The notes under the pieces: generated by a model
What the model was told of the DNA's origin: nothing
The model's input: the letters and a program-made list of their open reading frames with translations, nothing else
Databases searched by the model: none
Made by a program: the position numbers and the translations under genes
Assembly: GCA_045862955.1 (NCBI GenBank)
Contig: BTVI01000020.1
Coordinates: 1-64,000, forward strand
DNA: 64,000 bases
Direction of reading: 5' to 3'
DNA from: Fimbriimonadales bacterium
GTDB lineage: Bacteria > Armatimonadota > Fimbriimonadia > Fimbriimonadales > JABRVX01
Shown: positions 1-64,000 of the stretch, in pieces
Position numbering within the stretch: position 1 is the stretch's first letter
Layout of the letters: each line of letters opens with the position of its first letter

Positions 1-47
1 GAGAATGGGGTATGGTCTGCGTGCGTAGCCGGGTTTCGGTCGGAGGA

Positions 48-527
48 AGCAGGCATGGGTGATGTGGGGCCGGCATCGCAGGCCTCGTTGGGAGCAAGGT
101 GTACCTCGGCATCGCCGCTCCACTCTGATGCCGAAGCATGAAAAGCAGGAATGCGTGATGTGGGGCTGGCACCGCCGGCCTCGGGATGCGGGGTGTGCCT
201 CGGCATCGCCGCTCCACCCTGATGCCGAAGCATGAAAAGCAGGCATGGGTGATCCGGGCCTGGCGTCGCCGCCCTCCTTGGGAGCAAGGTGTATCCCGGC
301 ATCGCCGCTCCACCCTGATGCCGAAGCATGAAAAGCAGGCATGGGTGATGTGGGGCTGGCGTCGCCGCCCTCCTTGGGAGCAAGGTGTACCTCGGCATCG
401 CCGCTCCACCCTGATGCCGAAGCATGAAAAGCAGGCATGGGTGATTTGGGCCTGGCGTCGCAGGCCTCCTTGGGAGCAAGGTGTGCCTCGGCATCGCCGC
501 TCCACTCTGATGCCGAAGCATGAAGCC
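48..527. repeat. Tandem repeat, ~96-bp unit, ~5 copies, with internal hairpin CGGCATC-N-GATGCCG
   Basis: Core (C/T)C(T/C)CGGCATCGCCGCTCCAC(C/T)CTGATGCCGAAGCATG recurs at ~104, 198, 294, 390, 486 (spacing 94-96). Confidence 0.9.
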
Positions 528-609
528 AGGTCGGGACGGGCTACGCCGAGCGGATTCACTTTTGCCGGCACCAGACTGCGCCTCTCGCATCCACCAGCGA
601 CTTACTCAC

Positions 610-3039
610 TCACTGCGCAACCTCGTGGTACCTGATCATCTCGGAGCCGGGGGCGGTCGGAAGTGTGAGTGTCAGTAGGTGCATCAGGTCGGAGCCGCGC
701 AGTCGGATACATTGGCCTGTGGTGTCGAACATCAGCTCATACGTTGCATCCGCAGCCAGCCCGTGCAGGCGCACCTCCACCGAGCGGTAGGGGCTCTCCG
801 GACGGCGAAAGACCAGTATCACGCCCTCTCCCAGGTCGGGACGGTGGTACTGCGATGCCATCCACTGTCGCGCATCTCGGCTGTAGGGTAGCAACGGATA
901 CCAGGCACCTATCAGTAGGTGGCGCACTTCGCGATACTTGTCCATCAGCGCCTTCGCGCGCCGCGTGTCGAAGCCCGGGTCGTCGGCGATCCAGCCGAGG
1001 CACAGACTGGTGGCGAGGGTGGAATGGAACGAGTAGTCGTCCAATCGTATCAGCGGAGTGGTGAACGTGTTGTTAGGTAGGTATTGTGACAGACCCCATA
1101 TTTGGCATTGATCCGTCTCATTGTCGAACCAGTAGTCGCTGTCTTGGTGGATGTGCATTCGCTTTATGGTCTCCAGGTCGATTCGCCTGCCGCCGCTTGC
1201 ACACTCTTCGCGAATGCCATCCGGCCAAGTGGAGGCGATGCGGTCCCAGTAGGCATAGAGCCCTTCGATGTACTTCATCTCGGTTATGCCTTGTCTGTTT
1301 GGCGCATCGTTATGCCGCCAATACGGAAGAGGGTCCATGTTGAAGTCCTGTCTGTAGAAGCGGAAGCCCGGCAAGTCCATGAAGCCCTTCACGATGGCGA
1401 ACATGTAGTCTCGGGCCTCGGGCAATCCTAGGTTCAGCAGACGTGTTACCTCCCCGGGGTCGTCGGTGGATTTCAGCACCCACTCCGGATGCTCCTTATC
1501 AATGGTAGTCCCTGCTATCACGCGCTCCGGCTCGAACCAAAGTCCATACACCATGCCATGCTCTTTCGCCGTCGCAGCCACCGGTGCCATTCCCTCGGGA
1601 TAGGCGTCCTTGCGCGGCGTCCAGTTACCCGCACCCATCGGCCACCCCCCTTCGAACCAGCCTGCATCGGTGATAAGAGCGTCCAGCCCCATGGGTGCGT
1701 AGGCGCGGATGAGTGATATCTGGTTTTCGGCATTGCACTCGTTGAGCCAGCCGCCGCCACGCGTGAAGCAGGTGTTGCAGAAGGGGGTTGGCAGCGGCTT
1801 CTTGCCATCGCGCGTTGCCACGTAGTGCTTATAGAGGAGCTGCCGGAACTGCGCGTTGGCCTCCAGCGTATCACCCTGCCAGTGCAACACCAGGATGCGT
1901 GGCGAGCGCACCTTCTCGCCGGGATGCAGCAGGAAGTGGGTGCCTTCCATACCAGCGGTGAGATGAAGGCTATCCGGGGTCGGGCAGTCGAGCCTTGCAT
2001 ACCACTGTCCCGACCACCCAACTGCCACCACGGCCGAGGCTCCCGCCATCTCTACCTTGAAGAAGGGCAGGTCCTTGTTCGAGGACCGTCCGCCACCACC
2101 ACCCATCTCCGCAGCCGTACCCTGCGTCAGTTGGGTTGCGCTCGGCTCGAAGTCGGTGGGGTCGGAGGGTGCACCCTTCGTTCTATGGAGCACATAGGGC
2201 GCTGCGCCGTTAAAGCCGACGTCTAGGGCTCGTACGTCGGCGATGATAAGTGTATCCACCGTGCCGGTATTCTCGAAGTACAGCACCCAATCGGCGGCTG
2301 GGAAGTCGGGGTAGCGCGTGACCTCCCAGTGCACTCTGAGCCCTGAGGTAGGATCGGTCCATACCGTCGTAACAGTGCGGCCGGTGGTGGCCCGATCGAC
2401 CTGCCACTGGTCGAGCACCTCGTCGCTCGGCTGGCCGCCATACCGGAATGAGAACGGACGACGCGGGATCGTTCCTGGTATGAGTCCTCTTTCGATCTCG
2501 TCCACTCGCAACTTAGTTCCTCCTGCTAGTGTCAGGGTTGCCTCTGCCCAGTCGGCGTGGTCGCACGCCGGTCCGTCACCCGCGTCGTCCACTTGCAGCT
2601 CGATGGTATGTGCCTCCGAGACCTCGACGCCGACTCGCTCCGGCTCTTGCCCTCCGCGCATCGTCGCCGACCGGTAAAGCTCGTGCCCATCCCGCACTAC
2701 GCAGAAGACCACCGAGCCCTGGCCACCTGCCGTTCGGTCGTTGCTATCAATCCCGATTTCGGCGTCGAAGCGTATGATGGGCTGGGGGGAGAAGAGGATG
2801 ATGCGGCTGGCGGAGTGGGTGCCCAGCCCGTGCGCATAGCTACGAGAGCCGATGCGGAGTGGCGTGCCGATCACGGAGCGATTGATCTGCAGGCTCTCGT
2901 GCGTGTGCTGGAGGACCTGCATCACGGGCTTGCTAGGTTGCTTCCTGGTCCCTGGGTTCAGAATGGCGTCCAGCCATTCCGACTCCCCGCCCACCGATGC
3001 TGCTGCAGCGAGCGCCAGGAATCGAGCGATACCTACCAT
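610..3039 (-). CDS. Alpha-galactosidase (GH36) with N-terminal NPCBM/NEW2 domain
   Basis: Signal-like N-terminus; NPCBM motifs (HGLGTH, DHADWAEA); GH36 motifs DAGW, GLWFEPE, RQDFN, ECASGGRR. Confidence 0.85.
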   Translation of the reverse strand: MVGIARFLALAAAASVGGESEWLDAILNPGTRKQPSKPVMQVLQHTHESLQINRSVIGTPLRIGSRSYAHGLGTHSASRIILFSPQPIIRFDAEIGIDSNDRTAGGQGSVVFCVVRDGHELYRSATMRGGQEPERVGVEVSEAHTIELQVDDAGDGPACDHADWAEATLTLAGGTKLRVDEIERGLIPGTIPRRPFSFRYGGQPSDEVLDQWQVDRATTGRTVTTVWTDPTSGLRVHWEVTRYPDFPAADWVLYFENTGTVDTLIIADVRALDVGFNGAAPYVLHRTKGAPSDPTDFEPSATQLTQGTAAEMGGGGGRSSNKDLPFFKVEMAGASAVVAVGWSGQWYARLDCPTPDSLHLTAGMEGTHFLLHPGEKVRSPRILVLHWQGDTLEANAQFRQLLYKHYVATRDGKKPLPTPFCNTCFTRGGGWLNECNAENQISLIRAYAPMGLDALITDAGWFEGGWPMGAGNWTPRKDAYPEGMAPVAATAKEHGMVYGLWFEPERVIAGTTIDKEHPEWVLKSTDDPGEVTRLLNLGLPEARDYMFAIVKGFMDLPGFRFYRQDFNMDPLPYWRHNDAPNRQGITEMKYIEGLYAYWDRIASTWPDGIREECASGGRRIDLETIKRMHIHQDSDYWFDNETDQCQIWGLSQYLPNNTFTTPLIRLDDYSFHSTLATSLCLGWIADDPGFDTRRAKALMDKYREVRHLLIGAWYPLLPYSRDARQWMASQYHRPDLGEGVILVFRRPESPYRSVEVRLHGLAADATYELMFDTTGQCIRLRGSDLMHLLTLTLPTAPGSEMIRYHEVAQ

Positions 3040-3135
3040 GCCGGCACCTCACCGGGCCCTCGGATTGTGGCATCGGCCCGACGCGAGTTCCTTCCGCACC
3101 GATACCTCCCTCTCCTGCCGGGCTACCCACGCCTT

Positions 3136-3311
3136 ATCATTTCGAGCGAAGCGGGGAATCCCTTTCTGGCTGTGACATTCGGACGGTCGGTCACCTACTC
3201 GAGCTGGTTGTGCGAGCGATTCCTCGCTTCGCTCGGAATGACAGTGGTGGCGTCAGCAATTCGTGGTGTTCGGGTGCCCCTCACCCCAGCCATCTCCCCG
3301 CGGTGAGGGAG
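3136..3311. repeat. REP-like inverted pair TCATTTCGAGCGAAGCGGGGAATC / GATTCCTCGCTTCGCTCGGAATGA plus a degenerate CCCTCACCCC-family copy
   Basis: Inverted copies at ~3137-3160 and ~3218-3243; CCCCTCACCCCAGCCATCTCCCC at ~3277. Confidence 0.7.
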
Positions 3312-3379
3312 CGCCTCGTGCAGCCAGCCAGGGCTCTCACGCACGGGTTGCAGAGGTGAGAGGGGCCTCGACTCACCGC

Positions 3380-5446
3380 CTATTCGCGTATCAGCTCCAG
3401 CGTGTACGAAGCAGCGCCGCGATGCCCCCGCGCAAACTCACACACGAAGTGGCCTATATCTATGAAGGCGAAGTACCACGCATCGTCCTGCTTGACCCGA
3501 ATCAGGAACAGCCCATTGCGCCCTACCACATCTATGTAGCCGAATGGATTAGGCTCCAGTGTGCAGCCCGTGGCAGTGGTGTAGCGCTCCGGCGGCGCAG
3601 CCTGGTTCGCTGAAGCACCAGGTCGAATCGGCCACCACGGCCTGTTGGCCAGCACGAACCGCCCGGCCGCGTCGGTCTTACCCGTATGTACCGGTGGACC
3701 GTCCATCAGCCCCGAGTCCATGTTCTTCTGATACACCTCGACTTCGGCTCCAGCGACGGGCTTGCCATTCAGCAGGAGAACCAAGGTGTTCTTCTCCGGC
3801 ACGTTGAAAAGATACTCACCGAAGTAGCCGCGGCGATGCCCGTACGTCATGTTCATGCCAGCTACGTCTATGTCGGCGTAAGCAGGCGGGGTGTTAGTAC
3901 CAGTGTGACCCCCACCCATCATGCCTCCATCTGGTTGACTGAACCCCTTCCCGTTGATCTTGTTGTTCTGCGGGGGCAGGTCGAACTGGTAGTCGTCTAT
4001 GATCCCCAGCTGATGGGTAAGCTCGTGGTTCAGTGCCCACATGAAGGAGTTGGCGAGGCTCGTGTATTCGCCAACCGAGCCGGTCGGATACGACCAAGCG
4101 CCGTCGCATGCTAGCCGATCTTCGATCGCCGCCTCCGCCTCCCCACCTATCTTGTCTACGATGACGATTCGACCGACACGAACACCGATGCGCGCCCCCT
4201 CGGGCGCGAAGTCATACTTGCTATGTCGGAACAAGCGGTTCATCGTGTCGACCGTGGAGCCGCGCAACCAGTCCTCGTAGGAGAACGAGCCGTAAGCGTT
4301 GTTCACCTCGTCCACGCGCTCCGTCATGCCCTTTTCGCATATCGCCAGGAGCGCATATGCGTCAGTCTGGAATGTCAGCACGTTGTTCTTCTTCGATATC
4401 TCGTCCATCGGCTGTTCCAAGCCGACGCTCGCCTCGAATCGGTAACCTCCTTGCTTCCACTTCCATGGCACCTTCACGATGGTTTCCTGGCGAGGCTCGA
4501 GTGCTGGTACCGTCTGCTTATGACACAGCTTGCCGGCGATCTCGCAGACGAAGGTGGTGGGCAGGGATCGCGCGAATCCGACATTGCGCACATGCACTTC
4601 GTAGTAGATCTGCTCGCCGTCATCGGGCCAACGCTTCATCGCCTGCTCTTTGGCCGACAGCTCGGGGTAGACGTTTTGGTAGTCCACGGAGTAGCGGTAG
4701 TATCGCGGAAATTGCTCTGCCCATGTCACGGACAGGTCTGGCTTCTCCAAGGATGACAGCCACCACCGAACGGGGCGCCCGTTGCGTGCCACGAACTCGA
4801 TTCCGTCGTGCCACATGATAAAGCCATACCCGCCCGTGTCCTCGTGGATCTCGAAGCACGCTATGTGTTTCCAGTCGAATCCGGGTTCGATGGTCACCAA
4901 CCACAGCACGGGTGCGGGTCCACGGGTCTTCTCCTCCAGCGCGAGGTACGCCTTCGTCTTTGCTGCCATGCGCTCTGCGAGGAGACTGAGTGGCACGCTG
5001 TAGTCCACCCATTCTTCTAGGGCCATGTGCAGACGGTTGCTTGTTCCATCGTAGCGAACCGTCCTGCCCGCCATGTCTTTCAGGATCACCCACGGGTCGC
5101 CGCCCCACCCGTTCTTGTTCTCACTGCGAAGCGAGAACTTCAGCATCACTAGATCCGTGGCGTCCAGGTCCAGGTCTTTGGTGTTGGGAAAGTAGGTCCA
5201 GGTATCGAAGCCGCTGGTGGTCTCGAGTTTGATAGAGCCTCGACCCACACACGTTTGTCGAGTGTCGGAGGTTATCGTATTCGTCGCGTAGTCCGTCGAG
5301 CCGTACCCGAAACGCGAGGCGTACTGGGGTTCACTGATCTCGCCGGTGTACCAAGTGCCCTCGCTGTCGCCCCTCTTGTCGGCATTCGCGTTTGCAGCCA
5401 GCAACGTGAGGGCCATGAGGGTCAGTATGGCGGTGTTAGCTTTCAT
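3380..5446 (-). CDS. Secreted protein with CARDB (Ig-like) domain and HExxH metallopeptidase-like domain
   Basis: Signal peptide MKANTAIL...ANA; CARDB pattern (VRNVG...LEP...DEISKKNN); NHELTHQLGIIDDY. Confidence 0.65.
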   Translation of the reverse strand: MKANTAILTLMALTLLAANANADKRGDSEGTWYTGEISEPQYASRFGYGSTDYATNTITSDTRQTCVGRGSIKLETTSGFDTWTYFPNTKDLDLDATDLVMLKFSLRSENKNGWGGDPWVILKDMAGRTVRYDGTSNRLHMALEEWVDYSVPLSLLAERMAAKTKAYLALEEKTRGPAPVLWLVTIEPGFDWKHIACFEIHEDTGGYGFIMWHDGIEFVARNGRPVRWWLSSLEKPDLSVTWAEQFPRYYRYSVDYQNVYPELSAKEQAMKRWPDDGEQIYYEVHVRNVGFARSLPTTFVCEIAGKLCHKQTVPALEPRQETIVKVPWKWKQGGYRFEASVGLEQPMDEISKKNNVLTFQTDAYALLAICEKGMTERVDEVNNAYGSFSYEDWLRGSTVDTMNRLFRHSKYDFAPEGARIGVRVGRIVIVDKIGGEAEAAIEDRLACDGAWSYPTGSVGEYTSLANSFMWALNHELTHQLGIIDDYQFDLPPQNNKINGKGFSQPDGGMMGGGHTGTNTPPAYADIDVAGMNMTYGHRRGYFGEYLFNVPEKNTLVLLLNGKPVAGAEVEVYQKNMDSGLMDGPPVHTGKTDAAGRFVLANRPWWPIRPGASANQAAPPERYTTATGCTLEPNPFGYIDVVGRNGLFLIRVKQDDAWYFAFIDIGHFVCEFARGHRGAASYTLELIRE

Positions 5447-5727
5447 TGGTTCTCCTCTTTGCGAGCGGACGTGGCGCCGGATGGGGCAGTGGCGTCACGA
5501 GGCCGCGCATTCGTGTCCCATCCGCTCCGGACCCAGTTGCAGCGGCTTGGCCTTCGGGAGTGTACCTCTGAAAGAGCAGCGTCTGGCGCCGGCCGATGAA
5601 TATTCCAGGCAACTTCGTCTTCCGCGACGGTCGGCTCGCGAAGGTGCCACTCGCCCCGTCGGCGGCGTAACACGGCGCGCCAAGGCACGGACGCTTCTCC
5701 TGCTAGGGGTCGGGAGGTGGGGAGCTG

Positions 5728-6423
5728 TTAGTGAACTTCTTCGGGGGTCGCCTCGTAGGAATCGCGACGCTTGTGGCGCACGATCTCGCCCTCGATCAGG
5801 TACAGGACATCCTCTGCAATGTTGGTCGCCTGGTCGCCGATGCGCTCGATGTGTCGTGCGACGGTTAGCAGCTGCACCTGCTCCATGATCTCCGTGGTAC
5901 CTAACAGGAGCTGCTGCTTCACGTAGTCGTAGACGCGTCGGTTGCACTCATCCACCTTATCATCCATTTCGCACACTTTGCGAGCAAGAGAGGCGTCCAG
6001 GTACACGAGCGAGTCCAAGCTGTCACGTACCATTTCGTGCGCTAACTTGCTCATGCTGACGAAATCTTGAGGAATGTCGATCTTCACACGATGGGACAGA
6101 TAGATGGCGCGCTCGGCAATGTTCGTGGCAATGTCTCCGATGCGTTCCAGGTCGTTGTTGATCTTGAGCATGGCGACGACATAGCGCAGGTCTATGGCCA
6201 CAGGCTGGTGGAGAGCCAGCACCTTCAGGCACTCCTCCTCGACCTCGACCTCCATCTGGTCGATCTGCTCGTCGGTCTCGATGACGCGCTCGGCGAGCTC
6301 CACGTCGCGCGTCATGAGGGCCTCGATGGCCATCTTCCCCGCTTCCTCGACCAGGGCACCCACCGAAAGAAGCTTCTTTCTCAGCGCGTCAATCTCGCGC
6401 TCCAAGTGTCGTCGCATTTCCAT
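5728..6423 (-). CDS. phoU: Phosphate signalling protein PhoU
   Basis: QPVAIDLR, DLERIGD and HIERIGDQATNIAE repeats; pst operon context. Confidence 0.95.
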   Translation of the reverse strand: MEMRRHLEREIDALRKKLLSVGALVEEAGKMAIEALMTRDVELAERVIETDEQIDQMEVEVEEECLKVLALHQPVAIDLRYVVAMLKINNDLERIGDIATNIAERAIYLSHRVKIDIPQDFVSMSKLAHEMVRDSLDSLVYLDASLARKVCEMDDKVDECNRRVYDYVKQQLLLGTTEIMEQVQLLTVARHIERIGDQATNIAEDVLYLIEGEIVRHKRRDSYEATPEEVH

Positions 6424-6427
6424 GCTC

Positions 6428-7255
6428 CTATCCGAACCGGCCCGTAATGTAATCTTCGGTTCGTTTCTCTGCGGGCAGAGTAAAAACCTGCGTCGTCGGG
6501 CCGTATTCGATCAGCTCGCCGTCGCACAAAAAGGCCGTGAAGTCCGACACGCGAGCCGCTTGTTGCATGTTATGCGTTACGATCACGATGGTATATCGTT
6601 CCTTCAGCTCGATGATCAACTCCTCGATTCTCGCAGTTGCGGTCGGGTCGAGCGCGGAGCAGGGCTCGTCCATCAGCACCACTTCGGGTTCCATTGCGAT
6701 GGCGCGAGCGATGCAGAGACGCTGCTGCTGGCCGCCGGAAAGGGCCATGCCACTCTGATGCAGCTTGTCTTTCACCTCGTCCCACAGGGCGGCCTTGCGC
6801 AACGAGGTCTCCACCACTTCGCGCAAGGAAGCACGCGACGCACCGTTGATGGCCGGCCCCCAGGCCACGTTGTCGAACACGCTCTTCGGGAAGGGGTTCG
6901 GTTTTTGGAACACCATGCCGATGCGCCTGCGCACCTCTACGGGGTCCACTTCCGGAGCGAAGATGCTCTCTCCTCGATACAACACCTCCCCGGACATCCA
7001 GACACCGGGGATAAAGTCGTTCATGCGGTTGAAGGTCCGAAGCAGCGTGCTCTTCCCACATCCCGAAGGGCCGATGATGGCGGTGATTCGCCGCTCGGGA
7101 ATGCGCAGGCTGACGTTCTTGACCGCGGCCTCCGAACCGTATCGTACGGTGAGGCTGCGCGTCTCCAGGATGGTCTCGAGCGCTTCCACGGGTTGCTGCT
7201 CGGCCGTGCGCTGCGACGGCTCCGGGAGCTTGGTAGTCAATATCACGTCGCTCAT
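6428..7255 (-). CDS. pstB: Phosphate ABC transporter ATPase PstB
   Basis: [30 protein letters not shown]; start placed at the ATG overlapping the pstA stop (ATGA). Confidence 0.95.
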
Positions 7256-8127
7256 GGGCGGAACCTCTGAAATCGCTGCCGGATGATGATGGCCGCGGCG
7301 TTCATGCTGAGCAGCACGGCGAGAAGAACGATAATACCCGCCGCCGCGAGGGCCTTGAAGTCCTCCTGCGGTCGGCTCGCCCAGTTGTAGATCTGGATAG
7401 GCAGCACGGTGAACTTGTCCATCGGGCCGGAAGGCACGAAGGCCACGTAGGCAAACGCACCGATCATGATGAGTGGAGCCGTTTCTCCTATCGCACGAGA
7501 CAGGGAAAGGATCACACCTGTTAGTATGCCCGGAAGGGCCGACGGCAGCACGTGCGACCAGATGGTCTGCCATCGGGTGGCGCCGAGGGCGAATGCCGCC
7601 ATGCGTATGGACGGTGGGACGGCACGGATCGCTTCGCGGGCTGCGATGATGATTACCGGTAGGATCAGCAGCGTCATGGTGAGAGCGCCCGCCAAAACGC
7701 TCCGTCCCAGCATCATGGTGCGCACGAAGATTGCGAGTCCGAGAATTCCGTAGACAATGGACGGCACGCCTGCGAGATTGGCGATGTTCACCTCGATGAA
7801 CGAGCTGAGGCGGCCGCGCTTGGGATATTCCTCGAGATAGATAGCCGCGCCGATACCGATAGGTAGCGCGAAAGCAGCGGTCAGCAAGATGTTCCACACG
7901 GAGCCATACAGTGCAGACTTGACGCCCGCTTCAGCCGGAAACCTAGAGGGGAAGCTGGTCAGGAACTTGAGCGTCAGCCACTTGGCCCCTTGGTGGTAGA
8001 CGGCGATGAGCAGTATGGCAAGAAGAACTACTCCGACTAGCGTCGAGGCCAGGCACAATAGGTGGAAGACACGATCAACGCGTCGGCGTCTCGCAACGCT
8101 GCCCCTCGAAAGTTCCAGTCCGCTCAT
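7252..8127 (-). CDS. pstA: Phosphate ABC transporter permease PstA
   Basis: [21 protein letters not shown]. Confidence 0.95.
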
Positions 8128-9059
8128 TCGTATGCCTCTCGGTATCGCCGAAGAATGCGCAGAGATAGTATGTTGAGGGCGAGCGTGATGACGAAGAGCA
8201 GCATGCCCACCGCGAACAGGGTCTGATACTCGATGGTCCCTTGTGGTGTGTCCCCTAGGCTGATCTGTACGATGTAGGCGGTCATCGTCTGAACGCTTTC
8301 CAACGGGTTCAGTGTTAGTTTGGGCGATGCGCCCGCGGCGAGCGTTACTGCCATCGTTTCGCCTATCGCGCGCGATACTGCCAGCACGAACGATGCTAAC
8401 ACCCCAGAAAGCGCCGCAGGAAACACGATGCGTGTACTAACCTCGCTCTTCGTTGCGCCTACGGCAAACCCGGCGTTTCGCAGCGAGTTCGGCACCGCGC
8501 GAAACGCATCATCGCAAAGGGATGCTACCATCGGCAAGATCATGATTCCCACCACCAAAGAGGCGCTGAGCGCATTGAAGACCTCGGTCTGCGGAAGGAT
8601 GAGCCGCAGGAACGGCGTCACGGTAGCTACTGCGAAGTAGCCGTAGACAACGGTGGGGATCCCCGCCAAGATCTCGAGCACCGGTTTGATGATGGCTCGC
8701 ACGCGTGGGGTGGCGTACTCGCTGAGGTACATTCCGCACCCAACGCCGACAGGTATCGCTACGAGTGCGGCTCCCACCGTGATCAGCATCGTGCCGCACA
8801 CCAGCGGCAGCACACCGAAGTGCTGCGGCTTGAAGAGAGGCGTCCACCTGGTGCCCGTCAAGAACTCCCAGATCGAAACCTGCTTGAAGAACGTGAAGCT
8901 CTCCGTTGCGAGCACCCAGATGATAGCGACGGTAGTGGCGATCGAGACCAAGGCGCTCAGCAGGAGTCCGTTCTCGTGCAAGAACTCCGTCCATCGGAAC
9001 TTCTTGGCGCGAAGGCCGCTCGCGGAGCGGCCTCCCATCGCCTGGTCAGCCGTTGTCAA
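8124..9059 (-). CDS. pstC: Phosphate ABC transporter permease PstC
   Basis: [22 protein letters not shown]. Confidence 0.95.
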
Positions 9060-9075
9060 CTGCTACCAGTCACCC

Positions 9076-10113
9076 CTACTTCGATTCCTCTTCCGTCTTC
9101 ATCAGCTGCTCCAAGGATAGCCCGACCTGATGCTTCCCTTCGAAGACCGATCCGGTCTTCCTACTCTCGAAGCGCTGCAGAGCGATCTGATACACGTTCG
9201 CCGGGAGTGGCACATACTTCACCTCGGCTACCAGCTTCTCCGCGTTCTGCATGTAGAACTTGATGAACGCCTGCACTTCGGGGCGCTCCGCTGCCTTGGT
9301 GCTCACGTAGATGAAGAGCGGGCGCGCGAGCGGAGTGTACTGCCCGTTTCGGATGGTCTCTTCCGTAGGAGTGATAGGACCCTTACCACCGTCTATGGGC
9401 ACTACCTTCAGCTTGTCGGCATTCTCAGCGTAGTATGCGTACCCGAAGTAGCCGAGCGCGTACTTCTCGCCCGAGACCCCCTGCACTAACACGTTGTCAT
9501 CCTCGCTAGGTTGGAAGTCTGGGCGGCACTTTTTCTGCTCTCCCACGACTGCCTCGGTGAAGTAGTCGTAGGTACCCGAATCCGTACCCGGGCCAAAGAG
9601 CCTGATCTTCTCCTTGGGCCAGTTAGGACGCACATCGCTCCAATACTGCACCTTGCTGCCGGGCTCCCAGATTCGCTTCAGCTCATCCACGGTCAGGTAG
9701 TCCACGAAGTCGTTGTCCTTGTGCACCACCACCGAGAGCCCGTCGTACGCAACCGGGAGCTCGATGAACTCGATGCCGTTCTTCTTAGCGAGTTCCATCT
9801 CTTCGATCTGGATGGGCCGCGAAGCGTCGCTGATGTCAGTCTCGCCAGCGACGAACTTCTTGAACCCGCCACCGGTACCCGACGTGCCTACCGACACTCT
9901 CACGTCGGGGTTCTCTTTCATGAACTCCTCGGCCACGGCCTCGCTGATGGGATACACCGTGCTCGAGCCGTCTATGCTGATCGAGCCCGAGAGCTTCGAA
10001 CCAGCCTTCGCGCCGCCTTCCGATGTCGAGGACCCACCACAGCCGGCCACCATCGCGATGCCTACCAGGGCCAGTCCGCTTAACCAAGTGCTTCTGCCAA
10101 ACGCTTGCACCAC
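9076..10113 (-). CDS. pstS: Phosphate-binding lipoprotein PstS
   Basis: Lipobox VAGC; DGSSTV, SGTGGGF, DSGT motifs. Confidence 0.95.
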
Positions 10114-10159
10114 TCGATCTCCTTCTTTTCAAAACTGGATACCCGAAGTCTATGCCTAT

Positions 10160-10178
10160 AATGTTAGAATCGCGTTAG
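10160..10178 (-). promoter_or_regulatory. Candidate Pho box upstream of pstS (CTAAC-N6-CTAACATT)
   Basis: Direct repeat with 11-bp period; same motif recurs upstream of phoB. Confidence 0.5.
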
Positions 10179-10205
10179 CACTAGGGCCTCCAGCAGCCGA
10201 CCGCG

Positions 10206-11987
10206 CTACCCCTCGCTTCGAGACGGGATTCGTATCGTGAACGTGCTGCCTTGTCCCAACACGCTCTCTGCACCCACTCGACCCCGATGCACTTGCGCGA
10301 CGTGCTTGACGATGGACAGCCCGAGCCCCGTACCGCCCTCCTTCCGACTCCGAGCCGCGTCCACGCGGTAGAAGCGCTCGAAGAGCCTGGGCAAATGGCG
10401 CTCCTCGATCCCGGGACCACGATCTCGAACCCGGATCTCCACGTCGTGGCCGACCGCTTCCGCCTCCACGTCCACGGTCTGGCCGGGAGGGCTGTGGCGT
10501 ATCGCGTTGTCCAGCAGATTGACCACTGCCTGCACCAACAGGGGTGGGTTGATAGGCGCAGCGAGGTTCTCAGGGCACGAAAGCCTCACTTCTACCTGTC
10601 CGGCATCCGCGAGTGGAGCGGTATCCAGCAGTGCCTCCTTCAGGCACGGGAGAATGGGTTGCAGTTTGAGGGGCACGCCACCTTCCCCTGTTTCTTCCAG
10701 CCGCGCCAGGCTGAGCAGGTCCTCGATGATCGCGCTCAGGCGCGCCGTACTTCGATCGATCATCGCGAGGAAGCGTTGCCTCGCCTCCGGATCGTCTGCT
10801 GCTCCACTCAGCAGAGTCTCCACGGCCCCGCGGATAGTGCTAACCGGCGTCTTCAGCTCGTGCGAAACGTTCGCGACGAAGTCCCGTCGCACCCTCTCCA
10901 ACTTGCGAATCTGCGTGATGTCGTGGAGCACGATCAGGGTGCCCATCAGGTACCCCTGCCGATCTCGTAGCGGCGTAGCAGTGACCTCGAGGACTCGCTC
11001 CTCGCCCTCGCGAAGGACTACCTCTCCACGCACGGAACCGCCCTGGCTTCGGACCTCCTCCAACATTCGGTTCAGTTCGGGGTTGCGCGCCACGCCCTGG
11101 ATGGGGAAACCGAGGCACCGGGCCGAGTCGAAGCCCAGAAAGCGCTCCGCGGCCGGGTTGGCAGCGAGCAGTCGGTCGTCGAGGTCCACGGCAACAACGC
11201 CCTCTACCATGCCGGCGAGCACAGCATCGCGCTCGGCCTGCCTCTCCGCCATCTGAGCTCGTTCCCTGTCCAGTTGGTGCGCCATCTTGTTCAGAAGCTC
11301 GACCAGGCTGTCCAGCTCCTCGAACCCCGGGGGCGGAATCCGTTTGGAGAGCCGTCCCTGGCCGAAGGCACGCACACCGTCCTCCAGCTCGGCCAGGTCT
11401 TCGGCCAGTCGCCGGGCAGTGGTGCGTAGGCACAGCGCCGCGACGCCCCAGGCGCCTAGAGCCAGGATCGCAGCCCGCAGCAGAACGTCACCGAAGACGA
11501 CGCCCACCGAGGCCGCCGGAGCGACAACGCGAACCGCTCCGCCTAGGCCGGCCCGCGAGGGCATGGGAGCCGCCGCACTTAGCAGGCCGCGGTCGGCGTC
11601 GAAGTAGGTCTGGACGTGCGGCTCGGCCTCCGTCCCCAGAGCCGCGGCAACGTCCGGCTTGTGAGAAAGGTCACCCACGTACTCGGCGCGAAACCGAGAG
11701 TCGGTCAGCGCGACGCCGTCGGGGCCGATGATGGTGTATCGGTAGCCAGTCGCGTGTTCGTAGCGACGAAGTACGTCGGACATGCGGTCGGAGTCGGCGG
11801 TGGCGGGGTCGAAGCGAAGCCGGTCGGAGAGAATCTCTGCTAACCTAGCGAGGTCGTCCAGCTTGCGCTGCCTTCGCTCCGTCGCATCATACTGCGCAAC
11901 CGTGTACGAAAGAACGAGGGCAACCACGAAGTACAGCAGAAGCTGAGTGAGAGGTGGCGCGCCGAGTAGTTTGCGGCTGTGCATCAC
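10206..11987 (-). CDS. phoR: Sensor histidine kinase PhoR
   Basis: TM-HAMP-PAS-HisKA ([13 protein letters not shown])-HATPase ([15 protein letters not shown]). Confidence 0.9.
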
Positions 11988-12670
11988 CCTTGGAAGCGGT
12001 AGCCCACGCCCCGCACGGTTTCGATGAGATGGGCCTCAGTCCCTAGCTTCCGCCGAAGGGATACGATGTGCACGTCCACCGACCTATCGGTGACGGGGTA
12101 ATCGTGGCGGTGAACGGCGTTCACGATTTGGTCCCGCGTGAACACCCACCCACGCTTACGGGCCAGGTAGTGAAGGATGCGAAACTCGGTAGCTGTGAGG
12201 TCCAGCGCCTGACCGTTCAGCAGCACCTCGTGCCTACGCGGGTCAATCACTAATGCCCCGACCTCGATTTGGGCATCCTCGCCAACCTGCTCCCCAGAGG
12301 CGCGCCTCAGGACGGTTCGAACCCTAGCACTGAGCACGCGCGGGCTGAACGGCTTCGTAATGTAGTCGTCCGCCCCCAGCTCGAGGCCTACCACGATGTC
12401 GGGTTCTTCTCCACGAGCGGTCAGCATAATGATCGGTATGCTAGCGGTCCTGTGCTCCCGCTTCAACACACGGCAGACTTCCAACCCGTCCAAGCCTGGT
12501 AGCATCAGGTCCAGGACGATGAGGCTCGGGGGCTTCGCCTTCGCCGCCGAAACGGCAGCTTCCCCGGTCTCGACGCACCGGACGGAGTACCCCTCCCGCT
12601 CGAGGTTGTAGCGGACCATCTCGCGGATGTCTTCTTCGTCGTCAACCACTAGGATGCTCGCCTTAGCCAA
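11984..12670 (-). CDS. phoB: OmpR-family response regulator PhoB/PhoP
   Basis: Receiver domain (VVDDE, LDLMLP, GADDYITKPF) plus wHTH (ETVRGVGY); TTG start at 12670 after GGAGG. Confidence 0.88.
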   Translation of the reverse strand: MAKASILVVDDEEDIREMVRYNLEREGYSVRCVETGEAAVSAAKAKPPSLIVLDLMLPGLDGLEVCRVLKREHRTASIPIIMLTARGEEPDIVVGLELGADDYITKPFSPRVLSARVRTVLRRASGEQVGEDAQIEVGALVIDPRRHEVLLNGQALDLTATEFRILHYLARKRGWVFTRDQIVNAVHRHDYPVTDRSVDVHIVSLRRKLGTEAHLIETVRGVGYRFQG

Positions 12671-12767
12671 CGCGCAACCTCCGACGTTCTGGCGGGCCCG
12701 TCCTGCCCTGCAGCATTGGCCATAGCATACCTGCACAACCGAACCCCGGTCGGGCGCTAGATAGCAC

Positions 12768-12795
12768 GAGAGCCCTAGCAGTTGCTAGGGCTCTC
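12768..12795. terminator. Stem-loop GAGAGCCCTAGCA-GT-TGCTAGGGCTCTC downstream of PEP-CTERM gene
   Basis: Perfect 13-bp inverted repeat; no strong U tract. Confidence 0.5.
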
Positions 12796-12799
12796 GGTG

Positions 12800-12818
12800 A
12801 ATGTTAGGAGCCTGTTAG
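12800..12818 (-). promoter_or_regulatory. Candidate Pho box upstream of phoB (CTAACAGGCTCCTAACATT)
   Basis: Same 11-bp-spaced CTAAC repeat as upstream of pstS; overlaps the PEP-CTERM stop codon. Confidence 0.4.
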
Positions 12819-13936
12819 TGTTTGCGACGCCGTGTTACGGCAAGCAGTGCTCCCGCAACCAGACATGCCACAGTGCTCGGCTCGGGTACTACCGCGGTGG
12901 TGAGCAGACTCAAGGTTCCCTGCTCATCGCGGTATAGGAGGAAATACTCCTCGCCTTGCGATACCAGGAACGGGCGGATGCCTCGTACCTCTGCACCTTC
13001 GAACAGGACCGTTTCCACGGCCCCGTCCTTGGCAAACCGAAGGACGCCGCCATTCTGGAATGCTACGGCAACGCCGTTCTTGGCATCCACGGTAGCCTGA
13101 CCACCGGCACCGAGCGATTCGAACCCTGACCAGATGCCTCCGGTGCAGGTGCTGGCATACACGGTTCCGCTCGTGGCGAAGGCGAACCCGAGGCGGTCAT
13201 CCCCTGCCGAGATGGCTTGGCGGGAAAGCTCGGACCCTGCGTTCCAGCCGACCTCCATCCAGGTGTTGTTGCCGCCCGGGACGATGGCGCTGGGATATCT
13301 GGAGGACCAGGACGCCCTCCCGCCCCAGTTCGAGATCTCGAGGGAATACACGTAGCCGCTGCCCGGGAGCGCAGCGAGGGACATCTGGGAGAAGTAGTTG
13401 CCGTAGCCCGAATCGTACCAACCGTCGTGCAATACGGCGAGGTCGGACCAGCCGGATCCTGCATTCTGGACGAGAGCGATCTCGGTGTAGCCGTCTCCAT
13501 CGTAGTTGCCCTCGAGCATCAGGTGGAGCACGCCGCTGCCGTCCACGTCCAGCGAACCGTACGAGCCGGCTACAACGGGTGTGGCGGCCCAGGCATCGGC
13601 GCTAGACGCTACGTGGATGGTGCCGCCGTTCTGGAAGGCGACGTAGGCGGTGCCGTCGGGTCCAAGGGCGACCGAGGGGGTCGCGCCGGAGCCGAGGTCC
13701 ACTGTGGTCCAGGCTGCATCCCACGGTGTTCGGGTCGCGTAGTAGACGTGGCCCGCATGTTCGTAGGCCACGTGTGCACGAAGCGGGCTGATGGCTAGAT
13801 CATAGTTCTCAGAAGAAATGCCTGTGACATCAATCTTCGTCTGCCACACCAAGGCGTGGGAGGACAGACACACCCCTAGCGTCAGGGCCAACGAGGCTAG
13901 GCTGCGCAAAGCCATTGTGCGGTTCTGGTTCTGCAT
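12815..13936 (-). CDS. PEP-CTERM sorting-domain protein (beta-rich)
   Basis: Signal peptide; C-terminal VPEPS + TM + RRRKH; ATG at 13936 with AGAAAGGA RBS. Confidence 0.85.
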   Translation of the reverse strand: MQNQNRTMALRSLASLALTLGVCLSSHALVWQTKIDVTGISSENYDLAISPLRAHVAYEHAGHVYYATRTPWDAAWTTVDLGSGATPSVALGPDGTAYVAFQNGGTIHVASSADAWAATPVVAGSYGSLDVDGSGVLHLMLEGNYDGDGYTEIALVQNAGSGWSDLAVLHDGWYDSGYGNYFSQMSLAALPGSGYVYSLEISNWGGRASWSSRYPSAIVPGGNNTWMEVGWNAGSELSRQAISAGDDRLGFAFATSGTVYASTCTGGIWSGFESLGAGGQATVDAKNGVAVAFQNGGVLRFAKDGAVETVLFEGAEVRGIRPFLVSQGEEYFLLYRDEQGTLSLLTTAVVPEPSTVACLVAGALLAVTRRRKH

Positions 13937-14116
13937 GGCTTTCCTTTCTGTGCAGTCGAATTTGCCCTTGACTAGGCAACGCTTGTGCCAAACTGCACGA
14001 ACGTCGGCTCGAGCCACCCGGCATGCCCTCCTGTATCGCGCAGGACTGCGGTACTGAACCCCGAAACTCGACCTGGGACGAACGGACCGGAGAGAGAGGA
14101 ACGGAGGTCACATTCG

Positions 14117-14566
14117 ATGCTGAACCGATGGGTTTTACTGCTCCTGCTGAGCATGCTCCTCGCCGCGATCGCCGCCGGATGCGGAGGCAAAGCGGAGAGG
14201 ACGCTAGTGGGAAACTGGAGCTTCAGCGAGCACATCCTGGACCAGGATGCGATGTCCTCCATGGTGCTGCAAGAGGACGGGAAGATGATCCAGTACTTCC
14301 GAATCGAGTACCAGAATCAACCCGGCGCGTTGGAGATCCGCGGCAAGTGGGAGACCGACAAGGAGAAGCAGACCCTGACCATCACCAAGACCGAGGTGTA
14401 TTGGAACGGAATGCTCACCGAGATGCCGCAGCTTCTCGGAACGGAATCGGGACCATATCGCTGGGTGGAGGGCGGCATCGAGTGGACGCGAGAGGTCGGC
14501 GGCAAGAAGGTCACTACGAAACTGGCCGGCGCTGGCGGCGTGCCCACAGCGAAGCCCAAGGACTAA
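14117..14566 (+). CDS. Lipoprotein, lipocalin-like
   Basis: GGAGG RBS; lipobox AAGC; LVGNW motif. Confidence 0.7.
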   Translation: MLNRWVLLLLLSMLLAAIAAGCGGKAERTLVGNWSFSEHILDQDAMSSMVLQEDGKMIQYFRIEYQNQPGALEIRGKWETDKEKQTLTITKTEVYWNGMLTEMPQLLGTESGPYRWVEGGIEWTREVGGKKVTTKLAGAGGVPTAKPKD

Positions 14567-14582
14567 CGAACGGGAGGACCTG

Positions 14583-14990
14583 ATGAGCAACAGATGGCTT
14601 TTGGCGACCCTCGCGCTAGGGTGCATGCTCCTGGTAGCCGGGTGCAAGCCGAGCGTCGTGGGCAAGTGGAACGTTGACACGAGCATCCAAGGGGTCTCCG
14701 CAAAAGGTACCGTCGAGTTCAAGAAGGACAACTCGATGGCAGGTGAGCTCGTAGCCTCTGCAGGAGGACAGCAGGCCCCCATCTCGCTGAAGGGGACCTG
14801 GCGGATGGAGGAAAAGGATAAAAAGCAATACCTGACCGTCAAGTACACCGAAATCAAGGTTGCGGGCCAACCTATTCCTGTGAATGCGGTACCCGAGACG
14901 AAGAGCGAAGTCACCTTCGGCAAGAACTCCATGACGACGACCGCACTGGACGGATCCGGGGTGACTACCACCTACACGAAGGCCGAGTGA
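14583..14990 (+). CDS. Lipoprotein, lipocalin-like
   Basis: GGAGG RBS; lipobox VAGC; VVGKW and GTW motifs. Confidence 0.75.
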   Translation: MSNRWLLATLALGCMLLVAGCKPSVVGKWNVDTSIQGVSAKGTVEFKKDNSMAGELVASAGGQQAPISLKGTWRMEEKDKKQYLTVKYTEIKVAGQPIPVNAVPETKSEVTFGKNSMTTTALDGSGVTTTYTKAE

Positions 14991-15102
14991 GGACACGTCT
15001 TCGCCATGCGTAATGCCGGCGTCCCGCCGGACAGCCCCGTCGCGCCGGGCCGGTCTGCGCAGATGCGTTCAGGTCCCGACGGACTGCCTCGGGTCGGGGT
15101 CC

Positions 15103-15507
15103 GTGATCGTTCGTAACGCACGTCGCTTCGGTGCGCTCTCTGCCGCGGTCCTGTCGTTGCTGGGCTGCTCCGCGGGTGCTCCCCAGGGGATCTGGGAGAC
15201 GAAGGGGCCCAGCGCCGGCCCGCTCCAATACGTCCGCCTGCACTTGCGCGACGGCGGTAGCTTCTCGTGCGACGCCGTGTTCACCGAGGGCGGAACGCGC
15301 GAGGAGATCACCGGCACGTGGGCCCAGCACGCCCAGAAGGAAGGATTCGTCTTGGAACTCCGCGCCACGAACCCTCCCGCCCCCCGCCTCTTCGGTGGCC
15401 GAACGTCGGTCCTTACGGAAGCCCGCCGCGACGGCCGCCGGCTCATCCTCCCCCGCGGCTTCACCGGCGAAGCCACGCTGATCCTGAGCGAGGTGGAGGG
15501 CAAGTAG
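15103..15507 (+). CDS. Lipoprotein, lipocalin-like
   Basis: Lipobox LLGC; QGIW and GTW motifs; GTG start estimated. Confidence 0.6.
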   Translation: MIVRNARRFGALSAAVLSLLGCSAGAPQGIWETKGPSAGPLQYVRLHLRDGGSFSCDAVFTEGGTREEITGTWAQHAQKEGFVLELRATNPPAPRLFGGRTSVLTEARRDGRRLILPRGFTGEATLILSEVEGK

Positions 15508-15605
15508 GGTAACCGCGCTGCGCTTCGAACTGACTGCAGAGAGCGCACACCGTTAGCGCACCTCGTTCGGAGCGGGTCGACAGGGCCCGAAACGCGGATG
15601 TCTGG

Positions 15606-16499
15606 CCTCCCGCCTTCGCGGGAATGACCGTAGAAGCCCGTCCACTGAAAAGTGTCCATGCCCCGGCCCGCGTCCACCGGACTACCGGCCCATCAAGCAC
15701 CGCGAACCCAAGGACCGCGCCGGGGCCTGACCACGCCCCCGGGATTCGATCTGAGCTTCGTCATGCTGAGCCTGTCGAAGCATGACCTCGCCGAGCGCAC
15801 TCCATTCCCCGGCCCGCGTCCGCCGGACTCCACCGGCCTATCAACCACCGCGAACCCAAGGACCGCGCCGGGGCAGGGTCGGGGGTGGCTGCGGGGGGCA
15901 TGCTTCGACAGGCTCAGCATGACGGGCTTCCGATAGTACCATGCGGCAGGCGGGGGCATGCTTCGACAGGCTCAGCATGACGGTTGCGGGTGGGCTGCAG
16001 GTGCTCCATGCCCCGGCCCGCGTCCGCCGGCCTCCACCGGCTTACCAAGCACCACGAACCCAAGGACCGCGCCGGGGCAGGGTCGGGGGTGGCTGCGGGG
16101 GGCATGCTTCGACAAGCTCAGCATGACGGGCTTCCGATGGTACCATGCGGCAGGCGAGGCCATGCTTCGACAGGCTCAGCATGACGGGCTTCCGATGGTA
16201 CCATGCGGCAGGCGAGGCCATGCTTCGACAGGCTCAGCATGACGGTTGCGGGTGGGCTGCAGGTGCTCTATGCCCCGGCCCGCGTCCGCCGGACTCCACC
16301 GGCTTATCAAGCACCGCGAACCCAAGGACCGCGCCGGGGCCTGACCACGCCCCCAGGATTCCATCTGAGCTTCGTCATGCTGAGCCTGTCGAAGCATGAC
16401 GGTTGCGGGTGGGCTGCAGGTGCTCCATGCCCCGGCCCGCGTCCGCCGGACCCCACCGGCTTACCAAGCACCACGAACCCAAGGACCGCGCCGGGGCAG
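15606..16499. repeat. Composite REP-like cluster between convergent genes
   Basis: About 7 copies of GTCATGCTGAGCCTGTCGAAGCATG (both strands), about 5 copies of GCCCCGGCCCGCGTCC...CCCAAGGACCGCGCCGGGGC, one CCCGCCTTCGCGGGAATGAC. Confidence 0.9.
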
Positions 16500-16549
16500 A
16501 GAGACTGACTAGGTAGGGGTATCGCCGGGGGGCTTGGCTCGCATGGCCT

Positions 16550-16912
16550 CTACCCCTCGCGTTGGAACGGTGTTAGGTCGCGGAGGTAGCGGTTGTGCTC
16601 GTCCACCAGGATGATCTTCGGCGTGACCGGTTCGTCGGTCACCACGAAGCTCACGATGATCAGCTTATCGCCCACGGACACCTTGTACGCCGCGCCGCCG
16701 TTCAGGCCCACGCAGCCGGGTGCGCCCCGCATCGCGTAGGTGGTGAAGCGCTCGCCGTTCGTCACGTCCCACACGTGCACCAGCTCGCCGTCTATCATGC
16801 CGACGCGGTCCATCAGCTCGCCGTCAATCTCGATGCTACCGATGTAGTCGGGGTTAGCGTACGTTACGCGCGCGTGGTGGATTTTGCTTTTGAGCAGTTG
16901 AAGAAGGCGCAT
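16550..16912 (-). CDS. panD: Aspartate 1-decarboxylase
   Basis: KSKIHHARVT, YIGS (G-S autocleavage site), NGERFTTY, NGGAA. Confidence 0.92.
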   Translation of the reverse strand: MRLLQLLKSKIHHARVTYANPDYIGSIEIDGELMDRVGMIDGELVHVWDVTNGERFTTYAMRGAPGCVGLNGGAAYKVSVGDKLIIVSFVVTDEPVTPKIILVDEHNRYLRDLTPFQREG

Positions 16913-19403
16913 GCCCGTTTCCAGACGACCTACCGTTTCCGAGAAGCTCCTGCTTGCGGGACAGCGCGCGCGAATCCAGCACCCGGCGCCGCACCGAAAG
17001 CAAACTACCCAACGTCATGATACCCGTGCCCAGCCACACCAGGCTGGTCAGCGGCTTGTAATGGACCGTCACGGGCAGAAGCTCCTCGGCGGAGATCAGT
17101 TGGAAACCGATCGGCCCGTCCGCTCCTTGCACATTCGAGACCCTTGCCACCTCGCCGTTGCCCAGCGGAGCCAGCAGCTCCTCGACGCCGTTCTCGGTGA
17201 GGACGAAGCCGGGCGCTACCTCGATGGTTTGCCCCATGTGCTCCAGCCGGAAGCGCGTGGTTACGCGCGTGCCGGGCTTGTCGGTGGGACCGTCGGCCTC
17301 TAGCGGCGTGAGCCTCGTCACGGTGAGTTGACCGATGCTCTTTTTCTCGCCCGGCTCGAAGGAGATCACTTCGGTCTCCGGTCGCTGGGGCGGGTTGATG
17401 GCGACATAGATGTCGTTATCTACGCCACGCTTGATCCACGGTCGGGTCATGCGCTGCGGCTCTTCGCGGCCAGGCGACCATCGTTCCCAGTATTCGGGGT
17501 GAGCCGTGAACTCGCGCTCGCCTGCCTGGAAGTGCAGCGCGAGCTCCCGCATCTGCTTGGTCTCCGAGCTTCGTGGCAGCCAGCGGTCGTCTCCCCTGCG
17601 AACCCAGAACCCGAAGGCCTTTGCAGGCGTTGCGCCCTCGAGAACCACCTTCTCCTCCCGCTCGAACGCCATGGACACCACCATGCCCAGCAGCAAGACC
17701 GCGACCCCGATGTGCGCGATGAAGCCTCCCAACGTGACGCGGCTGCGCTTCACCAGCTCGGCAATGCGGTAGGCGTTTGCGGTGATTGCGAGGAAAGCGA
17801 GTGTGGCGAAGAGCAGGGGTACCAACGTGCGGATATTCAGCGCGAAGAACCCGGTGACCGCGAGGGCAACCGCGGCAACCCAGGGCACGGAAAAGCGGTT
17901 CAGGAAGCGGCCCCCGTCACCCTTGTGCCAATCCAAGAAGGGCACGATGGCAGCCAGCAACAGCATCACTGCGCCAGGCAGGGCGAGGGCGGACTCGTAA
18001 AAGCTCGGTTCGAGCGCCTCGGACTTTCCGGTGAGAAGAAACTTAATCCACGGCCAAGACGTGCCGACCAGCGTCAAGACGGCGATGAAGACAATGGCGG
18101 CAATGCCCGCATAGAGCCCTTGCCGGCGTCCCAGACGTGCACCGGTCGGGTCCGACGACTTGCGCGGGAGCCGCGTCGGGTCCTCGGGCTGGCGGAGGAA
18201 GGTAGCACGCACCAGCAGAGCAAGCATCAGCACGGTCCACACGCCGATGGGCCACTTCAGGTAAGCGGCGTAAGCGCCCGGCACCATCAGCGCCCACGCG
18301 AGGAGGACGACCCCGACCGCAACCAACGCAGCGTACCGGAGCGAGAACCTGCGCGCCTTCATCGGGTCGCGAATCGAACGCGCGGTATGAGACCAGGTGA
18401 ACAGAGCGACGAAGCCAACGATACAGGCTTCCACCATGCCGATCAGCACCCGCTTCGTCTCGTGCTCCAACCCGTCGAAGGAGTGAACGCTGACCTCGGC
18501 CAAGGTCCCGCTGCGGGTGAGAAACGTGCCGAACAGGAAAGCGAGAAACGGGAAGGTGCAAAGATAGAGACTCGCCCGCGCCATCTTGCCCGTCGTGTTC
18601 AGTACGTAGATCGCGTGAAGTGCGGCCACCGCTCCCAAGAACGGCACGAGCGACACGTTCTCGACGGGGTCCCATGCCCAGAAGCCGCCCCAGCCCAAAG
18701 TCTCGTATGCCCAGAAGCCGCCGAGGCACATCCCCAAGCCGGTCGTTGCCACCGAGAAGGCTGCCCACGGCCGTGCTGCCGCAGACCACGCCTTTCGGTC
18801 CCCCCGCACCATGGCAGCGACGGCGAAGCAGAACAGGATGGCAAGCGAGGAGAAGCCGAGGAACATGACGGGCGGATGGATGGCCATCCAATAGTTCTCG
18901 AGCGCCGGAACCAAACCGTTCCCGTCCGGGGGCACGAAGATCGCACCGGATGCGTCGCGCAGCCACTGGCCGGTCGTTTCGTCCAAGTGGTATGTGAAGG
19001 GCGGCTTGAAAGCGATGATGCCCGCCAACCCGGTAAGGACCAAACTGTAGGCAATCATGAAGGGCCGCTCAAGGTTGCCCAAGCGGGTCATTACAACCAA
19101 CCCGAGCGCGCCGGTCAGCGTCGCCCAGAGCAGGAAGCTGCCCTCCTGGCCCGCCCATGCACCCGACACCTTGAAGTACCAGGGAATGTTCCGTTCGCTG
19201 AACTGCCAAACGTACTCGAATTCGTAGCGGCCGGCAAGCAGAAGATAGACGAGGTAGCCCTCGACGGCGAACAGCAGTACGCAGGCGAGGCGGAATACCC
19301 TGCGGGCAAAGGCGAGGTACTTCTCACCCAGCACGTAACCCAGCGAAGCCAAGGCAAAAGCCGCGAGTGTTAGCCCGACCCCCCACTTGCCGATCAGCAT
19401 CAC
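16854..19403 (-). CDS. ccmF: Cytochrome c heme lyase CcmF
   Basis: WAGQEGS, IHPP, WGGFWAWDPVEN, TRSG...SVHSF. Confidence 0.92.
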   Translation of the reverse strand: MMLIGKWGVGLTLAAFALASLGYVLGEKYLAFARRVFRLACVLLFAVEGYLVYLLLAGRYEFEYVWQFSERNIPWYFKVSGAWAGQEGSFLLWATLTGALGLVVMTRLGNLERPFMIAYSLVLTGLAGIIAFKPPFTYHLDETTGQWLRDASGAIFVPPDGNGLVPALENYWMAIHPPVMFLGFSSLAILFCFAVAAMVRGDRKAWSAAARPWAAFSVATTGLGMCLGGFWAYETLGWGGFWAWDPVENVSLVPFLGAVAALHAIYVLNTTGKMARASLYLCTFPFLAFLFGTFLTRSGTLAEVSVHSFDGLEHETKRVLIGMVEACIVGFVALFTWSHTARSIRDPMKARRFSLRYAALVAVGVVLLAWALMVPGAYAAYLKWPIGVWTVLMLALLVRATFLRQPEDPTRLPRKSSDPTGARLGRRQGLYAGIAAIVFIAVLTLVGTSWPWIKFLLTGKSEALEPSFYESALALPGAVMLLLAAIVPFLDWHKGDGGRFLNRFSVPWVAAVALAVTGFFALNIRTLVPLLFATLAFLAITANAYRIAELVKRSRVTLGGFIAHIGVAVLLLGMVVSMAFEREEKVVLEGATPAKAFGFWVRRGDDRWLPRSSETKQMRELALHFQAGEREFTAHPEYWERWSPGREEPQRMTRPWIKRGVDNDIYVAINPPQRPETEVISFEPGEKKSIGQLTVTRLTPLEADGPTDKPGTRVTTRFRLEHMGQTIEVAPGFVLTENGVEELLAPLGNGEVARVSNVQGADGPIGFQLISAEELLPVTVHYKPLTSLVWLGTGIMTLGSLLSVRRRVLDSRALSRKQELLGNGRSSGNGHAPSSTAQKQNPPRARNVR

Positions 19404-19458
19404 GAGCCTCCGCGTTGCTCAGCGTCGTCCGGCCTGCCGTGCACAAGCCACATCGCGA

Positions 19459-19845
19459 CTACGTGCCCGATGTCTCGACCTTTCCCTCGTACTTCGACGG
19501 GCACTTCAGCAGAATCTTGTCGCAGCGCATCTCCCCGTTCTCGACGGCTCCTTGTACCACGACCCTGGGCGCGGACTCCATGTTCTCTGGCTTGAAGCCG
19601 TGGTACACGACGGGAAGCCGCTCACCGGTCGCCGCGTCCTTCACGACGAACCGCAGCTCCTTGCGGTCGAGGTCATTTACGATGCTCTCCGGAACGAGCT
19701 CGGCCGCAACGTGCACCTTACGCCCGGCCGCCGACTTGGCCTCAGAGATCGTCACGTAGGGCGACGAACTCTGCATGAACGAATACACCGCCACTGCGAT
19801 CCCCGCAGCAACGAGCAGAACCGTAATGATGGGACCCGTTTTCAT
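19459..19845 (-). CDS. ccmE: Heme chaperone CcmE (CxxxY variant)
   Basis: N-terminal TM; C-terminal LLKCPSKY. Confidence 0.88.
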   Translation of the reverse strand: MKTGPIITVLLVAAGIAVAVYSFMQSSSPYVTISEAKSAAGRKVHVAAELVPESIVNDLDRKELRFVVKDAATGERLPVVYHGFKPENMESAPRVVVQGAVENGEMRCDKILLKCPSKYEGKVETSGT

Positions 19846-19864
19846 CTTACTTGCTCACACCTAC

Positions 19865-20055
19865 TCCACACTCACCACGCACGGCGTCGCACGAGTTGCA
19901 CTGCATTCGAGCAACATCCGCATGCCCACGCTTCTGCAAGGTCTTCCCTCAGCCTGAGCCGCAAGACCCGCACGGTCACGCCTCGAGCCCCATCGTGCTG
20001 CGTCGTTCGAGGGCATCCGATTCGTCGGGCTTAGCGTGCGCGGCTCCTCTGGGCT
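19865..20055 (-). ncRNA. Candidate 6S-like rod-shaped RNA
   Basis: About 190 nt with end-to-end pairing (GCCGCGCACG/CGTGCGTGGT; TCGAACGACG/TGTTGCTCGA; TGCGGGTCTT/AAGACCTTGCA; apical CTCAG/CTGAG) and a loosely paired centre. Folded by eye. Confidence 0.4.
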
Positions 20056-20210
20056 CATCCCTCGAGCCGGCTCGAATCCATTGTACCGCTAAGTAACCGC
20101 CTCGTCTCCTTCTCGACTAGGCTGACGCGCCTCTCCACCCAGAACAGGTATCCCATCAGCGCCGACCAAACGATGAGTGGCGGGAGCATGACCGCCAGTC
20201 TCCAGTCCAT
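20055..20210 (-). CDS. ccmD: CcmD-like small membrane protein (51 aa, absent from ORF track)
   Basis: MDWRLAVMLPPLIVWSALMGYLFWVERRVSLVEKETRRLLSGTMDSSRLEG: single TM then charged tail; GGAG RBS; lies between ccmC and ccmE. Confidence 0.7.
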   Translation of the reverse strand: MDWRLAVMLPPLIVWSALMGYLFWVERRVSLVEKETRRLLSGTMDSSRLEG

Positions 20211-20853
20211 ATGCACTCTCCAATCTCGACATCAGCTCGCCCGCCCGCACCCGTAGGCGCATGATGAGCAAACCGATCGTTATGTACCCAGCGAACGAAG
20301 ACCAAAGTACCGTCCGATAGATGGGGTCGAGCCCTGCCGAGCTGACCAGCGTGTTCTCCGGATGCAGCGAAGCCCAGTACCGGGGAGCAACGAAGATGAG
20401 GAACGGCACGGTCACGATGGCGAAAAGCGCGTAGCCTGCAGCCAGGCTCGCCCGACGCCTCGCGTCCTGCACCGAAGCGCGAAGGGCGAAGTACGCCGCA
20501 TAGATGAGCAGCTGCGCGACGATACTCGTCTCGCGAGGATCCCAGTGCCAGGCGCTACCCCACTGAATTAGGGCGAAGATCGAGCCGGTGATCGTGGCCA
20601 GTACGCACATCAGGGTGCCCATTTCGATGGCCGCCAGGGACTTGACGTCGTCCATCTCCTGCTTGCGTCGCAGAAACCGCCACGCATAGAAAGCCCCGAC
20701 CACGAAGAACACCACGCACGAGATGGCGGCGGGAACGTGGAAGAAGATGATCCGCGCCGCATCTTCCACCTGAAACTGCCGAGCGGGAGGCGCCAGGTAG
20801 GCAGCAATGATCACCCCTACCATGAACAGCCACAAGATAATCCTCAGAACCAA
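20089..20853 (-). CDS. ccmC: Heme exporter CcmC
   Basis: IIFFHVPAA, WGSAWHWDPRETS, SLHP. Confidence 0.9.
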   Translation of the reverse strand: MVLRIILWLFMVGVIIAAYLAPPARQFQVEDAARIIFFHVPAAISCVVFFVVGAFYAWRFLRRKQEMDDVKSLAAIEMGTLMCVLATITGSIFALIQWGSAWHWDPRETSIVAQLLIYAAYFALRASVQDARRRASLAAGYALFAIVTVPFLIFVAPRYWASLHPENTLVSSAGLDPIYRTVLWSSFAGYITIGLLIMRLRVRAGELMSRLESAYGLETGGHAPATHRLVGADGIPVLGGEARQPSREGDEAVT

Positions 20854-20854
20854 G

Positions 20855-21538
20855 TCACTCTCTCCAAATCGCTTCGAACAGGCGGAACCCCGCTGCCCCG
20901 ATGGCCAGCCCCCATCCGGCCATTCCCAACACCGCGCGCCATCCGAGCGCCGCGTCTGCCGCTCCCAACGATGCCTTGGTGGTCATCACCGCCATTCCTA
21001 TCAACGGGACGAGGACCGGCAAAGACAGCACGGCAACCAGCGATCCCCTGCTGTCCGCTCTTGCCACCAGTGCTCCGCTGATTGTCACGCAGATCGCCAA
21101 TCCGATGCTGCCGACCGCGAGCCCCGACAGAAGCAGCGGCCAGTGCACCACGTGCATCTGAAGCAGCAGTACGCCCAAAGGTACCAAGACGGCTTCCGTC
21201 ACGCCCAGGAGCAGACAGTGAAAAAGCATCTTACCCGCCAGCACTGCCTGAGGCCGCCCGGCAAGACGCAGCAGGTCCGCCGTTCCCATCTCCTCTTCCA
21301 CGACGAGGCCTCTCGCGAGGGCGGTCACGGCCGAGAAGATGAGCGCGACCCAAAAGACCCCCGCCTGCCCTTCGGGGCTTAGGCCGGTGTTCGCGGTCGC
21401 TAGGCCGAGAGTGACCACCGTGAGTACCGCGAAGAGCACCGCCGCATAGACGCCGTGCCGCGTGCGCCACTCGACGGCGACGTCCTTCCCTGCCACGGCG
21501 AGCGCTTCAGCAACCAAGCTCAAGCCGCCTGTCCCCAT
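20855..21538 (-). CDS. ccmB: Heme exporter CcmB
   Basis: KDVAVEWR, EEEMGT, LSLPVLVPL; six-TM pattern; operon context. Confidence 0.85.
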   Translation of the reverse strand: MGTGGLSLVAEALAVAGKDVAVEWRTRHGVYAAVLFAVLTVVTLGLATANTGLSPEGQAGVFWVALIFSAVTALARGLVVEEEMGTADLLRLAGRPQAVLAGKMLFHCLLLGVTEAVLVPLGVLLLQMHVVHWPLLLSGLAVGSIGLAICVTISGALVARADSRGSLVAVLSLPVLVPLIGMAVMTTKASLGAADAALGWRAVLGMAGWGLAIGAAGFRLFEAIWRE

Positions 21539-22109
21539 ATCGGTATTCGGCCCGGTCGTTCGTTGCCACGATCACGATGCCCCGGCTACGGGCAGTCTCG
21601 ACGATGCGATCGACGATCGCCCTACCCGCCTCGTCGAGCCCGGCTCCCGGCTCGTCGAGAAGTAGTACCGGCGGTTCGTGCATGGTTGCGAGTGCGAGGC
21701 GTAGACGCTGCTTCATCCCCGTAGAGTAGGCGGCCACACGGTCATCGCCCCGTCCCTCCAGACCGACGTGTTGGAGGCATGCTCGGGGATCGAAGGCGCT
21801 CAGCCCCCGAAGGCGTGCGAAGAAGCGAAGGTTCTCGCTACCGGTGAGGGCCTCGTACAGCGATTGCTCGGGGGAGCAAAGACCGATGCGGTTTCGCGGT
21901 TCGCCGACGCAGCCTTCGACCGCCGCTTCGCCTTCGGTAGCCGGGATGACTCCGGCGAGGATTCTCAACAGGGTGCTCTTGCCCGCACCATTCCGGCCCG
22001 CGACCACCAGGCTGTCTCCGAGCACCAGGTCCAGGTCGAGCGCTCGGAACACCCAGCGGCGCTCGAACCGCTTTCCGAGTCCGCGGACTCGCAGCGCCAC
22101 CCCGCTCAT
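21507..22109 (-). CDS. ccmA: Heme exporter ATPase CcmA
   Basis: GRNGAGKST, YSTGMKQR, LLLDEP; start at MSGVALRV. Confidence 0.85.
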   Translation of the reverse strand: MSGVALRVRGLGKRFERRWVFRALDLDLVLGDSLVVAGRNGAGKSTLLRILAGVIPATEGEAAVEGCVGEPRNRIGLCSPEQSLYEALTGSENLRFFARLRGLSAFDPRACLQHVGLEGRGDDRVAAYSTGMKQRLRLALATMHEPPVLLLDEPGAGLDEAGRAIVDRIVETARSRGIVIVATNDRAEYRYGDRRLELGC

Positions 22110-22213
22110 CGGCGCGGATTGTACCTGCGCGCCGTAGTTCCGCCGTCCCGGCAATGCTCCGCACCCGTAGATGCTCGAGGACGATGCCGATGGTGCGGCA
22201 CATCGGGAATGAC

Positions 22214-22242
22214 GCGGGCGGCGGGGGAACCCCGCCGCCCGC
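22214..22242. terminator. GC-rich hairpin GCGGGCGGCGGGG-GAA-CCCCGCCGCCCGC
   Basis: Perfect inverted repeat ~40 nt after the PEP-CTERM gene stop. Confidence 0.55.
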
Positions 22243-22282
22243 CATGTTCGACGAGCACCAGCGTGATGCCGAGGCTGTCCGA

Positions 22283-22993
22283 TTACTTCTTTCGTCGCGC
22301 AGCCAGCAGCCCGACGAGACCAACCGCCAGCGCTGCGATGCTCCCCGGCTCGGGAACGTTTGCAAAGCCGGGGGTGTCCTGCCCCCCTACCGGATCGAAC
22401 TGCCCAATATTCCAGCCACCGCTGCCATTCGGATAGCGATACACATGGCTGGGAGCGAACGAGCCGTCCGGCCCCACTACGATCGGCGAGTAGTACTTCT
22501 CGCTGGTGGTGGCAGTCGGGTCGATAACGATGGAGACCCAGTCGAGGATGCTTGCCCAAGGCGTGATGTCTAGCGTGCCGTTGTCGTCCAGGTCGAGGTC
22601 CTGGTTCAGCGAGCCGGTGAACCCGGAGACCAGCATGTGCGTGACGTTGTCCGAGTTTTCGAAGTTCAACGGGTTGCTACCAGTCAGAACGAGATCCGGA
22701 GTCCCCAGAGTGAACGTCGACTCGGTCACCAAGAAGAAGCCGTCCGAGGCAATCGAGTAGCCGGTAAGGCTCGCGACGACCTCGACGACGCCGCTTCCTC
22801 CCGTGCCGTCGCCGATGACGAGGTAAGTAAGGCCGTTCAGGGAGTAGCCGGGCGCGCCGAACAGCTCGAAATACTCGTCGTTGTCCGTGCCGGGCTGGTC
22901 AGTGCGGATCTCGTTGATGACGGGAACCGCGAACGCTGAAGAGAGAAAGCCGAGCCCGAGGGCGGCCGTGCAAATCCTAAAGCCGAAAGCCAT
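22283..22993 (-). CDS. PEP-CTERM protein with lamin-tail-like domain
   Basis: Signal peptide; PVINEI...EYFEL, DTPG; VPEPG + TM + RRKK. Confidence 0.85.
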   Translation of the reverse strand: MAFGFRICTAALGLGFLSSAFAVPVINEIRTDQPGTDNDEYFELFGAPGYSLNGLTYLVIGDGTGGSGVVEVVASLTGYSIASDGFFLVTESTFTLGTPDLVLTGSNPLNFENSDNVTHMLVSGFTGSLNQDLDLDDNGTLDITPWASILDWVSIVIDPTATTSEKYYSPIVVGPDGSFAPSHVYRYPNGSGGWNIGQFDPVGGQDTPGFANVPEPGSIAALAVGLVGLLAARRKK

Positions 22994-23045
22994 TTCGCAT
23001 CTCCTTTTGCTGAATAGGGGATCAGCCTCCGGCTGGGTCGAGCCA

Positions 23046-23175
23046 CGAAACAAAACAGAGCCGGAAACACGCTCCGGCTAGCACACCGGAATCCTACCTG
23101 CTCGGTGACCTTCGAAGCCGGACCAGGAAGCCGAAGACCTAAGTCTGGTCTCGAAGACCCCGCGTCGGCTCCCGC
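23046..23175 (-). promoter_or_regulatory. Structured 5' leader with terminator/antiterminator (riboswitch-like)
   Basis: Multi-stem junction followed by AGCCGGA-loop-TCCGGCT-CTGTTTTGTTT, with an overlapping alternative stem TCCGG/CCGGA. Confidence 0.5.
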
Positions 23176-23219
23176 CGCCGAACGGTCTGCTGCAGCGCTC
23201 CACCTTGCGAGGCTAGGGC

Positions 23220-23266
23220 TTGACAAGCTGTTGGCGAGGAGGTACAATATTTAGGAGTCCTAAATA
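23220..23266 (+). promoter_or_regulatory. Sigma70 promoter TTGACA-17-TACAAT with overlapping operator TATTTAGGA-G-TCCTAAATA
   Basis: -35 at 23220-23225, -10 at 23243-23248, perfect palindrome at 23248-23266, just before marR. Confidence 0.85.
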
Positions 23267-23284
23267 ATTTCCGCGGATGAGCCA

Positions 23285-23947
23285 ATGAACAACCATCGGT
23301 TTGAACGAGAGAGCGGAACCCTGGAAGAGAGGCTGAGTGCGGCGCTGGCGAAAGTGGCCTTGGCGTCACGCCACGCTTTGGTCCGGCGCGCTGCGCAGGA
23401 CGGGCTCTCCGCCGTCCAGGCTCAGGTGCTAAGCGTCTTGGTGCGCGAAGGCAGCATCGAGGCCGGTCCGCTCGCGGCTCGTTTGGGGCTCACCGGCCCG
23501 ACCGTCAGCGACGCGGTTGCCGCGTTGGAAAGGAAGGGATACGTCCGACGCGAGCAGGTGGCAGGAGACCGACGTCGCGTTCGGGTATGCGCCACAGCCT
23601 CCGGTGCTGCTATCGGGACGAGACTGGCGTTGTGGCCAGAGATCCTGCTCCACGGGCTGGAGCCCCTCTCAGAACCAGAGAGAGCGGTCCTCTTCAGCGC
23701 ACTGAGCAAAGTCATCCTTTCGCTCCTAGACCGAGGGGTGATTCAGGAAGCGAGAATGTGCGCGACGTGTTCGCACTTTCGGCCGCTCGTGCACCCGGGC
23801 AGTCCCGAGCCTCACCACTGCGCCCTCGTAGACGTTCCGCTAGGCCCGAGTGCACTCCGAATCGATTGCCCGGACCACGACCAAGGCCGCACCCCCAGTG
23901 AAGCGTTGGCAATCGTCGGTGCCTGGTCCGAAGGATCTGGGACGTGA
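23285..23947 (+). CDS. MarR-family regulator with C-terminal Cys/His-rich domain
   Basis: wHTH (TVSDAVAALERKG...DRR); RMCATCSHF...HHCALVD...RIDCPDH. Confidence 0.85.
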   Translation: MNNHRFERESGTLEERLSAALAKVALASRHALVRRAAQDGLSAVQAQVLSVLVREGSIEAGPLAARLGLTGPTVSDAVAALERKGYVRREQVAGDRRRVRVCATASGAAIGTRLALWPEILLHGLEPLSEPERAVLFSALSKVILSLLDRGVIQEARMCATCSHFRPLVHPGSPEPHHCALVDVPLGPSALRIDCPDHDQGRTPSEALAIVGAWSEGSGT

Positions 23948-24072
23948 AGGTTTCGGCAGGTTAGCCGTGCCAAACGGTGCGCACTGGCTTGTCGAGTCTC
24001 GTTCCGCTGGGAGCGGAAAGGCCACAAACCCATCGGAACCAATGAACATTCATCGAGAAGATAGGAGGAACA

Positions 24073-24309
24073 ATGGCAAGAGCGATCTTCTACCATGCGG
24101 GGTGTCCAGTCTGCGTAGATGCCGAGAGGCAGCTGGTCGAGGCACTGGATAGGACCCGTTACGAGGTCGAGGTGGTGCACCTGGGGCAGGCTATGGATCG
24201 GATTGCCGAAGCCGAGCGGGCAGGCGTCAAGTCCGTCCCCGCCGTGGTGATCGACGACGTGCCTTTTCACATCAACTTCGGGGCTGCCCTTCAGGATCTG
24301 AAGGGCTAG
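24073..24309 (+). CDS. Small thioredoxin/glutaredoxin-like protein
   Basis: AGGAGG RBS; CPVC; GVKSVP. Confidence 0.85.
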   Translation: MARAIFYHAGCPVCVDAERQLVEALDRTRYEVEVVHLGQAMDRIAEAERAGVKSVPAVVIDDVPFHINFGAALQDLKG

Positions 24310-24321
24310 AGAGGAACCTAG

Positions 24322-24352
24322 GGGTTCGGGTCCTGCAGAAGGACCCGAACCC
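24322..24352. terminator. Hairpin between convergent genes
   Basis: GGGTTCGGGTCCT-GCAGA-AGGACCCGAACCC. Confidence 0.7.
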
Positions 24353-24356
24353 GCAG

Positions 24357-25175
24357 CTAGAACTGCTGTGGCGCCGACCAGAGGTTCGGGCGCTCTTCGT
24401 AGGCCACGTTCAGAAACATCAGGTCCGGGTCGAGCGCCTCCACGTGGCCGTCCACGAACAACATCACGACCCCACGGTGCGGGTGGCGGGGATGCGTGTT
24501 GCCTGGTAGCCAGGGTCTGCCCGCATCGGTTCGCCGCACTCCCAACCGCGTGATTCGCTTGGTCTCTTCGTCTGCCCGCTCGTTCGAGTTGTCGAAGGCG
24601 AGAAGGAAACCGTCGTTGCCCCCTGCCATGGGTAGCGGGTCGAAGCTACTCGCGCGCCCTCCCGCAACCGAGTCAGCGATGAGAGCAGTCGCCGCCGCCC
24701 GCTCGATACGGTTCCTGTCGGCTCCCGCTACGCCAACGAACATGCCGTAGGTGAGCAGGATGTCTCCTGCGCCGGCAACGGGCTCCGGGTTGGTCAGCAC
24801 CGTATGCTCCTCCGGACCGGCGGCAGGGCACCGAAACGCTTTCGGGTCTCCCACGCGGCCCACGAGCGAGGTGACCCAGGTGCGCGGCCGGCCTCTGCTG
24901 TCCAGTGCGACGTCACCATTCTCGCCCCGAACGTAGGCGGGCGGAAGACGGTCACCGGAATCCAGCATGTAGAGCTGGAGCGCGGTGTAGATTCGGTGCA
25001 TGTTGCTCTGGCAGGCGACGTAACGGGCGTTGTCTCGGAAGTAGAGAAACAGCCAATAGAGCAGCGCAAGCAGAACCAATATCGCAACGAAAGCCACTCT
25101 CTTGTCGGTCGGGGTCAGGTGTAGGCCCTTGCTGCGCTCTTCGCCCGGCTCGACCGGCACGGCGGCTCCTGTCAC
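24357..25175 (-). CDS. DUF1559-like / H-X9-DG pilin-associated membrane protein
   Basis: TM followed by ARYVACQSNMHRI; C-terminal RH...MLFVDGH. Confidence 0.7.
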   Translation of the reverse strand: MTGAAVPVEPGEERSKGLHLTPTDKRVAFVAILVLLALLYWLFLYFRDNARYVACQSNMHRIYTALQLYMLDSGDRLPPAYVRGENGDVALDSRGRPRTWVTSLVGRVGDPKAFRCPAAGPEEHTVLTNPEPVAGAGDILLTYGMFVGVAGADRNRIERAAATALIADSVAGGRASSFDPLPMAGGNDGFLLAFDNSNERADEETKRITRLGVRRTDAGRPWLPGNTHPRHPHRGVVMLFVDGHVEALDPDLMFLNVAYEERPNLWSAPQQF

Positions 25176-26125
25176 GAGCCAGGCGGCGTGAAGCCGGTAG
25201 AAGCGGTCTCGCCCCGTCGGGGCCAGTTCACCGCTTCCAGCATTCTGGAGATGGCTTCGTGGTCGGGTGCGAAGTCGTCAGAGCCGATAAAGCGCGTCGG
25301 CAGGATCACGCTCTTCACGTCGGTAGAAGGGTTCAGGCTACGTCCCCAGAGCATCAAAGAGGCGAGCTGGTTGGCATCCAGCCCGGTCACGCTGCGGCGA
25401 ACGGTCTCCGCGATACGCGGGATGGCGACGGGCGGCTGCTCAGCGATTCGACGCTGCAGGGCGAGCAGGAACTTCTGCTGACGCTTGCCACGAAGGAAGT
25501 CGTTGTCCGTGTGTCGGAAGCGCACGTACCCCATCGCTTGCTCGCCGTTCAGCACCTGGGGGCCCTTCTTCAGGTTAATGTACAGGCCTCCGGCGCGGTC
25601 CCTGTATTTCATGTCCTTCTCGACATCCAGCCATACGCCGCCGACTTCGTCCACCAGCCGCTTGAAGCCCTGATAGTTCAGCGTCACCACGTAATCAATC
25701 TCGACACCCAGCACGTTCTCGACGGTGGCCTTGGCCAGCTCCGGGCCGCCATACGCGTTGGCGGCGTTGATCTTGGAGCGTCCCCGTCGCCCAGGAATCT
25801 CCACGTAGGTGTCTCGCGGAATAGAGATGAGAAAAGCGTGCTTGTTACGGAGGTCCAGCCGCGCAACCATCATCGTGTCGCTGCGGGTGTGATCGAACGT
25901 GACGAAACCCCTCCTGCCGTAGTTCGCGTCTACGCCTAACGCGAGAATGGTGATGGTGTCCTTGGCGAACACTTTCTCCGGGGAGGTGCCGCCAGCGAGG
26001 TTCATCAGAGCAGCCGTGAGTAGTGGGCTGCCCCCGAGCGTCATGCCCGCACCGAGGGCCACTCCACACAGGAGCGCCCAGGAGCACCACTTCAGCAGAA
26101 CCTTCCAAGTCGGCGAGCTGTTCAT
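25172..26125 (-). CDS. LCP (LytR-CpsA-Psr) family protein
   Basis: RSDTMM, SIPRDT, KINAA, YVRFRH, D..R..RQQ. Confidence 0.9.
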   Translation of the reverse strand: MNSSPTWKVLLKWCSWALLCGVALGAGMTLGGSPLLTAALMNLAGGTSPEKVFAKDTITILALGVDANYGRRGFVTFDHTRSDTMMVARLDLRNKHAFLISIPRDTYVEIPGRRGRSKINAANAYGGPELAKATVENVLGVEIDYVVTLNYQGFKRLVDEVGGVWLDVEKDMKYRDRAGGLYINLKKGPQVLNGEQAMGYVRFRHTDNDFLRGKRQQKFLLALQRRIAEQPPVAIPRIAETVRRSVTGLDANQLASLMLWGRSLNPSTDVKSVILPTRFIGSDDFAPDHEAISRMLEAVNWPRRGETASTGFTPPGS

Positions 26126-26272
26126 AGACCTCCGGACGAACAGAACTGGATTCGGGGGAACGAGTGTAGCACTCGGGTACCGACCGAGTCAAAGCTTCGG
26201 GACCACGGCGATCCCGGCTAGGTGAAGCCCGACCCCGCACCCGCCGGCTTCACGCAGGGGCAACCAGTCTGA

Positions 26273-27160
26273 GGAAGGGAGAGGAAGGCAGCCTCCCTCT
26301 CCCCCGACACCGGGGGAGAGGGCTGGGGTGAGGGGGGCTCGTCACCGCCAGCAGGCTGGACCGTGGTGGACGGCCGGAAGAACCCTCACCTCAATCCTCT
26401 CCCTTGGGAAGGGAGAGGAAGGCAGCCTCCCTCTCCCCCGTACCGGGGGAGAGGGCTGGGGTGAGGGGGGCTCACCACCGCCAGCAGGCGGGACCGTGGT
26501 GCACGGCCGGGAGAACCCTCACCTCGATCCTCTCCCTTAGGAAGGGAGAGGAAGGCAGCCTCCCTCTCCCCCGAAACCGGGGGAGAGGGCTGGGGTGAGG
26601 GGGCTCACCACCACCAGCAGGCTGGGCCGTGGTGGACGGCCGGGAGAACCCTCACCTCGATCCTCTCCCTTGGGAAGGGAGAGGAAGGCACCCTCCCTCT
26701 CCCCCGAAACCGGGGGAGAGGGCTGGGGTGAGGGGGCTCATCACCACCAGCAGGCGGGACCGTGGTGGACCGCCGGAAGAACCCTCACCTCAATCCTCTC
26801 CCTTGGGAAGGGAGAGGAAGGCACCCTCCCTCTCCCCCGACACCGGGGGAGAGGGCTGGGGTGAGGGGGTCCTCTCCGCCAGCAGGCTGGACCGTGATGG
26901 CCAACTGGGAGAACCCTCACCTCAATCCTCTCCCTTAGGAAGGGAGAGGAAGGCACCCTCCCTCTCCCCCGACACCGGGGGAGAGGGCTGGGGTGAGGGG
27001 GGCTCACCACCACCAGCAGGCGGGACCGTGGTGGACAACCGGGAGAACCCTCACCTCAATCCTCTCCCGTAGGAAGGGAGAGGAAGGCACCCTCCCTCTC
27101 CCCCGACACCGGGGGAGAGGGCTGGGGTGAGGGGGTCCTCTCCGCAAGCAGGCGGGACCA
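26273..27160. repeat. Tandem repeat, ~133-bp unit, ~6.6 copies, of CCCTCTCCCCC/GGGGGAGAGGG palindromes
   Basis: Unit starts at ~26273, 26407, 26540, 26673, 26806, 26938, 27072. Confidence 0.92.
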
Positions 27161-27224
27161 CGGCAGATAGCGGCGTATGCGACTGAGCGACCCTAGCGCT
27201 GGCAACGCGCCACCCGCCGTCCCG

Positions 27225-30200
27225 TCAGGGTTGGATCAGCTTTGGTAGCGAAAGGTTCGGGCGCTTGCTGAAGTCCGGCTTCGGTGGAGGCTCTTTCGCC
27301 AGTCGCTCCATCACCATCTCGATGGCCTTCTCCATCTGCGGGTCGCGGCCCGCCACGTAGTCCTGAGGCGTGACGTCTATGTCCACGTCCGGGTCGGTGC
27401 CATAGTTTTCCACACCCCATCCGACGTCGAAGAACCAGAAGGAGAACTCGGGCTGCGAGGTGATGGTGCCGTCGGCCAGTTGGTTGCGCGGCCAGATGCC
27501 TATCACGCCACCCCAGGTGCGCTTGCCGATCAGCGGCCCGAGGCCCATCAGCTTCCACCCATGGCTAACGATGTCACCGTCGGAACCCGCCCACTCGTTG
27601 GTCAGCGCGACCATGGGGCCTGCTACCGAGAATGGCGGATACGGCTCCGGCTGACCCCATCGCGGCACGTCGTAGCCGATCCGCTTGCGCGCCAGTTTTT
27701 CCAGGAGCAAGGATGATACGTGCCCGCCTCGGTTGTAACGCACATCCACGATCATGGCCTCGCGTGCCACCTCGGCTAGGAAGAGGCGGTGGAACTCGGC
27801 ATACCCCGCGGGCCCCATGTCGGGTATGTGCACGTAACCGACGCGGCCGCTGGTCTTCTCGTGCACGTAGCGGCGGTTGGCTTCCACCCACTCTCGGTAC
27901 CGCAGCTTGAACTCGCCCTTCAGTGCCTTGACGGTTACATCACGCCTCGTACCGTCCGGGCTCTCGACCGTCAACACCACCTCGGCATCTGCCTGATGGA
28001 CGAGCGCTTGGTAGGGCGAGTAGTCCTTCGACAATGGCCGACCATTCACAGCTACCAGTGCGTCACCGACACGAACATTGACACCCGGTGCGAGAAGGGG
28101 TGACGAGCAGTGTTCCTCTCCCGGCGCCCCGTGCAAAATGGAAGTGAAGCGGTAGTGCGTTCCGTCGAAGGCGATGTCCGCGCCGAGGAAACCTTGCGGA
28201 TAGGTAGGCTCGGGTCGGTAGTCGCCACCGAACTCGTAGGCGTGCGAAGTGCCCAGCTCGCCTTGCATCTCCCATACCAGATCGGAGAACTCGCCGCGAG
28301 TGGTAACCCGATCGATGAGAGGTGCGTAGCGGTCCCAAACCGCATCCCACTCGACCTGCGACATGTCCTCGGTCCAGAAGTGCTCGCGTTGCAGCCGCCA
28401 CGCTTCTCGTGCCATTTGCTTCCACTCAATGGGTGGAATCACGGACAGTTTGATACGTGACAGGTCCACCCATCCCGACTGGCGTCCCGGCGACTCCTTC
28501 TCCATCTTCTCGTCCGGCTTTGCCCCGGCCTTAACCACGCGGAGCCTGGTTCCCGCTTGGTATGCCATGGTCTTCGAGTCGCGTGACAGAGCGAAACCAG
28601 TGATGCCCTGCACTAGCGGCTCTGCCTTCTGCGTCTCGAAGTCGAACACTTCCAGCGTGGCGCGCGCGGGAGGCTCCATCTCCGGCCAGGGGATGTCCAG
28701 CGCGCCCATCGGCTGGAGCGAGGCGAACAGCACCTTGCCGGGCAGGCCGGCGATGCGCTCGTAGATCCCCTCCGGCACCGGGAACGCCTGCACCCGCTCG
28801 GTGATACCCTCTAGATCGATCTCGACGGGCTTCGGGCCTTCTTGCTTCTTCTCACCCTCTTCGGCGGGCGGCGTCTCCGGCTTAGAAGGCTCGAGGGGAC
28901 GCGGCTCTGGTAGGAACGGCGAGCGGGCATCCGCCTTCAACGTGATCACGTAGGGCTTCATCCCTTTGGGGAAGCCGAGGTCGAAGTGCAGATTGTCATA
29001 CACCGGGTTGAGCACTCGCATGCCGAGGAAGTACAGGTACTTGCCCTCCGGGTCGAACGCAGGCTCGATATCATGCAGCACGGGTTCCGTAGCGAAGTAG
29101 GCATCACCCGTCTCGCGGTTCCAGATCTTGATAGCAGTGACGTAACTACTGCTCGAAAGCCCATACGCGGCCCAGCGTCCGTCCGGCGACCAACAGAACC
29201 CCTGGATGGGCCGGGCCGGACTGGCATCTACTCGCGTGCACGTACCGGCCTCCAGATCTACGAACACTAACTCGTTGCGATGATTGGCGAGCAGCGCATG
29301 GTCCGCGGTGGGAGAGATGCGCACTTCCGCGGGCCGTCCGATATCGAGCCCTTCGAGACGCTTACACTCCCCCGTCTTGGTGTCATGGATGTCGAGTGCG
29401 TAGTCGCCGCCCTGGTCCGTGACTGTCAGCACGCGTTTGCCATCGTTCAGCCACCTCGTCAGCCGATACCTAACAAGGGCATCGGGATGTCCTTGCGGCA
29501 CGACTGCGCCTTCCCAGTTGCCCATCACGAAGCTCTTGCCGCGTGCGTTAATGGCCAGCGAGTGTCCCTCGGGATGCAGATCGTAGGTCTCCAGATACTT
29601 GGCCGCGTCCACGAACTTGCGCTGGCGCTGCGCACGGGAGCCCGTATACTCGACGTTCACCTTTCCGGACTTGTCGGACGCAATGTCATATACGTATAGG
29701 TCCGCGCCAGCGTGGTATACGATGCGCTTTCCGTCGCTGTTAGGAAATCGGACGAAGTAGTCTGCGTGATGGGTGTGTCTCTTCAGGTCCTCGCCTTTCG
29801 GCGTGCACGAGTATAGGTTGGCGATGCCTTCGTGATCGGAGATGAAGTACACCCGCTCGCCGATCCACATAGGGCGCGCGAGGTTGCCCTTCAGCTGAAT
29901 CAGCCGCTCGAACTCCCCGTTTCCCTCGCGATCGATCCAGAGGTCGCCGGCGGTGCCTCCGCGATAGCGCTTCCACCTAGCGGGATCGTTGTTGTTCCGT
30001 CCGATCACGGCTGCCATGCCGCAGTGCACCCAAATGCTAACAGCGGGCCCCACGGGCCAGGGCTCGTGCATGCCCCCCGCAGGAGGAATGCGATGCACGT
30101 AGCCGATGCGGTCACGCGGTTGGCCGTAGTCCGTGCTGAACAGGATGTATGAGCCGCAAGGCGTCCACCCGAGCACCGTGCTGTTGCAGCCGAGGTAGGT

Positions 30201-30446
30201 GACCCGGCGCACGGGCCCGCCCTCGGCCGGCATCACGTACACCTCCGGGTTGCCCTCTTCGCGACCCGTGAAGGCGATGGTCTGGCCGTCCGGCGAGAAG
30301 TGCGGGTTGGCGATAGCCCCCAAGTTCGCGGTCAAGCGACGTGCCACGCCACCCCCGGCAGACACCTCCCACAGGTCGTCTTCGGACACGAAAACGATTC
30401 GGTCGCCATGGATAGCTGGAAAACGATAGTAACCGGATGCAGACAC
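27225..30446 (-). CDS. Tricorn protease (S41)
   Basis: Beta-propellers, WKRYRGGTAG, SHAY, PDZ, DVRYNRGG, AGSDGD, GKRTWGG; GTG start after GAGGGAGG. Confidence 0.93.
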   Translation of the reverse strand: MSASGYYRFPAIHGDRIVFVSEDDLWEVSAGGGVARRLTANLGAIANPHFSPDGQTIAFTGREEGNPEVYVMPAEGGPVRRVTYLGCNSTVLGWTPCGSYILFSTDYGQPRDRIGYVHRIPPAGGMHEPWPVGPAVSIWVHCGMAAVIGRNNNDPARWKRYRGGTAGDLWIDREGNGEFERLIQLKGNLARPMWIGERVYFISDHEGIANLYSCTPKGEDLKRHTHHADYFVRFPNSDGKRIVYHAGADLYVYDIASDKSGKVNVEYTGSRAQRQRKFVDAAKYLETYDLHPEGHSLAINARGKSFVMGNWEGAVVPQGHPDALVRYRLTRWLNDGKRVLTVTDQGGDYALDIHDTKTGECKRLEGLDIGRPAEVRISPTADHALLANHRNELVFVDLEAGTCTRVDASPARPIQGFCWSPDGRWAAYGLSSSSYVTAIKIWNRETGDAYFATEPVLHDIEPAFDPEGKYLYFLGMRVLNPVYDNLHFDLGFPKGMKPYVITLKADARSPFLPEPRPLEPSKPETPPAEEGEKKQEGPKPVEIDLEGITERVQAFPVPEGIYERIAGLPGKVLFASLQPMGALDIPWPEMEPPARATLEVFDFETQKAEPLVQGITGFALSRDSKTMAYQAGTRLRVVKAGAKPDEKMEKESPGRQSGWVDLSRIKLSVIPPIEWKQMAREAWRLQREHFWTEDMSQVEWDAVWDRYAPLIDRVTTRGEFSDLVWEMQGELGTSHAYEFGGDYRPEPTYPQGFLGADIAFDGTHYRFTSILHGAPGEEHCSSPLLAPGVNVRVGDALVAVNGRPLSKDYSPYQALVHQADAEVVLTVESPDGTRRDVTVKALKGEFKLRYREWVEANRRYVHEKTSGRVGYVHIPDMGPAGYAEFHRLFLAEVAREAMIVDVRYNRGGHVSSLLLEKLARKRIGYDVPRWGQPEPYPPFSVAGPMVALTNEWAGSDGDIVSHGWKLMGLGPLIGKRTWGGVIGIWPRNQLADGTITSQPEFSFWFFDVGWGVENYGTDPDVDIDVTPQDYVAGRDPQMEKAIEMVMERLAKEPPPKPDFSKRPNLSLPKLIQP

Positions 30447-30665
30447 TGCGCAGCCTCCCTCAATGCAGTGACCCGGTCCTCGGGCCCGGGTGGTCGGCAA
30501 ACGGCGCGCAGGCGATTGCGCGCCGCGCCCTGATCGCTCTCGGTTACGGCGCTCCAACGAGGTTCTCCTGCTCTAAGGTCCCAGCGGCAGTCCCGGCCCT
30601 GGGTGGCGCAAAGGAATAGCTCGGTCGCAAGCGAAAGCCCTACCGTGAACCCATACGACGTCGGG

Positions 30666-32231
30666 ATGCGACCGAGCGCCGGGTGGAGCTGGCTCGTGGC
30701 GGCTCTGCTCGTCGGCGTCCTTCTCGGCTTCACGGCGAGCCGGTGCGGGCTCTTCGACCTGGACGAAGGCTTCTACGCCTCTGCCGCTGCCGAAATGGTG
30801 CGCAGCGGCGACTACCTCACGCCGCGGTACGCCCAGAAACCTTTCTTAGAGAAGCCGCCGCTACTCTACTGGTGCATGGCCGGGTTTCTCCGTCTCGGTG
30901 TTTCCGGTGCGCTCGCGGTGCGCCTGCCCTCCGTGATGGCAGCGACGCTGCTCTTACTGCTAGTCGGCTGGGCGGCTGCGAGACGGGGAGCGGGAGTACT
31001 CGCGGTCACGGGGCTCGCCGTCACACCGATCTTCTTCGGGCTGGGCAGCCTGGCCTACACGGACGTGTTGCTTACCCTGTTCCTCACCGCTGCGCTGTTA
31101 CTCTTTTGGAGCTCGCTGACCGGCGGTCCGGCGTGGCTGCGCGGGCCGATGGCCATCTGCCTCGGGCTCGGAACGCTCACCAAAGGGCCGATCGCCCTCG
31201 TGTTATTTCTCTTGATTGCCGGCATCGCTTACTGGAAGATCCCTTCCGTGCGTCACGCCTATCGGAAGTGGTGGGTGGAAGCCGCTATCCTGTATGTGCT
31301 GGTAGCGGTGCCGTGGTATTACCTTATCTACAAGGTGCAAGGGCCCGAGTTCTTCTCGGAGTTCATTCTGAGGCAGAACCTGGGGAGATTCGGCGGGGGG
31401 GACACCGCGCATGCGGCACCGATCTACTTCTACCTACCGGTTCTGTTGGTGGGCATGTTTCCATGGTCGCTCTATCTTCCCTGGTTGGCGGTGCGCTCGC
31501 ACGGCGACCCGTTCCACAGATATTGTTGGACATGGTTCTGGGTGGTATTCGTGTTCTTCTCGTTGAGCGGAAGTAAGCTACCCAGCTACATCCTTCCGGC
31601 GTTTCCCGCCATCGCGTTGATGCTACCCATCGTGCCCTTCGAGATGACTGCCAGCCCATCGCCTTCGCGCGCATGGGGCACGCCTCTGATTGCCACCGGC
31701 GTAGTAGCACTCGCCGGTGCAGTGGCACTAATGCTGACCGCAGGAAGCCTGTCGGCAGGAATCGGCGATGCGTTGCGTCTGACCGCTCTAGCGCTGGCAG
31801 CGATGCTGATAGTTGCGACGCTACTGATGCGGCTGGTGCGCGTAGAGGTTGCTCACTGCGTAACGCCCGTGCTTATCGGTGCAGGTCTCGTACTACCATT
31901 GGCACTCGTCGGCATGCCCGCGTACTACGACGAAACGCATCGCGATGTGCACGTGTTAGCGGACCGGGTCAGGCCGCTGATCGAGAAGGGTGCGACGTAC
32001 GTACTCTACCGCGTGAGGCCGGGGCATCCGAGCGTGATGTTCTACATGCCCAAGCAGGGTGTCAGTGTCGGCAACGTGCATGCCGCCAAGCCGTACACCG
32101 GCCACGGTGAGGTGTACATCACCCTGCGCGAGCATGTCGCAGAGCTGCGGCGGCTCGGGCTGACCGAGATCGACTCGCAGGGCAAGTTCGTTGCGATGCG
32201 CTCGGCACCGGCCGAAAACGAGGAGCCCTAG
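30666..32231 (+). CDS. ArnT/GT83-like (PMT_2) membrane glycosyltransferase
   Basis: DLDEGFY, EKPPLLYW, LTKGP, SKLPSYILP; start uncertain (30603-30666). Confidence 0.88.
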   Translation: MRPSAGWSWLVAALLVGVLLGFTASRCGLFDLDEGFYASAAAEMVRSGDYLTPRYAQKPFLEKPPLLYWCMAGFLRLGVSGALAVRLPSVMAATLLLLLVGWAAARRGAGVLAVTGLAVTPIFFGLGSLAYTDVLLTLFLTAALLLFWSSLTGGPAWLRGPMAICLGLGTLTKGPIALVLFLLIAGIAYWKIPSVRHAYRKWWVEAAILYVLVAVPWYYLIYKVQGPEFFSEFILRQNLGRFGGGDTAHAAPIYFYLPVLLVGMFPWSLYLPWLAVRSHGDPFHRYCWTWFWVVFVFFSLSGSKLPSYILPAFPAIALMLPIVPFEMTASPSPSRAWGTPLIATGVVALAGAVALMLTAGSLSAGIGDALRLTALALAAMLIVATLLMRLVRVEVAHCVTPVLIGAGLVLPLALVGMPAYYDETHRDVHVLADRVRPLIEKGATYVLYRVRPGHPSVMFYMPKQGVSVGNVHAAKPYTGHGEVYITLREHVAELRRLGLTEIDSQGKFVAMRSAPAENEEP

Positions 32232-32611
32232 CGGCCGCAGTAGGCGACGCAGGATATCTGCACCATGGCCCCGTCTTGTAGCGCTGCTTGCATTACCGAC
32301 CGCGCCGGCAGAGGGGCGTCGAAGAACTCCTCGAACGCCCGATCCAGCTCGGGGAGCAGGCTCAGATCGCTCATGCACACGTCAACGCTCACGATGCGGT
32401 CTACCGAGGTACCAGCAGCCTGGAGCAGCGCTGCGATGTTCAGCAGGGCGCGCTGAGCCTCCGCATGCACCGTCCCTGCTTCGAGACGCCCCGTGCTGGG
32501 GCTGATGCCTCTCTGACCGGACACGAACACCCAATCGCCGACGCGCAAGGCGGGCGAGTAGGCTCCGGTAGCAGGCGGAGCGGCCTCGGGGGCGATGGCT
32601 TTGGTGATCAT
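32228..32611 (-). CDS. RidA/YjgF family protein
   Basis: GAYSPA, FVSGQ, PARS; start at MITKAIAP after GAGG. Confidence 0.85.
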   Translation of the reverse strand: MITKAIAPEAAPPATGAYSPALRVGDWVFVSGQRGISPSTGRLEAGTVHAEAQRALLNIAALLQAAGTSVDRIVSVDVCMSDLSLLPELDRAFEEFFDAPLPARSVMQAALQDGAMVQISCVAYCGR

Positions 32612-32722
32612 GGGCGCACCTCGTGAGCAAGCTGTCTCCACTCGGATTATCGGCTGTCCCGGTCCACTGCCCGACGGGCCGCCGGGCCGTCGGTCTTCCC
32701 GACGGCCCGGCGGAGCCTCAGT

Positions 32723-33492
32723 CTTCACATCCCTCACCTCACGCAGTTGCATAGCCTAGACCCTCAGCATGGCGCGGCAAAGGGCATGCTGTATGACCTC
32801 ACGCCTTTCCTATCTCTAACCACTTGCAAAGGATGGGTCACTAGCGACGTCATGCTGAGCCTGTCGAAGCATGAGACCGCCGACCGCACGTCCCCGCCTA
32901 GACGCCTCCATGCCCTGGTCGGCGCATGAGCCACCGTGCCCCGGCGCGGTCCTTAGGTCTGCAGTGCACGATAAGACGGTGGAGCCCGGCGGACGCGGCC
33001 CGGGGTATGCAATCCCCGTGTCGGTGCAGTTCCATGCCTAGACGTTTCGGATGCCGTCTGCCACCACGCTCTCGCCCAGCGGCTCCCCGAGCAGCCGAGC
33101 GTCGAGGCACCGAAAGCCAGGGGCTGGTGATGCCCCCCTCACCCCAACCCTCTCCCCCGCGAACGGGGGAGAGGGAGGGAGAGACTACCCCCCCGCTGCC
33201 CCGGCCCGCGTTCCATGCCTAGACGTTTCGGCTGTCGTCTGCCGCCAAGCCCTCGCCCAGCGACTCGCCGAGCAGCCGAACGTCGAGGCACCGAAAGCCA
33301 GGGGCTGGTAATGCCCCCCTCACCCCAACCCTCTCCCCCGCGAACGGGGGAGAGGGAGGGGAGATCCCATGCCTAGACGTTCCTGGCGTCAGCGGATGGT
33401 GATAGCACCCTCACCTCAGTCCTCTCCCTCTGAAGAGGGAGAGGAAGGTGATTCCCATGCCTAGACGTTTAATCCCGCGAAGGCGGGAATCG
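32723..33492. repeat. Composite REP-like cluster
   Basis: GTCATGCTGAG, CATGCCTAGACGTTTCGG, CCCTCACCCCAACCCTCTCCC and CCCGCGAAGGCGGGAATC modules; inverted relatives at 50.8-52.5 kb. Confidence 0.85.
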
Positions 33493-33528
33493 AGACGAGG
33501 GAGTTCCTCGGAACTGCGAGGACCCCAA

Positions 33529-34641
33529 TCACGACCTGGCGACGTGCGCGATGAGCGCTAGCGTGAGGTCGGCGGTGGCGTGCAAGTCGGCGACCGTGCA
33601 GAACTCGTCGTGCGTGTGGTTCTTCTGCATCCCCGTGCACACTACCACGCTCGGGAGGCCCCGTGCGTTCAGCACGTTCGCGTCGCTTCCTCCTCCCGCC
33701 TGCCGAAGAGCACCCGACAGGCCGAGCGAGCGCGCCGCGCTCTGCGCCACCTCCACCACGCGCTCTCCGGGCGTCCGCGCGTAGCCCTGGAAGGACACAT
33801 GCTCGCGAACGACTGCACGCGCGCCGCGCCTCTGGGCCGCCGCCTCGAAACGGGACCTCATGTGCGCGACCTGAGCGTCCAGCTTCGCCTCGTCCAGGCT
33901 CCGAGCCTCCGCGCTGAACTCCACGCGCGGGCACACGACGTTCGTCGCTTCGCCCCCCTTCAGCACGCCGACATTCGCCGTGGTCTCCTCGTCCAACCTG
34001 CCGAGCCTCATGCCCGCGATGGCCTCGGCCGCCACCTCGATGGCGCTGATGCCGTCCTCTGGCCGGACACCCGCGTGGGCGGCCCTGCCGATCACCTCGC
34101 CGTGCAACTCGGTAAGCCACGGGGCGCGGGTAATGAAGCTCCCTACGGGCGGTCCCGCGTCCAGCACGAAGGCCATCTCGGCACCCGTTGCTTCGACGTC
34201 CAGCGCCTTAGCGCCGAGCAGCCCCACCTCCTCGCACACTGTGAACGCAACCCAGAGCGAGCCGTGGGGCATATTCTGGCGCCTCAGCTCTCTGAGCGCG
34301 TACAGCAGGGGCGCCACGCCGGCTTTGTCGTCGGCCCCGAGGATAGCCGACCCATCGGTGCGCACGATGCCATCCTCCACGAGGATGGGCACGTCGGGGT
34401 TCGGCTCCACGGTGTCCACGTGCGCGGTGAGCAGGATGGTCGGGGCTCCCGCGGCAGTCCCCGGCACCTCGACGACGAGGTTGCCGGCGTTGCCACCCAC
34501 TGCAGAAGCCGCGTCGTCTTCAGCCGGCTGCAGGCCGAGTGCTCGCAGCTCCTCTGCCAGAAAGTCCTGCATCGCCCTCTCGTCGCGCGAGGGGGAGTCG
34601 ATGCGGCAGAGCGTGAGGAAAAGGTCGAGAAGCTCGTCCAT
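33529..34641 (-). CDS. M20 metallo-hydrolase (peptidase T-like)
   Basis: AHVDTV, GADDKAG, EEVGL, GGGSDAN, NHT. Confidence 0.88.
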   Translation of the reverse strand: MDELLDLFLTLCRIDSPSRDERAMQDFLAEELRALGLQPAEDDAASAVGGNAGNLVVEVPGTAAGAPTILLTAHVDTVEPNPDVPILVEDGIVRTDGSAILGADDKAGVAPLLYALRELRRQNMPHGSLWVAFTVCEEVGLLGAKALDVEATGAEMAFVLDAGPPVGSFITRAPWLTELHGEVIGRAAHAGVRPEDGISAIEVAAEAIAGMRLGRLDEETTANVGVLKGGEATNVVCPRVEFSAEARSLDEAKLDAQVAHMRSRFEAAAQRRGARAVVREHVSFQGYARTPGERVVEVAQSAARSLGLSGALRQAGGGSDANVLNARGLPSVVVCTGMQKNHTHDEFCTVADLHATADLTLALIAHVARS

Positions 34642-34644
34642 GAG

Positions 34645-35997
34645 TCAGGCGCCACCCATTAGCTCGCGCTCGGCTCGCTCCAGTCGCGATGCCGTTGCCT
34701 GCCTCTCGGCCTTCAGCTCTCCCAGCTCGGCTGCCGCCTCAACGCACTCGAGCTCGGACTGCTCGCGAATGATGTCGAAATCGGCGCGCAGATCGCTCAC
34801 ATGCGTCGCATTCTGGGCAGCGAGGCGGGCCGCCTCGCGGTATGCATCTCGGAAGGGCATGCCCTCGCGCAGGAGGCGATACGCCTGGTAGGTCACGTAT
34901 AGCTCCTCGGACATCGCTGCCCGCAGGCGATCTTCATCGGGCTGGATGCCCTGCACGAGCAGCTCCGCCATCTCCATCATCGCTTCCGTCTCGCGCACTC
35001 CACGGAACAGGGGCTCCTTGGTGTATTGCAGGTCGCGGTGGTAGTTGGAGGGCAGCTTTGCCGTGACCACCGCAAGCTCGAAGGCCGCGCCGCGCACGCG
35101 CGCGGCGCGGCCCCTGAGCAGCTCGGCGAGGTCGGGGTTGCGCTTCTGCGGCATGATGGACGACCCTGTGGTCAGCTCGACGGGCAACGTCAGGAACCCG
35201 AACTCGCGGGTCAGGAAGAGCGACACGTCCCACGCGAACTTCTCGAGCAGCGAAGCGATCTCGCAGGCCCAAGCGAGGAAGCGGCCCTCGTGGCGACCGC
35301 GGCTGTTCTGGACGTCCACCACGCTGCGCTGCGGCCGCGCGAAGCCGAGCAGGCGCGCGGTCATTGCTCGGTCGAGCCGCAGCGGCACGCCGAAGCCTGC
35401 CCCCGAGCCTAGCGGGCACTCGTCCAGCGCGTCGAGCAGCCGAAAGCCTTGACGCACGAGGTCCAGGCAACCCTCGACGAAAGCATGTAGCCAGAGACCG
35501 AGGGAGGAGGGCATGGCTGGCTGAAGATGGGTATAGCCCGGCATAGGGATCGTGCCTAGCTCTTCACGACGAGAGAGCAACGCCTCGGCGAGGGAGCACA
35601 AGCGGTCCTGCCACCGCAGCGCCCGATCCCGTAGATACAGTCGTACCGCGAGCAGCACCTGATCGTTGCGGGAGCGACCGGTGTGGATCTTCTTACCTGC
35701 GTCCCCGACTAGCCGCGTCAGCTCCCGCTCGATGGCGGTGTGGCAGTCCTCCTCCTCCGGCGCGATCTCGAACTCGCCCTTCGCCCACTGCTCGATGATC
35801 CCTGCCAGCGCGCTAACGAGCCTATCCGCCTCGTCCTCGTTCAGCACGCCGATGGATGCTAGCATTCGGGCGTGCGCCGCAGAGCCGCGGCAGTCGAACG
35901 GGACCAGCTCGAGGTCCAGCACCGGATCGTCGCCCACCGTTAGGTGGCGCATCCGCTCGTTTACCCTCTCGCCCTTATCCCACAGTGGTTTCGGCAT
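34645..35997 (-). CDS. argH: Argininosuccinate lyase
   Basis: HTGRSRNDQ, PGYTHLQ, GSSIMPQKRNPD. Confidence 0.95.
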   Translation of the reverse strand: MPKPLWDKGERVNERMRHLTVGDDPVLDLELVPFDCRGSAAHARMLASIGVLNEDEADRLVSALAGIIEQWAKGEFEIAPEEEDCHTAIERELTRLVGDAGKKIHTGRSRNDQVLLAVRLYLRDRALRWQDRLCSLAEALLSRREELGTIPMPGYTHLQPAMPSSLGLWLHAFVEGCLDLVRQGFRLLDALDECPLGSGAGFGVPLRLDRAMTARLLGFARPQRSVVDVQNSRGRHEGRFLAWACEIASLLEKFAWDVSLFLTREFGFLTLPVELTTGSSIMPQKRNPDLAELLRGRAARVRGAAFELAVVTAKLPSNYHRDLQYTKEPLFRGVRETEAMMEMAELLVQGIQPDEDRLRAAMSEELYVTYQAYRLLREGMPFRDAYREAARLAAQNATHVSDLRADFDIIREQSELECVEAAAELGELKAERQATASRLERAERELMGGA

Positions 35998-36005
35998 CCG
36001 GCCCT

Positions 36006-37229
36006 CTATTTCGCATGCTCCAGGATCACGTTGTGCGCCTTCAGGCGGATGGCATTGATCCGGATGAACCCTTGAGCGTCCTTCTGGTCGTATCCGCCTT
36101 CGATGTCCATGCTAGAGAGGTCCTTGTCATACAGCGAGCTCTCCGACTCCCTCCCGACCACCGTCACGTTGCCCTTGTACAGCTCCAGGTACACCGTTCC
36201 GGTGATCACCTCCTGGCTCTTGTCGAACGCCTGCCGCAGAAAGTCCATCTCCGGGGAGAACCAGTAGCCGTAGTAGATGAGCTCCGCGAAGCGTGGCATC
36301 AAGCTCTCCTTCAGCCTGTGCACCTCACGGTCCATTGCGATGCCCTCCAGGTCGGCGTGCGCGGTCCACAGAATGGTGCCGCCCGGCGTCTCGTACACGC
36401 CACGGCTCTTGATGCCGACGTAGCGGTTCTCGACGATGTCCACGCGTCCGATTCCGTTTGCGCCGCCTAGCTCGTTGAGGTAGAGGAACAGCGCGAGCGG
36501 ATCGGTCTCCACGCGCCCATCGTCTCGGTTCTCCACTTTTGTAGGCAGTCCGTCCTTGAAGCTGATGGCGATCCGCGTCGTGCGATCGGGTGCTTCCTGT
36601 GGAGAGACGGTCATGCGGAACATATCGGGCGGCGGCGGTGCGGCCGGGTCCTCTAGGATGCCGGCCTCGTAGCTGATGTGCATCAGGTTCGCGTCCATGC
36701 TATAGGGCTTCTGGTGGGTGACGGGCACCTTGATGCCGTGCTCTTTGGCGTAGTTGATGAGGTCCGTACGGCCCTGGAACTGCGCGAGGAACTCGGGGGT
36801 CTTCCACGGCGCGATCACCTGGATGGTGGGCTCCAGGGCGTAGAAGCTGAGTTCGAAGCGCACTTGGTCGTTGCCTTTGCCGGTGGCCCCGTGAGCGACG
36901 TAGCGTGCCCCCTCGCGGCGGGCGATCTCCACCTGCCGCTTCGCGATCAGCGGGCGCGCGAGTGCGGTGCCGAGCAGATATCGGCCTTCGTAGATCGCCG
37001 AGCCCTTGAGCGCGGTGAAGATGTAATCTGTGACGAACTCCCGCCGCAGGTCCTCGACGTACACCTTGGACGCTCCGACCTTCAGCGCGTTGGCGCGAAC
37101 GGTGTCCAGGTCTTCTTTCTGCCCCACGTCCGCCACGTAAGCGATCACATCGAAGCCCCGCTCCAACAGCCACTGCAGAATGACCGAGGTGTCCAGGCCA
37201 CCGCTGTAGGCGAGCACGACCTTCTCCAT
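36006..37229 (-). CDS. argG: Argininosuccinate synthase
   Basis: [34 protein letters not shown]. Confidence 0.97.
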
Positions 37230-37259
37230 CCGTTTCTCCTTCGCCGCGTTTCCGGTTTC

Positions 37260-37341
37260 TATTGCATAAAGTCCCGTTTGCGGCTTGACCTTTTGCCCAG
37301 TGATGCAGTATTATGCTCATATTCTCACCGATTATGCAATA
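37260..37341. promoter_or_regulatory. Divergent arg promoter region with ARG-box-like sites
   Basis: TATTGCATAA (37260) and TTATGCAATA (37332) inverted pair; TGCAGTATTATGCT at 37304; TTGACC-18-TATTAT. Confidence 0.55.
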
Positions 37342-37344
37342 GCG

Positions 37345-37782
37345 ATGTTCAGGACGCGAGACGAAAGAACCAAGAGACAGCAAGCCCTTCTCCGGCTCCT
37401 GCCGCGTCGGACCTTTACTCGGCAGTCGGAGGTGGCCGACGCGATGCGGCGCCTCGGCTTCTCGGTGACCCAGTCCAGCATCAGCCGCGATCTGCGCGAG
37501 TTGGGAGTCGCCAAAGTCGGCGGACGCTACGTGAGTCTGCATCGGTCGGAGGCGCGCGAACCGTCGCCGCCCGCCCTGATCCACTCCGTCGAGCCCGCAG
37601 GACCCAACCTGATCGTGGTCAAGACGCCCATCGGCGCGGCGAACATCGTGGGAGTGGACATAGACAACCGTGGCTTGGACGGGCTCGTCGGCACGGTTGC
37701 CGGCGACGATACGGTGTTTCTCGCTGTGCGAAACAAGAAAGCCCAGGACCGCGTGCTCAGCGAGCTCCAGAGGTTGATGTAA
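37345..37782 (+). CDS. argR: Arginine repressor
   Basis: VTQSSISRDLRELG, GTVAGDDTVF. Confidence 0.93.
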   Translation: MFRTRDERTKRQQALLRLLPRRTFTRQSEVADAMRRLGFSVTQSSISRDLRELGVAKVGGRYVSLHRSEAREPSPPALIHSVEPAGPNLIVVKTPIGAANIVGVDIDNRGLDGLVGTVAGDDTVFLAVRNKKAQDRVLSELQRLM

Positions 37783-37783
37783 C

Positions 37784-38839
37784 GTGATACGCCTGATTGC
37801 CGACAAGATTGCCGCAGCTACCAAGAACGTGCCCTTACGCAACGAGGTGCGCTGCCGCAAGGAGATCGTGGCCACCGAGGGCTACTTGGTAGCAGGACGC
37901 ATTCACGGCGAGAAGGCCGTGTACAACACGCTCGAGAACACCCAAGGGCGCATGGTACCCCTTCACGATGGTGACATCGTAGTAGGGGTGTTAGGTCACC
38001 GGAACGCTCTGCAGGGATATAGCGGCGAGGTACCCGCGTCCATCCGTGCGGGAGACCATCTGCATGTGCTGAACCTAGGTGGCGTGATAGGTAAGTGCAC
38101 CTCGGTCAATCCCGACGTAGGCGAGCCCTTCGTTTTCGAAGTGCTGGGCACCGTGTTAGTGTTCCCGGAGTTCGGTAGTCGCACCGGCGTGCCAGCACAC
38201 GTGGGCATGAACGCGATACGCGGCAACGGCTCGCTGGGTGCGTGCCCCGTGGTGTTCGTGGCAGGAACCTCGATGAACAGCGGCAAGACGCTGGCATCTT
38301 GTCATATCATACGTGCGCTGGCGACCGCGGGTATGAAAGTGGGAGCGTGCAAGCTGACTGGTGTCTCGCTCCTGCGCGATACGCTGCACATGCGCGACTA
38401 CGGGGCTGCCTGGGCGGTCTCGTTCATGGACGCGGGCATCGTTACCACCGATCCGACTACCGCACTCCCTACCGCGCGGACACTGATCTCGCACTTGGCG
38501 CACGAAGGGGCGGACGTGATCGTCGCCGAGCTGGGGGATGGGCTCCTCGGTCAATACGGCGTGAGAGACATCCTCGCCGACCCCGAGATCGCTGACAGGT
38601 GTAACACGCTGATCCTGTGTGCCAACGACCCGGTAGGCGCGTGGGGGGGTGTGCGGCTGCTGAGCGACGAACTGGGCCTTGCACCGCATGCCATCAGCGG
38701 TCCGACCACGGACAACGCGGTCGGGACCTCCTACATCGAGAACACGCTGGGTGTTAGGGCGATCAACGCGCGCTCCAGCGGACGACTGCTCGGGGCGCAC
38801 GTGCTAGAGCGTGTCCGCGCGATGGGTGGCAAGTCTTGA
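37784..38839 (+). CDS. DUF1611/DgcN-like P-loop protein inside the arg operon (candidate glutamate N-acyltransferase)
   Basis: AGTSMNSGKT, KLTG, FMDAG, VAELGDG motifs; starts 1 nt after the argR stop and overlaps argC by 4 nt. Function is inferred. Confidence 0.7.
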   Translation: MIRLIADKIAAATKNVPLRNEVRCRKEIVATEGYLVAGRIHGEKAVYNTLENTQGRMVPLHDGDIVVGVLGHRNALQGYSGEVPASIRAGDHLHVLNLGGVIGKCTSVNPDVGEPFVFEVLGTVLVFPEFGSRTGVPAHVGMNAIRGNGSLGACPVVFVAGTSMNSGKTLASCHIIRALATAGMKVGACKLTGVSLLRDTLHMRDYGAAWAVSFMDAGIVTTDPTTALPTARTLISHLAHEGADVIVAELGDGLLGQYGVRDILADPEIADRCNTLILCANDPVGAWGGVRLLSDELGLAPHAISGPTTDNAVGTSYIENTLGVRAINARSSGRLLGAHVLERVRAMGGKS

Positions 38840-39882
38840 AGCAGGTGGGAGTTGCCATACTAGGGGGAAGCGGATACGGCGCGGGAGAGACGTTGCGCCT
38901 GCTCACTCATCACCCGGACGCAGAGGTAGTCTGTGTGGTGTCATCGGGGTCGGCCGGACGAGAGATATCCGAGGCTCACCCTCAGCTACGAGGCTTCTAT
39001 GACGGCGCTTTCGCCGACGACGTGGATTGGGATGCGCTCTGCGCCTACCGCGATCGTGTGCTGATATCGGCGCAGCCGAACGGCGTGAGCGGTAAGCAGG
39101 TGGCAGAGTTGGCACCGATGTGTCGTGAGCGTGGCGTGCGCGTCATCGATCTGTCCGGCGACCTCCGATTGGCCGACCCCGAGACGCACCGATTGCACTA
39201 TCCCGAGTCGCCGCTGGAGCAAACGCTGCGGCAGCAAGTGGTGTACGGGCTTCCCGAGCTCGCCCGCGAGCAGGTGCGGGCGGCGCGCGTAGTAGCCAAT
39301 CCCGGCTGTCTGGCCACAGCCTGCATCTTGGCGGCAGCCCCCTTCGCTTCTGCCGTGCGTGGCAGGATCGTCTTCGATGCGAAGACCGGCTCTTCCGGCG
39401 CAGGCAAATCGCCTCGGGAAACCACCCATCATCCCGTCAGGCACTCCAACTTCTTCGCATACAAGCCCCTCACGCATCAGCACGAGCCGGAGATCGTGCA
39501 GGCTCTCACCCGCGTCGCGGGCTCGGCACCCGAGTGCGTGTTCGTACCACAGAGCATGGCGGTCAGCCGTGGCATCTACGTGACAGCGCACATGATGCTC
39601 GCGGACACACTCGGTGCTGCTTCTGCCACAGCGCGAGTGACGGACTTCTACGCCAATTCCCCATTCGTGCGCGTGTGCGATAGCCCACCAGAGCTGCAGA
39701 ACGTGGTAGGTAGCAACTTCTGCGACATCGGTGTTGCGACACGGGGCAACCACCTCGTCGTGATGGCTGCACTGGACAATCTCGTCAAGGGTATGTGCGG
39801 GACGGCGATCCAGAACCTGAATCTGATGTGTGGGCTGCCAGAGACTACCGGCCTGTGGCACCCGGGATGGAGGCCCGTCTGA
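38836..39882 (+). CDS. argC: N-acyl-gamma-glutamyl-phosphate reductase
   Basis: GGSGYGA, DLSGD, ANPGC, SSGAG, DNLVKG. Confidence 0.93.
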   Translation: MKQVGVAILGGSGYGAGETLRLLTHHPDAEVVCVVSSGSAGREISEAHPQLRGFYDGAFADDVDWDALCAYRDRVLISAQPNGVSGKQVAELAPMCRERGVRVIDLSGDLRLADPETHRLHYPESPLEQTLRQQVVYGLPELAREQVRAARVVANPGCLATACILAAAPFASAVRGRIVFDAKTGSSGAGKSPRETTHHPVRHSNFFAYKPLTHQHEPEIVQALTRVAGSAPECVFVPQSMAVSRGIYVTAHMMLADTLGAASATARVTDFYANSPFVRVCDSPPELQNVVGSNFCDIGVATRGNHLVVMAALDNLVKGMCGTAIQNLNLMCGLPETTGLWHPGWRPV

Positions 39883-39883
39883 C

Positions 39884-41014
39884 ATGAGCGCGCTGGTAGA
39901 CACCTACGAGACGCTACCTTTCACCGTGTCGCACGGCGAGGGTATGTATGTCTACGATACCGACGGCCGGCAGTATCTGGACCTATACGGCGGACACGCG
40001 GTAGCGCTGATGGGCCACTCGCCTCCCTCCGTCGCACACGCCATCGGTGAGCAAGCGAAGTCGCTGCTCTTCTACTCCAACGTGGCCCCTCTGAACGTCC
40101 GCGAGCGAGCTGCGCATACGCTCACCGGCTTCGCAGGGCCGCCATACGAGAAGGTGTTCTTCTGCAACTCTGGGGCGGAGGCGAACGAGAACGCGCTGCG
40201 TCTGGCCATCGAGAAGCTCGGTCGGCCGAAGATCGCAGCGTTGCATGGGGCCTTTCACGGTCGCACCCTGTTAGCGGCGTCCGCCACCGACCGGCCCAAG
40301 CGTGTGGACGCGCTGACATCCTGGACCGGACCGGTCCTGCGACTCACACCGAACTGCGTGGAGGAGATCGAGCAAATTGACACTAGCACTGCTGCTGTCA
40401 TCGTCGAACCGATCCTCAGCATGGCGGGGGTGGCCGTTCTGGACCACACCTATCTCCACGCTTTGGCAGAAAGGTGTCACGAGGTAGATGCTTGGCTCAT
40501 CTTCGACGAGGTGCAGACCGGAATGGGCAGGACCGGGAAGCCGTTCGCTGCGGGATCGAGCGGCGTCTACCCTCAGATGGTGACGCTAGCGAAGGGTATC
40601 GCCGCGGGAGTGCCGATGGGTGCCGTGCTGATGACGGACGAGGTGTCCGATCAAGTGAAGATGGGAGACATGGGATCCACTTTCGGGGGTGGACCGCTCG
40701 CCTGTGCAGCGATGTGCGCGACGGTCGAGACGCTCATATCCCAGGACCTGGTAACGAACGCCACCCGGATCGAGAGCTGGGTGAAGCGGCACTGCCAGAT
40801 GAAGGGAGTACGAGCGGTGCTCGGCAGGGGAGCGCTGTTGGGGTTGCAGCTGTCACTACCAGCGAAGGACGTGTACGATGCGCTGCTAACGCACGGCATC
40901 ATCACAGGCAAGAGCCGCGATCCACACGTGCTCCGACTGCTGCCCCCGCTCATCACACGAGAGCAACACGTCATCGCGCTGGCTGAGGCTTTGGGGGAGG
41001 TACTTCACGCATGA
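39884..41014 (+). CDS. argD: Acylornithine aminotransferase
   Basis: NSGAEANE, FHGRT, FDEVQTG, TLAKG, STFGG. Confidence 0.9.
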   Translation: MSALVDTYETLPFTVSHGEGMYVYDTDGRQYLDLYGGHAVALMGHSPPSVAHAIGEQAKSLLFYSNVAPLNVRERAAHTLTGFAGPPYEKVFFCNSGAEANENALRLAIEKLGRPKIAALHGAFHGRTLLAASATDRPKRVDALTSWTGPVLRLTPNCVEEIEQIDTSTAAVIVEPILSMAGVAVLDHTYLHALAERCHEVDAWLIFDEVQTGMGRTGKPFAAGSSGVYPQMVTLAKGIAAGVPMGAVLMTDEVSDQVKMGDMGSTFGGGPLACAAMCATVETLISQDLVTNATRIESWVKRHCQMKGVRAVLGRGALLGLQLSLPAKDVYDALLTHGIITGKSRDPHVLRLLPPLITREQHVIALAEALGEVLHA

Positions 41015-42000
41015 GACATTGGGTTTCGATGATAGATTGGGATGCCGGCGAGCTGCTCGGGCTGGTATCGCGCGCCGCGGAGCTCAAGGCCGGCGCCACC
41101 ACGGATGCGCTGCGCGGGCGGATCCTCGGCATGTTGTTCTTCAACCCCTCGCTGCGGACGCGCGTCTCGATGGAAGCAGCGATGATGCGCTTCGGCGGTC
41201 ACGCGATTACGCTATCGCCGGGCGCGGATTCATGGCGCATCGAGTATGCGGATGGCGTTCGGATGGACGGCGACAGGGCAGAGCACGTTCGCGAGGCTGC
41301 GCGCGTACTGAGCCGCTATTGCGACGTGTTAGGTGTGCGCTCCTTCGCGGATATGAAGGACTATTCGGAGGACCGCCGAGAAACGGTGATACGAAGCCTC
41401 GCCCAGTTCGCGACCGTGCCTGTAGTGAACCTGGAGTCGGCCACCGAACACCCATGCCAAGCCCTGGGCGACATGCTAACGATGAGGGAGAAACTCGGAG
41501 CTACCGAAGGCCGGAAGTTCGTGCTCACGTGGGCACCGCACGTGAACCCCCTACCACTCGCAGTACCGCACTCGGCGGTGCTGGCGGCCTCGCTCTCCGG
41601 CATGGATGTCACGATCGCCCATCCCGAAGGGTACGAGCTGGACGACGAGATCCTGCGCCACGCCAACTCCATCCACGTAACACACGATCAGACCGAAGCG
41701 CTGCGAGCGGCAGACATCGTGTACGTCAAGAGCTGGGGCGCCAGGGCGATGTACGGAGACATCGAAAGGCAACGAGACAGCTTTCACCGCCATGCCAGTT
41801 GGACGGTGTCCCTAGACAAACTGTCACCCAGCTCGTACCTGATGCACTGTTTGCCCGTACGTCGCAATCTCGTGATCTCGGACGATGCTCTGGACAGCGA
41901 GCGATCTATCGTTGTAGACCAAGCAGAGAATCGCATGTGGGCGCAAGCGGCCATTCTGGAACACCTACTGCTAGAGGGGAGAAGCTGGTATGACGAGTGA
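41011..42000 (+). CDS. argF: N-acyl (acetyl/succinyl)-ornithine carbamoyltransferase ArgF'
   Basis: FNPSLRTR (not STRT), MDGD..EH, HPCQ, TWAPH, VKSW, HCLPVRRN: AOTCase/SOTCase signatures. Confidence 0.9.
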   Translation: MRHWVSMIDWDAGELLGLVSRAAELKAGATTDALRGRILGMLFFNPSLRTRVSMEAAMMRFGGHAITLSPGADSWRIEYADGVRMDGDRAEHVREAARVLSRYCDVLGVRSFADMKDYSEDRRETVIRSLAQFATVPVVNLESATEHPCQALGDMLTMREKLGATEGRKFVLTWAPHVNPLPLAVPHSAVLAASLSGMDVTIAHPEGYELDDEILRHANSIHVTHDQTEALRAADIVYVKSWGARAMYGDIERQRDSFHRHASWTVSLDKLSPSSYLMHCLPVRRNLVISDDALDSERSIVVDQAENRMWAQAAILEHLLLEGRSWYDE

Positions 42001-42904
42001 CATGGCCGCGCTGCGTGCGGCGCTTCCCTACATACGATCTTATAAGGACAAGTGCTTCGTCGTAAAGCTAGCGGGCGAGTTGTGCAAGCGCGGGGCACAG
42101 CTGGACCACGTCGCAGAACAGTTAGGTGTGTTGCACCAGGTGGGCATCCGATTGGTAGTAGTACACGGCGGAGGCAAGCAGGCGACGGACCTCGCGGATC
42201 GGTTGGGAGTGAAGAGCGAGTTCGTCAACGGACGGCGCATCACATCCGAGGAGATGCTAGAGGTCGCGAAGATGGCGTTCGCGGGCACCGTAAACACCGA
42301 CATCATCGCCACCATGTGCAGGCAGGGCGTTCCGGCGGTGGGCCTCAGTGGCATCGACGCAGGATTGGTCAAAGCCAAGCGACGGCCGCCCGTGAAGCTG
42401 AAGGACCCGGGCACGGGCGAAATTAGGCAGGTCGATTTCGGGTTCGTTGGAGACCTGCAGAGTACGGATTGCTCCGTGCTGCACGACCTCCTCGCTGTCG
42501 GCTACGTGCCGGTGATATGCTCGCTAGCGGCGGACGACAGCGGTCAGGCACTCAACGTGAACGCCGACACGCTCGCGTCTCGACTCGCACAAGATCTCGG
42601 CGCTACCAAGTACATACTACTGAGCGCCGTGGACGGTGTCATGCACGATCGGAACGATCCCTCGACACTCATCCCCGAGCTCGACATCGCGAGGGCGGAA
42701 AGCCTCATCGCAACGGGGGTTATCACGGGCGGCATGCTGCCCAAGATCACGACCTGCATCGAGGCGCTGCAGGGTGGCGTGCCACGTGTACACATCGTGA
42801 ACGGGCTGGCCCGTGAGGCCTTGTTGCGCGAGATCTTCACCAACGAGGGCTCGGGCACCCTCATCCTTCCCGGCACCCCACTGAAACAGCAGTCGGAATC
42901 GTAG
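41990..42904 (+). CDS. argB: Acetylglutamate kinase (no fused GNAT domain)
   Basis: VVKL, VHGGG, GRRIT, NVNAD, GGMLPK. Confidence 0.93.
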   Translation: MTSDMAALRAALPYIRSYKDKCFVVKLAGELCKRGAQLDHVAEQLGVLHQVGIRLVVVHGGGKQATDLADRLGVKSEFVNGRRITSEEMLEVAKMAFAGTVNTDIIATMCRQGVPAVGLSGIDAGLVKAKRRPPVKLKDPGTGEIRQVDFGFVGDLQSTDCSVLHDLLAVGYVPVICSLAADDSGQALNVNADTLASRLAQDLGATKYILLSAVDGVMHDRNDPSTLIPELDIARAESLIATGVITGGMLPKITTCIEALQGGVPRVHIVNGLAREALLREIFTNEGSGTLILPGTPLKQQSES

Positions 42905-43114
42905 ATAACGGGTGGTATCTGCCACACCGTTCCCCGGCCAACCAGCTCTCACCGATGTCGTCGCCGGAGAGAGCGGTGCCGAGAGCCACGCAGCCGGGGG
43001 AGGCGGATCTGACCCAGCATCGAGCATGGGAGTGCGCGAGCCTGCTCGCGCTGTTAGTTTCGCCGGCGCCACCGAGAGGAGCCGTTGACACCCTGTCCTC
43101 GAGAGCGGCTGAGG

Positions 43115-44510
43115 GATAGGTGATCTGAGTGCATCACAGCGCGCGCGGGCTCGCGCACGCCCAAACAGGCACGTCGTTCGGCAACAACAGCGCTTTTCAG
43201 GAAGAACACGTTGTTCGGCGACAACAGCATCCTTCAGGAAGAATACGTTGTTCGGCGACAACAGCATCCTTCAGGAAGAGTACGAGGCGACTACGAGAGC
43301 CGTCATGCTGAGCCTGTCGAAGCATGGCGGCCGAGTGCCACATCCGTGGGATACTTGGCCGACCCCGTGCGGTGTGTGGTGTCATGCTTCGACAGGCTCA
43401 GCATGACTTCTGGCGGCTGAGCGATAGGTGATTTGAGTGCATCACAGCGCGAGCGGGCTCGCGCACTCCCAAACAGGCACGTCGTTCGGCAACAACAGCA
43501 TCCTTCAGGAAGAATACGTTGTTCGGCGACAACAGCATCCTTCAGGAAGAATACGAGGCGACTACGAGAGCCGTCATGCTGAGCCTGTCGAGCATGGCGG
43601 CCGAGTGCCGCATCCGTGGGATACTTGGCCGACCCCGTGCGGTGTGTGGTGTCATGCTTCGACAGGCTCAGCATGACCGATAGGCCCACCACGGCCGACA
43701 GACTCAGCATGACACATCGGCCCACCACGTCCGAGACGCTCAGCATGACTCATAAGCTCACCAAGTCCGACAGACTCAGCATGACACACAGGCTCAGCAT
43801 GAGCGATAGGCCCAGAATGGCTGACAAGACTGACCACTCCCAAACGTATCACAGCGCGAGCGGGCTCGCGCACTCCCAAACAGGCACGTCCTTCGGCAAC
43901 AACAGCGCTCTTCAGGAAGAATGCGTCGTTCGCCTACAACAGCGCTCTTCAGGAAGAATACGAGGCGACTACGAGAGCCGTCATGCTGAGCCTGTCGAAG
44001 CATGGCGGCCGAGTGCCACATCCGTGGGATACTTGGCCGACCCCGTGCGGTGTGTGGTGTCATGCTTCGACAGGCTCAGCATGACACATCGGCCCACCAC
44101 GGCCGACGGGCTCAGCATGAGCGATAGCCTCACCACGTCCGAGACGCTCAGCATGAGCGATAGGCCCAGAATGGCTGACAAGACTGACCACTCCCAAACG
44201 TATCACAGCGCGAGCAGGCTCGCGCACTCCCAAACAGGCACGTCGTTCGGCAACAGCAGCGCTTTTCAGGAAGAACACGTTGTTCGGCGACAACTGCGTC
44301 CTTCAGGAAGAATACGAGGCGACTACGAGAGCCGTCATGCTGAGCCTGTCGAAGCATGGCGGCCGAGTGCCGCATCCCTGGGATACTTGGCCGACACCGC
44401 GCGGTGTGCGGTGTCATGCTTCGACAGGCTCAGCATGACTTATGGCGGCTGAGCGATAGGTGATTTGAGTGCATCACAGCGCGAGCGGGCTCGCGCACTC
44501 CCAAACAGGG
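43115..44510. repeat. Composite tandem repeat cluster (270-410-bp units) with paired GTCATGCTGAG palindromes and 37-bp sub-repeats
   Basis: Anchor ATCACAGCGCG at ~43133, 43441, 43848, 44202, 44473. Confidence 0.9.
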
Positions 44511-44704
44511 TCAGCATGATTGAATCCGTGGCTCGCTACCGTAGGTTGATCAGAAAGGCTCCGACAGGATCGGCATGACGCGAACGCTTGCCAATTCCGT
44601 GGCCCGCGCCGACCAACTCGGCCTGACGACGCGACAGGTGTTAGCTCCTGCAGAGTCCACGGCGAAGGTCGGATGGGCAGGTGGAACCTCCGCACCTCGC
44701 GCTG

Positions 44705-46252
44705 TCACTGGCGTACCACGACCCGCCCCTCGGCCGAGCGGGACAGCGGGGAGTGGGACTTGATAAACTCCACCAGCGCGTCGATGTCCAAGAGTCCCGT
44801 ATCGTAGCGGTAACCGGTCGCACTCTTCAGCACCTCGTGACCATCCCCACCCGCGGCGGTGAAGCTGTTCAGCGTCACGCGATAGGTGGCCGATAGGTCC
44901 AGCGGCTTTCCCGCGATCATCACCTCGGACACCCTGCTACCGTCCGGCTTGTTCCGGTCTATCACGTAGGACGTACCGCGAGAGGGGAACAACATCCCGC
45001 CACCACCTGCTCCGTGTTCCAACGCCTTGCGTATCTCCTCACCCGTCAGGTCCATCACTACGAGAGTGTTATTGAAGGGCTGCACCGAGATGGCCTGCCC
45101 ATAGGTGATGGGGCCTGGCTCGAGCGCCGCGCGGACGCCCCCCGCATTCATGAAGGCAGCCACGGATCCCTGCTTGGCAGTGGCATCCAGCATCGCGTCC
45201 GTGATCACGTTCGCCATCGTGTTCTCGCCGAGACCCCCCGCCACAGGGCCGAGCGGCGTGTCTGCAACTCCGATCTTTTCGTTCTGAATGCTCCCGATGG
45301 GTCGTTGCAGCGCGGCAATCAGCGACTTCGCGACTGGGTCTTCCGGAACGTCTGCCGACACCGGAACCGGCTGGCCGATCCACCCGATCACCCGACCCGA
45401 CTCGTCGAACTGCACGCGCAAATTGCCCACCAACATGCCCCACTGCCAAGCCTGAACCACGAGTACGTTCTGCCCGTCCGCACCGCGTGCCACGGTGGGA
45501 TAGGCCCCCCGCGACTGGGGCGCCCCCGGAAACTCCAACCTTCCGAGCGGAGTGTGACTGTGGCCGCCGACGATCACGTCCACGCCCTTCAACTTCCCGG
45601 CCAGCGCCACATCCTCGGAGTAGCCCACGTGCGAGAGGAGCACGATCTTGTCGATCCCTTCTGCCGCCAGCTTGTCCACTTCGGCCTGTACGCTCGAAAC
45701 GAGGTCGCGCATCCGAATGCTCTCGCCGGGTGACGAGATCGAGAACAACTCCGGGGTGGTTACTCCCACCACGCCGATGCGCTGACCACCGACCTCGATG
45801 ACCGTAGACGGCTGAACGAGACCCTTCAGGTCGGGGTCGGCGGAGACGTCCAGGTTCGCGGCCAGCAAGGGGAACTGGACGAGCTTGGCGAACGTTGCCA
45901 ACGGCTGCGGGCCTCGGTCGAACTCGTGGTTCCCCACGGCCATCGCCTGGTACCCAACCAGATTCATGCACGCGGCATCGGCCAGCCCGACGTATACGTT
46001 GAAGTAGAGCGTGCCCTGGAAACTGTCGCCGGCGTTGAGCACCAAGGAGTTCGGGTTTTCGGCCTTCAGCTTGGCAATCAGCGCGGCCTGCCGCGCATAG
46101 CCCCCCAGCTCCTTGCCCGCGAGCCGGGCGGGCTCCACGCGTGAGTGGATGTCGTTGGTGTGAAGGATGGTAAGGTCGAAGGGCTGCGCGATGCCGGCGG
46201 CAATCGCGAGCGCAACGGCGAGAAGGATGGTGACGGGTCTCAGCATTCTCAT
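44705..46252 (-). CDS. Secreted 5'-nucleotidase (UshA-like)
   Basis: HTNDIH, AGDSFQGT, GNHEFD, GGHSHT, NAGGVR, PFNN. Confidence 0.92.
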   Translation of the reverse strand: MRMLRPVTILLAVALAIAAGIAQPFDLTILHTNDIHSRVEPARLAGKELGGYARQAALIAKLKAENPNSLVLNAGDSFQGTLYFNVYVGLADAACMNLVGYQAMAVGNHEFDRGPQPLATFAKLVQFPLLAANLDVSADPDLKGLVQPSTVIEVGGQRIGVVGVTTPELFSISSPGESIRMRDLVSSVQAEVDKLAAEGIDKIVLLSHVGYSEDVALAGKLKGVDVIVGGHSHTPLGRLEFPGAPQSRGAYPTVARGADGQNVLVVQAWQWGMLVGNLRVQFDESGRVIGWIGQPVPVSADVPEDPVAKSLIAALQRPIGSIQNEKIGVADTPLGPVAGGLGENTMANVITDAMLDATAKQGSVAAFMNAGGVRAALEPGPITYGQAISVQPFNNTLVVMDLTGEEIRKALEHGAGGGGMLFPSRGTSYVIDRNKPDGSRVSEVMIAGKPLDLSATYRVTLNSFTAAGGDGHEVLKSATGYRYDTGLLDIDALVEFIKSHSPLSRSAEGRVVVRQ

Positions 46253-46464
46253 GACGGTTGGGACTCTACCCTGCTCATTGGCCTGGCCCCATGACCAAAG
46301 TACCCGGAAGGGATCGCGGAGGCTCGGGTAGAATGCTGCGACGGGGCGTCGTTCCCACGGTTTCCCGTTCGCAACTCGATCGGTTCTGCGACTAAGCCCA
46401 GCCGCAAGAGAGACAAGACGGACGGGCGGTGCTCGGCGGACGGCTCGCTTCCCCTGGAGGTTCA

Positions 46465-47256
46465 ATGGCGACTAACGCACCCGTGACCACCGGCGCGACG
46501 TGCATCGCCCACCCGGTTCGCCAGGACGCATGGTGGGTCACGCCGTTGCTGACGGTAGTGGTTTTCGTCGGTTTCATCATATACTCGTCGTGGCGAGCGC
46601 TCGAAGGCTTCTATCAGCCTGACACGGCACACTTCATCCAAGAGCCTTACGTCTCTCCCTTATACGCGCTGCACTTCGTGAAGAGTGGGTGGGGTTTCCT
46701 GAGAGATACCAATGTCTCACCGGCCCTGTTCGTGTTACCCATCCCGCTGTTCTTCCGGTTGACCTGCTACTACTTCCGCAAGGCGGGCTATCGGTCGTTT
46801 CTAGCCGACCCCCGTGCGTGTGCGGTGCCGGAGGGACGCAAGAAGTACGCGGGTGAGACGGTGATGCCGTGGGTGTGGGTGAACCTACACCGCATCACCT
46901 TCTTCTTTGCCGCTGCACTCGTGTTTCTCACCTACAAGGACACGGTGGAGGCATACATCTTCGACGGTCGCTTCGGCATCGGCGTGGGGAGCCTACTGTA
47001 TACCCTCGAGGCCGTGATGGTCACGCTATACACCTTCTCATGTCACTACTTCCGACACTTGGTGGGTGGCAAGGTGGACTGCTTCGACTGCCCCGGAGGG
47101 GCCGTGCGGTACGGCTTGTGGCGGTGGGTCACTGCGTGGAACGTGAGCCACATGCAGTGGTTCTGGGCCAGCCTCGTCTCCATTATGCTTATCGACCTGT
47201 ACATTCGTCTTCTCGGTGCCGGCGTGATACCACATGACCCCAGGATCGTGTTCTAG
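46465..47256 (+). CDS. Succinate dehydrogenase membrane anchor, mycobacterial Sdh1 (Rv0249c)-like
   Basis: FRLTCYYFRKAGYRSF..DP.ACAV.E, NLHR, SCHYFRH motifs; precedes sdhA; GGAGG RBS. Confidence 0.75.
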   Translation: MATNAPVTTGATCIAHPVRQDAWWVTPLLTVVVFVGFIIYSSWRALEGFYQPDTAHFIQEPYVSPLYALHFVKSGWGFLRDTNVSPALFVLPIPLFFRLTCYYFRKAGYRSFLADPRACAVPEGRKKYAGETVMPWVWVNLHRITFFFAAALVFLTYKDTVEAYIFDGRFGIGVGSLLYTLEAVMVTLYTFSCHYFRHLVGGKVDCFDCPGGAVRYGLWRWVTAWNVSHMQWFWASLVSIMLIDLYIRLLGAGVIPHDPRIVF

Positions 47257-47258
47257 CC

Positions 47259-49052
47259 ATGGAAACCTACGATAGCTTCGAGTACGACGTGTTAGTGATA
47301 GGAGCGGGCGGCGCCGGGCTGCGCGCCGCTATCGCCTCCATCGAGTCGGGAGCGAGCACCGGGCTAGTGTGCAAGTCGCTGCTGGGCAAAGCACACACCG
47401 TGATGGCCGAGGGGGGCGCCGCGGCTGCGCTGGGCAACATGAACGAGCCGGACGACTGGCGCGTGCACTTCGTGGACACGATGAAGGGCGGTAAGTTCCT
47501 GAACGACCCTCGTACGGTGGAAATCTTCGCGAAAGAAGCGCCGGAGCGCATCCTCGAATTGGAGAAGTACGGCGCCGTCTTCGACCGCACGCCAGACGGC
47601 AAGATATCACAGCGTCCGTTCGGGGGACACCTGTATCGCCGCCTGAATCACGTCGGCGACCGCACTGGGCTCGAGATGATTCGCACGCTGCAGGACAAAG
47701 CCGTCAGCCTGGACGTACACGCACACATGGAGGTGACACTAACACGGCTGCTGCTCGACGACGGCCGCGTGATCGGGGCGTTCGGCTACGTACGGGATAC
47801 CGGCAAGTTCGTGCTGTTCCGAGCCAAGGCGGTGGTGATAGCTACCGGGGGCTGGGGGAAGATGTTCCGCGTTACCTCCAACTCCTGGGAGAGCACCGGT
47901 GACGGCGCTGCTATGGCCTTCTTCGCTGGTGCAGAACTGAAAGACATGGAGATGGTGCAGTTCCACCCGACCGGCATGGTGTGGCCTCCGGGTATGAAGG
48001 GCATTCTCGTGACGGAGGCGGTCCGGGGCGAAGGCGGCATTCTCACCAACTCGCTCGGTGAGCGCTTCATGTTCAAAGAGGAGTATATGCCGGAGCAGTA
48101 TCGGGGGCAGTTCGCCGAAGACGAGGCAGAGGCCCGAAGGTGGTTGGACGACAAGAAGAACAACCGCCGGCCGCCCGAGCTGCTGCCCCGCGACGTGGTG
48201 GCGCGGTCCATCTACAAGGAAGTGCAGGCCGGTCGCGGAAGCCCCCACGGTGGCGCATTCCTGGACATTCGCCACAGGGGTGCTGCGTATATCAAGGCCA
48301 AGCTGCCCAGCATGTACGAGCAGTTCCACCGCCTGGGAGACATAGATATCACCAAGGAGCGGATGGAGGTTGCACCTACCATCCACTACACGATGGGTGG
48401 TATTCGGGCGGAGCCGGACACCTGTGCCACGACTCTGCCTGGCCTCTTTGCAGCCGGCGAGTGCGCCTGCGGGCTGCATGGCGCAAACCGGCTGGGTGGT
48501 AACTCGTTGTCCGACCTCGTAGTCTTCGGACGACGGGCCGGACTTGCCGCTGCGGAGTTCGCCAAGGCTAACGCCCCCGGGAAGCTGGACGAGGCACAGG
48601 TGGAGGACGAGATGCGCTCGCTGTTAGCACCGTTCGATGGGGGAAGCGAGAATCCGTTTCACATGCACGCCGAAGTGCAGGACATCATGGGTGAACACGC
48701 AGGAATTGCCAGAACCAGTGCGGGCCTCGAAGAGGGGTTGGAAAAGATAACCCGCGTGAAACAGCGGCTCCCGAATCTGAAGGCAGAGGGCGGAAGGGCG
48801 TATAACCCGAGCTGGCATACCTGCCGTGACGTGGTGCACATGGTGGCGCTCGCAGAAGCTATTCTCCGCAGCGCCGCGGAGCGGAAGGAGAGTAGGGGCG
48901 GTCACTGGCACCTGGACTACCCGAACGAATCCGATGAGTGGGCGAAGAAGAACGTGATTGCTAGCTTCGTGGACGGCGAAGTGCGGATTAGTACGGCTCC
49001 CGTCCCGGAGATGTCCGCGGAGCTGAAGGCGCTATTCGAGGGGAAGAAGTGA
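47259..49052 (+). CDS. sdhA: Succinate dehydrogenase/fumarate reductase flavoprotein
   Basis: GAGGAG, AHTVMAEGG, QFHPTG, HYTMGG, HGANRLGGNSL, RKESRG. Confidence 0.95.
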   Translation: METYDSFEYDVLVIGAGGAGLRAAIASIESGASTGLVCKSLLGKAHTVMAEGGAAAALGNMNEPDDWRVHFVDTMKGGKFLNDPRTVEIFAKEAPERILELEKYGAVFDRTPDGKISQRPFGGHLYRRLNHVGDRTGLEMIRTLQDKAVSLDVHAHMEVTLTRLLLDDGRVIGAFGYVRDTGKFVLFRAKAVVIATGGWGKMFRVTSNSWESTGDGAAMAFFAGAELKDMEMVQFHPTGMVWPPGMKGILVTEAVRGEGGILTNSLGERFMFKEEYMPEQYRGQFAEDEAEARRWLDDKKNNRRPPELLPRDVVARSIYKEVQAGRGSPHGGAFLDIRHRGAAYIKAKLPSMYEQFHRLGDIDITKERMEVAPTIHYTMGGIRAEPDTCATTLPGLFAAGECACGLHGANRLGGNSLSDLVVFGRRAGLAAAEFAKANAPGKLDEAQVEDEMRSLLAPFDGGSENPFHMHAEVQDIMGEHAGIARTSAGLEEGLEKITRVKQRLPNLKAEGGRAYNPSWHTCRDVVHMVALAEAILRSAAERKESRGGHWHLDYPNESDEWAKKNVIASFVDGEVRISTAPVPEMSAELKALFEGKK

Positions 49053-49792
49053 TGGCGGAATACACGCTGAGAGTGTTTCGTGGCGATGCGAAGGGTGGAC
49101 AGGAACACGAGTACCGCGTGCAAGCAGAGGAAGGCTGGGTGGTTCTGGATGCGATCCATGCCATTCAGCGCCAGCAGGACGGTTCTCTCGCCTGCCGATG
49201 GAACTGCAAAGCGGCAAAGTGCGGCTCCTGCAGCGCCGAGATCAACGGCATCCCATCGCTTATGTGCAAGACCCGCCTAGACGCCCTGCCACCGGGACCG
49301 ATCCGTGTGTACCCGATCAAGACCTTCCCACTGATCCGCGACCTCGTAACCGATGTGTCGTGGAACTACGAGCAGGCTAAGAAGATTCAGCCTTTCACGT
49401 ACGATCCGAAGATCGGCGATCAGCCGTTTCGTATTCGCCAGCGCGACGTCGCGCGCATCCAGGAGTTCCGTAAGTGCATCGAATGCTTCCTGTGTCAGAA
49501 CGTGTGTCACGTGCTGCGCGAACACCAACTCAAGGACCACTACTTCGGCCCTCGCCAGATGATACGTCTCGCGGCGCTGGAGATGCATCCGATGGACATT
49601 GCGAATCGCGCCGAGATGATATGGCAAGAAGCCGGAGTCGGCTACTGCAACATCACCAAGTGCTGCGAGGAGGTGTGTCCCGAAAGCATTCGTATCACCG
49701 ATAACGGCATCATCCCCTTGAAGGAGCGAGTGATCGATTCGCGCGGCCTGCTTCGTGTGCTCCGAGGACTCGTCCGCAGACGGACGGAATAG
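49049..49792 (+). CDS. sdhB: Succinate dehydrogenase Fe-S subunit
   Basis: CKAAKCGSC, CIECFLCQNVC, CNITKCCEEVCP. Confidence 0.93.
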   Translation: MMAEYTLRVFRGDAKGGQEHEYRVQAEEGWVVLDAIHAIQRQQDGSLACRWNCKAAKCGSCSAEINGIPSLMCKTRLDALPPGPIRVYPIKTFPLIRDLVTDVSWNYEQAKKIQPFTYDPKIGDQPFRIRQRDVARIQEFRKCIECFLCQNVCHVLREHQLKDHYFGPRQMIRLAALEMHPMDIANRAEMIWQEAGVGYCNITKCCEEVCPESIRITDNGIIPLKERVIDSRGLLRVLRGLVRRRTE

Positions 49793-49804
49793 GACGGAAC
49801 GACG

Positions 49805-50125
49805 ATGGACTACCTGCATCTACTCGACCCGACGGTGGGAGTCGAACCACCCGTGGACGGAATCCTCAGCCGTACGTTGCTGGACGACGAGTATGCCAAA
49901 GTGTTAGTGTTCGGATTCGGAGCGGGCCAGGAGCTCTCGGAGCACACCGCTTCCATGCCGGCCCTTCTCCAGTTCCTGCAGGGCGAGGCCGACCTGACAT
50001 TGGGCAAGGACGCGACTTCGGCAGTCGCCGGTACCTGTGTGTACATGAGGCCCAACCTACCTCACAGCGTGCACGCCAAGACGCCTGTAGTGATGCTGTT
50101 AGTGTTGATGAAGCGGCCCACCTGA
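49805..50125 (+). CDS. Cupin domain protein
   Basis: GQELSEHT...PHSVHA. Confidence 0.8.
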   Translation: MDYLHLLDPTVGVEPPVDGILSRTLLDDEYAKVLVFGFGAGQELSEHTASMPALLQFLQGEADLTLGKDATSAVAGTCVYMRPNLPHSVHAKTPVVMLLVLMKRPT

Positions 50126-50150
50126 CACTCGCTGTAGTGCAGGCGTTCCC

Positions 50151-50789
50151 GATTCGATTCCCGCCTTCGCGGGGATGACGTAAATCAGACATCGGGCCAC
50201 TCGCCGTCATACATTGCATTCCCGTCATCGCGGGGATGACGGCGCTCTTCGTGCTATGGGTGGCGAGCAACTCACTGCATCCCCGCCTTCGCGTCGCTGA
50301 CGTTGGAGCATCCTACGCCGCGCGGTCACGTTGCACTCCATCCCCGCCTTCACGGGGATGACGTCCGAGCGCTCGATAGAGTCCTTCGCCAAGGCACTGC
50401 ATCCCCGCCTTCGCGTGGATGACATCGGCAACCTGCGGTCCGGCCATGTCTATTACACTGCGTCCCCGCCTCCGCGGGGATGACGCAGTACGTCACGGTC
50501 CTGCCACGGTCCCCGTCACTGCATCCCCGCCTCCGCGGGGATGACGTTCTCGCCCTTTCCTTGGCCATAGCCACGGCCACTGCATCCCCGCCTCCGCGGG
50601 GATGACGGCGCTCTTCGTGCTATGGGTGGCGAGCAACTCACTGCATCCCCGCCTTCGCGTCGCTGACGTTGGAGCATCCTACGCCGCGCGGTCACGTTGC
50701 ACTCCATCCCCGCCTTCGCGGGGATGACGTTCTCGCCCCTTCCTTGGCCATAGCCACGGCCACTGCATCCCCGCCTCCGCGGGGATGAC
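50151..50789 (-). CRISPR. Orphan type I-E-like array: 11 repeats (29 nt, consensus GTCATCCCCGCG(G/A)AGGCGGGGATGCAGTG) and 10 spacers of exactly 32 nt
   Basis: Repeats start (+ strand) at 50151, 50212, 50273, 50334, 50395, 50456, 50517, 50578, 50639, 50700, 50761: exact 61-nt period; CCCCGC-N4-GCGGGG hairpin; no cas genes in window. Confidence 0.7.
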
Positions 50790-50811
50790 ACTTACCAGCC
50801 CTTTTGCGGTC

Positions 50812-52516
50812 TCCATGCCCCCGGCCCGGGTCCGCCGACCAGCAGCTGCCCACGGCATGGCTCGAACCCAAGGACCGCGCCGGGGCACGGCGGCTCATAC
50901 GCGGGCCAGGGCAGCGGGGGGGTAGTGTCTCTCCCTCCCTCTCCCCCGTTCGCGGGGGAGAGGGTTGGGGTGAGGGGGGCATCACCAGCCCCTGGCTTTC
51001 GGCGCCTCGACGTTCGGCTGCTCGGGGGGTCGCTGGGCGAGAGCGTGGCGGCAGAAGGCAGCCGAAACGTCTAGGCATGGAAAGGGGTGAGGGATATGAG
51101 ACGGATATGCACGTGCCCTTTGCCAGTGGTGCGGGCATACAACATGCCCTTTGCCGCGTCATGCTGAATGTCTAGGCATGGAACTACGTGAGGTGAGGGA
51201 TGTGAGGATGCTCTTTGTCACGTCATGCTGAGCCTGTCGAAGCATGCGCTCGCTGCTGCCAAGCGGTGGACGCGGGCCAGGGCAGCGGGGGGTGTCTCCC
51301 TCCCTCTCCCCCGTTCCCGGGGGAGAGGGTTGGGGTGAGGGGGGCATCACCAGCCCCTGGCTTTCGGCGCCTCGACGTTCGGCTGCTCGGGAGGTCGCTG
51401 GGCGAGAGCTTGGTGGCTAACGACAGCCGAAACGTCTAGGCATGGGATCTCCCCTCCCTCTCCCCCGTTCCCGGGGGAGAGGGTTGGGGTGAGGGGGGCA
51501 TCACCAGCCCTTGGGTTTCGGTGCCTCGACGTTCGGCTGCTCGGGGGGTCGCTGGGCGAGAGCTTGGTGGCAGACGGCAGCCGAAACGTCTAGGCATGGA
51601 AAAACGTCTAGGCGGGGACGTGCGGCCGGCGGTCTCATGCTTCGACAGGCTCAGCTGACGTAACCAGTGACCCATCATCTGCGGTTGATGAGGGCATACA
51701 AACGTCGGTGCCTCGACGTTCGGCTGCTCGGGGGGTCGCTGGGTGGGAGCGTGGCGGCAGAAGGCAGCCGAAACGTCTAGGCATGGACCCTCACCACTGC
51801 AAGGGGTGAGGGATATGAGAGGGATATGCACGTGCCCTTTGCCACGTCATGCTGAGCTTGTCGAAGCATGCATCGGTGAGCGCCAGAGGCAGCTACTGAA
51901 TTCGAGAACGTGCGGCCGGCGGTCCCATGCTTCGACAGGCTCAGCATGACGTCGCTAGTGACCCTTCCTTCGCAAGTGGTGAGAGCATACAACATGCCCT
52001 TTGCCGCGTCATGCTGAACGTCTAGGCATGGAACTGCGTGAGGTGAGGGATGTGAGGATGCTCTTTGTCACGTCATGCTGAGCCTGTCGAAGCATGCACT
52101 CGCTGCTGCCAAGCGGTGGACGCGGGCCGGGGCATATACAAACGTCTGGGGATGGAATATGGGAACGCGGGCCGGGGCAGCTGGGGGTAGTCTCTCCCTC
52201 CCTCTCCCCCGTTCCCGGGGGAGAGGGTTGGGGTGAGGGGGGGCATCACCAGCCCCTGGCTTTGGGTGCCTCGACGTTCGGCTGCTCGGAGAGCCGCTGG
52301 ACGAGAGCGTGGTGGCAGACGGCAGCCGAAACGTCTAGGCATGGAACCTCACCACTGCAAGGGGTGAGGGATATGAAAGCCTTGAGGGATATGCACGTGC
52401 CCTTTGCCACGTCATGCTGAGCTTGTCGAAGCATGCATCGGTGAGCGCCAGAGGCACCTACTGAATTCGGGAACGTGCGGCCGGCGGTCCCATGCTTCGA
52501 CAGGTTCAGCATGACG
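50812..52516. repeat. Large composite REP-like cluster
   Basis: Multiple GTCATGCTGAG(C/T)TGTCGAAGCATG, AAACGTCTAGGCATGG and CCCTCTCCCCC...GGGTTGGGGTGAGGG modules, with internal duplications. Confidence 0.9.
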
Positions 52517-52941
52517 TTGACCACGCGTCGAACGTGGCTCCGCCTTCCGACGGGCTACCCGCTCCGGTACATCTGGCTCGCGCTGCTTGCTCGCCTGAAC
52601 CTCTGAGCCACCGCCTTTTCGGAACACGCACGGGACCGGCCCTTACGGCGGCCACGTTCGCCTACACAGCCCTACATGCGGTGAGATGGGTTACAGAATG
52701 AGGTGCTGTGCATCCGTGGCTCGCCAGGCGCCTGGCGAAAACCGCCCGGTCGACCGCTACCACCCTTCCCGACACCCCGTCAACCCGCCTCCACCGCCGA
52801 TGGGCAGTTTTCGTGAATAATGCGGGCTAGGGGCGTTCCGAGTCAGGAATACGGAATGACCCTGGCGAGCGCCGGGGTCATTCATGTTTGCTAGCGCTAG
52901 CAGGGCCGAGCCCTCGCTAGCGAGCGGTCTGCCTCGCAAGG

Positions 52942-54123
52942 CTAGAACATCCAGTTGATCTCGAACAAGAGTTGCTGTACCGACGAGCCACCTTGGGTCT
53001 TCGTATCGGTGCCTTCGAGCGCCATCCGCCCCATTCCAGGTAGACGATAAGAGACCCCTAACGTGACTCCCGTTTTGCGAGGGGCAGATGCAAGGTCGGC
53101 CAGGAAGTTGTCGTATCTGCCATAGAAAGTGAAGTCATCGTTGGCGATCCAAGCTCCCTCGAGGTAGTAGCCTTCGGGATTGCGGGTACCACCTGTCTGG
53201 ATGTCATTCTCACCGCGCATCCACGCGCCACTGAACTCGAAGTTGTCACGAACGAACGAGCCCAACACTCCGTATCGGACGAAGTTGTCCTCCCATGCGG
53301 GCGGACCAGCGATCGGGTACTTGCCAGTATAGCCGTAGATTCCGACGCTGCTGCCGTAGTCATCGAATTCCTTCTCGAACGTGGCGAACAGGTCCTTGAA
53401 GTTATTCGCTTCCCTTTGGTTCGGTCGGGAGTTCCCGCCACCGCCGTTCACGATTCCGAACTCGGCAATGAACGCCTCGGGAGTGACAAAGCCAGCGGTG
53501 ATACCGTAGAAGCGGTCGCGCGGCGTGAACAGGTTGCCGCCACCAACAGTGTCGTTGATAATCCTGGGCCTACTCAAGGTAGTTCGAGCCCCTGCGCTCG
53601 CCTGATGGATTATACGAGGCGTGATCTGCCCTGCTCGAGCGAACCAGAAGCTGTCACCCATGGGATTGCTGTTATAGAGCAGATATGCCTCTGCTAGCTT
53701 AGATCGCGTAGCAGTGTTCAGCTGCGTTCCATCGGCTGCGGTTTCCTTACCGCGCTCGTGCAGGTAGATCTCGAAGAAGTAGCTGAAGTTGTCGACGAGA
53801 GGGCCACCCGAGTAGATGGAGAGCGCCTCAACGTCGAACTCCGTAGATGGATCGGCATCCTTGTCCGCGTAGAAGCGGAACTTGCTCGCGAACGACGTGT
53901 AGTTGGTAATGTGGACGTCACTCAGGTCCTTGATGCCTTCGTCGTCCTTTGCCCGGTGCCCTCGTAGCCAGAAGTCCTTACCGACTTTCGTCAGACGGAA
54001 GGTGCTGCCGAAATGGCAACTCGAGCAGTCCATGTCGTACCTCCGCGCCCATGCCGGGATGGCGTCTGCCGGAGGTGATGTGAAAGGAATGATTGCCACC
54101 GCGACGGCAGCGGCGGCGGCCAT
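52942..54123 (-). CDS. Putative outer-membrane beta-barrel with N-terminal CxxCH (IPAFAR-type)
   Basis: ADA|IPAWARRYDMDCSSCH; alternating beta-strand pattern; C-terminal Phe (INWMF). Confidence 0.7.
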   Translation of the reverse strand: MAAAAAVAVAIIPFTSPPADAIPAWARRYDMDCSSCHFGSTFRLTKVGKDFWLRGHRAKDDEGIKDLSDVHITNYTSFASKFRFYADKDADPSTEFDVEALSIYSGGPLVDNFSYFFEIYLHERGKETAADGTQLNTATRSKLAEAYLLYNSNPMGDSFWFARAGQITPRIIHQASAGARTTLSRPRIINDTVGGGNLFTPRDRFYGITAGFVTPEAFIAEFGIVNGGGGNSRPNQREANNFKDLFATFEKEFDDYGSSVGIYGYTGKYPIAGPPAWEDNFVRYGVLGSFVRDNFEFSGAWMRGENDIQTGGTRNPEGYYLEGAWIANDDFTFYGRYDNFLADLASAPRKTGVTLGVSYRLPGMGRMALEGTDTKTQGGSSVQQLLFEINWMF

Positions 54124-54212
54124 CGCGGCGCTCCTCGATGTGAGTTTCGTTGGTTGTGGTCCTCCTTAACCAGCTTGTTAGGGGAGCGCGTCGGGGCGCT
54201 CACTGCTTCTTG

Positions 54213-54548
54213 CTATTTGCTCTTCGGGTCGCCGGGCATTTTGCCCGCCTTGATCTCCGCAAGGTTCTTGACGCCGTCCCCGTCCGAGTCGGCATCGTTG
54301 AGCTTCTTCAGGATGTCCGCGGTCAACTTCTTGCCTTTGTCGGCCTTAACGAGTTTGTCCAGCGCCTGTCCATAAGGGTTCAGCTTCTTGGTCATCCCCA
54401 CGTGGCAAACGGCGCACTTCGCCTTCGCGAGAGCGGAATCCTTAGGAATGGCGTAGGTGTCGGAGAACAGTTTGACGTACGCGGGCAGGCAGAAAGCGCT
54501 GACTACCCAAAGTAGCAGGACTGCCGCGAGAGTGAGTCTCTTGGTCAT
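54213..54548 (-). CDS. Small monoheme cytochrome c with DSDGDG motif
   Basis: Signal peptide; CAVCH; LNPYG; ADSDGDGVKNLAEI. Confidence 0.75.
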   Translation of the reverse strand: MTKRLTLAAVLLLWVVSAFCLPAYVKLFSDTYAIPKDSALAKAKCAVCHVGMTKKLNPYGQALDKLVKADKGKKLTADILKKLNDADSDGDGVKNLAEIKAGKMPGDPKSK

Positions 54549-54631
54549 TCAGTACCCTCACTTTTTCCGGATATCGATAAACCTCGCACAACCTTTCTCT
54601 GAGCCATCCAAACATGCCATGGCCCCGAACA

Positions 54632-54707
54632 TTGTGAAAAGTTGCACTATTTAGTGATACCCTGACCTTATGGTGACATTCTATGCGTCCAGAGCCCGCC
54701 TTGTCAA
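54632..54707 (-). promoter_or_regulatory. Sigma70 promoter TTGACA-18-TAGAAT with a downstream Rex-like box
   Basis: -35 at 54707-54702, -10 at 54683-54678; TTGTGAAAAGTTGCACTA at 54632-54649 versus TTGTGAA-N4-TTCACAA. Confidence 0.55.
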
Positions 54708-54743
54708 GTACCAGAATACCATCTTCTCCGATGGGGCGTTAGG

Positions 54744-55985
54744 TCACACGCCGGCTTCGTTGGTCCGCTCAGTCAGGGGCGGGCCTGGCGGAATGATGCG
54801 ACCGAGGATGGAGAACAGCACGAAGGGCATGAGCATTACCAGGAGTGCGCCGGTCAAGCCCTCGCGGAACGTGTCGAGGTTGTGGGGCACGATCGGCAGC
54901 TTGTACTCCATGTACCCCGAGAAGGTGAGGGAGAAAGCCTGACCGCCGATTACCACGTTCCAGCGCATCATGAATTCGCCGAGCAGCACGAGGAGGAGGC
55001 TGAGGATAGCGCGTCGCGTCGTGAGGTTCGGAGTCAAGAGCAATAAGAGCGGCAGGATGCCTCCCAGGCCGTATTGAACGACGAAGATGTTCACGAAGTC
55101 CCGGCCGTAGATTACGCTGCGCACGACGTCCCAGGTCTTCACCGCTGTGTAACCACGGAACACGAGGTCGAGCACCTCGAGGCTCATTGCGAACACCATA
55201 AACAGCAACAGATAGCGGGCTGTCGAGCGTACCACCTCGAGGCTGCCGTCATCGCCATGGGGACGTCTCTGCGTCGTCCGCGAGATCCACTGCCAGCCAA
55301 TGTAGGTGAGCATAGAGAGCGCAATGCCCGAGACGACTGCGGACATGATAAAGATCACGGGCATTAGGGGGGTCATCCACAGCGCGTTCGCTTTGACCGA
55401 GCCGAAGATGAAGCCCGCGTACCCGTGGAGGAAGCCTGCGACCGGAATCCCAACTGCGGCGAGCACCCGTACCGCCTTGGCGTCGCGAGAGCGTGCTTCC
55501 TCGCTCACATCGAGGGCGCCGAGTGTGAGGACGTTCAGAAGCAAGATGCGCATCGTAACGCCAAGCGAGCGATTCGGGTAGGCACGGAGTCGAGCCAGCG
55601 TGGCGACCCAGTGACAACGATAGATCAGCCACAGCTCCATAGCTACCAGTGCGCCGTAGGCGGAAAACACGATTCCGAACGCAGCAATGGCGGAGGTGAA
55701 GTGAGGTGTGAGGAACACGTTTAGGCTGCGCAGGGGTTGCTGCAGATGAAAGATCAGTGGCAAGGGAGCGACGAGTAGCAAGCTGAACGAGAAGACGAGG
55801 GAGAATCTCGCGATCTCTTTGAGTCGCGTGACGCCGAACACATGATAGAGGGACGATAGCACGAATGCGCCTGCTACGAGTCCGGTCATGAACGGGTACA
55901 TGACGATCTGGATACTCCAGTAGATGAACTCGTTAGGATAGACGAACAGGTCCTTGACGGTCCATGCCTCTCCGTGAGCTAGCAT
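54744..55985 (-). CDS. NrfD/PsrC-family membrane quinol oxidoreductase subunit (CbcU-like)
   Basis: YPFMTGLVAGAF, HL.QP.R, LHGYAGFIFG, MRWNVVIGGQ. Confidence 0.88.
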   Translation of the reverse strand: MLAHGEAWTVKDLFVYPNEFIYWSIQIVMYPFMTGLVAGAFVLSSLYHVFGVTRLKEIARFSLVFSFSLLLVAPLPLIFHLQQPLRSLNVFLTPHFTSAIAAFGIVFSAYGALVAMELWLIYRCHWVATLARLRAYPNRSLGVTMRILLLNVLTLGALDVSEEARSRDAKAVRVLAAVGIPVAGFLHGYAGFIFGSVKANALWMTPLMPVIFIMSAVVSGIALSMLTYIGWQWISRTTQRRPHGDDGSLEVVRSTARYLLLFMVFAMSLEVLDLVFRGYTAVKTWDVVRSVIYGRDFVNIFVVQYGLGGILPLLLLLTPNLTTRRAILSLLLVLLGEFMMRWNVVIGGQAFSLTFSGYMEYKLPIVPHNLDTFREGLTGALLVMLMPFVLFSILGRIIPPGPPLTERTNEAGV

Positions 55986-56767
55986 CAGCGAACCTCCCGA
56001 CTCAGCCCTCTATAGTAGACCTGCGGTTCACAGCCATATTCTTCCTTGAGCCTCATGAGCCGCTCCGTCCGGACTGCCCGGGTCAGAGGGTCCTCCGGGT
56101 CCTCCAGGTTGCCTATCATGCGCGCCCCGAAAGCGCAGGCTTCCACGCAAGCGGGCTGCATGCCCTTAGCGAGCCGGTGATTGCAGAACGTGCACTTCTC
56201 GGCAACCTTATACTTCGGATGGAAGAAACGGGCGCCGTACGGACAAGCCATGATGCAGTACCCGCATCCGATGCAGGTTTCTCGATCCACGAGCGCAATC
56301 CCCTCCGCAGTTTGATACGTGGCGCCAACGGGGCACACTTGGACGCACGGTGGGTTCTCGCACTGATTACATAGTTTGGGGACGAAGAATGCCTTCGCCA
56401 CCTGATCATCGGGGATGTCGCGCGTGTGCCCCTTCCCCAGGCTGATGCTCGATGTCAGGAAGCCCTCCTGACCTGCATGGGGTGTATCGGCAAACACCTT
56501 CCCGTCCTTCGTCACGACGTAGCGTTCGATCCATGTACGGGAGACCGAGGCGTCCAGCGGCACACCGTTTTCCAGTTTGCAGGCCTGCACGCACATCCCG
56601 CACCCGACGCATTTCTCTGTATCCACGAGGAATGCGTACCGGACTCCGGTTTTTCGTGCCCTCGGTGCCTTCCGCCGCTTGCTCGAGAGCAGAGCGAGTG
56701 TGGCTCCGGGTGCCGCCACGACTGCCAACAACCTGAGCGAAGCTGCTATGAAGTCTCGTCTCGTCAT
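55985..56767 (-). CDS. NrfC-like 4x[4Fe-4S] protein with Tat signal (CbcT-like)
   Basis: TRRDFI; CVGCGMCVQAC, CNQCENPPCVQVC, CIGCGYCIMAC, CTFC...C...C. Confidence 0.9.
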   Translation of the reverse strand: MTRRDFIAASLRLLAVVAAPGATLALLSSKRRKAPRARKTGVRYAFLVDTEKCVGCGMCVQACKLENGVPLDASVSRTWIERYVVTKDGKVFADTPHAGQEGFLTSSISLGKGHTRDIPDDQVAKAFFVPKLCNQCENPPCVQVCPVGATYQTAEGIALVDRETCIGCGYCIMACPYGARFFHPKYKVAEKCTFCNHRLAKGMQPACVEACAFGARMIGNLEDPEDPLTRAVRTERLMRLKEEYGCEPQVYYRGLSREVR

Positions 56768-56777
56768 TGGATTTCCC

Positions 56778-57239
56778 TCACAGTGTGGCTTGGTGCGGGT
56801 CGTGGCAAGTCGCGCACTCCTCTCCTGGGTTGTGTTCGTCGGGCCGGATCCCTTTCAGCCGGCCCCGTAGGCTCGTCCCGTAGGGGAGCCTGAAGTGACA
56901 TCTTAGGCACAGATTCGGATTTCGGTCGAGTGGCAGCTTGGGAGGTGCATCCGGGTGTTCGCCTGCCGGACCGTGGCAGTTCTCGCAGCTAACTGCGGCG
57001 TGGGGCGACTGGTGCAGGGAGGAAACCTTTTCCTGGTGACAGGAGGCGCAGTACTTCGGGCCGCGATATCGAATCGGTCTCTCTTCCTACTGCGTCTCGT
57101 TGCCCAGCCGATGCCACGAGTACATGTATCCTCTGGGGCCGGTACTGAAGTCAGGAGAAACCATTGCGTATTGGGCTAGAAAAACCAACGCGACGACAGC
57201 CGAGATCACGTAGAGAGGCCTGAACAGGTGGTACTTCAC
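56778..57239 (-). pseudogene. Tetraheme cytochrome c (CbcS-like) interrupted by in-frame TAG at codon 51
   Basis: GGAGGAG RBS, GTG start; MKYHLFRPLYV...GYMYSWHRLGNETQ*EERPIRYRGPKY then CASCH, CENCH, CLRCH, CATCH; TAG at 57087-57089. Confidence 0.8.
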
Positions 57240-57523
57240 ATTACGCTCCTCCCGAACTCGCAATTACCGCGCCGGGGAAACGTCACGGACTCCCCTATCA
57301 GACTGTCTGACTAGAGGACGCCGTAATGGTATTGTCCTAAGCTCATGACTCACAACCGACCGTGCCAGCCGTGCGAGACGTTCCGAAACATGCGGTACGC
57401 GCCGTCCATGCGGCCAGCCCTTTGCGAATATGATACTAACTACCAAATGCTCAACCGGACGTCAACGCTGCTGCTCGGATCGCAGTCAGCCGAATCCTTC
57501 GGATGCATGGCCGGTCCCAGGTG

Positions 57524-58942
57524 CTAGCGCTGGGGAGCATCTGCCTCCGCCTGCGGCCCAGACAGCATCTCTGGCTCGGTGTGACAGAGCGAGCAGTCAC
57601 CGGAGAGAGTTTCTCCCTTGTGCATTCCGGAAGCAGCCACCAACACCCCGTGGCATCGGTCGCAGCCCTCGTGAGTCTGCAGGTCGGGCTGCATGCCGGG
57701 ATACACTTTCATCTTCGGGAACGCCGTTCCTTTGTAGAGCTGCGCGAGCTTTCTCGCTGCCAGCGCAATCTGCTCCCTGTACTCTTCGAAGATCGCCGGG
57801 TACTCGGTCCGATAGCGCTCCGGGATCGCTTGGAGGGCACCCAGCACCTTGCGCTGCTGCGCCTCCGTGATGGGGCCATCTATGGGCGGGGCGGCGTCCA
57901 TCGCCATCTTCTTGATCCATGGGATCTTGCGCGAGATCTCACCCCGTGTCATCGCGTCGTCTACCAGTCGCTCGAAGGGCTCGAAACGGTGCGCAGAGCG
58001 GTTGTGGCAGTCTACGCAGTCCATCTTACGGACACCTCGCGCCTTCGGACCAGCGTCCTCCGGCACCTCACCGCCCTCGGGCACCCAGAGTACGGTCGAG
58101 CCGTCAACCTTCTGCTCGTATACCCACGCCATCTCCATGCGCTTGTCGTCCTTCGGCATGTAATACACTTGCTTCTCGATGTGACTGTGGATACCCGAGG
58201 ACTGCGCGGCATGGCTGCCCACTCGCAGGGTGATACGTGTTAGGTTGATGGTATTGTGTTCGTCGGGATCGAAGGTGTACACGGACTTGACCACATCGCC
58301 GAAGAAGCGCTGCGGCCAGTGACACACCTCACATACGTCCCGTGCTGGGCGCAAGTCCTTCACGGGCGACGGAATCGGGCGTTGATAGGTATTCGTCACG
58401 AAGTGGATGGTCTGACGAAGTCCCGACAGCTTCTGGCGAAACAACCATGGGAGACCGGGGCCGATGTGACAGTCCACGCAGGGCACACGTGCATGGGACG
58501 ACCGCAGATAGGCGACGTACTCGGGTTCCATTACGGTGTGGCACGCCTCGCCGCAGAACTTCGGGGTCTCCATGAAGTGGCTGCCGCGATACGCAGCCGC
58601 CGCGAGAGCCAGACCGATCATCGCAGTGGTTGCGCCGAAGAACCACGCCCTGCGCCGCACGACAGGGTCATTGAAATCAAAGCTGAAGTAGGGGTCTACC
58701 TGCTTGCCGATTTTGCGCTCGTATAGGTGATGAGAGCGGGCTCCGAGCGGTACCAGGACGAGGCCCAGGACGAGCACGAGAGGAACTAGCATGTAGGTTA
58801 TGATGCTGACATAGGGGTTAGTGATCTGACCCGCGACGTCGAGTCCAACCAGTAGCAATAGCAGTGCAAGGCTGGAGAAGACTAGCACGGCTCCGGTTGT
58901 CGTCACTCGGTTCCTACCGAACGCTTCGAATACTCGCTTCAT
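57524..58942 (-). CDS. NapC/NirT-type membrane multiheme cytochrome c (~6 hemes)
   Basis: Three TM; CGEACH, CVDCH, CEVCH, CVDCH, CDRCH, CSLCH. Confidence 0.88.
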   Translation of the reverse strand: MKRVFEAFGRNRVTTTGAVLVFSSLALLLLLVGLDVAGQITNPYVSIITYMLVPLVLVLGLVLVPLGARSHHLYERKIGKQVDPYFSFDFNDPVVRRRAWFFGATTAMIGLALAAAAYRGSHFMETPKFCGEACHTVMEPEYVAYLRSSHARVPCVDCHIGPGLPWLFRQKLSGLRQTIHFVTNTYQRPIPSPVKDLRPARDVCEVCHWPQRFFGDVVKSVYTFDPDEHNTINLTRITLRVGSHAAQSSGIHSHIEKQVYYMPKDDKRMEMAWVYEQKVDGSTVLWVPEGGEVPEDAGPKARGVRKMDCVDCHNRSAHRFEPFERLVDDAMTRGEISRKIPWIKKMAMDAAPPIDGPITEAQQRKVLGALQAIPERYRTEYPAIFEEYREQIALAARKLAQLYKGTAFPKMKVYPGMQPDLQTHEGCDRCHGVLVAASGMHKGETLSGDCSLCHTEPEMLSGPQAEADAPQR

Positions 58943-59004
58943 TTTCCTTCCAAGACCTTGGTATGGAGGCGCGCTGGTGCTCCACCGAAACCGAGCCGAC
59001 GCGT

Positions 59005-60606
59005 CTAGGCATGGTCGTGTTCGCGGCGGAGTTCTTCCTCCGTAATACGCCCTATTATCATTTTGGCTGCGAACGGGGTGTACAGGGGGCTTAGCAAAGT
59101 CGTATAGATGTGCCAGACGATGATCGCTCCCGCCGCGAGGACCGCTTCATCGCTGTGAGCGATGTACGCGATGGCAAAGCCCAGCTCACCCAACCTTCCT
59201 CCCAGGTGGACCGGGTACCATAACACCAGACCCGAGAACGCCATGATAGGCAGGCCCCAGAATACCGCCCAGTAGCCGAACTTGGCACGGAAGCTGAATC
59301 GCCCGAACTTGGGTGGGTCTTCGCGAAGGCCGAGGTAGAAGCGCGCAGTCTCGATGAAGTCAGTCAGGTCGCGACGATTCGGCAGCATCGGAATGCGTCG
59401 GATCGAGTAGTTGATCCGCTTCCAGGTCCATAGCAGATAGACGATGTGGACCACGAACATCGCGATCATCACGATGCCCGCGCCACGGTGGATCAACCGC
59501 GCCGACTGCAGTCCCCCTAATAGGCCGTAGAGCGAGCGCAGCCAACCGACCTCCGGGAAGCGCAGTGGCAGCCCGGTCCCGACCAGCAAAAAGAAGGACG
59601 CAGCGAAGATCCAGTGCTGGATGCGTTGCCACGGCGTGAACCACAGATACGTTCGTTCCTGCGCCTGCGCGGCCTCTCCCTTAGTCAGCGACTGACGGAA
59701 ACGCCGCCATGCGAGACGGATGCCCACCCGAGCATCCAGAATGACCGACAAGAACAGCGCGGCGAGAACCGACCAGGTGAGTACCGTGAAGAACCCGACC
59801 TCCGCCCGGAGAACCGGACTCTGCTCGATCTTGAGGTCGAGGTGATTTGCGCCGGAGACGGCAAAGGCCGACGGAGCGCCGGGATGGCACTTGGCACACA
59901 CCTGTGTGACCTTCTTGGGCTGCACGGGAGAACGGGGGTCCGATGGCGAGAACACGGCGTGGTATCCGTGGCAGTCACTGCACACCGCGGTCTTGTCCGA
60001 TCCATAGGAGATGGCCTTACCGTGAAAGCTCCGCGTATACGACATGGCGGCATCGGTCGTTGCGCCGTGCGCCGCCATCAGCTTCGAATCGGAGTGGCAG
60101 TCGAAACATAGCGCGAGTTTGTCCTTGCGCGGTACCCCCGTCAGGCTCGCGATGGTGTGCGGATTGCCTCCGTGGCAGGAGATGCAGGTCGGCTTGCCGG
60201 CGGTCGGTGAGTCCGACAGCGCGTGGACACTGATGGCGAACTCCTCGTTGACGTCCGAGTGACAGTCGGCACAGTTGGGCAGCGTCATCTCGGCCAGGAC
60301 GTGCGGCAGCTTCTCGGCGCCCGGGTGGCAGTCTAGACACGCCGCGTCTCTATGGACGCTTCGGGCGAAGGCCGCGCCGTCTACGTAGAGCGAGCGCGTG
60401 GTGTCTTTCTCCGGGTCGCGGACGACGAAGCCGCTGCCGCCGTGGCACTGAAGGCAGTCCGCATTCGTCTCGGCCACCGTCAGACCGGTGCCTCGCTCAC
60501 CCTGTGCCCCTCCGAGCGTGGCAAGGAGACCCACGCCCAGGATGGCCCCGACGCCGACCAGCAGACTCCACGATCTCCGTGTTTTAACAGCATTCAGCAG
60601 TCGCAT
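59005..60606 (-). CDS. Multiheme cytochrome c / cytochrome b fusion (CbcL-like)
   Basis: Seven CxxCH motifs, then a di-heme cyt b domain (QRIQHW, LIHR, AHSDEA, VWHIY). Confidence 0.85.
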   Translation of the reverse strand: MRLLNAVKTRRSWSLLVGVGAILGVGLLATLGGAQGERGTGLTVAETNADCLQCHGGSGFVVRDPEKDTTRSLYVDGAAFARSVHRDAACLDCHPGAEKLPHVLAEMTLPNCADCHSDVNEEFAISVHALSDSPTAGKPTCISCHGGNPHTIASLTGVPRKDKLALCFDCHSDSKLMAAHGATTDAAMSYTRSFHGKAISYGSDKTAVCSDCHGYHAVFSPSDPRSPVQPKKVTQVCAKCHPGAPSAFAVSGANHLDLKIEQSPVLRAEVGFFTVLTWSVLAALFLSVILDARVGIRLAWRRFRQSLTKGEAAQAQERTYLWFTPWQRIQHWIFAASFFLLVGTGLPLRFPEVGWLRSLYGLLGGLQSARLIHRGAGIVMIAMFVVHIVYLLWTWKRINYSIRRIPMLPNRRDLTDFIETARFYLGLREDPPKFGRFSFRAKFGYWAVFWGLPIMAFSGLVLWYPVHLGGRLGELGFAIAYIAHSDEAVLAAGAIIVWHIYTTLLSPLYTPFAAKMIIGRITEEELRREHDHA

Positions 60607-60736
60607 TCCGTGCCCTGGCCGGCGCTCGGCGCCGGTCCCTCGCCATTCTGCAGCGGAACCGTCATTCCTGCTTCGTGCAAAGCTGCACAGGCTGATCCGG
60701 ACCGGCATGCGTCCGACAATGACGATGAGGACGCCT

Positions 60737-61489
60737 ATGCATACGATCGAAGTTCGAGACCTCGTAGTCGAGTATAGGAGGCCTTTCCGAAAGCCGACAC
60801 GGGCCGTGGATGGCCTCTCCTTCATCGTCAATCCTGGCGAGATCGTCGGCCTGGTGGGGCTGAACGGTGCCGGAAAGACTTCGACGATAAAGACGCTGAT
60901 GGGCTTTCAGCCGCCGACTTCGGGCACGGTGCGCATCAGCGGGTTGCCGGTCGGCGACGCGAACGCGCGCCGCGGTATCGGCTTTCTGCCGGAGACTGCC
61001 CTTTACTCCCCCTATCTGACTCCGTTCGAGACGCTACGGCTGTACGGGCAACTGCACGGACTGGGCGGACGCGCGCTGAGCGACCGGATCGGCATGTTGC
61101 TGACCTCCTTAGGAGTGGCGCATCGCGCGCACCATCTCAACCGCTACCTATCGAAGGGCATGCTACAGCGGGTAGGCATCGCGCAGGCACTGCTCGGCGA
61201 GCCACGGTTACTGATCTTGGACGAGCTCTCGTCGGGCCTCGACCCGCTGGGCCGCAGGGACCTTCGCGAGCTGATGAGGCGCCAGAGGGAGAGCGGGGTA
61301 ACCGTGCTGTTCTCGTCGCACGAGCTGAGCGAAGTGGAGATGCTGTGCGATCGAGTGCTGGTGCTCCACCGTGGCAAGCTGGTTGCAGAGGAGCGGGTCG
61401 AAACGCTTCGCGGACGGGTCGAGTCGCTGGAGGACTACTTCGTCGACCTAGTGAGCGGGGCAGCTCAGGAGGAGGTGAAAGCGGCATGA
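60737..61489 (+). CDS. ABC transporter ATP-binding protein
   Basis: GLNGAGKTS, LSKGMLQR, ILDE, SSH. Confidence 0.9.
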   Translation: MHTIEVRDLVVEYRRPFRKPTRAVDGLSFIVNPGEIVGLVGLNGAGKTSTIKTLMGFQPPTSGTVRISGLPVGDANARRGIGFLPETALYSPYLTPFETLRLYGQLHGLGGRALSDRIGMLLTSLGVAHRAHHLNRYLSKGMLQRVGIAQALLGEPRLLILDELSSGLDPLGRRDLRELMRRQRESGVTVLFSSHELSEVEMLCDRVLVLHRGKLVAEERVETLRGRVESLEDYFVDLVSGAAQEEVKAA

Positions 61490-62262
61490 TAGCCACGGTT
61501 CGAACCTGCAGGGCTCTCGCAGTCGCGGGGATGTTGGAGACCTTCCGACGCAAGGACCTCTACGTGGTCCTGGTGCTGATGGGACTGATGATTGCGGGGG
61601 CGGGGGCTTTCGGGTTCTTCGGTGTTCGAGGGCTCGAGGTGTTCCTTCGAGACGTCACGTTCACTGCCATCGGCTTGTTCTCTACCGTGCTCGCGGTCAT
61701 CGTGGCTGCCCGCCAGATCCCCGAAGAGGTGCAGCGCCGCACTATCTACCCGTTGATGGCCCGACCGATCTCGCGGTGGCAGATTCTGCTGGGCAAGTGG
61801 GTGGCTGCGAGCCTGACCTCGATCCTCGCGTTCCTGCTTCTGGCTGCTACGGCTCGCGTCTTGCTGGCCTGCTTCGGGGTTCCCGTGGAAGCGATCTTCA
61901 TGCAGTACGTGCTGCTAAAGGCTGTCGGTCTCGTGTGGCTTTGTGCGATGACGGTGGCTTTGTCGGTACTGATGACCCACGGCGCGGCGGTGGTGACGTC
62001 GCTCATCCTGGCGCTCGGCGCGGGGGCGTTCACGCGCATCACCCTGCTGTACCACGGTCAGACAGGGGCATGGAACGGTCTCGCCAACGTGGTGTACGGC
62101 CTGCTACCGCACTACGACTTCTTCGACCTCGGGCGAAAGGTCACGTACGGATGGGACCCGGTGCCGGCCTGGGTATTGGGGCTGCTCGCAGGCTACGCGT
62201 TGCTCGGGAGCATGATATGGCTCTGGTTGGGGTGGCTCCGCTTCCGGAGGGCGGCTCTGTAG
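61486..62262 (+). CDS. ABC-2 type permease
   Basis: GGAGG RBS; EVQRRTIYPLMARPISR; six TM. Confidence 0.85.
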   Translation: MIATVRTCRALAVAGMLETFRRKDLYVVLVLMGLMIAGAGAFGFFGVRGLEVFLRDVTFTAIGLFSTVLAVIVAARQIPEEVQRRTIYPLMARPISRWQILLGKWVAASLTSILAFLLLAATARVLLACFGVPVEAIFMQYVLLKAVGLVWLCAMTVALSVLMTHGAAVVTSLILALGAGAFTRITLLYHGQTGAWNGLANVVYGLLPHYDFFDLGRKVTYGWDPVPAWVLGLLAGYALLGSMIWLWLGWLRFRRAAL

Positions 62263-62263
62263 C

Positions 62264-63112
62264 ATGAACGCCCTGTATTGGACCCTGTGGCTAGCGGCGG
62301 TATGGGTCGCGGGCGCTCTGGTCGTACTCGTGACTCCCGAACAACTCAAGCGGCCGGACGAGTCCGTGATGCTGGCGACTCGGGAGGGGTCCGCCTCCGC
62401 CACGCTCTTGGGGGAGTTCAGCAGCGGGCTGGCCGGTTACTTGTGGCGCAAGACGGACGAGTACACGCACAGTGGGGTGCTGATGCGCCCCATGACCGAT
62501 GCCGAGCGTAAGCACGGCACACGCGCGGACTGCGCTTCCGACCCACACGGTCACCACCACGACGATGAGCACGATCACGTGAGCGTGGTGCCGCACAAGG
62601 CGAACGACCCGCGCGGCATCTGGGGAGACATCGAGCGGGAGATACGGCCGTACTTCGACGAGCATAGCCACCGGCATCGGCCAGTCACCGAGTCGCTACC
62701 GCTCTTCCGGTTTATGACTTGGCTGGACCCCAAGTTCGTGCCAGGCTACACGGTCGGCTCGTTCGTGATCCGCCATGCAACGAAGGGTGAGGCCGAGGTC
62801 AAGGCGTTCCTTGCCGAAGGGCTGCGATACAACCCGAAGAGCGTCGCACTGCGCGTGGAAATCGCGCGCTGCCTGATGCGCGAGAAGGCTCCGGTTCACG
62901 AGGTGACCAGGCTCCTGCGCGAGGCCATTCGCCTCGGACGAGAGCCAGACCTTCCGGAATGGGACGTGGACGGACACCAGGACGCGTACCGTTGGCTCGC
63001 GATTCTCCTCCGCCACGAGGGCAGGACGGACGAAGTTGCGCGCGTGGCCGTGGAGGGTTTGGCTCGGTTTCCGGATGACCGGGTTCTTCGCCGTTTCACC
63101 TCGACTCGGTAG
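62264..63112 (+). CDS. Membrane-anchored TPR-like protein with His-rich insert
   Basis: N-terminal TM; HGHHHDDEHDH; WLDP, EGLRYNP helical repeats. Confidence 0.65.
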   Translation: MNALYWTLWLAAVWVAGALVVLVTPEQLKRPDESVMLATREGSASATLLGEFSSGLAGYLWRKTDEYTHSGVLMRPMTDAERKHGTRADCASDPHGHHHDDEHDHVSVVPHKANDPRGIWGDIEREIRPYFDEHSHRHRPVTESLPLFRFMTWLDPKFVPGYTVGSFVIRHATKGEAEVKAFLAEGLRYNPKSVALRVEIARCLMREKAPVHEVTRLLREAIRLGREPDLPEWDVDGHQDAYRWLAILLRHEGRTDEVARVAVEGLARFPDDRVLRRFTSTR

Positions 63113-63266
63113 CAGAGCATCGGTGTTTATACAGTATAAATACCTGATTGCTAAAGTAGTCTAGCTGTTTTCTTTATTCACCTCTTGTTGCCAGTAAAAA
63201 TGTGTGTTACTATCTGTGACATAGTTCGGGCCGAGTATTCGGCCTTGGCGGAGAGGATCGAGAAAG

Positions 63267-63911
63267 GTGGGAGCAACGTTTCATCAAGTCTCGGGTGACC
63301 ACGGAGCCGGCAGCGAGAGAAGGAAACTCGTTCGTTCACTTCTAGTGGTGTGGGGAGCTCTCGCAATTGTACTGGTCCTGGCGCTGCCGTCCGATGCCCC
63401 CACGTTTCGAGCTGTTGCCCGAACCCTCGGACTGCATCTCCTGTTGTCGAAGTCCCCGACCCAGTCGGTAACCACCAGTCCGCAAATGGAGTGGTTGAGC
63501 CGATACGACCCCAAGCCGGGAGCGCCGGCTCCGCAGGCATTGGTAGAGGCGGTCGGGGACAACCAGCCCTCGCAACACCACCTGATCGTCTATCTCGGCT
63601 CTTGCAGTGCGTGCAGCCTGAAGTTTCAGCAGGACGAGAGTTGGTTCGGCGACTCGTCCTGGCACACCGCGATTGCCCTGGTGGACGCGGGGACCGACCT
63701 GAAGACGGTTCGCCAGTGGGTCGGCCCGACTGCACGGGTGATCGAGGATGCGAAGGCTCTTGCCGCCGACCCCAATCGCACGATAGCATTTCAGATGAAC
63801 GCGTACTTCACACCTCGTGTATACTTATATGGTCCGGATTGGCGGCTAATATGTGTGAGCCGATACGGTGAGGGCCTAGATGCTTTCTTAGCCCGCTCGA
63901 AGCAAAGGTGA
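63267..63911 (+). CDS. Membrane-anchored thioredoxin-fold protein
   Basis: TM; CSAC; FTPRVYL; start uncertain. Confidence 0.55.
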   Translation: MGATFHQVSGDHGAGSERRKLVRSLLVVWGALAIVLVLALPSDAPTFRAVARTLGLHLLLSKSPTQSVTTSPQMEWLSRYDPKPGAPAPQALVEAVGDNQPSQHHLIVYLGSCSACSLKFQQDESWFGDSSWHTAIALVDAGTDLKTVRQWVGPTARVIEDAKALAADPNRTIAFQMNAYFTPRVYLYGPDWRLICVSRYGEGLDAFLARSKQR

Positions 63912-63916
63912 GACCC

Positions 63917-64000
63917 ATGAGACGCGATGCATTCACCCTGATTGAGCTTCTGGTGACGATCGGAATCCTGATCACTCTCGCAGCCATTGTTTACGTCCTG
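63917..64000 (+). CDS. Prepilin-type N-terminal cleavage/methylation protein (partial)
   Basis: MRRDAFTLIELLVTIGILITLAAIVYVL; runs off the window end. Confidence 0.8.
   Translation, partial: MRRDAFTLIELLVTIGILITLAAIVYVL

Follow-up and report, generated by a model that had tools for sequence, protein, structure and literature searches.

The type I-E Cas1-Cas2 integrase of Escherichia coli can integrate off target and thereby spawn new arrays (Nivala, Shipman and Church 2018, as described in papers citing it), and off-target acquisition is one of three origins that have been proposed for isolated arrays (accessible sections of PMC13142298, citing Shmakov 2020). In E. coli type I-E the last base of the repeat derives from the AAG PAM and enters together with the spacer (PMC10011333, available text). 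A different class of sequences, the CGTC superfamily of REPs, is described by Di Nocera, De Gregorio and Rocco (2013, PMC3733652), the available sections of which know of no dedicated enzyme for it. According to these sections, CGTC-1 elements, which include the Neisseria dRS3, carry a CGTC (or TGTC/CCTC) tag, an 8-bp stem starting from AT, a 4-nt loop and a 3-nt tail near CCA, and their copies are intergenic, dispersed, often in inverted pairs and without a linked transposase. The same sections describe the CGTC families as singletons and head-to-head dimers, with head-to-tail dimers "negligible"; in Neisseria, CGTC-1 elements form large clusters, and dRS3 mosaic arrays interleaved with other repeat families are known there as NIMEs.

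The locus studied here lies in a stretch of 64,000 nt (the window) from one contig of a Fimbriimonadales bacterium, and it joins the unit size of type I-E to the repeat of a CGTC-1 REP. In its most likely and best reading it is a natural "neo-CRISPR" that was seeded on a REP by Cas1e-Cas2e and is now a decaying by-product rather than a working immune memory. The features of the array and its flanks are as follows, with repeats (R) and spacers (S) numbered from the leader side.

50151..50789, minus strand: CRISPR-like array of 11 repeats and 10 spacers, running from the leader side (50789) to the trailer side (50151)
50761..50789, minus strand: R1, leader-proximal repeat, identical to the consensus and to R4 and R5, with a strong hairpin of -19.4 kcal/mol
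50729..50760, minus strand: spacer S1, a copy of S4 (50546-50577) with 1 mismatch
50607..50728, minus strand: block R2-S2-R3-S3 of 122 nt, which duplicates R8-S8-R9-S9 (50241-50362) apart from 1 difference
50212..50240, minus strand: R10, a degenerate repeat with the REP-like GGGAAT and an altered loop and 3' arm, -8.0 kcal/mol
50151..50179, minus strand: R11, terminal repeat and most REP-like copy (identities counted by sequence reading)
49805..50125, plus strand: cupin-domain gene in the trailer-side flank, 3' of sdhA/sdhB, ending 25 nt before R11
50790..50905, no strand assigned: leader-side flank, 24 nt of unique sequence and then a copy of a dispersed element (the ...GACCGCGCCGGGG... family)

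The original prediction of 11 repeats, each of 29 nt, that alternate with ten 32-nt spacers of seven kinds was borne out by repeat finding, with which TRF agreed, and by reading of the minus strand; its strand and repeat boundaries were also right. The repeat finder placed the copies in register, with a start-to-start distance of 61 nt nine times, which at a length of 29 nt gives 11 repeats at 50151+61i. The I-E unit size is thus present in full (period of 61, 32-nt spacers in 10/10 cases, 29-nt repeats), and the resident I-E array on another contig, C72, is built alike. Both the window repeat and the resident repeat have the 5-6-4-6-8 hairpin layout, with the dyad centre between positions 13 and 14. 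Since the repeats recur at an exact period while the seven spacer kinds are no more alike than shuffled sequences (mean identity 9.0/32 against 8.47 +/- 0.53, P=0.17), the array is not a product of chance. An Rfam scan matched no CRISPR repeat family in either the window array or the resident one, and Rfam can type neither. The organism is present in sludge and bioreactor samples (20 runs, 11 studies). Pieces of the array, the junction between R1 and its flank included, recur without any difference in Logan contigs from four independent studies; these contigs do not bridge every junction, so that the order of units given here is the order in the MAG assembly. At 50580 and 50612, in X5 and X9, Logan contigs have loose ends that may represent further junctions of the array repeat.

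The array repeat is a member of the dispersed CGTC-1 family. Its stem is ATCCCCGC/GCGGGGAT, its loop GGAG and its tail GCA (CCA in the dispersed copies), and the base before GTC is C in nine of the ten units preceded by a spacer and T in the remaining one. Across the genome the pattern GTCATYCCCGCGNNGGCGGGRAT occurs, with up to 3 mismatches, at 58 sites on 17 contigs, and the same family has 46 sites in the sister species G001. The two dispersed palindromes first placed at about 15607-15628 and 33473-33490 are indeed there:

15602..15628, minus strand: solo REP of the same family, GTCATTCCCGCGAAGGCGGGAGGCCAG, with its core at 15608 of the window contig
33468..33494, plus strand: solo REP, again of this family, whose tag is degenerate, ...TTTAATCCCGCGAAGGCGGGAATCGAG, with its core at 33473 of the window contig

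Like the family at large, the copies are dispersed, mostly intergenic and found in other taxa; in the genome collection the 23-nt core is present as solitary copies at 121 loci or more, which belong to many phyla. The array, in contrast to the typical arrangement of CGTC-1, is purely head-to-tail, and since the habit of the family is head-to-head, this arrangement is not the REP family's own doing. Nor does it resemble a Neisseria-type mosaic of REPs interleaved with other families, for the spacers all measure 32 nt and are found nowhere else in the genome. Their recurrence through the genome as ordinary repeat linkers, named at the outset as an observation that would speak against a CRISPR function, was accordingly not seen.

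The search of the whole genome for sister arrays and cas genes, proposed together with the original prediction, returned both. Among same-orientation REP neighbours within 200 nt, 20 of 29 pairs are exactly 61 nt apart, the other nine being at 39 (6 pairs), 63, 114 and 122 nt. Of the 61-nt pairs, ten are beyond the window and make up four further arrays on contigs C6, C12 and C71, among them one-spacer and two-spacer cases. This spacing is peculiar to the family, as only 3 pairs in all are at 61 nt in 24 repeat k-mer families other than this one, the largest of which has 562 copies. Each array repeats a private REP variant (...CCAAT on C6, GTCGTCCCCGCGC.GGCGGGGACCCAGA on C12 and GTCATTCCCGCGCAGGCGGGAATCCAG on C71), which fits independent duplication in place and not the fragmentation of one old array. 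On C6, C12 and C71, as in the window, a target of repeat length is found duplicated around an insert of spacer length at a repeat-like site that is not a CRISPR. The minus-strand array on C71 stands apart: it lacks the G described below (having A and C), one of its spacers is 34 nt long, and one spacer occurs six times (five identical copies and one with 1 change), so that plain tandem duplication contributes at this locus. REPs of the array's family also stand in tandem at 39 nt, on C91 and on C36, and other repeat families of the genome cluster at 57-58 nt.

An adaptation module of matching unit length resides in the same cell. Contig C72 encodes cse1, cse2, cas7e, cas5e, cas6e, cas1e and cas2e followed by an array, with profile scores of 372.9 bits for Cas1e and 78.7 bits for Cas2e. 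The resident array (C72 1-1429 and C51 1-1546) has the same 28+33 geometry, with repeats 61 nt apart in 45 of 47 neighbouring pairs, and a different repeat: 12 of 29 bases differ from the window repeat and 17 are in common, including CCCC.C....G.GGGGATG in the stem and 3' flank. This operon is the only I-E operon found, its array does not use the window repeat, and the absence of cas genes from the window that had been claimed holds, as no match to Cas1, Cas6e or the cas3 core was found on the window contig, C20. In the whole assembly, Cas1 (PF01867) and Cas6e (PF08798) profiles matched on C9 and C72 only. Logan contigs also hold spacers between resident repeats that are absent from C72 and C51, one of which equals C51 spacer 17 by eye; the extra spacers may come from the unassembled middle of the resident array and are thus no demonstration of ongoing adaptation. 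For X9 nothing aligned with the resident array.

The REP arrays are also linked to a type I-E integrase by the 29th base of the repeat. In the window it is G in R1 to R10 and C in R11. Over the 61-nt REP units as a whole, G stands at this position before 12 of the 16 spacers that are distinct, to which this genome contributes 11 of 14 and G001 1 of 2, and in none of seven terminal repeats (Fisher P=0.0013); these counts omit the C7 arrays, the repeats of which are too degenerate to be placed confidently, and with them become 13 of 18 and 0 of 8. The varying base of the resident array is also the 29th, with G in 46 and T in 2 of 48 repeats. A G that precedes spacers and is missing after terminal repeats is the PAM-derived mark of I-E integration.

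The repeats of the window array also record its history. The consensus GTCATCCCCGCGGAGGCGGGGATGCAGTG is found exactly in three of them (R1, R4 and R5), and the remaining eight differ from it by 1 to 6 changes each. R11 is identical to the common REP form at 24 of 27 positions and to R1 at 23 of 29. The REP-like GGGAAT persists in R10 and R11, and a GAAG-type loop in R7 to R11 (mutated to GATG in R10), while GGAG is the loop of R1 and R4 to R6; GAAG is found again in R2 and R3, the duplicates of R8 and R9. It had been suggested that the most degenerate repeats lie at the trailer end, which is correct for R10 and R11; the worst repeat, however, is R9, with a broken stem. R3, the duplicate of R9 close to the leader side, likewise has a broken 5' stem arm. 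In minus-strand order the spacers read A' B C A D E F B C G, where S2 equals S8, S3 equals S9 and S1 differs from S4 by one base, so that all three leader-proximal spacers duplicate older ones. The duplication is also visible as a repeat family at 96% over 153 nt and as an approximately twofold contig depth in Logan.

With this in mind, we consider it rather likely that the array was built by off-target activity of I-E Cas1-Cas2 at a REP copy and was later reshuffled by recombination, and we predict that it does not function; C72 probably encodes the integrase responsible. According to this model, the REP copy 3' of the cupin gene would have resembled an I-E repeat closely enough to serve as a target, the dyad geometry of the REP being that of I-E: the centre is 13 nt from one boundary, and 15 nt plus the incoming G separate it from the other. 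On reading of the sequences, the duplicated block in the window is asymmetric about the dyad centre in this way, like the resident repeat, and the opposite orientation would not fit. Each integration would have duplicated 28 bp of the REP and added a 33-bp fragment beginning with the PAM-derived G. Polar growth would have passed changes arising at the leader-proximal repeat (GGGAAT to GGGGAT, loop GAAG to GGAG) to all newer repeats, and a tandem duplication of the array followed by an internal deletion could then have given the order A'BC-ADEFBC-G, with point mutations presumably eroding the hairpins now. The mechanism itself is already known in principle from the experiments in E. coli.

A different account, which we regard as unlikely, is that the array is the relic of a second I-E system, lost or foreign, whose own repeat was REP-like by chance and whose cas genes were deleted or whose array was transferred. 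The I-E geometry and the G mark suit any I-E system, and loss of cas genes is another of the origins proposed for isolated arrays (accessible sections of PMC13142298, citing Shmakov 2020). A plasmid of Streptomyces sp. Mg1 carries an I-E-type array of 30 repeats at 61 nt with a very similar core, ...GTCATCCCCGCGGGTGCGGGGAGCAG; its repeat, however, aligns in reverse orientation, and its boundaries, on reading, are shifted by 3 nt. The terminal, oldest repeat is moreover the one nearest to the REP, and the four other arrays with their different private variants are unlike the output of any one lost system. The flanks are housekeeping in nature (sdhA/B and cupin) and contain neither remnants of cas genes nor genes of mobile elements.

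The comparison with other genomes bears on the same account. The original alternative of a true orphan array from a standard locus using this repeat found no support, as no array with the window repeat was seen in 40 relatives or in the genome collection, where the 80 loci listed, of at least 121, held solitary copies with at most two far-apart matches each; a search of the metagenome collection for repeat-32N-repeat gave one match, a chance one inside a protein-coding region without repeats. At the orthologous site of G001 homology ends at the cupin stop codon and there is no array; what follows the stop, at a distance of 21 nt as against 25 nt here, is a degenerate REP of like orientation, and divergence of the intergenic DNA precludes a base-by-base comparison of before and after. 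G001 has no REP at the locus corresponding to that on C12, so that this site offers no clean before/after pair either. Elsewhere G001 has two head-to-tail REP pairs at 61 nt, and Thiohalobacter G502 has one at 61 together with pairs at 51, 51 and 62; Cas1e was found in neither genome. The pairs in G001 suggest an older system in the genus, which would favour the second-system account. More generally, the pairs in these two genomes are either relics of lost systems or a sign that the link to the resident I-E system is weaker than we have argued. A scan of the phylum found paired REP cores in 9 of 400 genomes besides the host, too few for a test of association with Cas1e.

We think it very unlikely that the array, whatever its origin, still works in defence or gene regulation through transcripts that the Cas6e of C72 cuts and Cascade takes up. 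Isolated arrays can act in trans (PMC13142298, accessible sections), and here a strong hairpin is kept in 6 of 11 repeats, the stem and 3' flank in common with the resident repeat are retained, and the array is unchanged in the contigs of four studies. Against this, three hairpins are weakened and two fold no better than shuffles, and the three leader-proximal spacers are the duplicates described above. The REP-type stem (9-10 pairs in the fold, compared with 6 in canonical I-E) is predicted by the fold to extend 3 further pairs over the presumed Cas6e cut site. No sigma-70-like promoter was found in the leader-side flank, although the sigma-70 model may not be the promoter type of this host, and beyond its last three bases, AGT, the flank has no evident likeness to the resident I-E leader; it runs, as had been noted of the leader side, into a repeat cluster, with other families at 50927-51500. 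In an assembly that is 97.55% complete, the cas3 core (TIGR01587) gave only sub-threshold matches, on C62 and C16, so that DNA interference may be missing. The candidate on C62 proved to be RecG. The search for spacer targets that had been advised gave no protospacer: with the whole array as query there was no match to a spacer elsewhere in the genome, none in 50,697 phage records (best E=0.7), none in 72,556 plasmid records, where only Azospirillum REPs, Streptomyces I-E arrays and a Photobacterium 157-nt tandem were matched, and at most repeat-type matches in 150 genomes of the host order. A foreign origin of the spacers is thus left as a candidate. Of the idea of a REP-built, guide-like array, the origin is upheld by the CGTC-1 repeat and the four further 61-nt REP arrays; the guide function is not, given five weakened or lost hairpins in 11 repeats and the lack of protospacers. 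No function of the array is indicated.

That the array arose free of Cas proteins, by REP amplification as in the Neisseria dRS3 mosaics or by 61-nt tandem duplication with divergence of the spacers, is hardly credible despite the tandem REP clusters of this genome and of Neisseria and the evident spacer duplication in the window and on C71, since unrelated spacers are all exactly 32 nt long, the 61-nt period is that of the resident I-E array and specific to one REP family, the G mark gives way to other bases after terminal repeats, head-to-tail dimers are a rarity in CGTC families, and four of five other REP-rich genomes have no head-to-tail pair within 46-76 nt.

An off-target origin on a REP would set the locus between several described systems. 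It resembles the E. coli neo-CRISPR in its spacer-sized insert within a repeat-length duplication away from the cas-adjacent array, in the presence of an I-E adaptation module in the cell, and, to judge from papers citing the E. coli work, in the repeated use of one site to make a new array. It differs in being natural and not a result of over-expression, in having as its target a dispersed REP that offers many ready-made sites, and in its extent, with at least five arrays, one of them of 10 spacers, followed by duplication, deletion and decay. As in isolated or orphan arrays, it lies away from cas genes with a cas operon elsewhere in the genome. The repeat of most isolated arrays is reportedly that of a cas-adjacent array, whereas the window repeat agrees with the resident one at 17 of 29 positions and is instead a REP. 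With CGTC-1 REPs it shares the CGTC/TGTC tag, the 8-bp stem starting at AT, the 4-nt loop and the short tail; unlike these mostly head-to-head elements, the window copies are head-to-tail at a fixed 61 nt with unique inserts, and the tail is GCA, not CCA. The resident array and E. coli CRISPR-1 and CRISPR-2 have the same 29-nt repeat and 32-nt spacer, a hairpin flanked within the repeat by 5 nt on its 5' side and 8 nt on its 3' side, a spacer-borne G as last repeat base and a degenerate terminal repeat; unlike them, the window array has no adjacent cas genes, no recognisable leader, only 3 of 11 repeats identical and duplicated spacers.

The birth of new CRISPR arrays and repeat families is still mostly inferred, and in the laboratory it took over-expression of E. 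coli Cas1-Cas2 to set a precedent. The present genome, from the wild, appears to show a graded series from solo REPs through one- and two-spacer units to an array of 11 repeats, with the dimensions and the PAM-G mark of its resident I-E system throughout. If this is true, array birth becomes testable with one integrase and one 27-nt palindrome; were the window array functional, 61-nt crRNAs with a ATGCAGTG 5' handle would be the expected product. One may speculate further that CGTC REPs are natural landing pads for I-E integrases by virtue of a common dyad geometry, that arrays are continually born from them (at least five here, one of which has reached ten spacers), and that I-E repeat families with CCCCGC stems flanked by ATGAC/GTCAT are linked by descent or spread to these transposase-less REPs, although we doubt that so general a scheme will hold. 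For annotation, arrays that lack cas genes and have REP-like repeats would be neither simple false positives nor proof of hidden Cas systems, and for the CGTC REPs themselves, I-E integration would point to a possible activity acting on them.

The array at window 50151-50789 consists of 11 repeats of 29 nt with a start-to-start period of exactly 61 nt. Read on the minus strand from the leader side at 50789 to 50151 (R1-S1-...-S10-R11), all 10 spacers are 32 nt long and follow the order A' B C A D E F B C G, the letters denoting 7 spacer kinds; S2 is identical to S8 and S3 to S9, and S1 differs from S4 by one base. The exact period and the minus-strand reading bear out the array of 11 repeats and 10 spacers, 7 of them distinct, described in the original prediction. 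The consensus repeat, GTCATCCCCGCGGAGGCGGGGATGCAGTG, is intact only in R1, R4 and R5. The array is not a diverged tandem repeat, because its seven spacer kinds are no more similar to one another than shuffles are (mean mutual identity 9.0/32 versus 8.47 ± 0.53, P=0.17). Recurrence of the spacers as genome-wide linkers, envisaged in the original prediction as an argument against a CRISPR function, was not seen: no spacer had a copy anywhere in the genome outside the array.

The array lies on contig C20 of the assembly (3.36 Mb, 62.7% G+C, 94 contigs), downstream of a cupin gene that itself follows sdhA and sdhB and stands 25 nt from the trailer side. The other flank runs into further dispersed repeats. 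Repeated 154-nt units (94-95% identical) bearing the G-rich palindrome CCCTCCCTCTCCCCCGTTC.CGGGGGAGAGGGTTGGGG occupy window 50927-51600, a high-copy dispersed element judging by a Logan contig depth 10 to 100 times that of its flanks. Pieces of the array, including the point where R1 meets its flank, matched Logan contigs from four independent public studies without any difference, and the duplicated B-C block showed about twofold contig depth; the order of the units rests on the assembly, since these contigs leave some junctions unbridged.

By its sequence, the repeat is a REP, a dispersed intergenic palindrome of the CGTC-1 family. The REP pattern GTCATYCCCGCGNNGGCGGGRAT, allowing up to 3 mismatches, has 58 matches on 17 contigs of the genome, the common form being GTCATTCCCGCG(A/C)AGGCGGGAATCCAG. 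Di Nocera and colleagues (2013, PMC3733652) place the Neisseria dRS3 in CGTC-1 and describe the family by its (C)GTC tag, 8-bp stem opening with AT, 4-nt loop and CCA tail, all of which agree with the REP found here; the arrangement of the window array, however, is unlike the family's own. Solitary copies of the 23-nt core of the repeat occur in Sphingomonas, Azospirillum, Ramlibacter, Dyella and many others (at least 121 loci), and among the 80 loci listed of these there are at most two matches per locus, far apart where there are two. The sister species genome has 46 REP copies, one of which matches the whole 29-nt window repeat with at most 3 mismatches. The terminal repeat R11 is identical to the common REP form at 24/27 positions, versus 23/29 to R1. 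A different and far commoner palindromic repeat of the genome, the 14-mer CGTCATGCTGAGCC (562 copies), occurs in numerous tandem clusters whose copies tend to lie 57-58 nt apart, for example at window 107-524 and 16103-16245.

Of 29 pairs of neighbouring REPs in the same orientation, 20 have a spacing of 61 nt, 10 in the window and 10 elsewhere in the genome. As a control, 24 other repeat k-mer families (up to 562 copies) of this repeat-rich genome gave 3 pairs at 61 nt in total. The remaining REP spacings are 39 nt (6 pairs, in plain tandem on C91 and C36), 63, 114 and 122 nt.

REP arrays and pairs outside the window
C6: 61-nt REP array with 1 spacer
C12: 61-nt REP array with 2 spacers
C71, 8602-9173: two 61-nt REP arrays back to back, 7 repeats on the minus strand and 3 on the plus strand
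Thiohalobacter thiocyanaticus, contig C1, 724956-725030 and 1420391-1420466: head-to-tail REP pairs with spacings of 61 and 62 nt; this genome gave no Cas1e match

Every REP array repeats its own private REP variant, which is the outcome of in-place duplication of a target and is not expected from fragments of one old array.

The absence of cas genes noted in the original prediction concerned the window; the genome-wide search found a type I-E operon on C72, with a different repeat. There, the genes for Cse1, Cse2, Cas7e, Cas5e, Cas6e, Cas1e and Cas2e (C72 1443-7645, locus L147) are followed by an array that continues at the start of C51. The resident repeat, AGACGCCCCACGCATGTGGGGATGAACCG, is identical to the window repeat at 17/29 positions, and 45 of 47 neighbouring resident repeat pairs are spaced at 61 nt. 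No match to cas3 exceeded the cut-off in the genome (97.55% complete) or beside the C72 operon; TIGR01587 gave sub-threshold matches only, the best of which was rejected as RecG. The system may perform adaptation without interference, or cas3 may be unassembled. A second CRISPR locus (C9 53324-58094) has a Cas1 (274.9 bits to PF01867) adjoining a 40-repeat array with a period of 75-82 nt, a spacing at which no REP pairs were seen. AGT forms the final three leader bases at both the resident array (L147 1430-1433) and the window array (50786-50792), and is absent before the first repeat at four smaller REP arrays; this leader end might be the reason that only the window array grew long, though chance is easily possible.

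The REP arrays bear further marks of type I-E integration. For 12 of the 16 distinct spacers (11/14 in this genome and 1/2 in the sister species), the preceding repeat has G as its 29th base, and none of the 7 terminal repeats has G there (Fisher P=0.0013). This count excludes degenerate arrays on C7; with these added it becomes 13/18 versus 0/8 (P=0.0016). In E. coli I-E (PMC10011333), the AAG PAM supplies the G at the 29th repeat position, which is brought in with a 33-bp fragment. The resident array varies at the same base (T in 2/48). The duplicated block is off-centre on the hairpin, reaching 13 nt from the centre towards GTCAT and 15 nt, followed by the G, in the other direction, and the resident repeat is placed alike; on the opposite strand the block boundaries would be 3 nt off. 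Although the REP is near-palindromic, this boundary asymmetry about the hairpin centre settles the orientation of the array. The REP-like GGGAAT occurs in R10 and R11, and the loop is of the GAAG type in R7-R11 (mutated to GATG in R10) and GGAG in R1 and R4-R6; GAAG is also found in R2 and R3, which duplicate R8 and R9. Such polar variants are as would be expected if the leader-proximal copy templates each new copy.

We think that the window array was built by a type I-E integrase with a REP as its putative target; the enzyme would have inserted at a REP copy, duplicating the target in place. According to papers citing Nivala 2018, off-target integration by E. coli Cas1-Cas2 creates new arrays, and off-target acquisition is one proposed origin of isolated arrays. 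Plain duplication also shapes REP-array loci, since the minus-strand array on C71 lacks the G mark and carries six copies of a single spacer, five of them identical and the sixth with 1 change, along with one 34-nt spacer. The plus-strand array there has 3 repeats and two unique 32-nt spacers, and each array occupies the other's would-be leader position.

Other genomes supply points against a Cas-dependent reading. The sister species has two 61-nt REP pairs, and both a Cas1e above the cut-off and a resident-type repeat are absent from it. Cas1e was found in none of five other REP-carrying genomes; four of the five have no head-to-tail REP pairs at 46-76 nt, and Thiohalobacter has such pairs at 61, 62, 51 and 51 nt. 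The 61-nt pairs in these two genomes may be relics of lost systems or of I-E activity. They weaken the link between the window array and the resident operon, and those of Thiohalobacter may instead be a caution against the Cas-dependent reading. At the orthologous site in the sister species, a degenerate REP with matching orientation follows the cupin stop at a distance of 21 nt and there is no array; the two sites align too poorly to be compared strictly as before and after.

Two plasmids carry related cores. On Streptomyces sp. Mg1 plasmid pSMg1-2 (L162 7468-9277), a 30-repeat array with a 61-nt period and four identical spacers in succession lacks any annotated cas gene for 9 kb around it. 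Its repeat and the window repeat have the GTCATCCCCGCGG core in common, but on the plasmid the core is reversed (anti-canonical). Photobacterium sp. GJ3 plasmid pGJ3-1 (L146 11000-12734) has a plain tandem array, unlike CRISPR, of a 157-nt repeat containing the same REP core (9 copies in the stretch read).

As to the later history of the window array, ADEFBC would have been tandemly duplicated by unequal exchange between repeats and DEF then lost from the first copy, which we infer to be the simplest account of the order A'BC-ADEFBC-G. On folding, 6 repeats give strong hairpins (-15.4 to -19.9 kcal/mol) and R7, R10 and R11 weakened ones, whereas R3 and R9 have lost the hairpin and do not fold better than shuffled sequences. 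A scan for sigma-70-type sites found no promoter-like site on the leader side, and searches of phages, plasmids and 150 genomes of the order gave no protospacers. The spacer next to the leader flank is the same in Logan contigs from four studies, weak evidence for a static array because contigs drop rare variants. From the hairpin decay, the lack of a promoter-like site and of protospacers and the unchanged leader-adjacent spacer, the array is therefore predicted to be a by-product without present function. In contigs of two public sequencing runs (X5 and X9), the trailer-end S10 has 5 substitutions and R10 and S9 one more each, while the adjoining 350 nt of the cupin gene have 0-1 differences; changes are locally in excess here, at the array's old end (window 50197-50263).

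The window array is constructed like a type I-E array, but lacks three properties of a functional I-E locus: adjacent cas genes, a repeat in common with a cas-adjacent array, and conserved repeats. It best fits a 'neo-CRISPR'. Our literature search, whose reach did not extend to two key papers and which is no proof of non-publication, found no REP-seeded arrays. Compared with the published passages available, what is new is that the substrate is a dispersed REP superfamily, and that several such arrays occur in one genome.
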